A stretch of 63,971 nt of DNA, counting the filler, from Reticulomyxa filosa (Eukaryota; Protista; Foraminifera): NCBI GenBank assembly GCA_000512085.1. It is 16 parts of 16 records of this genome, joined end to end, with 100 filler letters (N's around TTAATTAATTAA, not from the genome) between each part and the next. Parts side by side here need not be neighbours in the genome. Positions count along the whole stretch, not along the records: positions 5,749 to 13,612 come from ASPP01027610.1; 15 more parts are not named here. The stretch is one strand, 5' to 3'. Shown one piece after another: positions 1 through 63,971 of this stretch. The first letter of the stretch is position 1, and each line of letters begins with the position of its first letter. A model generated the notes under the pieces. The model saw only the letters and a list, made by a program, of their open reading frames with translations. It had not been told where the DNA came from and made no database searches. The translations under genes were made by a program, and so were the position numbers.

Positions 1-128
1 TAAATAAAGTTATCTATTTTTTTTTTTATTGTATTCGTTTATATATGCGATACATATGTATACATACATATACATATATATTATAAACATATATACATAT
101 ACATATATATATATATATATATATATGT

Positions 129-1098
129 TTATATGTTTATATGCGCATTTATGTATATACTATTGTATATAAACAAACCCATGTCTTTGAGCATGTCTTG
201 TATTCTTTGAGTGAAATCTTGATTAGTGGCAGTCAATTTGTCATTGTTGTCTTTGAGCAACAAGTTTTCCATTTCCACCTCTTGCTTTTGCATCGCCAAA
301 ACCTTTAGCTCTTGGCCTTGTTTTTGACAGGTGTCCTTCAGCAATAAGTATTGCTCCTTCATTCGATTGTACTCTTCCGTCACCTTGGTGTTCGAGTGCT
401 CCAATTCACTCAGCTTTTGCTCCATCGCTTTGTACATTGCGAGCTGCTCCGACATGTCCTTCAGGCGGTCCTCTTTGCCTTCCAACTCCGTTTGCAATGT
501 CTCTGCTTTCTGCTGTTGCTCGCTCAAGTCGTGGCTTAACACATTTTTTGTCTTTATTTATTTTTTTTTAAAAAAAAAAAGGTACGTTAATATTTCTTGG
601 TATTATAGTTTTTTTTTTTTTTTTTTTGAGGTTCAGTTGTCCCCCCCCTCCCTTTTTTTTTTTGTTAAACTAAAACTTGACTTGGCTTAAAAGGTCATAT
701 TTGTCTTGCAAATATTTCACTTGCTTTGTCAAAGTGTCAATTTCCATTTGGTACTGCTCGATTTTATTGTAGTTCTGACGAATCGCTTCTCCCTTGTACT
801 GATAGCTTGACAGCTGCGACTCCAAACTGTGACACCTTTGCTGACATGCTATCAGCTCTTGCTTGCCCTTTCGGTACTTTTCCTCTATTATGCGCAGTTT
901 GTCTTGCAACATCATCTGCAAAAACAAATCTTGGTCTGCATTTGGAGCCATCCAAGATACATGTTACACATACACCGTCAAACAAACAGTCCACTAGTGT
1001 AGTACCAGAGAGGATTCTGCAACCCCAGTGGGCTTTGGGGGTGGAGCTGAAAAAGGTGCTGGTCCTCTTCGATTAGTTGCAGGATTTTGCTGTGACAT
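129..1098 (-). CDS. Coiled-coil protein, multi-exon, 3' partial
   Basis: ORFs 670-951 and 129-542 are E/K/Q/L heptad-rich and separated by a poly-A/T intron-like block. Candidate ATG at 1098 (MSQQNPATNRRGPAPF). Exon boundaries not resolved. Confidence 0.6.
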
Positions 1099-1923
1099 TG
1101 GGCTTGCAATATATATGTATATATTATATATTGGCACCCTTGAATCTTTGAAAGTTTTTAGCCACATACATATTGCAAGTTTACACTTATGCGATCAACA
1201 AAAGCGTAAGTTTTAAATTATGGTGTTTTTTCATTATTGAAACTGAACAAAATAAATGTGTTACTTCTATGTATTGTTCACAATTTTGCGAATGGCGGTG
1301 TTCCAAAGTTGGCAGAATGATTGGATTTGGAAGTCGTACTTTTGGTTTTCTGTGGACTGCTTTTGTGTGTAATTGTCATTCCAAACTATCTGGCTTCGCC
1401 TAAATTCATTCATCCAAATGTGATATGCCCGCATTATTACATTTCTCATATGAATTATCTCATATAATTTTTGTTTGATAGCCCGAGTAGTTGACACTAT
1501 CTGTACCTATCAAAAATTTTGGCACGTGTACACCTTTTATCTCTCACTTGATGATCCAGATTTGCACTTTCCACAATATGCATCAAGATATATGTTTTTT
1601 TTGTTAAATGACAATATTCTTTTGTAAATGTTTTTGAAAGTATCTTTACGTCGAAAATTCTATTTCCTTCTAACAAATCATATTTCCACAAAATAAGCCA
1701 ATATTGACTAGAAAAAGAGCAAAATGTGTTACGCGTTTTAGACACAACAAAAAATATTTACTGAAATCCAAAAACGTTCAATAATGGAAGGGCTGTGCCA
1801 AACTTGGAAATCGTGGAAAAATTCCAAGGACAAAAAAAATAAATGAACTTTACAAGTTCATTCAATTCAACCAGTGTCCACAACACAACATCAGACACAA
1901 CAAAATCGTCTGCATCACATTTT

Positions 1924-3864
1924 TTAATCAGAAAGCGAAACAAAGCGTTCTTCAATATCATCTGCAAGTTTTTTGAAGAAGGCCTTAATGTCTTCTCTGC
2001 TGGTTGATGGGAACACGTCCATTTTGGATGAAATGACGCGTTTAATGACTTCATCGCAATGCAATTTGATAGCGTTCAGGGTGATTTTGTGTTCTTCCGT
2101 CGCCTTGTCAATTGCAGCTTTGGATTGACGATAAAAGGTAATAATGCAACGCAACATTCCCACCGTTTTTTCCAAAGGACACATGTAATCATATTCAGTA
2201 TACGCATTTTGTTGAAGAAAATCTTCTCGGATGATTCTTGCCACATCCAAAATGAGCTTTTGATCTTCACTGAGTGAGTCTTTACCGACCAATTGCACGA
2301 TTTCCTGCAACTCGTTTTCGCTTTGCAAAATGCTTTGTGCTTGTCTTCGAAGTTCACCGTATTCGGTATCTCGTTCGTTAAAGTAAGGTTCCAACACGTT
2401 CATATATTTTGTGAAGGAAATGAGCCAATCGACCGAAGGGAAGTGTTTACGTTGGGCCAAAGGTTTAGACAATCCCCAAAACACTTGCACAATGTTCAAA
2501 GTGGCCGTGGTGACCGGGTCAGCAAAATCACCACCAGGAGGAGACACGGCACCGACAATGGTGACACTGCCTTCTCGTTCGGGGGAGCCCAAGCATGACA
2601 CACGTCCAGCGCGCTCGTAAAAGGCAGCCAAACGGGTGGCCAAGTAAGCAGGATAACCACTATCTGCAGGCATTTCTCCCAAGCGCCCACTGATTTCTCG
2701 CAGAGCCTCTGCCCAGCGTGACGTGGAATCAGCCATCATGGCCACGTTCATTCCCTGGTCTCTAAAGTATTCGGCCAAAGTGATACCCGTGTAAATGGAG
2801 GCTTCTCTGGCAGCCACAGGCATATTGGGGGTGTTTGCGACCAAACAGGTACGCTTCATGATACCTACTTCACGGCCATCCTTGGTTTTCATTTTCATTT
2901 GTGGGAAATCGCGCAACACTTCAGCCATCTCATTACCGCGCTCTCCACATCCCACGTACACGACACAATCACAGTTACTATGCTTGGAAAGGGATTGGGA
3001 AATGACAGTCTTACCGCAACCAAATGCTCCAGGAATGGCACACGTTCCACCTTGGCACGAAGGGAACACTGAATCCAACACACGTTGTCCGGTCAACAGC
3101 GCAACTTTGCCTGGCAACTTTTCGACCACCGGTCTTGGGAAACGCACTGGCCAATTATGGGTCATGGTCAGATCAACCTCTTTCCCTGTTTTCGCATGTT
3201 TCACTGTCAACAACACCTTGTCAATGTTGTACGATCCAGAATCAATAAAGTTCGTCACGGTACCACCGATTCTTGGAGGAATCATTATTTTGTGCTCCGG
3301 GAACAACTCGTTCTCAAACACTACTCCAATCACGTCTCCTGGTGATACTAATGAACCCTTTTTAATCTTTTCATTTCTTGTAAATTTCCATTCCTTTGTG
3401 CGATCCAGCGCAGACATTGTCACTCCTCGCGGAATGAACACTGCACTACCTGTCTCTTTGAGAGACAATTGTGCTATTGCCTCCAACGGTCTTTGAATCC
3501 CGTCAAAAATATTCTCCAAAATACCTGGACCCAATTCCACAGACAATGACTGTCTGGTTCGCAACACCGGGTCTCCAATTGTCAGTCCTGCTGTCTCCTC
3601 GTACACCTGAATGTACGCTTTTGATGTCTCCAAACGGATAATCTCACCCACCAGTTTTTGTTTGCCGACTCGCACCAGCTCATACATAAACGCTCCCAAC
3701 ATATCGTCGGCCACCACCACTGTGTTTATGTAAATTTTTTTTTTTACACCCTTTTTACTTTTTCATTATCGTATATGCCACCTACAACAACGTTGTTGTA
3801 ACACTTAACATGGCCCTGCCACTCGTAGGATGAAACCAGTATCCTTTGACTTTTCCTCGGACAT
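1924..3864 (-). CDS. ATP6V1A: V-type proton ATPase catalytic subunit A
   Basis: Exon 1 3864-3810 ([18 protein letters not shown]), GT-AG intron 3809-3720, exon 2 3719-1924. Motifs: P-loop [57 protein letters not shown]. Confidence 0.97.
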
Positions 3865-4935
3865 ATTTTATTGATTTATGGGAAAAAAAAACAGGAGAAC
3901 AGGCGATATAAAGTTTTTTTTTTTCGAAGAAAAAGCTGTTTGGAACTAGAAAAGCACTGCTGTCGTGGAAACTCCACGATTGTGATAGAAAAAAGTCAAA
4001 TTTCTAGTAACGAGTGAGTGCTCTTTTTTCATTGATTTTTTATGCTCTTCAAACTAACACGCCAAATGAATCGGTTGTGGTACAGATTTGTACATTTCTT
4101 TTTCGGCCTCTGTAGCTTCTGTGTTGTGCCATATTTTAATATTCAATTACGAAAGAATTGAAACTACTCAAGGAACATTTAAACATTGTAACTGATTTGA
4201 GCTATTTTCCAAATGTCCAAGCTATCGTGTCTGTGCATCGGATTTTGCTAAGTGATCTTAATTGTAACATAATGTGATAATTTGTATATGGCGAAAAAAT
4301 ACAAAGAATATGTGTGTCACATTAAAAGAAATATTTTGACAAGTATAGAACAAAATACCATTGACAAATCATTTCCACAACTAATTTATTCGCTGAAAAA
4401 AAGAAAAAAAAATATTGTAAAATAACTACCTTTCCATTAATAAATAGTAAATCATTTTCATACGATAAAAAATTTTTGAGTTTGCATTTAAATAACAACA
4501 ATATTGTCTAACGTAGTTAGTGGAAAAAATAAGACCTTTACTTAAACTTTAATATTAATGTATATATGTTAATTTAAATTTAATTTGTTTTCACTTCAGC
4601 TACATCTGATAGTAAACATTCAATGTTAGCTAAAATAGTCTTATTGTACCATAAAAAAATAACAATCAAATGTGCTTGATTGTTCGACAACAAACTATTA
4701 AAAATGTGCTTAGCACTCAAAGAAAACTTGGAATAAATTCAGGAAAGTGTGCCGGTTCACGAAATTGTAATACAGAAATAATGTGCTTTGAGTGAAGTTT
4801 CAAATAGTGAAACAAGAAAAGTTGAGTGTAAGTGAGGGATGCATGAGTTTGTAAATTTTTTGTAGTGGCAAGGTAGAGGGGGGGGAAAAAATGCAAGTCT
4901 GTGTAAAGAGCTTCATTGTATAATAAAAAAAAAAG

Positions 4936-5648
4936 ATGGATAAGAATCCAAATCAATCCAACCCGCTTGCAACAAAATCAATGAATGTTTCTTCATCAAC
5001 AACAGATAAATTGTCAAGACCAAGAGTGACAACAGCAGAAACAGAACGTTACTTGATGCAGCTATTGAAATATCGAAATATCTCTTGGCGATACCTGTTG
5101 TGTTATTGCCTGCCTCTGCAGCAACAAATACTGTTAGAGCAGTTGCGGAGCAACGAGACATACAACGCGAATGAGAGTGAGAGCGTGTCAAGAAAAGAAG
5201 AGGAAGAAGAAGCAGACGACGACAATGACGACAACGGAGACGACGAAGAGATCAAGAACGAGATATCAGTGACAGAGGAAGAGAGAAGCAGGAGCACATT
5301 GACCACACTTTCTCCGACGATAGAAGAAGAGTCAGAGACAATGGAAAGAGAAAGTGAGACAAAGTTTAAGTCGTCTTCCATATCCCGAGCAGAGACGACC
5401 AAACAAAAGGGAGCGTTTCAAAAGAGTATCTCTCAAAGCAAGTTTTACCACCTGCCAGTCATTGACGGCAACGCATTGAAGACATTATTCGAGCAAGGTC
5501 GAGAAGAGTATAACCAATTGAGTCAATTGTATTTGACCCCAGATCAAATAGTATGTGGTTATTTTTACTTTTATTTATTTTTTAAATTTATAATCTTTAA
5601 ATATGTGATATTATCTAATCACACATAAGATATAAACATTTTGATTGG
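4936..5648 (+). CDS. Hypothetical protein, possibly the N-terminus of a TBC/Rab-GAP domain; partial
   Basis: RNISWRYLLCYCLP and LFEQGREEYNQL resemble the TBC N-terminal RxxxWxxLLgyxP...reeY pattern, with an acidic insert between them. Intron begins near 5551 (gtatgt). Cut by the contig end. Confidence 0.4.
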
Positions 5649-5748
5649 NNNNNNNNNNNNNNNNNNNNNNNNNNNNNNNNNNNNNNNNNNNNTTAATTAA
5701 TTAANNNNNNNNNNNNNNNNNNNNNNNNNNNNNNNNNNNNNNNNNNNN
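5649..5748. other. Artificial contig-joining linker (N44-TTAATTAATTAA-N44), first of 15
   Basis: Identical 100-nt spacer with six-frame stops at 5649-5748, 13613-13712, 33675-33774, 38091-38190, 41254-41353, 43381-43480, 44545-44644, 48496-48595, 52401-52500, 54411-54510, 55850-55949, 58298-58397, 59656-59755, 60987-61086 and 62546-62645. Confidence 0.98.
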
Positions 5749-8076
5749 GTCTTGATCAGGAGTGAATGTGTTATAATCGTAGATAGCGTTATCCATCTCG
5801 ATTGTTGGCAACCATGTGATTTCTTTGAAGGACCTGTGTATTGATGGCAATAGCTTAGATGAGGATAATGCGGATGCTATGAATGCTGCGGCAGCGTATG
5901 GCCTGGCTGTTTTTAATCCAAAACCTCCTTGACGAATGGGGAGTTGACATTGGATCCATTGCTGCGAAGAGATGGGGTAAGCTGTAATTGCCTCCATTGT
6001 CTGTCTTATCTTGCCATCAAATCTTTTGATCCAACCAGAATTATAGCCGGAGAAATTTGAGCGGATGTAGTAATTTACTTTGGCCAGCTGCAATGAATTT
6101 CTTAATAGTAGAAGCATTGTTTGGGCATGTCTCAATGCAATAATCCTATCAAATTGTGAATCCCATTCCTTCTGCCTGATATCCATTTCATCCTTGATAT
6201 GTGCTGTCCTACCAACGGGGATGCTAACCAAGGTCGTGTCGAATGTGGTGTTATGCGTGATACCAACAAATTGATTCGGTGGAGGCGCAGACAGATTGGA
6301 AATCCACTCCGTCTTGGAGTAGTTTATTTCAATACCGTGGGACTGCTTAAGCGCTTCGAGTGATGTCATTGCGAGGATGATTGATGCGGACGATGTTGAG
6401 GCCAAAGTCAGATCATCGTGGTACGCCGCGTGGTAGATATTTTCCAAGCCGGCAAGTGCGGTCTTCAATGTGTCTGCTAATATTATAGCAAAAAGGGCAC
6501 CACTTAATGGATCACCTTGATGGACGCCCGAACATGATTGAATCGAAGATTGGTTCGGCAAGAAGATTGGGACGTGTGACGAATAACAACCCTTCACATA
6601 ACCAAACAAAGCGGGGATCTGCTTTCTTACCAACTCAATGAGCTTGCTCCTTTTACACGCGTTGAAAGCGTTTTTAAAATCAACCTTGACCGCCACCGCA
6701 TCATCAAATGGTTTCACATATTGGAGAATGGCTTTGAAGCCATGAACGAAGAGTTCGATACCGGCGCTTACGTTAATTCCGAATTGATTAGGTCCAACAA
6801 TATGCTTGATATGGTTTGAGTGCCTTTTCATCAGGATGGCGCCTGCCGATCTTCTTAAAAGGGATCCGATAGCGATAGGTCTTGGGCTCCCGTCGGGTTT
6901 GGCTATTCCAATGAGCCTTGCTCCGAATGCAATTGGGGCGGCGCTTTCACACACTGATCCGTTGACTATTAATGACAATACTTTGGCCCAGTTAGACAAT
7001 GTGCTTGATTCAAACTCAAATGGAACAAGGTCGATTAAATGTTGGGCGGTGAAAAGGTCTACGCCTCCAGCGGATGTTCTTCCTAATTTCTTAGTGTACG
7101 CAATGAGTTCTTCTACTGTTATGTCGTCATGCGGGGGGATGGAGGGTAATCTTAGTGTCTGGTCGTTAGTTTCAATTGATTGCAATATTTCACTTGGAGG
7201 AGGCTCATATGGGTGCTTATTTTGTAATTGTTGGATCGTGTTATTATCGTATATGATACCTTGGCTAGGAGATAATGCCTTGAAGGCTTTGGATAATTCA
7301 CCTAAAGCTGCAAGTTTAATTGCCTTTGCGTGTGTAGCGTTTGCTTCAGCTTGGCTGGGCGGCTTCGTCCGTTTTAATTCGTTCGCTTTTATAATCTCCG
7401 TGGAATGTTCAGAAAAGTCGAACCAAAGCTTCTGGATATTGTCCTCCTTCCACAGCTTTATCCTATTTAAAATGGATTTGGCCACTGAATTGACGTGTTT
7501 TCTTCCACCTCTCCCTGGGTCCCATAATAAAAGCCTTGTGAGTAGGAGCCATTTGGTCCAGGATGCCGTGTCATTTTTGGACGCTACCTCTTTGAGTACC
7601 CATGCTGCGAGCGATGCCAATGAACTGCGTACATTCTTTGGAACCCTGCCAATAATTTTCGCCGGCTTGTTGATTATTTCGGTAATATCAGGCAGTTGCC
7701 ATGGGATGATTGCTTCCGCTTGCTTTTGCTCTGTGGAAGTTTGTAATCTGGATCTGCGTTCGCGGAAGGCCTTTTGCTGTGCGATTAAATCGTCATGGCA
7801 GTTCTTGTGCATGTTATCAACGGCCACTGTGCGAGGCAATATACGCCTACAACGGTAACAAACAATTCTTCCAAAACTCTGAAAATATGATTGAGGGATA
7901 TGTGCAGTGGCTTCGTTGGCTGTGTGGGTGTTGACGTGAATATGCAATCCAGCTTCCGATTTGAGGACCGATGAGCAACCAAGGACAGGACACTTAAAGA
8001 TGTTACTGTTGTTTGGCACCTCCGACCTGGGCGGATGGGGCAAATCGAGAGGGAGCTCGGGGTTGAAAGCGAACAC
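5749..8076 (-). CDS. Retrotransposon Zn-finger + reverse transcriptase (CRE-clade-like), C-terminus missing
   Basis: C2H2 finger CPVLGC-x12-HVNTH (7992-7924) and CYRC-x13-HKNC. RT motifs: SAGGVD, RLIGIAKPDGSPRPIAIG, NQFGI, KVDFKNAFN, GVHQGDPLSGALF, YHDD (6423-6412), GIEINYSKT, and downstream LPIRQGGFGL typical of CRE-like elements. No ATG precedes the zinc fingers in this frame. Confidence 0.93.
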
Positions 8077-8817
8077 TTCTCGTCGTCAAATAGGTTAGTC
8101 GACTGCAGGTCTGCGCTTGGGGCTTCTGTGATGGAATCGTTTGTACATTGACTAGCACCAAATGACGCAACAACATGGGTAGTATTGTATTCTGCCATCT
8201 TATGCTCCGGATCTATACCTATGGATAGATGTTCGGTGGTATGCTCAATGTACGGAGGCAGTTCATTGATTGTCGAAAGACCAAACGGTTGTCCAAGTGC
8301 ATGTGGTTGCATACAGGGCTTCTCGTACATGCTTGGGGCACGGTGGATGTGTATGCGGTTGTCGAAGTGGCGTATGGGTTACGGTATCCTCGATCACGTG
8401 TTGGACTGCTTGATGTACTTCCGATGTGCCCATGATATTGTCGCTGCTACCTTGAGATGTTGTTTGAAGGTTGATATCATTGATGTTGATTTCCGTTGTA
8501 GTAAGGCACCTTGTGATCTTTTGAGAAATGCTTTCGTCGTTGCTGTCTGCAGTGGATGGATTGTCGGTGGCATGCGTGAGTTTTTGAGTATCCGGACATT
8601 GCAATTTACTACGATCATTGTCTTGGATCAATGATTGGATATTAGATTGTACGGTTTGTGTTGATGGCCATCTCGGACTTGAATCATTATTACGGACGTC
8701 GCGATTGGATGTGCTGGTACGCTTATTGTTACCGTGAATTTCATCAAGGGCATCACTCGAAGGCTTTATTGGCGATGGGCGACTGATTGCTATGTTAGGT
8801 TCTTTCGGTAGTAATAT

Positions 8818-9834
8818 AAGGCGTGAAATATCAGCTGCAAATTGGAGAACGTCGTCAGTCGAAGAAGCCATTTTGACGGTGGGGTTGATTGAGAATATTA
8901 CTGATATGTTTGACGACTTTGCCAAACATGACAGTAAGGCCTTCCTCCATTCACTGCAGCCGTTCTGGTCTCGATAATTAATTTTAGATTTATTAAAGTT
9001 TTTTAAGATGGCCTGGAATTGTTTTAACCCTGAGGAAACACATGCTGACTCTAGGCAATGCAAAATTTCATTATGAATATATGTTTGGTTTTTAAAGTGG
9101 TTGAGAGGACGAATTATATTTTTTGAAATTACCCCTGCTAAATTAATTATAAAAATATTGCTTTTCATTTGAGAGACCTCCTGGTCGCTACTAACAAAAG
9201 TTTGGCATATAGATACATAAATATTGTATGCCCAGGGGGGGGAGGAGTGTCCAGAAGTTTGGGTATGATGTTGCAGATGTGATGCTTTCCTGGCGTCTGC
9301 TAGCAATTTCTCCAGATCCATGATGTTGTCAATGTTCTTGCTTGTAAGTTTTAATAAATTAATCGACGTATGGCCCTTCTTCTGATCATTGGTGGTTGCG
9401 TGGATATTAGTATTATCAAGGAGATCATATGCCCGAATCTTTGATATATTAGTTCCATAGAATTCAACTGCAGACAATTTTAATATAATGGTCAATGCAC
9501 GTGTGCCCTTCAATAGTTCACCCACCGTGAGATTCAATGCTGGTGTAATAAGATCGCTTGTTAATATTGAGTCCAATACGGATGGCTGTTCATAGATGCA
9601 GATTATACCGGATAATCCGTCGAGAGCCTTCTCTGATATCGAAATTACGATTTGCGATATGGCTTGCTTGGGATCGATTGATGCATCGAAGACTTCGTCA
9701 AAGGGGCAATAATTGCCTCCTCTTGGCGTGGTTCCGACCCTTGTGGATAATAGGTTCTTGGTGATTCTAATGTATTGCTCGTTTTTACCACTGAGCTCGG
9801 TATCTTGAATTAAGGCATACGTTTTTATCAGATT
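8818..9834 (-). CDS. Degenerate kinesin motor domain (pseudo-motor) within the retroelement reading frame
   Basis: About 339 aa with kinesin motifs in the expected order: NLIKTYALIQ, PFDEVF, ALDGLSGIICIYEQ, LSAVEFYG, AYDLL, HTQTSGHSS, SNIFIINLAG, INYRD, LAKSSNISVIFSINP, STDDVLQFAADISRL. The P-loop GSGKT, switch I SSRSH and switch II DLAGSE are all disrupted. Confidence 0.8.
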
Positions 9835-12800
9835 GCTATTTTGCTGCCGGGCCCATGAAGGAATTGACAATTTGCTGTCCGAATGGATAACTGGATGAGG
9901 AATGTTCGAGATTGTGGTATGATTGGATGATGATGTTGATAAGGGGACCTTATGGCTGCCCGTGGATGTTCGACTGCGGGAGTGCAAGTGGTTTCACTAG
10001 CAGCATCAGCCGTGTACGCAGCACGGGATGCCTGTAAATCCACTACACATTCTTTGACGTCGACGTCATGATTTGGTTCGGTTATGGGATGCAGCTTCGT
10101 GCTCGTGGTTGCTTGGGGAGGAAAGATTGCGGATTGGTTGTCGGCAGGCGGCTCGATAGATTGCTTGGTCAATAATTGGCCTTGGTTTGCCAGTTTTGGC
10201 GCGGGAGCATGCGATGATGAGAGTGAGTGGCTTTGTGATTGTTCTTTCTGATTGTTGCTTTGGCTTTCGTCAAAAGGCTCGCGGGGTTCTGGTATGGCAT
10301 CATGGGTGGCCCTCTGAATAATTGTTTATCGGGGGGACCCAATTGAAGGTTATCAATTACTGACGGGACAATATGTTTGATAGGTGCCTTCGACTGCATA
10401 GACTCGGAGAGACACGTGGTGTCACTGGCAGCATCAGTTGTGTACATAGCACAAGATGCCCGTGGGTCCACTGTCTGCTCCTTGGTGTCATTGCCATGCC
10501 ATGGTGCTTCTACGAGGTGGTGGCCCGTGCTTTCAACCATCTGGGGCGGGATATGTTCTTGCGTCTGTTGAGAACTCTTTGCGTCCGCTATGGGGGCAAT
10601 GTTTGGATGTGGCGGGGGATATCTGCATTACTTGCATTTTTTTGGAAGGGTGTTATCCCCGTGGGCTGATGCGAGCATTCGGCGTTTACTAATTCATTGA
10701 TGGACTTCAATTCTTGGCTCCGCTGGCTCGCGAGAATGCTGTGGGGCTGTTCGAATGAGTGTACAGGCTCTGATGTGGCTACGGCCATTACTGGATAGTT
10801 TGGTTGCTCCCTCGATACTGGCGGTGCTTGGAGGAGGGGCATGCTGGCTGCGCGGGGGGATTTGATGTGGCATTACCCACGTGCTGCTTGGAAGGTTCCA
10901 TTGGAGGCGTGGTTGTTTGGTTATAGTTATCACTAAGCCCGTTACCCGCCTCAGGAGCCAAGGTGTGTATTGATACTTGACCAATTGAGATACCACTAAT
11001 ATCGTCCAAGATGCGATGGACTACAGGGACATGTACTTCGTCAATGACTGTTTCTGTTCCAATTGAATTGTTGATATTACAGGTTTGCTTTGATCTCCTC
11101 GACAGCAATTGATCCATTTGGTCTCTACCATGCCGTTCTTGCGAGGGTTGCTGAGTTGGTACTTTAATACGACTGGATGTATTCATATAACGCGAGGAAG
11201 TTCTCCTGGAGGGAAGATTTCTGGCCGAGAGCCTGCGCTTGTTGATGTATACCGAGAAATCTGCATCATCGAGGTCCGTTTCTGACTCTGCTTCAGCGGG
11301 GGCATGGGATTCTTTGCTTGACGAACTGTCATTAGCGTCGTCTTTGTTGTTGCTCCTGGGGTGCTCCGGGCTGGGCAGTATTTCGTCTTCGGCGGCTTGG
11401 CTCAGTGGTGGCACATTCTTCATAGCCTTTGAAAAAGGGTGCTGTGCTTGAGACGGCGATATTGAGCATCCCTCTTTTTGCAGCGGTTGATGTACGTATG
11501 TTGTTATTGATGGCGGTACATTGCACTTGTCGGGTTTCGGTACGTCCATGCATTCATCTTCCTCCGGGATCGCAGGGGGCCGCACGGCGGATGATACTTC
11601 GTCGATACTCACTTCGAACTGTCCCTGATCTGGGGAGCTTTGTCGTTGGATTTGAAGCGATTGTTGTGGGCGGGGCCAGGGCTGCGGTGCCGGTCCTGCC
11701 AATTCCTTCATGAGTGGTATCCGTTTGGTTTCTTGCGAAGGGGGAGAGGTTGCTTTCTGTCTTTGATTCCCACTTGGGAAGGTCCAAGCACTGTCGCTAT
11801 CAACCCCCCACTTACTACTTTGGCTTTGGGGCTGTGTGAAGTGAAGAAAATGTGTTGTATGCCCTTCGTGAGTAATCTTTGCGAGATGCAAGATTCCTTT
11901 TGCGATTTCCGGGATGCAGTTAGCTTCACGGCAGTGGTGAGTCTCTGTGCCAGTTCTACTTCTACTACCACCATTAAGGATGATATCGGTACAATCTTGA
12001 AAGGGGACGTTCCTCGAATTGCCGCTCTTTGGGGCCTGATGACGTTCAGTGTTTTGATTATCGCCCGCTTTATTTTCACTCGCCGCTCCTTCTGCTTTTA
12101 TTTGTCTCGATGGCTGTTTTTCAATAACCTGCCTTGACGCTCGAGCTTTACTTTCTAATGCATTTTCGAATGGATAGGGCCCAAACTTGTCGTATTGCGT
12201 TGGACTGGTGCACGCCTGTTCCCGATTCGCGCTTGTGAAATCCCAGATTGGTTCATTCTGCACCGCCGTCTGGCTGATTGCCTGAAAATTGTTTGTAGAG
12301 GGCATGGTAACGTCGGGTTCTGGCTCGCAGTGTTGATTTTTTGCTATGTCGGGCCCTGGTTTGTTGGCGATTGGCCGCCTCCCGGTTTTCCCAAAGTATT
12401 GCGATAGTGGTAGGGCGGCATTAGGTGACCGGCCTTTTTGACCATTATCGTCCAAGTTTTGCACGATAGTATTAGTTGTATATGAGGATTGTGCTACCAT
12501 TGCTGATCCACTTTCACTATGTATGTTAATAGAACTGCGATCTGTTATGAGGGCCGTCCGGGCATTACTTCCCGATGATAACTTTTCAATGTGATGTTGA
12601 TGATCTTCCTCGAACTTTCTTTTAGGAGTTCTCCCTGAACTTTGGCCACTTGCTGCTTGAGTTTGTCTGCAGTGTGTTTTCATTGGCCATTTTGCCTCCA
12701 ATAGCATACTTGAGTCAAAAAATTGACTTTTTCCTATGCATTCCTCATGCTTCTCTGCCACCAATTGTGGTATCACTTTTTCAATGGTTTTGCTCTCGCT

Positions 12801-13612
12801 GCCGTTCGTTTGAGTTAAGTTTACTCGGGATTTTGGGGCTTGAACTTCTGTTTCATGGCGATCTGTTCCTCAGTTCCCCTTCTGCAATTCATTAAATATG
12901 AGTTTTTTCCTGTGCAGCAAGGCAAAGTCAAGCTTTTGAATTGTTCGCTTAAGTTTTTCCTTTTCCGAAAGTGCACTGTCATCGTTCTCGGCTTCTCGAT
13001 TTGGGGTTGATTGTATTCGGCCTTGCAGGTTTGAATACTGGCTTTCCCCAACATGAGCCGGCTGCGGTTGACTTTCGACTAGTTGTTTTTCTTCCACACA
13101 ACTAGCAATCTTCGATTTTCTTACTAGTTGCCTCTCATCTTGTTGCCCTGCATCTGTTGGTTTTGCTGCTAACAAACTTTCCGCAACATCTACACTGACT
13201 AGTTGATCTCGACTCGTTTGCCTGATACCACCCTGTTTTTCCGCATTTTGTGCACCTAACTGTTCTGCGCCCTGCTGATTTGCAGTTACTCGTTTTTTTG
13301 TTGTTTGTCCGGCAATTATTTGTTCTGCATTCAATTGTCTGTCGCCTGCCTGATTTTCCACTACTTGAATTCCAACTGGTTGTATTGTCGACCTGTCTAT
13401 ATACGTATACTTGTCTTTATATCGATTTTCCGCTTCTTCGTATAGCAGGTGTGGGTAGGTCTCGCTTTTCCTATTTTCTTTCTTTATCTTGTTTTTATGA
13501 CAACTTGCGTTTTTACGTACACCTTTTGCTTTTGCACCCGGTGAGTTCTGGAGACTGCCAAACAACAGTTTCTTTTTGGCTTTGTTCTCAACCAAGTAAC
13601 CAACATTAGAAG
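9835..13612 (-). CDS. Low-complexity (S/Q/P/T/N-rich) N-terminal part of the retroelement polyprotein, interrupted
   Basis: Open from the contig edge. A single in-frame TGA at 12872-12870 separates the 241-aa and 662-aa ORFs. Further 1-nt frame changes near 10854-10859, 10614-10618, between 10170 and 10325, and near 9943-9946. Confidence 0.65.
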
Positions 13613-14082
13613 NNNNNNNNNNNNNNNNNNNNNNNNNNNNNNNNNNNNNNNNNNNNTTAATTAATTAANNNNNNNNNNNNNNNNNNNNNNNNNNNNNNNN
13701 NNNNNNNNNNNNTTCTTTTTAAAAATGATCAAAAAAGTGAAAAGATAGCGGAATATGAAATATTTTTTAATGTGATCCAACTGATCGAGAAGCATTGGGA
13801 ACAAAAAAATAAACAAATGAGACTCACAATAAGTTAACATATTTCAAACAACGTATACAAAAATGACACATACTTATCATCAACAAACGCACGTCTCTCT
13901 GAATTTGAAGATGAGCAAAATAAAAGAAAGAAAAAATTTTTATTTGATAAAATGATCTTATTTTTTTTCATAATTTGTTGAGGTTGAGATTTTCATTTTC
14001 CGTCGTGGCAACACTGTTCCTGCCATTTTCCTTTTCTTTATCTGGGAAAACATAGAATATAGTCATATTCGCTATGCTATTC

Positions 14083-14590
14083 TCACTCTTTTGGTCTTGA
14101 TTTCAGATTTTTCCAGTCCTCGTTGTTGTTCATATCTAATTCTTTTTGTCGCTGTCATCTTCGTCGATGAACTTTTTCCAATCAATTTTACATGAGGTCT
14201 ATATTTTTTTTTTTGTCCCTATTTTTTTAAAGTGGAAAGACGCAATATTAAATTGTGAATGTACATAAGTAGACGCCAACAAAAAAAAACTCTATGCTTC
14301 TTTGGTCAATCAATGGGACCATCATGCATTCGATGTTTTTTTTTCGACCAAAGAGATATAATCCTTTTGATTGAATACTGGACTGTCTTTGGATTCACTT
14401 GAAACCGAAATTTAATTTCTAACTGATACTTTTTGCCTCGTGAAACAACACCGAAACTTAGGCCTTCTCGTGTTACTTGCACTTTTAAGTCTTTGTCAGC
14501 CATGTCTGCTAAATCTATCTTCACAAAGGCCATAAAAAATTCGGAGTCAATGATTTTGCTATTGTCGTTCTTCCCTTTTTTTTCATACAT
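14083..14590 (-). CDS. p23/CS-domain Hsp90 co-chaperone-like protein (multi-exon)
   Basis: FVKIDLADMADKDLKVQVTREGLSF...KKYQLEIKF...KTVQYSIKR, plus a last exon CKIDWKKFIDEDD matching the p23 vDWxkwxDeD signature. Apparent A-run frameshifts. Confidence 0.7.
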
Positions 14591-17500
14591 TCTAGTTTCC
14601 CCTAAAAAAAAAATTCTTTATGATCATAAAAAGGACAAGAAACGGTTTGTCATGCAAAAATATTTTTAAAAGTTAATTATTTTTTTAATTATGAAAATTT
14701 GCGCTTGTAAATAAAGCGTTAATGAACATCGTAATTTTTATTTAAAAAACTCTAGTTTGGAAAAAAAAATGATAATTCGATTTAAAAATTCCATTTGAAA
14801 TTTCTTAGACTGCTGAGAGATGATGGTTGATTTGTCCCTTTATCCTACAAAAAAACACGATCCCGTCAAAATTTGGAACTAGTTGGTTTTTTTTGTGAAT
14901 TGAGCGCAAAAAAATTTGGTCGACGAAGTGATTGCATCAGCGCCCGTGTAGTATTTACGAAAATACATTGCCCATACTGCGCTATTGTGGAAATTTTATT
15001 ACAAAAAGACACATTCAAATTTTTAAATTGGACAAAGACTTGTCCTCCTCCAATGTATCTAATGTGCAGGACTATTTGAAGGAGTCGACAGACCAACGAA
15101 TTGTTTTATGAGTGTTCATTGGCAAGTTTTTCATCGGGGGATGTGATGAAATATATAAACTTAATGACAATATCGATTTGATGGGACTGATTTCAGCTGA
15201 AATTTATTTTTTTTGGAAAGGCAATCTATAAATGTGTCAGATTTTTTATTGGCATGTATTAAAAAATATAGCAAAAAAAGACTTTGCTGCGAAAAGCAAG
15301 ATTGATGGCTGTCTAGTCTCGGAAAACAAAAAAATACATTATCAGATCAAGATTGTGAGATTTGATATCTTTTTGTTGTTTGAATTTTTTTGGTTCAAAA
15401 TTTTTTTTTTTGTAATCATTGCAGCATTATTCTCACAACCTTAACTGCTTCTTGCTTTTTGTAGCTTATAGCTTAAAAAAAATTAAGATGCTAAGCTAAT
15501 GAGGCAATTTACTGGAGTCGAGAAATTAGTCCAATTTTGTTTTGATTTTTCCTTTTAGCTTTGGAAAAAGGTTGAAGGATTATTCCAAACTTCGCTAACT
15601 TCATTATTTTCAATTTGTGCAAGTAAATTCACAAAAAAACACATCTTTTTCAAAATAAAATAAAATTGATTACTACTTTTGATCGTAAAGGCATTTTCAA
15701 AAACTTTTTGTTTTTATCATTTGACGTCTTTCCATTTCAGAGTGCCCTGTAAGAGAGGGGCAAACAGAGGAGAAAAACGTGAGTGGAGAACTCGGTTGTT
15801 TTGCAGCAACATGAAGCCATCGTTAGTGTATGAGATCATATTGGTGGCGCTTCACGTATTAAGCGCGTTTTACGCAGTATCAAGTGCAAGCAACTCAAAC
15901 GAAAACGGCCAAAAATATTTAAATAATCAAGACAATGTTGGTATATTGATAACACCATGGAATAAATCGGCCAACCACTCTACAAGCCAAATGTGGAAAT
16001 CGAAAACGTGGATATGTGTGCAATGTTCACATGGCCATAGCAGCATAAGAGTGTTGTCAGTGCAAATTTTCAATGATGGCTCGGTGCAGTTGAAAAACGG
16101 AAGTATACGTGCTCTCAGAAGCATGTTGGTCATCAAGCAAACGCAGAGTATATATGTCAAGACGTCTGCAATGGATACTTCACCAAATACTTTGGGAATA
16201 TCATCGGCATCGTACGTATTAACATCCAGATCATTATCGTACAGGTACATAACAGTGATAGAAAGACCTAATGAAAAAAAAAATGATCATGAAAAAAAAA
16301 AAGGGAGGTTTACGTATAACAAGAGATAGTAAGTGGGAGTACTGATTGTATGTATGATGAATTTGATTTAAAATGGATTTTAAAAAAAAAAACAAAAACA
16401 TAATATATTTACAAGTGGCGAGGCAGAAGCGAGTGTAATGGTGATTACAAGCACACAACAGCTGCATGGAGTATGCAAATTGTTTGGAAAGCCAAGAGCG
16501 AATATAGCGTTTGATGCATTGCTTGTAACTAATTGCTCAAGTACCATGTCGACGCGAACGCCGAATGTGGATCTCAACAATACATGCAATCGCAACAATT
16601 TTGTATTTCAAATGTTTTGTGTTCCAATCAAAACAAACTTCGATTCCAAATTTATACAAAATCCAAAGTCCACGTCCAAGTTATTGTCGCCAACACTCGC
16701 AACTTTATCATATGCCAACAACTCGATAATCGCCAATTCACAGTTCATCGCGAATACATGTTTCAAATGCTGTCCCATACTTCAATGTTATGTTTCTTTT
16801 TTTTTTTTACTTACTTTTTTTTTTTAAAAACAATAATAATAAATTTGGATAGGTCACACGATTTGGCGCAAAAAATGGAAAATGAACGACATGGACGACA
16901 ATGACGGCTTGACAAATGGACAGGCCAGTTACAATTACTGGTGCAAATTTCAATGGAAAGTCGCCGTCATCATGGATAAGCACCTGCCTTTAAGGTTGAA
17001 AAAGCGCTGTTGGCGCAAAAGAGGATATGGACAATAACACAACTGACGTGCAATTGAATTGCAAATCAGTGGTGATGTCCATCCTTTTTTTGTACAGCAT
17101 AGCTTTTCACCAAGGCATGGTCTATCTCCACATTTTGCGCGCCATTGACAACACATCTCGCATTGCACACTATCATTCACCAACATACTGACCATGCTCA
17201 TTGACAATAGAGCAAATTATTTGTGGTGAACTCAGTTGACAACACCAGCCTCCACATCAAAACGTGATCCATAGGATCTTGCCAAGTTATTTTTTATTTT
17301 TTTTGTTGTTATTGTAAATACATGTCTTTGGTTGTAACGTGTATAGATTGAAAAGTATGTAGCAGCAATTGCACAAATGGTTGGAGGAAGTGCGAACAAT
17401 ATCTCCACTTGGGCTGCAATAATGCAATGCGAGATGAACTATTGCACTTGAGAAACAGCAATAGAAGGTAATATCTTGTGTTCTTTGTTTATGTTCAACT

Positions 17501-18189
17501 TGTAAATATACAGTATGCTTGTTTAAATAGGACCATCAACTGTAATGAAAAGAAGAAAGAATACGGGGTAGAAACCACCCCGTCTCCGAAAGGAGAAATA
17601 AAGGCTTGTTCTATCTATTTTTTTTTTTTAAAATATGTTTAAGTTGTTGTGTGTGTTTGTTGTAACATAGGTTCCTCCGTCCATCAAAAGCGTTACAATA
17701 TATACCCCTCCCTTCATACAAAAGAAAAAAAAAAGAATAAGGGGTCGAAACTACCCCCGTATCCTCAAAGAGGAAGAAAGGTATGTTATGTTTATATTTA
17801 TACATAAATATATGTTCTTTTGTTATGTAATGTTGTTGTTTTTGTGATTTAATAGGTTCCCCCTTCCAAGAAAAAACATATGTGTACACATATATATTTA
17901 TTTGTTTGTCCTCACTCACTAAAAAAAAACAAATAAAGTTGTAAGTGTTCTTATAGGAAAAAGAAATATGAATAGAAATGAAGTTCCAAGTAATGTTATA
18001 AATGTATTTTTTAGTATGTTCTTTAAAAATTTATAGATGTAACTTTGTTTGTTTTTGCATAATAGGTCCAGCGCAACAAAGACTGTCGAAGTGTATGTAG
18101 TATCTTGAAATATTGTTGGAAAATGGGGGAAAGGGTGGAGAAATTTGAAAATAAGAGGGATGAAGAAAATAATGGGATAATAAAAAGAA

Positions 18190-18422
18190 AAAAAAGGATG
18201 AAGAAAAAAAAGGATGAAGAAAAAAAAAAATGATGAAGAAAAAAAAAAGGATGAAGAAAAAAAAAGGATGAAGGAAAAAAAAAGGTAGTAATAAGAAAAA
18301 AAAAAGAAGAATAAATAAAAAAAGGGGATAATAAAAAAGAAAAATGATAAAATAAAAAGAAAAGTAGAAATAAAAAGAAAAGAAGAAAAAAAAAAAGAAA
18401 AGAAACAAAGAAAAAGAAAAAT
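18190..18422 (+). repeat. Purine-rich low-complexity tract (GGATGAAG-A(n) units)
   Basis: Repeated ggatgaagaaaaaaaa units grading into poly-A with G interruptions. Confidence 0.8.
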
Positions 18423-20124
18423 AGTTAGATTTGTAATTTTAATTTTTTTTTTTAAGTTGGGATATCCATCACGGATAACAACATGTTAAGTTATTTTTCT
18501 TCTTTGTATATGTTTGTTTAAAAAAAAATAATGTGTGGATATCTTGTGGTTGAATGTTATAGAAGAATGTTTGATCGTGCAATGCATCGTGTGTGGAAGT
18601 ATAATTGGAAATTACTAAGTGGCCACAACAAGTCATTGTATTTGAGAAGTACCACTGATCCAAGTTAAGTGTTGTGTAAAGCTATTTAATAAAAACATAT
18701 GAAATAAAAAATTTAAAATTTGTGACATTGTTAAGACAGAACATTACCAATGGTCAAGATCGAAGGCAATCGTTTATATAATCGAAAATAAATTTGCAGA
18801 TTGCAGAATGCTATCTCCATACAAGGACAACAGCTACTACGAGAATGGGAAAAAAATGGTAGAATGGACAATCTTGAATTTGACAAATTGTTCATTGGCG
18901 AAGAACTTGACAACAATAATCTATCATTCAAATTTGATATCAATTTTTTATTCATGTGACAAAGATATTAAAATGGACATGCAAGAAGTGGTCAATACAA
19001 TGGATCAAATGGACAATTCCAAAATACAAACAATTTGCTCACTGAAAGCTTCTCGAATGATACATTCAACATACAAGATTTTCCTGATAGCAACATGGGC
19101 TTGAAAGGAATCAACGGATCTCCAGTGACGACGGTTGCACTATCAAACACTATCAGTCCAAAATTGATCTGACATTCGTTTGTCAAGCAAAATTGGTGCT
19201 GTGAACAACAACTTCTGGATGAATAGTCAAGGTTGAATGATGAATTGGAAGTATTAAATATCATATCATCAGCGACAGATGGTATTGATACTACTTGCGA
19301 AATATAGCTGCTCGACTTACATCCTTTCCGACTTGTGTTAATGCAGATAGTCAAATATTGCGCATATCCAGTGCACATATCAACACGGCCAGCAAACAAG
19401 TGAATCGGGATTATGTTCAGCAAATCTTGGAATCAGCTGCACGAATTAACCAATTGACACCCGAGAAGAAACTCAAAATTACATTTCCAATTTCAAAATA
19501 TGAAATCCAATCTATCGGCAGATGCAGCGCAATTATATAGTTATCCAACTTGGTGTTTTCTTTTCTTTGTCGTTCGCATTTGTTCATCACAGCTCTGACA
19601 AAGCTGTCTTCACCAAATTGCATGTGTTGTATTGACTGATTTGTAAACTTACACAATCAATCCACTTTTGAGCTGTGATTGCGATAGATCAAAAGAAAAT
19701 GCTCAAGTAAATGCATATTATGTGGAGAATTCCCTTGTGGCATGCAATTCTGCAGTTGCTCGAATTCGCCAACGCCAGGACAATAAAAAAAAAAGGCATG
19801 AAAAAGGATCAATGTCAAACAAACACGAAGGACAGCAGCTTTATCTGAAGGTATATATTATTTTTATCATATTTTTAGTTGTTGTGGAATGTCTTGACCA
19901 AAACAATGTCATTTAATTGTAGATTTGAAATGAAAGAAAGAGAAGAGGATGAAGAAGAAAAAGAGTATATTAATGGAAGAATGAAAGAAAAAGAAAGAAG
20001 CAAACGCGCATCAATAGTATTAGTGACATATGAATTATGTCAACAAATTTGGAAAGTAATAATGAGTGTGAGCTTACCGAGAGATAGAGAGAGGCAAGAA
20101 GATAATGCGAATGAAGAGGATCGA

Positions 20125-22420
20125 TTCAATAAACTCGTTTCACCAAGACTATGAGTGGTCATGGATGATATGTATGCAAAAGAGACACAATTGACAATGG
20201 AATTGTTATGTGTTTGTAATCATACATCGATATCAGATTGGCACACACAACTTTCACTATTCACTCCGACTCACTAATGCACATAATTCAGTCAAAGATT
20301 GGCCACCCTCCTTTTACATGTATTTATGATAATGAGTATGTGACTCCTGACATTGACACGCCAAAGATACCTCGGAAATATTTCCAAGGTACAGCTAATA
20401 TGACTTTCGTGTTGATTTGGTGGAAATTATTACTGCAATTTGATTGATGGATGATTGGATTGTTTTTTCGATGTAAAAAAACTGTTATTATCGTCAAGTA
20501 AGATTGGCAGGAAATGATCGTCTTGATTGATTTGAATGCTTTTGAAAGAAGATTGGAGTTTAAAAAAACGTTGATTATTTTTGTCTTTCCATCTAAACAA
20601 TTTGAATTAATTTGTTGTTTGATAGAATATGCTAAGTCCACAAACAGTGAAGATAACGGAACCGCAAATGAAGAAGAAGACACGTACAAAAATGCTAACG
20701 CAAATACTGCTGTCTTGATGAAAGCGGAAGCGTCACAAAGACTACCAAAAAAATTTGGCGTCCAAACGATGTCCAGAAAATAATAATATAGTGGCCCTTC
20801 CATAATAAATAATATCAACAACAGCGAATAGTGGTAATGCAAAAGACACATGAAGAGATTAGTTCGGGAAACAATACACATGGTCAAACACAAATTTGGT
20901 CTTTTCAAGGCGACATCTGAGTCAAGAAAGTAATGGTCGTCTTTTTCATAATGCAATACCATATCTCGACCTTGTAGTAATATTTGCGTTTTCAAGAGCC
21001 ACTCTGTTTTGCCAAATACGCGAACAGTCCTGTCATTATTAACACGAACACGACTCACTATTTCTCGTCAAAGCAATGCTGTTCCCCTTTGCCTTCATTT
21101 ATATCCGGTGACAAAGCGACAGCTCAACAAATTATACAATGATCAAAGCATTGTATTAAATATGAACAGAGTAAGGCCATGAATACTGCCTTCCAATTGG
21201 GTTGCCATTGCTATTGGCTCCGTTTTGTCGCTATTTGTCATGTGCATTTGAGATAACGTTGATATCGTGATTTAATCTTGGAATCGCAATTGTATTAACG
21301 TATATCTTCGCTTATTGCATTGCCTGCTGAAAGACTCTTTCGATCATATCTTCATCGTCATCATTGAGATTTAATCTGTATTGCAAAACATGCTATTGCT
21401 GCACCAGTCAAAGCAACAGACCACGCGGAAATGGAAAAACAGCATTGTCACAATATACAACGTACACAAAAATGTAAAAAGATACTCACATTAAAAAAAA
21501 AATCGTTGGTATTCGTTTTATCAAAACTATGAATGGTTATGGATGATATTTATGAAACGAAAAGTAATAATAAATTGCCATGTGCTTGCAATCACACAAC
21601 AACACTTGGAGTGCATTCAATGAAAGCAGTGCTAATCCAATTCATAAATGCGCCTAATTTGATCAAATATATTTATAATTATGTCGTATGTTGTATGTGA
21701 CCCCCCGATATCGACACGCCAAAGATGCATAGAAACATTTCCAAAATACAATTGTTATAACTTTCGTGTTGATTTAGTAGCAGGAAATGATTTGCTTTTA
21801 TTGATTCGAATGCCTTTGAGAGAAGAATAAAGTTAAAAAAACATTTTTTATTTTTGTCTTTTTTTTTTTTTTATACAACTGCAAAAAAAAAAAGTCGACG
21901 TGCAAACAATACCCTGAAAATTAATGCAGTGACCCTTCCATGATAAATCACACCAATAACAGCGAACAATGTCAATGTGCAAGACACATGAAGAAGTTAG
22001 ATTGTGAAACAACCCCAATCCATTTACAATGTTGATAATATAATGTTCACTCAACCAAACACAGATGATGAATCTTTTCCAAGGCGACATATGAATCAAG
22101 AAAATAATGGTCATCATTCTCACAATGCGTGCAAACTTTCAATATACGTCTCGTCCTTGCAACGACCTGTATTTCCAATGGTCACTCCATTTCACAAAAT
22201 ACATTGAACAGCCCCCGCCGCTATAAACACGAATGTGACCCATCATTCTGTGTCGAAGAACTATTGGCTCAACACTAAATAGTGACAAAGTCATTGTATT
22301 AAATGCAAATAAAAACATGGCTACGAATACTTCCTTCTAATCGAATTCCATTGCACTTGGCTCCATTTTGTTGCTATTGTTGTCATTGCGCACATACATC
22401 AACATTGCCAATAGGAGAAG
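20125..22420 (+). repeat. Diverged direct duplication (~20125-21270 vs ~21505-22420)
   Basis: Collinear anchors: actatgagtggtcatggatgata / actatgaatggttatggatgata; gacacgccaaagat in both; gcaggaaatgat...gaatgcttttgaaagaaga / gaatgcctttgagagaaga; gaatactgccttccaat / gaatacttccttctaat. Confidence 0.85.
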
Positions 22421-23872
22421 TAACAAACAGCAAATGATGATTGCTTCCATTTAATTACATATTTTATTGTCAACGTGTGATTTGTAAATTCCTCCGTACA
22501 GAAGACAACAAGACAATTTCGTCAATGCCATTATTATTTCCATTATCAATAAGTTTCATTAACACATCACGAGTATAATGTTTATACAACAATTGACAAA
22601 TCAAACGTTATGAAAATGTTTAATCAAGTATTTGTAAGTGTGAAATATTGATATCTTCCAAATAAATCAAATTCGATCACGTTTCTTCTTTCATATGCAT
22701 CAATATTTTATCTTTACATTACTTCATATCAAACTTCCTTTTTTTTTTCCCATAATATGGCCAATTTCGTGGTTATTCACTTCAGGATAATGTACAACTA
22801 ATGAATACTCATTAAAATACCCTTTTTTCAAAGATGGTTCATATGCAAAGAAAAATTAATGAAGATAATTGTTGGGACAATAGTAGAAAGTTGATAAATC
22901 GGGTGATAGATACATTACAAGGACTGAGCTGGACAATGTGAGATTGCTACAATTACTATACAAAAGAGATTCAGAGATTTACAAAGATTTGTGGCGTATG
23001 TACATCAATTTCTGTATTGAATATCATGACCTTGCACTCTTTGTAGTGATTGGCTGCCTTGAATTGGATATGGAAAGTTCAAAGAGGAATGTAACAGATG
23101 AAAAAGACTGCTTATTTTCTTAGGTTTGTTTTTTAAAAAACATGTTTCGTAGATGTCTTGTCAGACAGTATACCAGATAGGTTCGATTATTCTTTCAATT
23201 TTATATTGAAACAAAGTCACTCTTCTAAGTTTTAACTTAAATGACGAGAGCAAAAAAAACTAGGCCTTTTCTAGAAACCTTTTGTTGGTATTCATAATAA
23301 GGCAAATACAATTATTTCTGAAGTAAATTTATAATCTTTTTTTAAGATATTATTTTATAATAAAAATGTTATTAAAGTTTTTTTGTAAAAAATGTACTGT
23401 TCAATATTAGACCCAAACTTTACAAATAAATTTATATGTATCGATGAATTTGACGAAATTATTGTTGCATACAGTGAAAGAAATAAATATTGAAGAGCCA
23501 AATTAGATATATGTTAATCATGTTATCTTTACATGGGTCTTGATTTTGATTTCGTAATTATGAAATTTATCAATTCTTTAAGTATTCTCAAAATATATGA
23601 ATAAATAACATATTCTACGAATGTTTTTTATAAAGCCAAAAGGCAAATTTCTAGAAGGAAAAAAAACATTATTCATGGCCGCAAAGCTTTGCTAACTAGT
23701 ATTGATGACATTTGAGTCCTTTTGTTGAACAGCTGTCCTGCCAAGAAACTTTTTTTAGGTTGCGTCAGTAAAAATGCACACAATAAAAGGAGTTGTGATG
23801 TTAAAGTTCTGGACACGTTTCAAGAGTTTTTTAAAGTGCTAGAACAAAAAGGAAGATAACATTTCATTAAAA

Positions 23873-24427
23873 ATGACATTCCTTCCAAAAGAAGAAGCTG
23901 AACTCTCAACTAAATCGAGCTCGGTAAAAACAATATTGACATTTCCAATTGAAATCAGCGCAACAACTTGTTCAAAGCTATGGATAGGTTCCGTAGACGT
24001 CGCAATGAACTATTATCCCAAAAAAACTCAACAAACACAAGAAACTAATGTTGGCTTAATCATAAATGTTGCAAAAAGGACTGGCAAAGATAAAAGCGAA
24101 GTTCGCGAAAAAATGAAAATTGAATACTTGACATTGAGTGAAAATAGTGATATTTCTGCACTGTCTCGTGTATGTGAAAAGGCTTTTCCATTAATCTATG
24201 AAACATTATTTAATCAGCAAAAAAATGTAATTATTCATTGCAGCGAAGGAAAAACACGATCACCAACTCTTGGATACTTGTTTCTTATTTATGGTCTTGG
24301 GTGGGAATCATCAAAAGCACAAAGTTACTTTAAAGCTTGCAAACTCATGTCTTGTATTTTGACAACTTCGAAGAATGCTGATCACTACTTTGCAAAACTT
24401 AAACTGAAAACCAACCCTGAGTTATAA
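23873..24427 (+). CDS. Dual-specificity protein phosphatase (atypical DUSP-like), intronless
   Basis: LWIGS...LIINVA and the catalytic loop VIIHCSEGKTRSPT (HCxxGxxRS). Confidence 0.88.
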   Translation: MTFLPKEEAELSTKSSSVKTILTFPIEISATTCSKLWIGSVDVAMNYYPKKTQQTQETNVGLIINVAKRTGKDKSEVREKMKIEYLTLSENSDISALSRVCEKAFPLIYETLFNQQKNVIIHCSEGKTRSPTLGYLFLIYGLGWESSKAQSYFKACKLMSCILTTSKNADHYFAKLKLKTNPEL

Positions 24428-25050
24428 AAGTTGTTAATAGCCTCTGTTGTCAAAAAACATTCCATTCTCAGTATATACACTATACAAATGTTAAGTGAAT
24501 AACCATTTTTTTTAGCAATGTCATGAAAGAAAGCGCCATTTTATTGCTTGAAATATACCAAAGAGAAATATTATTAAACCTTTTCATTTGGTTTTGTGAA
24601 CACTTCAAAAAAACTTTCTCTACATTTTTTTAGCTACAATATAGCTCATGCAATATATTTTTTTATTGCGATATCAATTTCACGTATACTGTCTCTGAGG
24701 GGAACGACAAAAAGTATCTTTCACGATAAATATACGTTATAGAGATGTGGTGGCCGAGATTTATTAAATTTTTATTTGAAGAAAGATTTTGTTAGGCCAA
24801 CGTGTCCTGATTTAGAAACTTGCAAATTGAGCCCTCAAAATTTTTGGGTGCATTTTTGCACTGTTTAATTCCAAAAAAGGAAGTGTCTCTTTCAATTTGT
24901 CGTCATTCTTGGACCACAAAACTCTCACAACAACTTGCTGAAGGACTGTACAAACAAAGAATTTGTCAAAAATTGCAAGTCCAAATTGTCAGCGGTGCAG
25001 TCTTCATTTCTGCAAAAAAAAAACAACATCTTTTTCCCCTTTAATTTAGT

Positions 25051-28000
25051 TTAGTGTTTGAATATATATTTAATTTGGGGTAAAACAGCGACATTTCCGG
25101 CAGTGTCTTCATAGTCACCATCCAAAATCACATAATGGCGTTTGTCCGAGATCAAAGCTCCATAAAGTTCGCTGTATCTATCAATAACTTTCGCATCTCT
25201 TCCATTTTTAATGTTTTCATTATATTTTCTCTTTTGATCGATTTGTTGTTGTAAAGCTTTCTTTTGACTTTCTGACATTGGTTTCTTTCCTGTTTCACTT
25301 GCCTTCGCATCATTTTCCAACATTTTTTCCAGTTGGGCAGTGCTTTGAAGGACTTGGGAACCATTGTAAAGCAATTTTCCTTCTTTCATTGTTCCGTATT
25401 TGAACAACAATCTGACTTTAACTCCCCAAAACAAAGTCGGGAAAATATCAACTAATTCTTGCACAGTCAAATTGCCTCTGTCAATTTCCAAGTGATCCCA
25501 AGTTGTCCATTGATCAGGATAAGGTACGTAAGTGATCAATTCGTTGGGATCTTCTTTGGTTTCGTCTTTCTTTGTTTCTTTCTTGTGTCGAATAGCTGTT
25601 TCCGGTTGGAAATATTGGAATTGTGTTGGAACAGCCAAGTTAAAGTTGGCATTGTAAAAGGCATCTTCGTACAAATATTGCAATCCCAATTTCAATTTAT
25701 AAAATTCAAGTTCCACTAATCCTGTTATCATAGCGGTTGTTGTTGCCAATGCAGCAATAATTTTACCAGCGGTAATTTTGACATCTTGTCTTGATGACTC
25801 TTTGATACGATAGTTCCAAGCTCTAGCATTTGCACAGGCTGTAATATAATCAATGTGGAAGTTTAAGTCATCATCTTTTTCGAATTCGTTTTCTTTCAAC
25901 AGCACAAATTTCGAAGTGTCCAATTTCTTCAATGCCTCGATCAAAGTATTTACTTTTTGTTGTTGTGCTTCGTTTGGCTCGTCCTTGTTTTCGTCTCCAT
26001 CCTTCTTTTTATCGTCACTCTCGTCTACTTTTACTGCAGGTCCCTTTGGTGGCTCCCATTTTGGATAATGCAAGTCACACTGTACAAACAAAAAAGCACG
26101 TGAAAGTTCTTTGCATTTTCTGCAAGTCTTGAAAAGCATATAAAAAAATTGACCAATGACAACAAATTATTTGAGTATAAGATTTACAACACAAAACTTT
26201 TTTGGCAAACAACAGGAAATGCTTCATATCTTTGACTTGTTCAATTCCAAATGCAAAAGCATATAAATTGGCTGCCGTGAATAAATAGTTGGCAATCAAA
26301 GGATTGTCCAAGCTGAAGTCAGGGATTTGAGGAAAGCGCTTGTGTCCTGTCCAGAAATCAGTACCTCCCTCGGCCTTGAATTCTTTAGGGAACCAATGCA
26401 TCAAGTTTTTGATGCGTGTGACGTGTTGATTCACAAATTCCTCAAATGCCAAACGAATGCATTGCTCAAAGCCAACTTTGCTACTTGCTTGAATGCCTGC
26501 CAATTTATGTACTGTTTCTAACATTTGCAATTGCTCTTCACCTTGTGCAGCCTCCACTTGTTCAAAGAATTTGTTTTTATCTTTGACAAAAGTGTTATAC
26601 GATTGCGGGTCCTTTTCAAATTGTCCACTGAAAGAAGAGCGGGACCATTCGATGCAGTGCAATGGTAGATAAGGAAAGTTTTGCAATGTGCACATTGCAA
26701 TTCCTTCTGTTTCTTGTTCCACTCCATCGTTGTAGGTTCTATTTATTTTTTAGAGTTTTTTTTAAAAAAAAAGAATCCGATTTTTGGGATAATAATATAC
26801 ACGTACAAAACATCCGTACTTGGTTTTAAAAGGGATAATGACTTCAGAGTTGCATTTTGTTCCTTGTGTTCCTGACTCTAATAAGGGTTTGCCATGGAAT
26901 AAGCATTTGCTGTCGGTGTATTTGCGGGCAATCACATTGTCAAGTGCATTCCAGCACAAATCCAAATTGTCCCAAAAGTGATCATCGAAAAAGTTTTCTG
27001 TTTCGGCCCAGACTTTCATTTCCAATGCCTCAACGTTCAAGGCTGGGTTCATTTGTTTAGCAGCTGCCGCGGCTGTTATCGATTTGGGTTTGGTGACGTG
27101 GCCAGCGCGGAACAAAAATTGTCGACTTAAATTGCTCACTTCAATGCGATCCATATCAGTGCACCATAACTTTCCTTTTGGACCGGTGCACACTCCCATC
27201 ATCGCTAATCCTTTCAAATACTCGCAACCCAAGGCGCCACAACCGACCAAAAAGATGCGTTGATTTGAAATCAATTGTTGAAAGCTCTTTCCAAAAATCG
27301 AGATTTGATGATCATAACGACTGCCTTGTGGAACAGCGTCGGCAGGGACGGCATTTCCAACAAGTTGGATATGATCACTGTGCATCCATTGGAAAATTGG
27401 AGTGTACTTGCCAAATTTCTTAACTACTTCTTGTGCAACAATACCTCCAAGGAACGCACAATATCCGGTCAACTCTGTTGCAAAATACCACGAATAACTG
27501 CGCAAACGACGCTTATCTACTGACTCCACCGTGACACCTTTCTCCGATTTTTTGTTTTCTTCATTGATGGTTTCGAATAGTTTGACGAAGTTGTCACTGT
27601 CCTCAACATTGTGGAGACGAGGAAAGAAACCATATTTGGCCTCAAATTCCAACACAGTGACAAATTGCAAATGCACGTGCTTGCCTGCACCTTTTTCCCA
27701 GGCACCTTGATCTGGGTGTGGGGGTCCCCACAAGTCTTGCTCCCATCCTTGGGCCGGCTTGACCAACGAGTCCTCCAATGACCGAAACTCTTTTATGATT
27801 GGGTCCACCACTTCCGTGATTATTCCTCCTGTTTTCCATGGCCCTAATTCTTCGGGCGTTATTACTTTGCCGTCGGCTGTCTTCGCTTCGCTCAAATCCA
27901 ATTGAAAGCTTTCAAATATTTGACGTTCTCTCTCTTCCTTGGTTCCATCTGCTTTCGTAAACAGATATTTCTCATAAAGGCGTTTTATCTACATTGATGT

Positions 28001-29178
28001 ATGTATTATATGTATTCACATATTTATTTATTTATTTACAATGATGAAGAAAAAAAAAATAAGAGATGGCAAAAATATTTTCAAAAACCTATTTCTTATG
28101 ACAATTTCATTTTTCAGTGTTAAAAAAAAGTAAACGACAAAATATATACAAATGCACGCACCTTAATTCCAGTTGCGCCATTAAGCACTGACAAGTTCAC
28201 TTGGCCAGACTTGCAAACACCACCTTCGATATCTTCAAAGCGGATCTTTTGTCCTTGTTCAAACCCATGCTTCTTCGCTGCGACAGTTATTTTGCCACTT
28301 TCGGTCCATGAGTCGACGACCAAGGTCTTCAATGGTTCTCCATCGGGGTCTTTCACCACGTGGGCGTCGCCAAAATCTGCAAATATGTGTCCCGTCACAC
28401 CGTGATTTACTGCAACAAAAAATACGACCGGTGCCACTTTTTCTTCTCCTGATTCACCTTTTAACTTGGCAATTTTTATTTTAAAATTTGAATGTGATGT
28501 GTTTAAGAATAATGTTTAAAAAAAAAAAATAAGTAGTATACGTCGTAAAAAAAAAAAAAAAAAAGGGGGAGGAACGCTTGTTTCGCCTGCAGCCATTTTC
28601 TTAAGTAGTTGGAAATTACTCAACTTTTCGAGTTCGACACAATTGGTCGATGCGGAACAATTCTTTTTTTGGAAGTGTCTTGCAAACCAAAACCGCGCCA
28701 AAGGATTGAATAAACGTGTCCGTTAATTCCCCAGTGTGCATTTTGACTTCGCAATAAGGGTTCAATTCAATCAACGTCTTGAGGCACGCTTCAGCGCGGG
28801 GCACTTTACCTACATGCTCTTCTCGCAAATAAAAGTTCGCTCCTGTTCATCGCAACAAACACAATTTCGTACCCACCCCATTTTTGCTGACCATTGCGTC
28901 ACTCATTTGCCACAACACACACACAAAATTTGTCTACACACACCCAAGTCAGTGATTTGAGTTATTCCATCGTCATGGACTGTCACCGCTCTGGGTCCAG
29001 CCAATATCAGATTCTTTGCTGTCTCGATACCCACTCCATTCAAGCCAACAACCAAACAAGACAATGACGACAAGTTTCGCATTGTATCAACACCAAGAGC
29101 TGCAATAGCTCGAGAATACAAGTCCATTTTATGAGAGGCTGCACCCTCATCAAATGTATTCTCTTTCAAATCAGACAT
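25051..29178 (-). CDS. UBA1: Ubiquitin-activating enzyme E1 (UBA1/UBA6 family), multi-exon
   Basis: DLYSRAIAALG, GLNGVGIETAKNLILAG, SRYDHQISIFG, GCGALGCEYLK, DMDRIEVSNLSRQFLF, ALDNVIAR, LLESGTQGTKCN, catalytic MCTLQNFP, FEKDDDLNFHIDY, AGKIIAALATTT. First intron starts at 28943 and the next exon resumes GANFYLRE. Confidence 0.95.
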
Positions 29179-29936
29179 GTTTTATGGACAAGAGTTAGAC
29201 GATTATTGTGGACCTAAACAAAACAAACAAAAACCGACAAAAGGGCACTTTTCACTTGTTTTGTTTTTTCAAGTAATTATTTTTCATGTGCGTTCTTTTT
29301 TAATATCGCTCAATAAGCGTTTATGGCGAAGATTTGTATAAATGGTTCAAGTTACTATTTCTTTTTTTGCGTGAATGATTGTTTGTTCTTTAAAATCTTT
29401 CACCTGTGTGCACAAGAGTAAATAGATATCTACATCGATACATTGTTTTGCTTAAGTTAGATTGCTAAATTATTAAATAATTTGAAATGATTACAGAACA
29501 GCAGTGTTAAGTATTTTTCGATTGTTATAACAGCACAAAATAGCTTTTGTTTGAAAAACTGCTACTTAAGAAAGATTGACCAATATTTATAGGTAATATT
29601 GCAGTTGCTGTCTAAGAGTGACTTTATGCCGAATTTCAAAAGAGATTGATAATAATTTGTCTAAGTAATCGAAGCGAATAAAGACTAATCTTCAAGTGCA
29701 GTATCAAAGAGTACAACAGCGCGAAAAGACATCAATATTCGTTTTTTTTTTTTTTTAAAAAAAACAAACTACGTTCGAGTGCACACAATTTGCAGAACCA
29801 AAGTTGAAAACCGTTTAATGTTACTCAGTGAGGTTGCAAGGCCAGCACTTTTCTTTATTTTACATTTTTTTTTTTAATATTATTTATTTTATTAAAAAAA
29901 AACATGCATTTCATTCGATGAGAAATATCATTGATA

Positions 29937-30650
29937 TCAAGGAGTACTTGTAATCTCGTCACAGTGCTCAATAATTGAACTGTTATCACTTTCACCATCG
30001 ACTTGAATCATGACAGGAATCTCGTCATTAACCAGTCCAACGCGTGCACTTGCTGAGTTATTACGTGTTGAATCCGAACAACGAGTACTTTTCTCAGCTT
30101 CCTGTCGAACACTATTCATTCCAACATCTGCACTTTCATGACCGATTTTGGCAAAGGTCCCGTGTTGCGACGCATGTCCACAGGATGGATTGGAAAGTCC
30201 ACTCGATTGGGGAGCATTGTTTGGAAGACATGAATTTTCGGGCAATTTCTTGGACTGTTTTACAACAGCATCACCACAAGTATTTTTTGGAGATGAGGCC
30301 ACCGAGTCCAAGTCAATCAAAGAACAACGCAACACTTCGTTTTCATCGATCGGAGGCATTTTATCCACTCCCCTGCGTTCTGCGGCGTCTGCATCAAACT
30401 GCGTTGCTGTACGTTGCAATGGGGCATTTGTCTGTGTGTCATCGATAGGAGCATTTGTCTGTGATTCCTCCAATTCTGCCGTCGTCTCGTTGTCGGCCAT
30501 TTGATGAGCAAGCTCAGTCGTTTGTCTTAGGCCACCAGCTACCTTTGCGTTGGTGTGCGTTGCCGCTGACTCCTCTTTGTCCTTTTCCTCACCTGCTGAC
30601 ATCTGCTCATTCTTCAAATTATCTTGATCGAGCCCATTGCTGTCACACAT
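29937..30650 (-). CDS. Hypothetical low-complexity, probably disordered protein
   Basis: 237-aa ATG-initiated ORF rich in E/D/S/T/N, with a short internal repeat (SQTNAPID / TQTNAPLQ). No family recognised. Confidence 0.5.
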   Translation of the reverse strand: MCDSNGLDQDNLKNEQMSAGEEKDKEESAATHTNAKVAGGLRQTTELAHQMADNETTAELEESQTNAPIDDTQTNAPLQRTATQFDADAAERRGVDKMPPIDENEVLRCSLIDLDSVASSPKNTCGDAVVKQSKKLPENSCLPNNAPQSSGLSNPSCGHASQHGTFAKIGHESADVGMNSVRQEAEKSTRCSDSTRNNSASARVGLVNDEIPVMIQVDGESDNSSIIEHCDEITSTP

Positions 30651-31494
30651 TTGCTGTTATTTGCATATTTGTACTTACACATGCGTTCCTATTGCTTTGT
30701 TGTTTGCACGAAACATATATTACGACAAAGTTGCTCAAACTTCATTGGCTATTCGTTGCTCACTTCGGTGGCTGGATTGAGACGCAATTGTGTCCACTTC
30801 ACCAGTTGACATTGCGCTTTGTGGATGAGAAGGAGAACATTCTCGTGAGGAAGTTTCGATTTCCAAATGACGATTACTATGAGTTTTTTTTAGTAATTTT
30901 TGCCTCTCCGAGTTAGACGAGCTTTGATCTTCAGTGGCGACGGCTTGATGACTGAAACAGCGAAAAAATACCATTTGTTTAGTATATGTGTGTAGAACGG
31001 AAATAAGAGTTTAATTCGACAAATTTCAACTTTTTTTTAATATGTTGCTGTGTTGTGATTTGTATTGAGCAAGTTTTACTCAATTTCCTTTTACGTGATT
31101 ATGATTTTCGAATTCTTTTCATCTACTTCAAGAATAAGATGTCCTTTAACATTTATTCTTTTGCCCTTTAAGATAAATACACTTTTTAAGTACAACTTTT
31201 TGTTGGTAGACTAATCGAAATATAACAACAAATTTTGAGGGCAATGTACCAAAAAGATGTTATTGATAGATTCTAATAATTTGTATCATTTTTAAAGAGA
31301 GTATTGATGTTTTTAAGTAATTTTGCCGTAAGCCTTTTTCTTCTAATTTAAAGTATTCAGAGATCTAACATGTGATTGTAAATCACCTAAATTTGATACA
31401 ATTCTTTTGGTTTTTTTATTGATTTATTTCTTCGTGTTTAATGCGTTTGACATTTTAAAAATGTGTTGGAATAACTTGGACCTAGTACTGTTAA

Positions 31495-33674
31495 ATGGAG
31501 ATGAGTTATGAAAAGTGGGAGAAGTATTTTAACAGTGTAGCACAGCTTCCGGGACAAGAAAGGACAGCAGGAGAGACAAGGGCCTCCCTCTTAATGATGA
31601 ACAATGAAGATTCGATAGATACAGAATTTTTGGCAAATTTGTTGTCACAAAGCACAACAGATGATCAGCAAAGTACGCAATCGGGGATAGATCAAGGGAT
31701 TGAAAATGTGGATGAGCATGTATATGGCAGTACAAGTCATTGGGATAGTTTGGCAGGGTACAACAGCCTGGCGACAGATATGGAGGAATCAAACTCGAAG
31801 CAAAGATGTAAATTCTGCAATTCGACGAACGTGGATGTGACACAACAGTACCAAATAATTTGTCAAAACTGTGGCGCGTTGATGGAGGAAGAGCACCGAC
31901 AAGGACATCAAGAGTACCACCTGGGCGGGAGAAGCGCCGACCAGGTGACACTTGGAGAAGCCGACGAAATAACAGACGTAGGCGCCATGGCCACGACAAG
32001 TCTAATGAAAGCCAAAGAGGAAAAGAAAAAAATGAACGCACGGGAATACGCACGTCCGTTGACAGGTTACTCTCCACAGCGTGAGTTTGGTGAATGCATG
32101 TTGTTGTTATTCAATGAGCTGCTGGTTGTGCAATGCAAGGCCATGATGAACGAGTACTTGTGTCTGAGCCAAGCCACGGACCTTCGCACGCGATACCCAG
32201 AGATGGTGCAAACGCTGTGGTTCCGCTTTTTGGCATATTGGTTCGAACAGGGCTTTGGCAACGACCAGCAAGACGAGTCGTGGTACATTTGGATCAGCAC
32301 CTCCAAAATTCCACGTCAGCATCAAAATGAAGACTTTTTGGAGCGCTGGCGTCAGCCCAAGCGATGTCATTTAGATGTGTTGTTGGTGTCTTCATCCGAC
32401 GATCATGCAAATGATGGCGCTAACGATGATGATGATGATGATGATGATGATGACAATGATGATAATGATAATGATAATGATAATGATAATGACAAGAAAA
32501 AAGACAATGATGGACAAGAAAGAAGAAGAAGAAGAAGAAGAAGAAAAAAAAAAAGAAGAAGAAAAAGAAAAAGAGAATGAATATAATCGTTTCAATAACG
32601 ATAATGCGATCAATGAAATAGAATCAGATCGCGCGAGCACGAGGAGTGGAAATAGCATGATTACATCCGTCGGTGGAACGTCCGACACAACGGTCACAGA
32701 AACCGTCTCTACAAATAATGATGATGAGCATTTGCTCGACAATGGCGACGATCAAATTGACGTGCACTTGCTGCAAAATCTCTTACTCGAATCCTCCGAC
32801 AAAGCTACCACTGCGGCTGCAAATGACACACAACGAAATATTGACAAAGCAAAAGCAAAGGCAAAAGCAAAAGCAAGAGCAAGAGCAAAAGCAAGAGCAA
32901 AAGCAAAAGCTAAAGTCAAAGCCAAAACAAATACAAAAACACAAAAAATGATAAAAAAGTCGCAACAAAAACAGACAAAAAAGGAGAAAACATATCGAGT
33001 GAATCCTTATCGCAAACGCTACATTTACAAGTCCAAACCCAAAAACTCATTTGGCTGGAAGAAATACGACTCGACCGCTCTCGACAAAGTGGTCTTTGAT
33101 GCAAAGGAAAATCAATATAGCTATCAGCGTGGCGAAATCAGCTTGGATGTAACGTTGCTGCTTCACTATTTGGCGTGCCGCATGTTGGAGCTCCCTGTCC
33201 TTTTGTACGACATGGTGCGACTCTGCGAGCGCGACATCCTCCCGTACTTTCGTGCCTTGGAAGTGTTTGAGCCCAAGTGGTTCCAACAACACATTTTGGA
33301 TCGACTGATCCGCTCTTGCGGCGAAACGGTAACACATTCACAACTACTACCGCGTTTGCATCGGCTGTTTATACCGTACCACTGGAGTGAACATTTTGCC
33401 ACACTCTATGTCAAATGCCACTCTCTGGTGCGTGATTTGCAACTGCACTCGCAATTGCCTCCATTCAATTGCTTCGCTTTAACCACGCAATTTGCCATGG
33501 ATCTGATGTGTCCCCTCGCCATTTCCAAGCTCGTCTGTTTTTTCATGCATTCGATTTATGAGTTCCGCCAACTCTCAGAACAGACACAAACACAGACACA
33601 GGCACAAACGTCTTTTGTCCATTCCGATTTCAATTCTATTAATACGATTGATATTACCGACTCTCCTCCTCCTC
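31495..33674 (+). CDS. TAF1B: RNA polymerase I initiation factor TAF1B/Rrn7-like, 3' partial
   Basis: Zn ribbon CKFC...IICQNCG; LLVVQCKAM...VQTLWFRFL; ISLDVTLLLHYLACRMLELPVLLYDMVRLCERDILPYFRA, which matches the Rrn7 LaxxYLa...Pv...Dl.rw...iPY pattern. Frame change near 32520 inside a GAA tract. Confidence 0.75.
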
Positions 33675-35470
33675 NNNNNNNNNNNNNNNNNNNNNNNNNN
33701 NNNNNNNNNNNNNNNNNNTTAATTAATTAANNNNNNNNNNNNNNNNNNNNNNNNNNNNNNNNNNNNNNNNNNNNTGAGAATAAGAAAGCAAGTGACTCTA
33801 AAATAGATGAAAAAGGAACACCATTATGGGCTAATCAAAAGATCACTTCATAAATAATTCATTCCCTTATCCTTTTCAATTTATTATTCGTTCGCTCTTC
33901 TTTCACGAAACATACAAAACAAATTTTTCGCTCTTGAATTAATCAATGCTTAAAAAAAAGTATACTTTTCACATTAAAAAAAATGTTATAAAAATTAGAA
34001 AATATAATTAATAATTAAAATAATTTATTTGAAAAACAATTTTAGTTAAATAATTTAAAAAAATATTCATAAAATTATAGTTCATAAATTTATTAAAAAT
34101 ATTAAAATATATTAATTATCAATTAATAATATAATATTATATAATTATATTTTACATTATTTAATATTTTATTACTGTTTTATGATTGATATTGTAGCTT
34201 AATTATTTATTGTGCTTTTTGAAAATTTTGTGATATTAAGATAATTTGTATTTTTTTTTATTTAAAATAATATTAAAATTTAGTATATTTTCAATATTTT
34301 ATTATTTTAAATACTTGTTTTTCAAGAAGAAAATACATAACATTAATCTATTATTTTATGTATTTAGTTTTTCTGCAGCATAATATCAATATTTAATTGT
34401 TTGACAACATAACTAATAGTAAATTATTTATTAATATAACTAATAAATATACTGATACATTCTAAAATCCATATGTTTCATTGTCAATACAAAATAAGTT
34501 TTGTAATTAGATTTATTATTTTAATATTAATGCTTAATTCCTTTTCAAATATTCTTAAATTTATTATTTGTTTGTACATTTAATAAACGAAAACAGTAAT
34601 TATGTAAATAATTGACAAATATATATTAGAGCTACTTTGAAAATATTTTTTCACTTCATTATATTATATAATATTCACAATAATTTATTTATTTATGTGA
34701 TTTGTTACGTTTTCAATTTTATCAATGTATTCTATTTCAACGATAAATTCAACTATTGTTGAGGTCTTTTTACTAATCTTTACATTGAAGTTTATCAATA
34801 ACTATTGTATTAAAATGTTCTTTTTTATTTATTTCGGGCTATTTCGTAAATATTAACCTTTATTTAGTAATAATAATCCAATATTTATATATTTGTTTTA
34901 AATTAAATGAAATACATTTCACAATCACAAATTTACATTGTTTTTGTTGATATAATCATAAATTCATATTATGATTTGATCATTGTTTTGTGTAGCCAGT
35001 TCAAGCGTTCTTTTGTTTATCTTTCTTTGTCAGTCTTTTCTTGTTGATAACGCAAGTGTTTCTTTTGATTTGGTGCAATCTGCATGAAAACAAATTCAAA
35101 AAAACAAGCTAGAAGAAAAACAGATTATCAATAAAAAACTTAACTTATTTGGTGGTCCCTTTTTCCTTAGTAGCCATTATAGCTACCAGTCTAACACTGT
35201 AAGTACTGTTTTTTTTGTAATATTTCATTGGACATCTCTGTGTAAGTACGTCATGAAAGAATTCTTACATTCATACTTGTTCTTAATGTGAACACAAAAA
35301 TGTTTATCTCATTTTTCGTCAAAAAATGTTAACTCTTGCAAGCAGGCATTTTCACAACAATGAAAAATACTGAATACAATCAAAAAGTAAAACGGTTTCT
35401 GTATTTTTTAAATCTTTCTTTCCAAAGTTTTAACGTTGGTCCAACAAAAAAAAATCTAAAAAGTTCAAAG

Positions 35471-36032
35471 ATGTCCAGCCCAAAAATAGGCGGCGCAGAA
35501 GTTATTAATAGTAATGGTCGATTTTTTAATCAGCCCACTTTTTGGTGGCGTGTTGGTGGCATTTCAACTGGTAATATTGCGATTCATAGACGAAACAATG
35601 TACAGACGTGACTGTTTTGACAAAAGGGGACTGTAAACAAAACACGGGGGAAAAAGTTCTGAAATGAGACAATGGCTCAGTTTGCAAATAATAATACAAC
35701 AACAAACAGCTTTTTCGATATTTATGGGCACGATAGGGACCCATTATCTTCGGTCACGTGTTAGTGAGTCCTATTTTTTCGAGACATTTGAGACTGGTGT
35801 GAGATATCAATTGTGTCACAGTTTGGGTTTGATGTTGGCTTCGTCTTGTATGGCGTCCACACTACACGACCAAATACCCAAACCCCCAATACTCTTTGGC
35901 ACTGGAATCGTGTTGTTCAGTGGTTCTTTATATGCTATTGGCTTAACTGAAAATAGAAAATTGGGGAAACTTGCCCCCATTGGCGGCTTGTGTTTTATTT
36001 TTGGTTGGTTGGCTTTGGCGTTTGAAAAATAA
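35471..36032 (+). CDS. TMEM256: TMEM256 / DUF423 family small membrane protein
   Basis: Exon 1 35471-35570, GT-AG intron 35571-35709, exon 2 to 36032. Motifs GTIGTHYL, FETGVRYQLCHSLGL, GIVLFSGSLY, LAPIGGLCFIFGW. Confidence 0.88.
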
Positions 36033-36488
36033 ATTGCCACTGTCTCTTCTGTTACACTGTGTCCACATTATAGTACTTGCCTATCATAACACTTTTTTGT
36101 TGCTTTGTTGGTGATTTGATTGGTCATCTCGAAAAAAAAAGGGACATCTTTTTTACCTCTCAATATGAACTTCCGAGCACTAAAAAATTTTGAGACTACA
36201 AGCCCCCTTTTGAATTTAAAAAAGCACTTTGGCAGACTCTGATTTTCCGTGAGTCACAATTTATGAGAATGTTCCTACAATTTTTCATCTTCCAGAGCTT
36301 TTTCCTGGAGGAGAAAGGCTTTGAATTAGAACAGCCTTGTTATATATTTTGCGTATCTCTGACCGAGTTTAATATTCAAGTTAGTGGATTTTTGACAATG
36401 TGCAGAAATCAGTTGCAACAGAGCGAATTTTTCGGAGTCCCTGTGTTAGATAGAATGTTTGAAGTTCACATTGAACTATATCTGAATC

Positions 36489-37953
36489 ATGAACCAATCG
36501 CCCGAATACGTTCCCAGATATTCCTTGATTGATCAACTCTTGTGTTTAAAAAAGCAATATGCAAGCTTATATTGCGATTTATTACCTCGTTCGTTAGAAA
36601 AATGTAATGGGGAAAGCAAGAGCAAGAGCGCAAGCGCCTTGCAAGACGATATCGACGAAAAGCAAAGCATCGACAATGAGACGTGTACATACCGTTTGAT
36701 GCAATTCAACATCTTAGCAGACGGGTTGAGTGGATATTATACTCCTGAGTCTCCAGTATATTATCACATAAATATGGGATCAGTGGATCGAGAGTTATTG
36801 AATTATGGATATCGAGGATTTCGGACGTTAGAAGAGATTGTACGTTGGGACCCGGACGTGGTGACCATTCAAGAAATGGATCAATTGGAATTTTATCGTT
36901 ATTACTTGAAGGACACGTATACCATCGTGCACGCAGTAAAACCCAACTCACCCATCGTACGGGTAGGCCTCCGAATTCAAAAATACCTGCCTTTAGACGG
37001 ATGTGCCATCTTGTTCAAACACAAACGGTTTCAAATGTTACAATGTTGGAAGTTCAATGGTGCCTCCGACCTTTCCGCTCCAAAAGCATGTGCGAATTTA
37101 ATTGTCATTGTAGTACACTTTCAATGTAAACAAACAGTTTTGCACCAAAAAAATATCATAACATAATATATGTACACATATATTTATGATACATTATATA
37201 TATTTTGTGTGTGTATATGGAAACGCGACTTTTTCATGTAAATGGCTGAACGATGAAGAAAAAGAATTTGTGGTGTGCTGCACGCATTTGAAGGCCAGTT
37301 TCTATTTCAATGACAAATGTGGGGAAACAGATCGGTTGTATCAATTAGGGTACGTTTGTAACAAGTTGAAAGGCATTATGGAGGCACTCCAAACTCCAAG
37401 GTCCGGAAAAACGGAGCCTCGCTTTGTTCCGTTGTTTATCGGTTGCGACCTGAACACAATGTGCGTTCCCTACAGCGATTTTGTGCCCTACGTATACTGG
37501 AGCTTGGTGCATCCAGAAAAACTATTCTCAAAGTCACACCGACGTATAACAAATGATGCAAACGTGCGATGGGATGCAAAGCAACAAAAGATAGGAAAAG
37601 AGGGAAAAGAGAAGGGAGAGGAAGAAGAAGAGAGAGGAGAGAAGGGTAATAGTTCTTCTTTGCAATTGGATCAAAATATTTTGCAATTGATGTCACAAAC
37701 TTTGCAATATGAAAATGGTTATGGTTTAAACTTGAAATCGGTATATGAAGAACACAGCAAAGAAAAACGCAATCCTTCTTACACTTCCACTGTGGGTGGT
37801 TTGCGGTGTCTCGATTATATCTTCTATCAACCGGACAGGCGTGTCCAAGCTACTGAACTATTGAGTGTTCCAACCGAAGCCAAAGTTACACTCCCTTCTT
37901 GGAGCTATCCTTCAGATCATTTTTCGCTGTTGGCCACTTTCAAATTATCTTAA
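36489..37953 (+). CDS. EEP-superfamily nocturnin/CCR4-like phosphatase-nuclease
   Basis: RLMQFNILADGLS, PDVVTIQEMD, DGCAILFK, CTHLKA, GCDLNT, LDYIFY, LPSWSYPSDHFSL. One intron at about 37137-37240. Confidence 0.88.
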
Positions 37954-38191
37954 AAAAAATAAGATATTACTGTGGCCTTTTTTTGCTTGTTTCTAATTTT
38001 ATTTCCTTTTTTTTTTTTTTAGTAGTATTTTGTACTCTGTTTAATGTGGTTTTTTCCTAAATTTTTTAGTTGAAATAATTTCAATTTGATNNNNNNNNNN
38101 NNNNNNNNNNNNNNNNNNNNNNNNNNNNNNNNNNTTAATTAATTAANNNNNNNNNNNNNNNNNNNNNNNNNNNNNNNNNNNNNNNNNNNNC

Positions 38192-38231
<40 letters not shown>

Positions 38232-38274
38232 TTATATATTTACATATGTATATAAAACATACTTGTTTGATAGC

Positions 38275-41190
38275 GTGCATTGAGTGGGATACTGGCCCAA
38301 AAAGAAAAAAATGAAACCAATGAGACGGCTGCTCAAATCCCGGACATTGACTTTGGTCGAGCTCAAAAAGAAATGAAAGCCCTGAAAAAAACCGAGTATT
38401 TGGAGCGGTTGTTTGACAAAAAACAACGAAAGGAAAAACAGTCTGTCCAAGACGACGCCAATTGGCTGTTGAAACACATTGCCATTCCAAAGTTGCTTCA
38501 TTTGACTGTCGATTTGACTCAGTACTTTGCTGATTTGACCCTATTTGTTGAACCCAGCAGCTTATACTCACTGGTAACATTTGTGTGTGTTTTCATATAA
38601 TAACAACATTCTCTTGATTTGACTTGTCCTAATTATAAAAAGAGAGAGGCACCGAAACTGCTGGAAAAAATGGAAAAAAAAACTCACGCGATGGTACTTG
38701 AAACATAAACATTGGCATGCACGTGCGTCTCTGCAAGAAGACGTTGAAATGATATGCGGTGCAGTCATCAGCGGGGCACAACATTACGCGTCGAAAAAGA
38801 TCCCCGTGGCAAGGAAACAACGAGCACTATCGACTCTGCTGCAACACATGAAGACAGTAGGCGTATCGCTGCAACCTCCTGGAGACATCACCGAACACGA
38901 GTCCCATTACTTGTTCCAACAACCGGTGTTGGACCACAAACTGGTCATGCACGTGTGGGACCTCAAAGAAGTCAACGACTTATTTTCGATTTTGGACTCT
39001 GACACACTATTGAAACTGCCAAAGCCAAAGCAAAAAAAAAGTGTCTCTGCTTATTTGCAGTGGCTGGAACAATGCAGTGAAAAATCCCAGTGTTATTTCT
39101 ATGAATCCATTCATAGAATGTGTCGTATTCGAATGCGAAGACAAGAGGTATACACAATACATATACACATATATATACATTATATATATGTATATATATA
39201 TATATATGCATATATGTGTATCAGTTGAAACAATTTCTTTTACCTTATATTCAAACTATGTTTTGAAATATAAAATAAAATAAAAATAGCCTCACGTAGA
39301 TATTCGACATGAGGCAAATCGCTGCTATGGTGTGACAGAGAATTTATTGGGCTATATCACTCGTCAACGAACTGGCTTGAGCGCCTTGTTGCAACAGGTA
39401 AATACTTTGAAGCAATGGCACAAAAACATCCAATTTGAATTGACGACCAGTCTGGCACTGCTATCCTCCGAACAATTGAATGCGTGGAGTGGATACAATC
39501 AAAACGGAGCGTCCGAAATCACATGGAAAAGATGTTTTGGCAAGTCAGAGACAATGTCGACGTGACATTGCGATGTGTGAACAGTCTAGAGTCTGTGTAT
39601 TCCAAAATCATTCAGATTTGCGATGAAAAGAACGCAAAAGGCGCACACAAAGGACAAAGCGAAAGCAAACCCAACAAAAAGAAAGCCAATACGTTAACTT
39701 CACAGATTTTCAGTGCAGAGGAAATGGCCCAATTTGATTCGATAATTCCGGACTTTGTTCTTGAAGACAGCAGCGAAGACAAAGTGGAGACAGATTTCGA
39801 GGCGTGGATCGGCACCAAAACGTATTTGATCTCTCAATTCCGCGATGCACTCAAGCGATTATTGCAATTCAAAAGCGACCTGAAACTCAAGTGTTTCACC
39901 AAACTGCAAAGCATTATCGATCAAAAAATTGGCCAACAGCATTTTGATAGCGTGGACATTGAAAACTATCAACCTTTTTATTGGCTACATACCGGATCGG
40001 AGCTGCGTCATGTGTCCACAGAAATCCAAAAAATTATTGAGCAAATTACCCAGTTGCCCTTCTATCGCCATTTGAATGTCGATTTGTTGGATCTGATCAC
40101 CGAATCGACTGTCTCCGAAAAAGCTAACCCGGAAAACACGTCGAAGTCGACGGAATGGAAACATGAGTTTACGCGTTTGTGTGACCAAACCATTACCAAA
40201 ATGTTGATTTGTGTGCAAGATGCAATCAAAGTGGTGCAGCTGCCCGAATTTGTTACGTTTTATTCTTCTGTCCAACTTTGCTTCTTTGTTTTTGCAACAC
40301 ATATAATATATTTATATATATATATATATATATATACATATGTGTATATATGTGATATGATACAAACAAATAATAGACTAAGATGACCAACTTGGAAGCC
40401 AATGAAGAGTCGGTGAAGCTACAACAACAATCAATGATAATGAGTATGCAAGCTTACAATGGCAAAGATATCTCACAAGCCTTCAAAGCCTTGACAGCCT
40501 TTATTACATCGACCATTCCAATCCATCAACTCGCTTACAACGATCGCATGCTGATTGACAGCTCTTTGAAGAATCTGTGCTTGATGCTTCGCTATGTTAT
40601 ATTTTTGGGACAATTTGTATTCTTCCACAATTTACAGTTTTGCTTTTCTCTTAATTCATTGTCTATCCCCTCCTCATTTGAACATGACCCATTTGAATTT
40701 GATAGAACACATAAATCGTTTTGCAAGTTGGAATATGTGCTGACCTCGCTGTTCAACGGGTTATTGGTGAAAGGATTTTGTCGTCCTCCTGATGAAAGCG
40801 AAGACAACGCCGCGAACGACGCAAATCAACAAACTGAATTGCGCGACGGAGTGGGCATGGCCGAGGGCGAGGGAATAGAAGACGTGAGTGACGAAATAAA
40901 ATTTGAGTCGCAAATCGAAGGGCTGCAAAAGCAAAAGCCAGACCCATTTAAACAATTCCAAAAAAACGAAAAGAAGGAAGAAAAGGAGGAGAAAGAGCGC
41001 AAAATATCTCACGACGATGACACCGGTATTGAAATGAACGACGATTTCGAAGGGGAGATGTTCGACGTGGAGAAACCCCCTGAGGGAGAGGAGGCAGATC
41101 AAAAAAAGAAGAAAAAAAACAAAAAGATGAAGAAAGTGAAGATGAATCTGGGGAAATGATGGATCGAGAAATGGATGAAAAGCCATTTGA
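38275..41190 (+). CDS. MDN1: Midasin (Rea1/MDN1) internal fragment, multi-exon
   Basis: LFNGLLVKGFCRPP...DGVGMAEGEGIEDVSDEIKFESQIEGL and GIEMNDDFEGEMFDV mark the midasin linker / acidic-tail boundary. KQRALSTLLQHMKTVGVS lies upstream. Confidence 0.88.
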
Positions 41191-43480
41191 TAATTCCAAT
41201 GTTAACTTACATATACACATATATACATATGTACATATATACATATATATATANNNNNNNNNNNNNNNNNNNNNNNNNNNNNNNNNNNNNNNNNNNNTTA
41301 ATTAATTAANNNNNNNNNNNNNNNNNNNNNNNNNNNNNNNNNNNNNNNNNNNNAAACCACATAGGCAAAAGTGAAGACATTGATAAATAAGTGATCACAA
41401 CAACCACTTTGTTCAATGGATGTGTTATTACTGTCTCGGAACCAAATGGATAGCGCTAAAAAAATAAAAATAAAAAAAATTAAACAAATTGATTTAGATG
41501 GAGAATGAGCAATCAAAGAGACAGATGCCAGTGAACATGCAAATCCAATTACTTTCAAACGTGCAAACTGCGTAATATATTGTATAGAATTATTCAGAAA
41601 TGATCGCCAATATCAAATCATTAAAGATAAGTACTATTTCTCTTTTTCTACATAGATAGCATGTTACCATTTCGTTGCGCACGTAATCTATGTAAAATGA
41701 TATACGTACTTTTAATGGGCAGTATTCATTGTAAGTATTATATATGTGTTTATTTTTATTGATTTGAGTAAAATATTTGAAAGATAAGAATGGAAGTTTG
41801 AAACATTGGTTTGGTTTGAATAGTAATAGCAAATGTTTATATAGTTATTTAAAAGAATATGCAAATTGTATGTATTTTTTTGTTATGAACGATCAGGGGC
41901 CATTCTGCAATCTCAAAAATGCATCACGTATGAAATTTTATCTGAATAGGAAAATGCTGAAGCTAAGAAGATAATTATTATTATCATTATTAATTTAATT
42001 TAAAAATTAATTATAATTAAATATAATCAAAATTTAAGAAAAATAAAAAAAATAAAAATGGGATGCAGCAATGAGGAACCATGAATCTTGGACTATTCGA
42101 ATATGTATCAACTATTCAAATAAACAAAGCCGTAAGTGTGATGATTTGATGAAATGGAAACAACATAAAGAAAAAAATGAAGTTGGAAAAGAGATATACA
42201 AAACTGGGACAATCGTAGCATCGCGCCGTGACGGCCGTAAGTGTTCGTGTTGTTGTTGGCCACTATGGAAGATCGCAAGCGATCCCACAACGCAAGTGGT
42301 TGCTTGCAGACCATCCATTAATCAAACAAATTGTAGACCACTGAATAGTGGGATGCAATGCACCCCTAGCGCGTCAATACCTATCGACACAAGCCACATG
42401 GCTGGTCATAGATAAGCCGCGTCGAGTCGTCGACATCAATTTGTCCACACTAGTGGACGATTCTCCTTGCAGGACTGGTGGCACAGACGACTCCTGATGA
42501 TGCAATTCTTGCATCAAATGACCGGTCTACGGCGTGCAGACAACACGTGAGAATTGAGGAGCACACTTATACGATCAGGAACCAGGAACCAGGAATCACG
42601 AACCAGGAATAACATCACATATCCGCTATAACCATTGATAACGGCAGGCAGAATATCAATGTCCAATCAGTCCAATGAAAAAAAAGCAACAACAAAAAAA
42701 AAAAAAGGATTGAACGCTACACTAGCAAGCAACAGAAATGGTGATCCCCCCCCACTCGTCATTAACAAGACAGCACGAAAAAAGATTTTTAAAATAAAGG
42801 TAAGTGAAAAAAGTAAATTGAAACAAACGTGACAAAAAAATTGCAACAAGTGCAATTGAGCAACAGGTGAAAAGGTACAAAGGGGACAACAAGAAGCAAG
42901 GAGGAATAAATAATTGCAAAAGGGAAAAGCAATGATTACAATAAAATAAAAAAAACCAACAGGAATAATCAAAATACGAATGATCGATGCCATGATTCCA
43001 AATAATAATCCGTGCAAATCTATTAACAAACAAACAATTAATCTAGTATAAATATATAATGTAAATATTAATAAATAAAAATAACTTTGAATTTGGCTTA
43101 ATATCGTAAAACGGCCGTCGTCAGCCTGATAATCAGTAGGCGCATTGTTATCGTATAGTCTCTTCGTCCCTCTGTTAACACGGCGCACTGCCAGTAACAC
43201 CAAGGGGGAGACTTTATACCATGTCCATCCACAGATGGACATTGCCATCAGTCCTGCAAGGAATTGCTGTCGGTACTGCTATAATGCAAACCTTCAACGT
43301 GGCCTTGGTTTGCCGCAAGTATCGACGCGCCTGTATCGCACGCGTGTCGCGATCATAAATCGCAATCGTAGTGAGCGCTGNNNNNNNNNNNNNNNNNNNN
43401 NNNNNNNNNNNNNNNNNNNNNNNNTTAATTAATTAANNNNNNNNNNNNNNNNNNNNNNNNNNNNNNNNNNNNNNNNNNNN

Positions 43481-43990
43481 CATTGGAATGTGGTCATGCA
43501 AACGGAGAATCATGGCCGTGGGACCAACTAAGAAAGAAAATGCATCAAAGCCAGCATCAAAGGCTATCTTGGAGTGGAACTGGACGAATGGGATGCCAAC
43601 GCTACGGCGGGACATTCAGAGTACGCAAATACCTTGATGTAAATTCCAACCGATGCACATTTATCCACCGATATCAAGTGATTAAAAATTTGGGCGACAT
43701 AGAAACGATTGGAAAAGACATTTCGCGAGCAAAAATACGAATAAACATGCTGGCATTTGAAATACTCTTTGAAATTCACAGTTCCATCACTTCCATTGAG
43801 TCATCGATGCTGCAATTCCAATCCAATGATTTCGCCGACGTTGAGACTGCCAAATCCAATGAACATCACTTTGCCTGGTGTTTACAAACTTGACTTGACA
43901 CAAGTCGCCGTTATATGGCTTTGGCTGCGCAAAGACATTGGAAAAGTTGTGGACGAATCGAAGGCACGTGGCACAGACGAAAATAACTGA
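43481..43990 (+). pseudogene. Decayed gene fragment with a possible CAP-Gly-like motif
   Basis: One frame reads YLGVELDEWDANATAG (~43561-43610), similar to CAP-Gly GVELD, but it is flanked by stops. Confidence 0.25.
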
Positions 43991-44699
43991 CAACCCGTAG
44001 CGAGTCTGCAACAGCTGCCAGTGGCTGCTTCAAGCTATCAATTTTTTTTGATTAATAAAAGATTTTATGTTTCAAAAAAAATTGAAGGATGTATGGACTT
44101 TTTCCCCGAAACCGTCCAAGTATTTGTTGTGTGAACAACAAAATAATGACCAAAATGCCATACCAAAAAAAGAATAACACAAAATTGGCCAAACTTAAAA
44201 AAATCTGTTTAGTATGTTTAAAATACTATTAATTTTGTTTTTATTTGGTTGTAATTTTTTTTTTTTTTCCATATTTGTTATAGGAGCAATATCTCCTTTG
44301 CCGTATTCTTTTTTTTTTGGAAAACTTCCAGAGGATACTAATCCTTTTTTTGTGAATTGATTTTTATATTATTGTTTTTAAATATCGAGAGAGCATGCTA
44401 TCAACAAAAAAAAAGCAAAACGATATATTTTTTCTATTATCTATTATCACGAAAAAAACGATTCAACATGAAACCGAGAGATGCTCACAACAAATTAACG
44501 AAAGAGCAAAATATTTCATAAAGCAAATCCCTCCAAATATCTGTNNNNNNNNNNNNNNNNNNNNNNNNNNNNNNNNNNNNNNNNNNNNTTAATTAATTAA
44601 NNNNNNNNNNNNNNNNNNNNNNNNNNNNNNNNNNNNNNNNNNNNTTTAACTGGGATAAGATCTCATTCTTGTTAAAAAAAAAAAAAAAAAAAAATTTGT

Positions 44700-47150
44700 T
44701 ATATTCTGTGAACTTTGTTTATTAAGCTTGGAGTTTCCCTTGTTTTATTTCAGCTTTTCTTTTGAGAAAATTTTATTTCTTCTTTTGTGTTTGTTTTTTG
44801 TTTATAACCATTTATTTGTGTTAGTTGTTTGTTGTTTCGTGTTTTTCTTTTGTTTTTTCCGTTCTTTTATTTGTTGAGTTTTTATATGATTATTTGTACA
44901 TGTTATTCGTTTCTTGATTATTTGTATATGTTTTCCGTTCTTGATTATTTGTATATAATTTACATGTTTCCGGTTATTTGTCTTTCTGAGTTTATTCCTC
45001 TAATGATTCTGTATATTCCTTTGTTTGTCCATTTGATTTTTGTGTTTAGTATTTCGTTGATTTCTCATATTCTTCTGTTAAATTGTAGTCTCCTGCTATT
45101 CTTCCCATTCTTTTCTTCTTTCTTCTGTTTGTGCTTTTTTTAGTCTGTATTCCTCCGTGTCCATTTGTATGTATTGGAAGTTTCTTTCTACTGTTTCTTT
45201 GTTATATCCGCATTTTATGAATTCTTTAATTAGATTTATTATTTCTATTTCGTATATTTCTTTATTTGGTGTTAGTCTGATTAATCTGTCTCTGATTGTT
45301 GCATTGCTTGTGTTTTCCATTTCCTTGCACCTGGTGTTTCTGGGTTTGCATATCTTTGTACCATATCTGTTTTGGGTGTGATGTACAATGTAAAGTCATT
45401 TTTTTTTACTTCCTTGTTGGCTTCTTTCATCATTTTCATGCTTTGCCATGGGTTCATCTTCTTATTATCGATACCAAAAATTCTTTAATTAATTCTTCTG
45501 GTCCACTGTATTTTCTTACGTATCTTGCTCAAATACGTGTAGGTTGATCCTATTAAGTTCTTTAATATGACCAATTTCAATTCCATTTTCTGTTTTGGCT
45601 ATGATTGTCAATATCCTACTTCTTTTCATCTCTAGTAATATGCTGGCATCGTATAGCATTATATTTGCTATTTCTCCGATTGCTCTTTTGATGTTATTTT
45701 TGCTTAGTGTTATTATGTTATTAGCCCATACTTCTTCTTTTATACTGGTTTGCGATAGTTCTTCTGTTAGGTCTACGATCGAAATGTTCTTATATCTGGA
45801 ATAAATCTGGTTCTTTTGTTTGTTGGTAAGGCAATCGATTTATGATGCATAAGTTCTTTACTGCTGAAATTATCTTGTTTCTTTCTACATTTATAAATAT
45901 ATAATCTACAATTACTATTTCTTTTATTACTTTCCCGCATTTTCGCATGTTCTGTTTGTTGGCAACTCTCTTTTATCAAACAGGAACACAGATTTCCTTT
46001 AATACTATTCTTCTTGTATGTTGTTCTCATCTTCCCATTTAATGTAGTAGTTTATCATTTCTGCTGTTATTAGTTGTTTTTTATTCATCATACTTTCTAT
46101 CATTCTTGTTGTTAGTATGTTTTCTATGTTTATTAATTCTGTCTTGTTTGTCTGGCATAGGTATCCATTGCTTGTAATTTTTAGTCTAATTTCTGGGATG
46201 TTCTCTGGTCCTGCGCTTTTTCTGCATTTGATGTAGTACTTGAATAATTCATCATCTGCATTCAATGGTTCTTTCAGCCATTGTCTTTCTTTTTCTGTTG
46301 ATCTGTATTTATTATTTCTGTTTTTTCTGCTTCTACTGGACCATGTCTTTATTGCCTATCTATATCTCTGGATTTTCTGGAGTGGATTTTTTCGTCTACT
46401 CTATTTTTATTCTTTAGACTGGTCTCCTTTCTGATTTATCTTGTACTAGAAAATTATTTCGTTGGAGTAGCGCTTTCGTCTCTAATAGACTCAAAGCTCC
46501 AATAATTCTCTAGTTAAGTGGAAATAGTTTTAATGTTTAACAAGCACATTTACACTTCTTTGTGTTCTTTTACACTTAGCAGTAGTTGTTTTATGCATAC
46601 TTTTAGCTTTCTCTTTTAGTAAAAAACGTAAAATTTGCGTATTTTAGCGGTCTCCCTCCACGCTAATTCGCACTAAAGGTAAGAAAAACTGAAACAAAAA
46701 GTAAAGAGTTTTTTCTTTTCCAGTCCTTTGAGTTTCTATTTTTCTTTTTCATTTTGTGTAGCTGATTATTGTAAATCTTCTGGTTTTCTTGAATACGCAT
46801 GTTTCTTTGTTTGTTTCGCATTTGTGACAGCTGCATCCGGCATATCTTATTATAATTTTGTTGATTTCAATGTTTTGGCAGTATCTTTGTAGTTTAATTA
46901 ATTCTTTAATTTTCTTATAATTTTCGTCGGTTAGTATGGAGAATTTTTGTATTTCTATATTTCTTTCTTTGACTTCGCATAGAAGTTTTGGGAATTTTCT
47001 ATATTTAACGTAGTTTTTTTCGTCCATGTTTTTCGTTTCTATTGCTACGATACTACTTTTGGCATTGTTCATACTTATGTATACTACATTTCCATTAATT
47101 TCTCCGTTATCATTCATAATTTCATACTTTTTCTCTACTCTTTTATAGGA
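44700..47150 (-). mobile_element. Decayed Penelope-like element: GIY-YIG-like remnant, UTR with hammerhead, RT remnant
   Basis: Strongly A-rich sense strand with no introns. YEIMNDNGEINGNVVYISM (~47126-47070) is GIY-YIG-like. CRKSAGPENIPEIRLKITSNG, KTENGIEIG and IRDRLIRLTPNKEIYEIEIINLIKEFIKCGY resemble the PLE RT fingers, motif B and thumb. Many stops. Minimal hammerhead at 46445-46514. Confidence 0.6.
46445..46514 (-). ncRNA. Minimal type I hammerhead ribozyme motif (core mutated)
   Basis: Minus strand reads ACUAGAGAAUUAU-UGGAG CUUUGA GUCU-auuag-AGAC GAAA GCGC UA CUCCA-acgaa-AUAAUUUUCUAGU. This gives a long stem I, stem II, GAAA, palindromic stem III AGCGCU and a UH site. CUGANGA is reduced to CUUUGA. 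Confidence 0.7.
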
Positions 47151-47169
47151 ATTCTTTAATCATTAAACT

Positions 47170-47990
47170 GGTACTCTTGACCACACTGTCCTTAATAATG
47201 TACTTTCTAATGTGAGCAATAATGTGTGTCCACGCTATCCGGCTAACTTTCATCGGTGCATCCACGACGATATGTAGATCACCATTATTAGTTCACTGTC
47301 GATATGGTGGATTTCCATAATCATAAATGTACTTCTTCTGGACTGCGTATCATTTTCCACGCCATTTTTGATTCTGTATTCAGAGTTGTTTGTATTTTCA
47401 TTTTATCTTTTGTTGTTGTTTGTTGTTTAATAACCATTATATTTTTTGATTGATTCAAATCTGGTTAGGTATTCCAGAATAACCTTTAATCCAATAGATC
47501 TCTGGTACGTTATCCTCATTAAATGATTTCAATATCTTCTATATCATAATCCCATTTGCTGAATATTGCATTAATCACGAACTTGCAATCAGTCAGGATA
47601 ATCACTCTTCCACAACGGAATCTGTAATGATCGATATACTTCAATGCAATTCTCATTGCTTCAATCTCAGATCCAATGTTGATCGTAATATCATTGATTC
47701 CAACCATTTTGGCATACTTGGATATCGCAAAATATCACATACCAGAATCTGGTTCACTGAAGATTGCAAAAGGTGATTTGTTCGATTGTGGCATATTGCA
47801 ATTTGCATTGGTGGAGTATTTGGATTGTATGTGAATCAGGTTCAACTATCGGTACTCAGCTGCATGGATACATCCGCGGGATAATGTCGATAGTTTACCA
47901 ATCCATGATATATAATTTAGATGTGTCTTTGGTTTTGATTCATTCCAAATCTTGTATGCCAATACAAGATTATGACCATTGAATCGACCT
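47170..47990 (-). mobile_element. Retroelement RNase H remnant (pseudogenised)
   Basis: TINIGSEIEAMRIAL...VIILTDCKFVINAI...PEIYWIKGYSGIP matches RNase HI E, D and WxkgHsGi motifs, with stops and frameshifts. Confidence 0.7.
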
Positions 47991-48595
47991 GACCAACTTC
48001 ACGTCTTCGTCGCCATTCAAGAGTTGAATTCATAAAGAAAAACAATTTGAACAAGCATCTCACCCAAAAATGAGTACAGTACTAAATACACACTGCAATA
48101 CAACAACACTACAAAAAAACAAAAATGAGTGTCTTCAATGTTCTTTTGTCCGTTCGTATCCTAATATCGCTTGAATGAAGTAGTCATTGAAGGTAATCTT
48201 GTAGAAAGACTTGCCTTTCAACAATTTCCACATTGGTCTTTAGCCCGATCATAGATAACAATCTGGTGCTTGTAATGTATTTATAATTGTTTATCAACAA
48301 CATTTTGAGATTGTTGTTTTTTATTTACAATAGTCGCATTGATGAAACCAATACGCAATTTCATTTGCTTGGATAGACTTGTAATATTCCTTTCACAACC
48401 ACTTCTTTCGTCTTGAATCGCTATCTGACACATGACAAATGATGTATTTGCCTAACACTAATTTGTTAGCCTTTGTAATTGTGGACCTATACGTCNNNNN
48501 NNNNNNNNNNNNNNNNNNNNNNNNNNNNNNNNNNNNNNNTTAATTAATTAANNNNNNNNNNNNNNNNNNNNNNNNNNNNNNNNNNNNNNNNNNNN

Positions 48596-51500
48596 AAACA
48601 GCGCCACGATGCCATCCAACAAGCATTAGATAGATCAACCGTATTATCGCTGAAAGTGATCGTAATCGAACAGACAATGCAGACGTTGCCTTCAATGAAG
48701 AAAAGGCAGTTATCATCAATGATACACAAATCAAGTTGGCACATGAAAATATAGCTTGGGAAGAGTCTGTCAAATATTTGCAAAATATTACTTTCACGAA
48801 CATATAATAATACATATGATATTTATTATTATAAATATATTATTTGTATGCTATATGTGTATACAACTGATAATATTAAAAAAAATAATTATTATTTTTT
48901 GATCATAAAAGGTACCAACTCGAGTGGCGTCGTTTGCAATTAGGCTGATTTCGCACCAGTAGTGTCTCAAATATTGGTGGATGAACTGGCGTCGCATGAC
49001 TGATTTGTAAGCACTTACCAGTATCTAAGGTCAACCAAATGCTGCCAGTAGTGTTGATTCAGGTGACAATGCACAACAAGTGCTTGTGGCGAATGCCCAA
49101 CAAAAACATGGGCAAATGGTCAATGTCTTAACGCAGGTTGCACGGGGCGTTGTATGTGTATGTCTCGTGTGTTTTGCGTTTACTTCGTGTGATTGTTGTT
49201 TTTTATTTGTATATGGTATACGTAACCACCAACCTTTTTTTTTTAAATTTGAGTATATAGTGACTATGTAGGTATTGAAACAATAGACAAAAATTACTCA
49301 ATAGAATTGAAAAAGACAACGATTTGAAGAAACGTTGAAAATTCAAGAAGGTGTTGTGATAACTCGAATCTATTGTGGACACAACGTGATTTTGCACAAC
49401 AAGAAATGCAAGGCAGCATTGACTATTTGCAAAAGCTAAGAAATTTGCATAGCAAACAATGCAAAAGTTTGTGGACGTGATGATTCTATAAGCAGTTCAA
49501 TATACAAAAAAAATAAAATTTAATCAAAGATCTATTTGGAAAAATCATCACATAGTCTTGGTTCCGATCGAAGAATTAGTAGCCAGTAAACATACTATCA
49601 AAAATCCGACTAGCAACAGTGCATCCACTGTCAATACTGCACCAATCACTAATGCAACGAAAAACGCAGGACTGCTACCCATTCGATGCAACGAACGACA
49701 CATTGCATCCACTCCCGGATGACACAGATGATGAAGCAAAAGAACAAGCAAAGGTAGAAGCGAAGACGAAAGTGGCCACGATTAAGACTGTCAAAATGGA
49801 AGAAGTAATTAAAACGACATTCCAAGTTTTGTGTGGGATTTTTAGCACTCAAATGCTGTTTTTTTGATTAGTTGATTTTCTAATATTATTTATGATGTGT
49901 TTGTTTGTTTGTCTTGTAATAATGGAACATGTTCAAAAAAAGGTAACAAACAATAAACCAATACCAGAATGGTGGTTAGACTTCGACTTGCAGCGAATGG
50001 CGCATGTACATAGATCGTGATTAGTGACAATTGGAAAGAAACGCGCGAGTCGGAAGCACTGTGCGAAGATGCGATTGTGAATAAGTCGGGCAACCTGAAG
50101 GTAATTGCGACGTACATTGATCGTGTGTTATGCAAGCCAGAAGAAGATATAATGCGACTTTTGTATATTCTGATGAAATTAAACGAAGATGGCAAGCTGG
50201 ACTACATTTTGGTGACAGTACAATAGCAATATTGTGTATCTGCTCGTGTTATTCAATTGCCAAATTTGGAAGATCCCCTTTCATTGGAGGCTCATCAAGT
50301 CGAAGACAATGTTCAACTGATCTTGCAGTTTTGAATACGCCTTCCGAGATAAGATTCAAAGACTGGATGGATCAACAAAAAAATATCAACATATTTTTTG
50401 CTATTGTAAAAGAGTTGTGTGGTCGAAATTTACAGATATACAACATGTCAAGAAACATCCAGGTTCATTAAACAGAAACTTGTTATACAATCTTTTATTT
50501 GTTGTTGTCAGAGTCGTTGATAGCTACTGTCTAAATTCAATCGATTCAACAAATATACGAGATAAATAAACAGAATTGATTCGTTTGGTTGCCGATAACG
50601 AAGACAATGAAGATATTGAAAAATTGACTGTATTCCACGATGGATGAACGGCACCCAAAAACGACCCTTAAATAAACAAATTGAAAACTTTAACACGATT
50701 GCCGAAATTAAAAATGACTTTATGTCGAAATCACCAGTCAAAAAATATGTGGAAAATCCCGATGCGGCCTGTGAGTTTATGATTGATTATACTTTGAACA
50801 AACTCGGAATCAACACTAATATTCAAAAAAAAGACATTCTTAACAATAATCAATTGCTGCAAGTCTCTTTGCCGTTCAAGTGTTTGGTATCAAATTGTGA
50901 TTATCTAAATTGACGAGAATGAACAAAACAGGTTTCAATCTATCCGCTTGTATACATTTAAACTGTTGATAAATGCATGTGCAATTTCATTAATTCGCTA
51001 TTGTCGGCCAGATTGATGATTCACAATTTTAAAAAAATTATAAGCTACTCACTATTTATAATAAAAAAATTGATTGTTGTTACCCAACCATAAAATTTCA
51101 CATTTTCCATAAACAAATAAATAAATACATATATAGAAAATATGGTCGGAACTCGTCGCGCGCAGCAAGACTCAACTCGATACATAAAAGCAGCAACACT
51201 TCGACAATTAGGAGTCCTGCAGTTCTGCTATGATGAGAACTCCGATCAAAGGCAAGATGGCACTGGCGATATGGACGTCAGTAGTGCGATTGCCAGGGCA
51301 GGTGATGTCAGCTCGGTCTGTGTGGTGACATTGCTCGGATATCTGGGAAAGCGACAGCGGGACGTTCACACGAATTGCTCTGCTTACTGACTAGTTTTTA
51401 TATATCATTTACTTTGTCTTTGTGATGAAACGATAAATCATCAAAATCCAGGCATTCCATTCACGATTAATCATAGTGGTGATTGGTACCAAATATGGAC

Positions 51501-51800
51501 GCACGTTCAACGCACAATTTGAATGAACTCAGCAATTCCAACACGTTGGCCTTGGTGATTAAGGGATTTGTGTTGTTTGCGTTGGACGTCGTAGTCATGC
51601 GTGTGCCGTCCAATAGCTTGACAATGTTCAATATCAGCGGATTCACAAATGACAAGTAATTGAGTGATTTGGTTCACATTAGCTGGAGGATGTTCAGTAT
51701 TATTAACAGACAGTCGGGTACAAATGCGAGCTATGCAGACTGCTGGTGTTGTGATTGCTTTGGTCTTTGCTTAACACCGACAGTAACGATTGAATCACAA
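48596..51800. pseudogene. Patchwork of decayed exon-like fragments, unassigned
   Basis: Short coding-like blocks flanked by intron-like TA/poly-T tracts, with frequent in-frame stops. No family recognised. Confidence 0.3.
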
Positions 51801-52009
51801 TGTACGTAGAAGCGTCTTCATTAAAGCTAAAGTTCAGTATTGTGTTTTCGCTGAAAAACCTGAGTTCTATTTCTTAGTACTTGCTTTCACGTTAAATTTC
51901 TTATTCTAATTTCTCACACAGCGCTTCAATATGTATTTATATATACATTAAATAAACAAATAAATAAAAGATTGTGAATTTTCGGAAAATAAAAATAACT
52001 ACTTACTTT

Positions 52010-52400
52010 TGCGTCACTTAAGGCACTTCCATCTTTCAGTTGCTTTCCAGCAAAGAGTAATCGTTGTTGCTCTGGTAGGTGCTTCATTGTCTTGGATCTT
52101 ATCATTGTGTTCAACGTCTAATGTAATTGTTTTGCTGTCAATGTCTTCACGAAGCTATAGTTTTTTTTTTACTGAATTGGATTATAAAAATGTTTATAAA
52201 AACATGTACATCTTACATTTACACGGCACCGCCTCGTAATCGCAATACTAAATGCAATGTACTTTCTTTTTGGATGTTGTAGTCACTCAATGTTCAGCCA
52301 TATCTAATTGCTTTCAGGCAAAGATAAATCGTTGCTGCTATTGAGGAATGTCTTCTTTGTCTTGGATTTTAGCTTTTATATTTTGGGTCGTGTTGTTGGG
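52010..52400 (-). pseudogene. Polyubiquitin pseudogene (two partial units)
   Basis: NIKAKIQDKEDIPQ*QQRFIFA*KQL...[24 protein letters not shown] | intron 52216-52155 | FVKTLT...ITLDVE...PEQQRLLFAGKQLKDGSALSD. Contains premature stops and indels. Confidence 0.9.
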
Positions 52401-52523
52401 NNNNNNNNNNNNNNNNNNNNNNNNNNNNNNNNNNNNNNNNNNNNTTAATTAATTAANNNNNNNNNNNNNNNNNNNNNNNNNNNNNNNNNNNNNNNNNNNN
52501 AAAAAAAAAAAAAAAAAAAAAGA

Positions 52524-54410
52524 TCATTGTTGAAAGTAAGTGATGAACTGACGAAACAATTGGACATAGTAATCCCAACACTGTTTCGTTATAAGTACGA
52601 CATCAATCCCCAAGTTCGTTCGACAATGACCGATTTGTGGCGCTCGATTGTTAAAAATGACGAGGATGTTTACGTGAACAAATACTATCACATCATCATG
52701 AAGAACACCATCGAAGTTTTGTCTTTCTTCGTTTTTGTTTGATGCAACACAATCGCACAAAACAAAACTTGCATTGCGATGATTCAAAATAGGGCTTGCA
52801 GGCAAAGGAATGGCGAGTTCGTGCATCCTCACCTTTAGCAGCTGCAGATTTGGTGAGTGGACGACGAATGCCTGAATTAGGTATGTCATAACAATATAAA
52901 GAAATAAATTATTTATTTTATTTATTTATTTATTTATTTATTCACATTAAAAAAAAAAAAAAAAAAAAATAGAGCCATACTTTGGTGATTTGTGGCGCAA
53001 TTTATTTTATGTAATCGATGACGTAAACACAATGGTAAAGCGATCTGGAGGGCAAATGGCTTCGAAAATGATCAACTTAACGGAGCGCCTGGTAGACCCT
53101 TCCCAATCCCCGGTAAAGCATGTGGAAACGGCCTTGGCGATACTGGTCCCGATCCTTTTGGAAAAGGGTATCGAAGTGAAGGCGAAAATCGTCCAAGCGC
53201 TGGGCATTTACATTTTGGTAAAGATTTGCCAAAGGAGTGGACGATACTTGAGACCACATTTGGAAGGACTGATGAAAATTCTGTTGCAAGGACTGTCCAG
53301 TTTAGAGCCAGCCGAATTTATGTATTTGGCGACGCAGGACCACGGAGCCGAGTTTAGTGATAACGTGGAGAGTGCGCGTCTGCAATTCGCAAGGATGAAT
53401 CCTTTAAACGGTGCGTTGGACTCGTGCACACAGTTGTTGGACGAACAGAGTGTGGACAAGGTGTTGCCAGAATTAACCTCAATGATACGTGGCGGTGTAG
53501 GTATACGTATTTTAACACAAGACATACATATACATACATGTATATGCACATATAATGAAAAGGCTTAAACTCAATCAACGCTGCCTGCAATATATTAATT
53601 GAACTTTGTGGCCGCAAAGAGCTGTCAGAGGCATTACAAAAACACAGCAAACGCGTAATAAATGCCTTGTGCAATCAATTGCCGATTGCATCGAGTCCTC
53701 ATTTGCGACAATTGTATTGCAAATGCTTGGGTCATTGGTGCGCAATTTCAAAGAAGAAATATGTCGACCAGGTGACCGATATGGCTCAGTCGCTGTACTT
53801 TGACGACTCTTCGTCCAGCAAAACCGGAGACTCTGTTCCCGGCCGTCTCCTCAGTGGCATGCTCGTGTGTGATATTGGAAAGTACGGAGGGACGCTTATG
53901 CAAAAGTATCCCAAAGTCTTGGGCCTCGGATTGGTCGGCGTCTACGACTCCAACGACGAAGTGGCTAAAAAATGGACAGAAGCCATGGAAGAAAGCGGAG
54001 GCAGGCAAATGTTTGTGAGTCGTAATTTGGATATTGGTATTGAAATCATTTTGCAGTGTCTGCATGATCAGACCTATGAACGAAAATTGGTGTGTTTGTG
54101 TGTATATTTTTTGTATTCTTTTCAAATGAATATTATATACATGTATATATATATACATATATGTATATATATATGTATGTATATGTATATAGGCAGCAAT
54201 AAAGGCAATATCTGGATTAGTGCAAGTAGGCAGAGATGACTTGGACAAGAAATTACTTTCTCAATTGGTAGGGGAATTATCCGATTCATTGTCCGGTCGA
54301 ATTTGGGAAGGCAAAACAGAGCTCTTTTCTGCGCTAATTCACGTGTCCAAATACACCAAACAAGTTTTGGAGCCTCTCTTTTTTCCTAAATATATACATA
54401 TATACATATA
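52524..54410 (+). CDS. ECM29: Proteasome adaptor ECM29 (HEAT repeats), internal fragment
   Basis: VIPTLFRYKYDINPQVRSTMTDLWRSIV; KEWRVRASSPLAAADLVSGR; LFYVIDDVNTMVK; LLQGLSSLEP; LSGRIWEGKTELF. Confidence 0.9.
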
Positions 54411-54520
54411 NNNNNNNNNNNNNNNNNNNNNNNNNNNNNNNNNNNNNNNNNNNNTTAATTAATTAANNNNNNNNNNNNNNNNNNNNNNNNNNNNNNNNNN
54501 NNNNNNNNNNTTTATTCCTT

Positions 54521-54554
<34 letters not shown>

Positions 54555-54588
54555 TATCCCCAAACTTTGTTTTAATGATATCTCTTTA

Positions 54589-55849
54589 GTGACAAAGCTA
54601 CAAAAGCGACGGGCCAATGGCAATGTATTGGCAAAATTACAAAAAGTGGAGGAGTGGGACTTTGATGTGTTTGATATGGCGCAACTGTGTGGAAACTATA
54701 CGATGGCAGTTGTGTTTGGAGCAATCGTCGAAAAGAAGGGATTGTCGCAACAATACGGACTAAATGTGGAAAATATAGGCAATTTCTTTATGCAAATCGC
54801 GCAGGAGTATAAAAATAATCCTTATCATAATCACGTACACGGAATTGACGTATTGATCAATACCAACTACTTTTTGAAATGTAACATATTCGAAGGATTG
54901 AATGGCTTGGATGTGTTGGCGTGTTTGGTGAGTGCGGCTTGTCATGATGTGGGTCATCCGGGCAATAACAATCCCTTTGAAATCAATTTGGAAAGTCCAT
55001 TGGCAATTTGCTACAATGACGTCAGCGTGCTGGAAAACATGCACGCAGCAAAGACATGGGAGGTATTGAAACGACCAGGGTGCAATATTTTGGAAGGACG
55101 TTCACTTGTGGAACGGAGAAGATTCCGTTTTATTCTCATTGAGGCTATTTTGGCCACAGACATGAGCAAGCATAAACGACAGCAAGATATGCTTACCGAA
55201 TTGATTGATGCATTGAATGAAGCTGGGGTCGAATTGGAAATGTGGGGACTTACAGATTCGGATAATGATAATGATAATGATAATGATAATGATGGTGATG
55301 ATAATGATGATGATCAAGATCATCCCAATGATCCAGATGATCGGTCTAAGAATTTGCAACAAAACAAATATGCCTCTTCGCCTCCAAGTCAAGCCGGACA
55401 ACAACAACAGCCTCCTCGTGAACCGAGTGTCTTTGACAATAAACAAGAGTTGGCTGCTGTGTTAATTCCTTTGGCCGTACACACTGCCGATTTGAGCAAT
55501 CCTTCCAAGCCTTTGCGGTTGTATAAGAAATGGGCTGATTGTGTAATGAAAGAATTTTGGATGCAAGGCGATAAGGAAAAAGAGTGCGGATTGCCTGTGA
55601 CACAAGTGTGCGATCGCACCAAAACTGACTTGCCAACGTGCCAAACGGGATTCATTAATCATGTCATCAAACCTTGGTTTGAAATATGGGCACGATTATT
55701 GCCCGAAAAATTTGCGGGGCCTTTGTTTTTGAAAAATGTCAATGTTAATCTCGATTTTATGAAGAAAGAGTTGGAGAAAATTAAAATGGAAAAAGAAGCG
55801 GCTACTGCTGGCTCTAATACTACAGCAACGATCAATACAACAACAACAA
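54589..55849 (+). CDS. Class I 3',5'-cyclic nucleotide phosphodiesterase catalytic domain, partial
   Basis: NPYHNHVHGIDV, ACHDVGHPGNNN, YNDVSVLENMH, ILATDMSKH, HTADLSNPSKP, EFWMQGDKEK, QTGFINHVIKPWF. D/N-rich insertion from a GATAAT repeat at about 55258-55330. Confidence 0.96.
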
Positions 55850-55949
55850 NNNNNNNNNNNNNNNNNNNNNNNNNNNNNNNNNNNNNNNNNNNNTTAATTA
55901 ATTAANNNNNNNNNNNNNNNNNNNNNNNNNNNNNNNNNNNNNNNNNNNN

Positions 55950-58260
55950 ATTCATTCGCGTCTTTTTTTTTTTTTTTTTGTAATATGGATAAAGACTCAT
56001 ATTTGTTTCAGAACAGTGTTGGTGCAGCGACTGGTGATTACTCCTTGCTCATCGTGAAGAAGGTCCCATGCCATCTCCAAGTCATGAAATTGTTGCAACT
56101 CCACCAGTTTGCAATAGGAACTCAACATTTGTTCGGTGTTGCATTGTTGGCCGTTGGTAAGACTCTGAATCCATTCACTTTTGCCGCGGGCAATGACGGC
56201 GTCGAATTCGTATTGATTTTGTTGTTGCAATGCTCGCAACGACTGATAGACTGCACTGTGAAACGCATTGTTGTTCTTTTGTCCTTCGATCTCAAAGGCG
56301 GACGTGGTATTCAGCGCACTCCAAACCTCGGTTTGGAGTGGAGGCAGGTCCCATTGCTGCGATCTCCACGCACTTTCGTAGTACATTTCTCCGAGGTCCA
56401 CGCGATTGGTGCTTTTCATATGCTGCAAGTGTGCAAATAGCATATTGTAGCAGCCGTTCGAATTGAGGACACGCGCTAAGCCTTTTTGATGTCTTGCATT
56501 TGTGATGTGTGAGACAGCCAATTTCATTTTTTGTTTTTATTTTAACATTTTTTTTTATATAATTTTTTTTTTTAAATCCAAACAATGATAACTCCAAAGA
56601 TATTTCCATCAATGTGTCATGTCCCAACAACGCATAAGCAAATTGCTGCTCGTACTCTGCCTTCAAGACGTCACTTTCCATGTTGTCATTGCAAACATTT
56701 CGATTCAGCACCCCATAAATTCCGTCTTTGTCTGTGCTTTGCCGATAGCATGATATCAATACATTTTGACATCTTTGTAAATCTTCTACGTATATACATA
56801 ATATATATATATATACGTATACATATATATATATATGTATATTATTTATTTATTTATTTTTCTTTGAGGTTGCTTTTGCTTCATGACATCACTATGCAAA
56901 TATCACTCTAAAAAAAAATGTTACATGGCATTCACATATGTATATACGTATAAAAAGTGTATGTATGCACAAATTCAAAGACGAACTTTGCGGTGGCAAT
57001 TTGTGCTTTGCGATAGAATCCCACTGGGAATACTTGGCACTCAAAACGTCACATAAAGGAACTCGATGACCAAATTGGTGCGCGCACCACATCTCAGCGA
57101 AATAGATGCCAGAGTCAGCGTAGCCGTATTTGCAGGCCCACTCGGCGACGCTGAGCAGATCCAAATGGGCAAAGAAAACGTCCCCCGAGCAAATCCAAGA
57201 CCATTCGAATATCTGCTCTTTCCACGGCAGAGTCGATTTGGTTTGGTAGTAAGATTTCGACTCTTCGCTTGTGGAGCTGTCGTTCCGATTCGAAAGCACT
57301 GGATGTTGTTGCGATTCAATTTCTTTGCGAATGTGTTGCAACACGGTGAGCACTAGTTCAATGATCTGTCCATTTTTGTTTAGAACAACAATAATGAATA
57401 GATATATGTATATACAATATAACAAGTTACTGTTTCAATTGCATGCCAATCCCAATACATACATGCATATGTATGTATATGTACCGTACCTGCTTTGGCA
57501 AAACATTTTTAGTTGTGAGTAAGGAGTTGATGCCTTGGGCCATTTCTACGGAGATTTTCTTCCAGGATGTCTGATTGTTGGACTGACTGCAAATGGTTTC
57601 GGAGATAATCCACGGGAAGATCAACTGGGCAAAGTCCGGACACAACAGACATACCACATTGCATGACCTAATGATCGAGTGCTCAGCGTTGCTCTTCAAT
57701 TTTTCGGTGATAAGGAAATACGACAAGTGCGAAATCCACGTTTCAAAGGAGCTGTCCGGATCAAATTGCCATGGTTCCCGTTCATTCAAATATGTTTGTG
57801 CTTGTTGATGCAATGACATTATTTCATTTGCTTATTATACGTATAAACAAATAATTTTTTGATCAGTCAGACAAAAAAAAAAAAAAAAAAAAACTACACA
57901 CAACGAAACATGCTCCAAAGTTGATAGACGATTTTTTGGTGCATTTTAAAGCATTCATCCATTGCTTATCGTGATCGGATAAAACAGAGTAAGCGTCTTG
58001 CCCACAAGAGTGTTGAAAGATGGCGACTAAAGTGAAATGTGCGATCAGTGTGACAATGCCACGCTCGTCGAACATATAGTCGCCAAGACATTCCAAAATG
58101 AACTTATTGCGAGTATTGTACTTGGCGCTCTCTCCGACGGGCTCCACTTCCGTGCTCTTCGACTTACTCATGACATCGACACGTCGCAGGGCTTTATATT
58201 CATTGAAAGTCGATGGGTGCATCAATCCAAGGTGCGACAGGCATTCCACGGCTAATTGTG
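55950..58260 (-). CDS. ATM: ATM/Tel1-like PIKK, HEAT-FAT region fragment, multi-exon
   Basis: LCPDFAQLIFPWII; LDLLSVAEWACKYGYADSGIYFAEMW; YRQSTDKDGIYG; MYYESAWRSQQWD; FHSAVYQSLRAL. These follow the order of the ATM FAT domain. Confidence 0.8.
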
Positions 58261-58777
58261 AAATTGTTCCTCCTTTTTTTTTTTTTTTTTTTTTTTTNNN
58301 NNNNNNNNNNNNNNNNNNNNNNNNNNNNNNNNNNNNNNNNNTTAATTAATTAANNNNNNNNNNNNNNNNNNNNNNNNNNNNNNNNNNNNNNNNNNNNCTC
58401 TTTGTCGCAATTTCATATTATTCCTTTTTTTTTTGTGAACAGGTCACACCAAAAGTTCAAGAAGGAATGCACTAGTTAATACAGCTATCTTAATGAAAAT
58501 TAATTTCCATTTAATTGGCTTTTACACCAATTACTACTTGTTCACACAAAAGACGAGAAATTGTTAACAAGCACGACTGTACATAAAATGTAGTAAATAA
58601 TCAAAGTTCCATCTTTCGTCACACAACATAAATGAAGACATGTAATTTTAACTTTTTTTACAGAATATGGATGCCACGAAGACTGTGGATTAAGCAAAAC
58701 AGGGGGGGGGAGGGGTCGTGCGATCAGTTTGCGAATTTTCAGTGCGGAAGCCGATTTTCGTGAGCATATTGGCTAAA

Positions 58778-59611
58778 ATGATGACCTGCAATACTCTTTA
58801 CGACGCCATTGTAGGTGGTGATTTTGCAGCGACAAAAGATCTGTTATGTAAAACTGGGTCGTTGGTAAATGAAGTGTTGGGCGAAAACGAAGACAGTGCG
58901 TTGACACTGTCGTTACGTTTGGGCCGAGCCGAAATAGCGAGTTACTTATTAACATACAAGAACGTGGACATAAATTACCGAAACAAAGAAGGAAAGGCGA
59001 GTTTGTATTACTGCATGGCCAAATTGCAAGACGAAAAAGTATCAGAAGAGATGCTAAACATATTGCGGCAAATGGTGATAACAATTGGTGGTTGTAACAT
59101 AAATGAACGATTGATAATCCAACGCAAGGAAGAAAATAAAACGAAGGAAGAGAACAACAACAACAACAATGGTGATGATGATGATGATGATGATGATGAC
59201 TCAGATTATCCAATTCAATTTGCTGTAAAGCATGGACAAAGTGAGGCGTTGCGAATATTATTTGAAAGTGAACATCCATTGCTGAACGTGAATGTGACGA
59301 CAGTGCAGCGACGTCAGAGCGTGTTGCATCTAATCGTACACAAGCGATCATTAGCATTGCTGCACCAATTCATGCTCCTGTTGTCCACGTCGAACAAGCA
59401 GACATTGGACTTGGATGCATTGGACTGCGACGGACATACGGCGTTATATAAGTCAGTGCTGCTGTGTCAATACGCAATAGCAAATGCTTTGTGCCAGTTC
59501 GGTGCCAATGCAAACGTTCCTTGCGGACCACTCCGACAGACTATTGCACACCTTATCTTCCAATCCTGGCCAGACAGTTTCAATCAATCAATCAATCAAT
59601 CAACCAACTGA
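58778..59611 (+). CDS. Ankyrin-repeat protein, partial
   Basis: DSALTLSLRLGRAEIASYLL...VDINYRNKEGKASLYY; YPIQFAVKHGQSEALRILF; DCDGHTALYKSV...LCQFGANAN. Confidence 0.88.
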   Translation: MMTCNTLYDAIVGGDFAATKDLLCKTGSLVNEVLGENEDSALTLSLRLGRAEIASYLLTYKNVDINYRNKEGKASLYYCMAKLQDEKVSEEMLNILRQMVITIGGCNINERLIIQRKEENKTKEENNNNNNGDDDDDDDDDSDYPIQFAVKHGQSEALRILFESEHPLLNVNVTTVQRRQSVLHLIVHKRSLALLHQFMLLLSTSNKQTLDLDALDCDGHTALYKSVLLCQYAIANALCQFGANANVPCGPLRQTIAHLIFQSWPDSFNQSINQSTN

Positions 59612-59760
59612 TAACAATGGAACAATAATTAATTATAATAATAAATATATATATANNNNNNNNNNNNNNNNNNNNNNNNNNNNNNNNNNNNNNNNNNNNT
59701 TAATTAATTAANNNNNNNNNNNNNNNNNNNNNNNNNNNNNNNNNNNNNNNNNNNNCCCCC

Positions 59761-59792
<32 letters not shown>

Positions 59793-59799
59793 TTTGAAA

Positions 59800-60751
59800 T
59801 CAACATACCTCAAACAATTGTTCAAGAACCCAATACTTCTGTGATTGATCCAAGTAGTGTATAACATAAGTGAAGAAGTTGTTAATGTGGACTAACTGCT
59901 CCTCGTTGACCCTTGTTTGTGATTCGGGATTGGATGTTGGAGTGTGGGATAAAGACGGACGAGTTTTGTTCGACTGAGTGTCCTGGTTGATGGCCATCAA
60001 CAGTAGTTGAAAGCCTCCGATGCTCCCAAAGTATTCTACTAAATGAAGATACATGAAATGGATTTTGTCCAAAACGCTTTCGTCATTGACTATCCAGTTC
60101 CCCATAATATTCATCATCACTGTGTCTTTGTCCATTGGAAATGTTCGAGTCATATTGGGGATGTAAAGTGAATGCTGGTGATTAAATATTTCTGCCATTA
60201 TCTTTTTTTTTTTTTTTTTTCCATCAGTTTTTAAAAGAAAAAAAAATTTGCACAGAGAAGAAAAAGTTGAAAATAACTGAAAAAAATTTGGGATTGTAAT
60301 GTAACCCCAATTGAAAAATGACATCGACGACAAATTTAAAAAATGATACAATTTGAAAGACCAAGCATTCCCTCGCTCGCATATCTCCCAGGTTTCTTTT
60401 GCTGTCTCGGAATACCGTTCGAGACCCGTTTGCGTCCAAGATCCATTGTCGAAAAATTTGGTCGGTGTGGCTGCTATTTTTGTTGGGAGAGCGTGGCGCC
60501 ATCTCCAATGACAGACTTCTGAAACTGTCCAACTCACTCTTGTCACAGCTCGATAAGTCCAATGTCACCAGCTTTCGTATCGATTGCTCGAGTACTCCGT
60601 CCAACAGATAGTCCCAATCCTGTTTACATGTCATAAAATCTGTCTGGACGCATTCACTTACTTCCCCTTTCATTGCTTCGTTCCACTTGTCGTGCTTGGG
60701 TGTTCCCCCTATCTGCTTTCTTGGACTGTTACCGGTCTTTTCTTTTTTCAT
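59800..60751 (-). CDS. Hypothetical protein fragment, possibly a USP9X/24/34-like N-terminal region
   Basis: Two exon-like blocks. LVEYFGSIGGFQLLLMAI resembles the linxFgxxgGFxxl motif of large USP N-termini. Weak. Confidence 0.35.
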
Positions 60752-62645
60752 TTTGCTCTCGTCTTCATTTCTTGCTTGATTTTGTAATCTCTCTTCTTTT
60801 TTGTACCAGTCCTTTTTGTTTTATTTTATTTTATTTTATTTTGTTTTGTTTTGCTTTATTTGTTTCTTTTGATGTCATTTTCGAAAACAAAAAAACTCTG
60901 ATTCAAGTGTTGTAAGCAACTCTTCCCCTTCCCTCTCCTTTTTTTTTTTTTTTTTTGCTCTTCAACTACTACTTCAAAAAAAAAATNNNNNNNNNNNNNN
61001 NNNNNNNNNNNNNNNNNNNNNNNNNNNNNNTTAATTAATTAANNNNNNNNNNNNNNNNNNNNNNNNNNNNNNNNNNNNNNNNNNNNCCAAAAAAAAAAAA
61101 AAAAAATTCAGTGAAAAAGATATTCTCAAATTTTTTTTTTTTTCATCCATGAAAATTCTTCTAATGGTTCATACTCACCAAGTGCCTAAAATTATTTGAA
61201 GATTTCAAAAAAATTTTTGTGTATTGCTATATTTCATAACAATTAATATACCTTTTTTTCAAAGATATTCACACATCATTCTCACTTACTATATACTCAA
61301 ACGCTTTTTTAGCTTTTTCAAGTGTTTCTCAAAACAGCCAATAACATTCAAGTATCACAAAGCCAAGTCGGATAAAAAAAAGACATAAAAAATTTCAAAC
61401 AACTATTTCAATAATTAAATTATGAACATCATATGGCATAACTACATAACAAAAGTAAAACATTCAAAAGGGTAATTTTTGATTTTTTTTTCTTTTGGCT
61501 ACTTTTATTTGACATTTAATAAAAACTATTTTAATTTAAATAATACTGGTGGTCGCAGAAACATGAAGCATGAAAAATGACACTTTGAATATTATTAATT
61601 TATATATTTTGTTGAAGATCATTATTTTAAAAATGTGTCAATTACGTGCCAATTTCTGAACTTGCTGATATTAATTTAGAAAGTGAAAGTGTTAAAATTT
61701 TTGAAATTAGTTTATATTTCAATTTGTTCTTTTCAATAAAAATATAATATGTGTTTAGACAAACAATTTTCTAAGTGTTGCTTTTTCTATTGAATAAATT
61801 ATGTTTCTAACGTTAAAACGCAAAATTAATTAATTTTTATGTTAGCTTAGTCACGAGAAGATAAGTAAATTTAGGCTACTGAAAAGGGATTGTGTAATTT
61901 ATCTTTCATACAAAGAGTTGTCATAAATTAATTCAAAAAAAAAGAAATTTTTCATTATCACAATTTTGTAATAAACAAAATGTAAAATTAGTTAAAAACA
62001 CATCATACATTTCAAATTTGAAAACACAAATTATTTTTTTGGTTAATGATTGCAGGAACAGTAAGTGAAATTAAATGCAATACAAGGTGACTTTAATAAA
62101 AGTAAACGAATTAAATAAAAAATTAAAAGATAAAGACAAAACTTTTGATGGAAGTGAAGTAAAAAATTTTGAGACAAGGTTCAAATCCGTTCTCACTTTA
62201 ATAACAATTGGCAGTATATTACTCTATGATCTTGCAATGAGCTGATATTGAATTGTATTCATCGTAGAAGAATTCTGATTACAGATTCGGATTCCCCAAG
62301 ATCTCTAGTATATATAAATAAAAAAATCATGATTGAATTTTGATTATTGAATTTTATTGACTCAATGATGTCGCAGCCTATTCGAATGTAAAAAGTAAGC
62401 TTAATGAAAAAACGGGTTTTTATTGATGATAGAGATTTCAAAATGGATTTTTTGTTTCATATTCGGATTCTCCATGAAAAATTGCACTAGAAAATACTTT
62501 TTATCTTTTATAAATATCAATAGTCTATTAGCATTGGAATTCGAANNNNNNNNNNNNNNNNNNNNNNNNNNNNNNNNNNNNNNNNNNNNTTAATTAATTA
62601 ANNNNNNNNNNNNNNNNNNNNNNNNNNNNNNNNNNNNNNNNNNNN

Positions 62646-63930
62646 GGGGGGAGGAGAGAGAGAGAAGAAAAAAAAAAAAAGGGCATGAAATCCATGACGG
62701 TCAGATTGTGCAGTGTTTGCAATTGGCAAATGGGATACGATTCGATCAACTCGCGATCAATCAAAGCGCCACCCATTTTTCTCTTGGGAGACGAAGTATA
62801 GGGATTGGGTGTGGCGATGAACAGGATTTCGACAAACAAAAGGAGCAACAGCACACCCATTAGTCCCACAAACAACCGTGACGGAAAGAAGTTATGCGTG
62901 GTGCTCAGCAATACTATGTCGTCCCATCGAAGTTCAATCAGCGTCATGTGCGTTATTTTTGGTTTTGTTATTGTTGTTGTCGCTATCGCTGTCGTTGTCG
63001 TTGTCGTTGTCGCTATCTTTTTCTTTTCCTCTTCTTTGTCTTCAGCTCCCTCTTTTTTTTCGTCCTCTTCTTTTTTTTCATCCTCCATGGCGAAATATTT
63101 TTTCTTGTCATTTTCAATCTCTCTCGTATTTGTATCTGTAAAAAGACTACATGTATGTACATCACAAGAGCAAAGAGAGAAAGGAGAGTGTAGAACCCCA
63201 CTTTAATACTAGCATTCGTCACAACAACAAACAAGTTTGAATATAATTGGCTATCCTCTCTATTACCTGTCTTCCTGTTGAATATACTTACAACAACGAC
63301 CCTGTTCACTTTCGATCTTCGATACATCCACTTCCAGTTGCCTGTTATTTGTTTATTCAAATAAACAAATAAATTGCACATGTGCATATTTATGCGTACA
63401 TATGTATTGCATGTTGGATCAGTATACGTCCTAATGTACCTGTACACGGGATTGGTCCATTTCTTCACAGAGCTGGCTTGTATGACGAAAGCGCCACTCA
63501 GGATCTTGTGAATGTCACTCTTCGCTCCATTGCGGATGGAGATGCACGACACGCACAAATACAAGCGCAGAAAGCCCCATAGATGCAGAACAAAGGACCA
63601 GAATTTGGACGTGGTGGACATATTCAGTTTGTCTGGTTTGTATATTTTGTTGCCTGTCAGAATAAACGAATACCATAGCATCATGACGCCACCAAAGATC
63701 CACCACTTTCTTTTGGAACTGGAAAGGCCGATCACAGTCAGAATCAGCCCGATCACAAACACGCCAGACAAGAATACCACGCGAGCTGACCATTCCAGTT
63801 TCTCCAAAAACGACTTGCGACATCCCACCAACGTATCAATCACTTCGATCAGCAGGTATCCCAGTCCCCACACGAATGCGCATATCACCATCAGACTCAA
63901 CACTATCTGCCAAAACTGTCCATCTGACAA
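62646..63930 (-). CDS. Multi-pass membrane protein fragment, multi-exon
   Basis: Several hydrophobic helices (FWQIVLSLMVICAFVWGLGYLLIEV; VVFLSGVFVIGLILTVIGL; LFVGLMGVLLLLLFVEILFIA). No family recognised. Confidence 0.6.
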
Positions 63931-63931
63931 C

Positions 63932-63971
<40 letters not shown>

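Follow-up and report, generated by a model that had tools for sequence, protein, structure and literature searches.

Retroelements and viruses borrow host motors for travel along microtubules. A piece of genomic DNA from the foraminiferan Reticulomyxa filosa raises the question of whether a retrotransposon can encode a kinesin-derived domain of its own. The piece occupies positions 5749-13612 of the 63,971-nucleotide stretch of joined sequences that we analyzed (the window) and corresponds to nucleotides 1-7864 of contig C27610, in an assembly of 101.9 Mb and 50,809 contigs. A preliminary description had read it as one minus-strand coding unit of a non-LTR retrotransposon, with a kinesin motor domain ahead of zinc fingers and a reverse transcriptase (RT). 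The explanation that we consider probable as a whole is that the piece represents a decayed non-LTR retrotransposon of the restriction-like endonuclease (RLE) type, approximately 9 kb long when complete, in which the kinesin-derived domain would couple the RNP to microtubules.

The window piece is a decayed copy

All recognised domains of C27610 lie on the minus strand, with the kinesin-like domain 5' of the fingers and the RT (Table 1). The domain order of the proposed coding unit stands, but its single ORF does not: we found at least six disabling lesions, the stop at 12870-12872 and five frame changes (near 10790-10630, 10328-10171, 9996-9830, 8381-8265, and 8088-7787), and because of these C27610 is a decayed copy and not one ORF. 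The TGA described just upstream of 8076 is present at 8086-8088. As for the suggestion that the RT depends on the upstream kinesin frame, the two domains do share a frame in the window, yet six linker stops separate them. These stops do not interrupt a third frame (7785-8330), and the linker is open in the relatives L029 and L030.

The fingers, read directly, are followed by an RT with a YHDD motif, as first described; ORF 5749-8076 matched RVT_1 (E=1.9e-19). Both fingers (7795-7992) are conserved in L029, L030, L046, L015, L049, and L051. At its 5' end the polyprotein lacks approximately 10 first codons, which the contig edge removes; a candidate start, “MASSREDD”, occurs in L034, the homologue of the N-terminal segment. 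A Pfam search of the 10791-12869 region gave no match. In every copy the peptide YT(A/T)DAAS(D/E)TTC comes ahead of the kinesin-like domain; it is in the kinesin frame in L029 and L030, while both window copies are in other frames; no direct or tandem DNA repeat was found to account for the duplication. At the 3' end, the contig edge cuts C27610 short of the CCHC motif and the restriction-like endonuclease.

Table 1. Features of the retrotransposon copy, in window coordinates.
Feature	Position	Strand	Basis or remark
Polyprotein N-terminal conserved segment	12873-13610	-	Open frame; homologous to L034 1784-2638
In-frame stop (lesion), upstream coding region	12870-12872	-	Sole stop in that frame, 13610 to 10790
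Long low-complexity, probably disordered region	10791-12869	-	36-41% matches to L029 upstream ORF and L034
Conserved island within disordered region	10941-11375	-	RNLPSRRTSSRYM...
Frame-shifted stretch with two YT(A/T)DAAS(D/E)TTC copies	9984-10444	-	Motif copies at 10412-10444 and 9984-10016
Kinesin-derived domain (putative pseudo-kinesin)	8728-9840	-	PF00225, E=9.7e-10; profile search retrieves kinesins; AF2 and Foldseek
Ex-P-loop (CIYEQPSV)	9577-9600	-	Motif table
Beta4/L8	9448-9474	-	Motif table
Ex-switch II (NLAGVI)	9127-9144	-	Motif table
L12/alpha5	8932-8979	-	Motif table
Alpha6	8824-8847	-	Motif table
Variable linker	8077-8727	-	Six in-frame stops, 8088-8265
C2H2 finger (CPVLGC...HIHVNTH)	7924-7992	-	Direct reading
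Second Cys/His finger (CYRC...HKNCH)	7795-7860	-	Direct reading
Reverse transcriptase domain	6259-6906	-	RVT_1, E=1.9e-19; catalytic YHDD at 6412-6423
RT C-terminal (thumb-like) region	5749-6258	-	66% identity with L030 as far as residue 1563

The kinesin-RT fusion recurs across deep lineages

In L029 (1379 aa) and L030 (1831 aa), Kinesin and RVT_1 matches fall within one uninterrupted frame each, and the single-ORF design that is broken in the window is thus intact in these relatives. At the contig level, the two diverged relatives in which the kinesin-like domain, fingers, and RT share a single open frame are C29371 and C25516; an unbroken frame also spans the kinesin-RT junction in L015. 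Overlaps in the -1 frame occur in C29371, between the upstream ORF and the kinesin-RT ORF, and in C27115, between the kinesin ORF and the RT ORF. The Pfam matches and single frames of L029 and L030 bear out the original proposal of a non-LTR retrotransposon with a kinesin-derived domain in its polyprotein.

On 17 contigs, a kinesin domain and an RT share a strand, with the kinesin 5'; C2760, C45651, C23640, C3761, and the RT part of C33883 were judged from coordinate tables alone. Because this linkage recurs in several deep lineages, it does not stem from a chimeric contig, and the earlier doubt that it might be confined to a single copy is removed. It could be argued that there is no true fusion and that host kinesins stand by chance beside inserted retrotransposons, or that short contigs were mis-joined, given the highly fragmented assembly and the many host kinesins of R. 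filosa. However, order and strand are repeated among lineages 25-60% identical to one another, the frames of L029, L030, and L015 run unbroken across the junction, and the element-borne kinesins are intronless and form a group of their own. We consider this explanation extremely unlikely. For RFI_29435, the precomputed NCBI annotation already shows both Kinesin and RT domains.

RT matches in the genome number at least 72, range in identity from 38% to 100%, and are in many cases interrupted by stops; element-type kinesin domains are present on at least approximately 36 contigs. Many copies are decayed, some are near-identical (89-100% matches), and some adjoin fragments of other family members. 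From this copy structure alone we infer that the family transposes.

Could these loci be a domesticated host gene family, in which kinesin-RT proteins serve the cell and not a mobile element? Some copies do have very long intact frames, and element termini, a specific target, and target-site duplications were not found in the copies examined. Between L030 and L031, the 3' UTR alignment continues until the L030 contig runs out, with no boundary and with a 60-nt insertion in L031; the sequence downstream of L046 is AT-rich and uninformative for the element end. Against domestication, there are dozens of copies, most of them with stops or frameshifts and a few near-identical, copies lie next to pieces of other members, and the endonuclease module (with motifs identified by inspection) is typical of site-specific retrotransposons. 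Domestication is therefore very improbable.

Homologues of the fused protein, of the RT part, and of the kinesin-finger junction showed no fusion outside R. filosa. In a search of 1.84 billion representative proteins the long hits were ordinary kinesins, again with no fusion, and our literature search found no paper linking kinesin domains with retrotransposon polyproteins. We thus found no earlier report of an element-encoded kinesin-derived domain 5' of an RT, and the arrangement appears to be unreported.

The element is probably of the R2/CRE/NeSL type

By sequence, the PDB entry closest to the RT was R2Bm (8gh6, E=5.5e-5). After the RT in L030 and L046, we recognized by inspection alone a C..C..H..C motif followed by RHD, (R)PGD, D.G(V/I)TH, and K motifs, while Pfam searches of the window and its relatives gave no Exo_endo_phos (AP endonuclease) hit. 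Because CCHC and restriction-like endonuclease motifs are found at the end of C25516, the element is, by its sequence motifs, probably of the R2/CRE/NeSL type, an assignment made at the broad level of the RLE class. Searched against the Atlas, the C-terminal part matched only unnamed eukaryotic clusters; in the nearest of these the commonest taxon was Euglenozoa, a weak lead, from one record, toward the CRE/SLACS type first proposed.

The reconstructed element is approximately 9 kb long and encodes a polyprotein of approximately 2,900 aa. Its order is a probably disordered N-terminal region (>1,000 aa), the kinesin-derived domain, a variable linker, the C2H2 and Cys/His fingers, the RT (YHDD), a CCHC motif, and a putative restriction-like endonuclease. 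Like R2 (R2Bm, PDB 8gh6) and the rest of the RLE group (R4, CRE/SLACS/CZAR, NeSL, HERO), it has one large ORF with N-terminal fingers and an RT, then a CCHC motif and a putative PD-(D/E)xK-like endonuclease, and it gave no AP endonuclease hit. In contrast to that group, its polyprotein is much longer, with the long disordered N-terminal region. We know of no R2, R4, CRE/SLACS/CZAR, NeSL, or HERO element that encodes a cytoskeletal motor domain.

A parallel in design is offered by RLE-type elements that acquired an accessory enzyme domain, such as NeSL-1 with its Ulp1-like protease, and that hence also have an extra host-type domain fused into the RT polyprotein. Among distant relatives of the R. 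filosa RT, P0011 has a C-terminal ubiquitin hydrolase and P0013 a PHD finger. Unlike that of NeSL-1, the R. filosa accessory domain has a kinesin motor fold and is N-terminal to the fingers.

The domain has a predicted kinesin fold and, in the window lineage, no ATPase motifs

ORF 8263-9987 matched PF00225 at E=9.7e-10 and 38.4 bits (profile positions 43-324 of 327). The match exceeds the curated cut-off of 29.3 bits and covers most of the profile, which settles the initial question of whether a profile search would recognize a kinesin at all. Among relatives, the scores were 34.3 bits for L029, 42.1 bits for L030, and 90.1 bits for L046.

An alignment of element copies alone gave a poor AF2 model (pLDDT 46), and a deeper alignment was used instead. 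The resulting model of the window domain (pLDDT 85, pTM 0.85) leaned on real kinesins contained in that alignment. Compared with the PDB using Foldseek, it retrieved kinesin motor domains only (TM ~0.65-0.72, probability 1.00, E ~1e-16). According to this model, the window domain has a predicted kinesin fold.

The P-loop GxxxxGK[ST] is lost in the window (EQPSVLDS), in L029 (GQLLAPGL), and in L030 (GHHPIVNS), as is switch I, canonically SSRxH (PPWAY, PSGHT, and IHGHT, respectively). RxRP is also gone, and switch II (DxxGxE) is degenerate in the window lineage, where it reads NLAGVI in the window, NLVGET in L029, and DLVCEL in L030. The preliminary description had called the domain a motor; with the P-loop, RxRP, and switch I absent and switch II degenerate, it is not one in this lineage and is, by its motifs, a pseudo-kinesin.

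A different picture was obtained for sister element lineages. The P-loop is intact in L046, L015, L047, L048, and L050; L046 has GRTGTGKS and SRGH, and L015 has GQTGTGKS, SSRGH, and DLASSE. Switch I and switch II are both kept or nearly so in L015, L047, and L048. Judged on these motifs, several deeper lineages of the same RT family retain an intact P-loop, switch I, and switch II.

The domain appears to derive from an orphan kinesin family

The closest relatives outside the elements were orphan “SSRGH” kinesins (E 1e-22 to 1e-10), represented by P0025, P0027, P0033, and P0041 from metatranscriptomes and by P0030 from the foraminiferan Bolivina argentea. The element domain and these kinesins have in common the signatures SSRGH, “EAYG..V.RI..YDL”, “LEAGCIN.GL.QLQ”, and “G.GLRR.LHPF”, and in our tree the element-borne kinesins were placed within or beside the SSRGH family. 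On this basis that family appears to be the donor. Its members consist of an N-terminal motor and a coiled-coil stalk (~560-800 aa, most ~640) and have neither fingers nor RT; the window lineage differs from them by a stem of 1.83 changes per site and by loss of the ATPase motifs. The SSRGH family is without the canonical VPYRDSKLTR motif of L12/alpha5. A named kinesin family could not be assigned: L046 reached only ~1e-14 to kinesin-5, kinesin-4, and kinesin-1 in the PDB, and SSRGH kinesin P0025 had no PDB match below 1e-30.

In a tree of the fingers and N-terminal part of the RT (finger/RT-N), a branch supported at 99% SH-aLRT had every kinesin-bearing lineage on the same side; this tree and the full RT tree differ on which lineages are sisters. 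A single capture of the kinesin is the most parsimonious reading of these trees. A sister RT lineage (P0005, P0006, and P0007) has long N-terminal regions, in which no kinesin was detected by HMM, hhalign, or BLASTP. The question of whether other copies lack the domain, raised at the outset, therefore has a divided answer: this lineage does, while the 17 contigs carry the linkage. Because the sister lineage is without it, the kinesin domain is not essential to the RT family.

Selection on the domain and its possible role

Over the kinesin-like domain, L030 and L031 differ by dN 0.061 and dS 0.437, and L030 and L006 have a dN/dS of 0.08; for deeper pairs dS was saturated and dN was 0.26-0.45. 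These values indicate that the degenerate domain is under purifying selection, with dN/dS ~0.1 (0.08-0.14). One alternative treats the kinesin part as a passenger that was acquired once, from a host exon or as a retrogene, and that has no function for the element. The loss of all catalytic motifs in the window lineage and the domain-free sister lineage are in its favor; however, it is very unlikely, as the low dN/dS extends across the domain, the domain is kept full-length and in frame across lineages 25-60% identical, and the flanking linker evolves far faster (no tblastx match). From sequence comparison, we are confident that the element does encode a kinesin-derived domain and that selection has retained it.

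Within the degenerate clade, conservation was highest in alpha5 (0.77), L12 (0.70), L8/beta5 (0.65), and alpha4 (0.59); the least conserved parts were the P-loop (0.26) and, at 0.39 each, the switch I loop and switch II/L11. Alpha5, L12, L8/beta5, and alpha4 form the microtubule-binding face of kinesin; L11, also in the microtubule interface, is poorly conserved in this clade. Tentatively, this pattern points to microtubule binding or transport as the role of the domain. It would couple the element protein or the RNP, assembled in cis, to microtubules, perhaps as an ATP-driven motor in the P-loop-intact lineages and as a nucleotide-independent microtubule- or tubulin-binding module in the window lineage. 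Such coupling could help the RNP to reach nuclei in a huge syncytial cell with microtubule-run transport. There is precedent for the latter state in yeast Vik1/Cik1, which are motor-homology pseudo-kinesins, and in the ATPase-dead KIF26: these have a kinesin fold with no working nucleotide site and can still bind microtubules. The likeness is one of general features; these proteins are encoded by the host and act as partners of a true motor, and our data show no such partner for the R. filosa element.

Another possibility is that the element keeps the domain for a role other than microtubule binding, such as oligomerization or scaffolding of the RNP, hijacking of host-kinesin partners or regulators as a decoy or adaptor, or binding to free tubulin or to nucleic acid. 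The destroyed nucleotide pocket of the window lineage, the poor conservation of L11, and the unconventional L12/alpha5 of the donor family itself are consistent with this. On the other hand, conservation peaks on alpha4, L12, alpha5, and L8, and the sister lineages with full ATPase motifs fit a cytoskeletal role better than a scaffold; we regard a non-microtubule role as rather unlikely. Returning to microtubule coupling, it is also doubtful, though conceivable, that the P-loop-intact lineages (e.g., on C27115, C26273, C35467, and C33883) encode a working kinesin with which the RNP would move itself along microtubules to nuclei of the syncytium, and that the window lineage was later reduced to a static anchor.

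Implications for R. filosa

If true, a kinesin-derived domain encoded by the element itself and kept by selection in deep lineages would solve the problem of microtubule travel in a new way. An element-borne kinesin would suit R. filosa, a giant multinucleate cell run on microtubule transport, and within the family one domain occurs in a natural range of versions, some motor-like and others ATPase-dead.

These data also indicate that some of the many “kinesin genes” of R. filosa belong to mobile elements. The amplification of kinesin-domain genes in this organism is cited as an adaptation to large cell size (PMC4758236, citing Glockner 2014; PMC13746701). Because at least some 36 contigs carry element-type kinesin domains, R. 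filosa kinesin counts need to be cleaned of transposon copies. If the P-loop-intact lineages do encode a working kinesin, part of the reported amplification would reflect transposon copy number and not host adaptation.

The kinesin-like and reverse transcriptase parts of C27610

Every long open frame of the contig C27610 (7,864 bases; window positions 5749-13612) lies on its minus strand. Pfam identified a kinesin motor domain (profile positions 43-324 of 327) and a reverse transcriptase (RT), and reading the translation placed two fingers and YHDD downstream of the kinesin-like domain, as first described. The preliminary description had also proposed a single minus-strand coding unit; the strand assignment held, but the frame map of the whole contig revealed at least six lesions. 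The kinesin and RT ORFs share a frame, which six stops (8088-8265) interrupt between the two; across these positions a third frame is open. One lesion is clearly a mutation, since YTADAASETTC (9984-10016) lies in the kinesin frame in relatives and in another frame in C27610; C27610 is therefore a decayed copy.

YT(A/T)DAAS(D/E)TTC precedes the kinesin-like domain in the element copies L029 and L030. In C27610 two copies (9984-10016 and 10412-10444) lie in different frames, separated by about 430 nt. At the DNA level, no repeat was detectable behind this doubling, so the duplication is old.

Features of C27610 (positions in the window) and ZZ-like segments of related copies (positions on their own sequences)
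Feature	Location	Strand	Basis
Kinesin motor domain	ORF 8263-9987	minus	Pfam, E=9.7e-10, 38.4 bits vs curated threshold 29.3
RVT_1	ORF 5749-8076	minus	Pfam, E=1.9e-19
C2H2 finger	7924-7992	minus	Translation read by eye
Second Cys/His finger	7795-7860	minus	Translation read by eye
Catalytic YHDD of RT	6412-6423	minus	Translation read by eye
In-frame stop (lesion)	12870-12872	minus	Frame map
Frame changes (lesions)	near 10790-10630, 10328-10171, 9996-9830, 8381-8265, 8088-7787	minus	Frame map
Cys/His-rich ZZ-like segment	L046 8785-9097; L047 553-1000; L048 8215-8442; L049 172-399

Linkage across the genome

With the C27610 kinesin-like domain as query, 49 matches, spread over 36 contigs, were obtained in the Reticulomyxa filosa assembly (101.9 Mb in 50,809 contigs) to which C27610 belongs. 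Two diverged copies hold Kinesin and RVT_1 in one uninterrupted frame: C29371 (L029; 1379 aa, running off the contig) and C25516 (L030; 1831 aa), whose kinesin-like domains are 62% and 48% identical, respectively, to that of C27610. The order of parts was identical on L029-L035 in tblastx. When coordinate tables were combined with alignments (several contigs being judged by the tables alone), the kinesin-type domain lay on the 5' side of the finger-RT part, with both on one strand, in each of 17 contigs (C27610, C29371, C25516, C34136, C41850, C23640, C3761, C6809, C19337, C25996, C27115, C2760, C33883, C45651, C26273, C25431, and C4819). Both domains also appear in the precomputed NCBI annotation of hypothetical protein RFI_29435, a pairing unmentioned in the literature searched. 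The linkage is therefore not limited to a single copy, as 17 contigs and two uninterrupted frames attest; it is real and recurrent. That a kinesin and an RT merely came to lie side by side by chance is very hard to credit.

Kind and extent of the element

The C25516 frame extends about 430 residues beyond the RT, and inspection of its C-terminal end showed C..C..H..C followed by RHD, PGD, D.GVTH, and K motifs; the same series was seen by inspection at the C terminus of C27115 (L046). An RHD/PGD/D/K layout was reportedly assigned by Yang, Malik and Eickbush in 1999 to the restriction-like endonuclease of R2-type elements. The C-terminal CCHC and putative endonuclease motifs anticipated for the family were thus seen, by eye, in these two copies. 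Pfam detected no AP-endonuclease domain in C27610, L029, L030, or L046, and the best PDB sequence match to the element RT was R2 of Bombyx (8gh6, E=5.5e-5). The CRE-clade membership first assigned is a tentative placement.

Weak but collinear conservation in L029 and C25996 (L034) indicates that the ~3.6 kb preceding the kinesin-like domain belong to the element. Together with a candidate start (MASSREDD...) in L034, about ten codons past the C27610 contig edge, this suggests a full element of ~9 kb encoding ~2,900 aa. Element ends and a target site were sought in the 3' regions of L030 and the related sequence L031 and downstream of L046, and were not found.

The RT part occurs at no fewer than 72 genomic places with 38%-100% identity; many copies carry stops and a few are near-identical. 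This spectrum looks like that of a retrotransposon family in which old copies coexist with young ones, and we consider a domesticated host gene highly improbable.

ORFs overlap in the -1 frame in C27115 (kinesin and finger-RT ORFs, 316 nt, 6992-7307) and C29371 (a 1109-aa upstream ORF and the kinesin-RT ORF, 115 nt, 4025-4139); programmed -1 frameshifting or plain mutation could explain these overlaps. No shift occurs at the matching places in L015 and L030. In L034, a distant RT-family member (~38% identical) has its 3' coding end (3-1073) head to tail ~700 nt upstream of the C27610-type element start (1784 onward). This single case may reflect elements inserting beside or within related ones, or tandem arrays. 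Downstream of the element 3' end in C27115 there is a second kinesin-type fragment (1933-2310, plus strand) in opposite orientation; it shares 40% identity with the kinesin domain of that element, and the region resembles a cluster of element fragments.

A degenerate kinesin-like domain under selection

Motif states were read from a nine-copy alignment and a wider one including real kinesins. In the scripted analyses, stops in the broken copies L015, L049, and L051 were read as X. In the C27610 lineage, YALI(Q/E/T)D stands in place of RxRP; EQPSVLDS, GQLLAPGL, or GHHPIVNS in place of the P-loop GQTxxGK[ST]; PPWAY, PSGHT, or IHGHT in place of switch I SSRxH; and NLAGVI, NLVGET, or DLVCEL in place of switch II DLAGSE. 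The domain was initially called a motor; with all four nucleotide-binding motifs replaced, it is, on its sequence, a pseudo-kinesin. A deeper alignment gave an AF2 model of the C27610 domain with pLDDT 85 and pTM 0.85, which leans on the real kinesins in that alignment, as the model from element copies alone was poor. Foldseek matched it to kinesin motor domains only (TM 0.65-0.72, probability 1.00), and the rest of the kinesin fold is predicted to be kept.

The degenerate domain is not decaying freely. Its dN/dS was 0.14 for L030 versus L031 (dS 0.44) and 0.08 for L030 versus the related sequence L006; deeper pairs had dN of only 0.26-0.45 with dS saturated. The data show that selection maintains a kinesin-derived domain in the polyprotein of a retrotransposon family, and there is little reason to regard this part as a passenger, which we judge extremely unlikely.

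Known kinesins bind microtubules mostly through L8, alpha4, L12, and alpha5. Conservation in the degenerate clade was highest in alpha5 (0.77), L12 (0.70), beta7 (0.67), alpha6 (0.66), L8/beta5 (0.65), and alpha4 (0.59); the P-loop (0.26), alpha2 (0.36), and the loops of switch I and switch II/L11 (0.39 each) were least conserved. This pattern fits a module that would still bind microtubules or tubulin, its use of ATP gone, although L11 does not neatly match this reading.

Motor-like lineages and a likely donor family

Scanning the genome with Pfam, with follow-up, uncovered motor-like members: in deeper lineages of this RT family the kinesin domains have intact nucleotide motifs. C27115 has two ORFs overlapping in a -1 relation, one of 702 aa with GRTGTGKS, SRGH, and DLASFSGE (Pfam 90 bits), the other of 1108 aa with fingers, RT, CCHC, and endonuclease motifs. 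In C26273 (L015), GQTGTGKS, SSRGH, and DLASSE are present, and a single frame holds the kinesin C-terminal half, fingers, and RT start. C35467 (L047) has GQTVSGKT, SRGH, and DCSGSE; in C33883 (L048), GQTGRGKT and DCAGSE are present and an RT follows 1.2 kb downstream; C25431 and C4819 have a kinesin followed by fingers and RT. A Cys-rich, weakly ZZ-like finger (below the Pfam threshold, E 0.02-0.08) lies N-terminal to the kinesin in L046-L049 and was not seen in the C27610 lineage.

When 1.84 billion representative proteins were searched with the degenerate-domain profile, the matches after R. filosa element copies were ~560-800-aa kinesins, with the motor at the N terminus plus a coiled coil, from metatranscriptomes and the foraminiferan Bolivina argentea. 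They share with the element-borne domains an unusual SSRGH in switch I, along with several further signatures. These kinesins often have DCAGSE in switch II, and GLRR.LHPF replaces the usual PYRDSKLTR. Remote from all solved kinesins (no PDB match below 1e-30), they appear to form a protist family not yet described, and are the likely donor of the element's domain.

In the kinesin tree, element-borne domains fell inside or beside this family, and the degenerate clade, whose stem measures 1.83 changes per site, grouped with L046, L015, and L050 (94% SH-aLRT). In the finger/RT-N tree, a 99% branch parted all kinesin-bearing lineages from the kinesin-less P0003, P0005, P0006, and P0007; in a careful whole-RT tree, L046 was instead basal within the R. 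filosa family (88/87). Either topology agrees with a single kinesin capture, to which the whole-RT tree would add one loss.

The kinesin-less sister lineage (RFI_30218, RFI_31151, and RFI_02897; P0005-P0007) has a long disordered Q-rich N-terminal region in the kinesin's place, with a heptad-like repeat (NIQQMESNIQQSEHNIQRMDTNFQQMQSNIQQ...). Distant metagenomic RT relatives (~25% identity) carry other accessory domains: P0011 has a ubiquitin carboxyl-terminal hydrolase (UCH, E=1.4e-39) at its C terminus, and P0013 a PHD finger at its N terminus. This RT group seems to acquire host domains readily.

Possible role and significance

Non-LTR proteins tend to bind their own encoding RNA. The R. filosa cell, a large syncytium, has fast microtubule transport in both directions (PMC13371060). 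On these grounds we tentatively propose, as the likeliest reading, that the kinesin-derived domain couples the element RNP to microtubules, possibly as a motor in lineages with intact ATPase motifs and as a static binder in the C27610 lineage. Vik1-type motor-homology domains have a kinesin fold, lack a nucleotide site, and bind microtubules, a precedent for ATP-independent binding by the C27610-lineage fold. Another role, as scaffold, decoy, or tubulin binder, is rather unlikely.

The element kind is already known; the kinesin accessory domain is new for such elements. The literature searched held no description of a kinesin domain in a retrotransposon, and the protein collections searched, including the 1.84-billion set, held no kinesin-RT fusion outside R. 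filosa, which is weak evidence of absence as foraminiferal genomes are barely sampled.

In two reports (PMC4758236; PMC13746701), R. filosa is cited for an amplified kinesin-domain gene set, read as an adaptation to cell size. We found the degenerate kinesin type on ~22 contigs and the motor-like type on at least 14 more. Part of the R. filosa kinesin count therefore consists of transposon copies.
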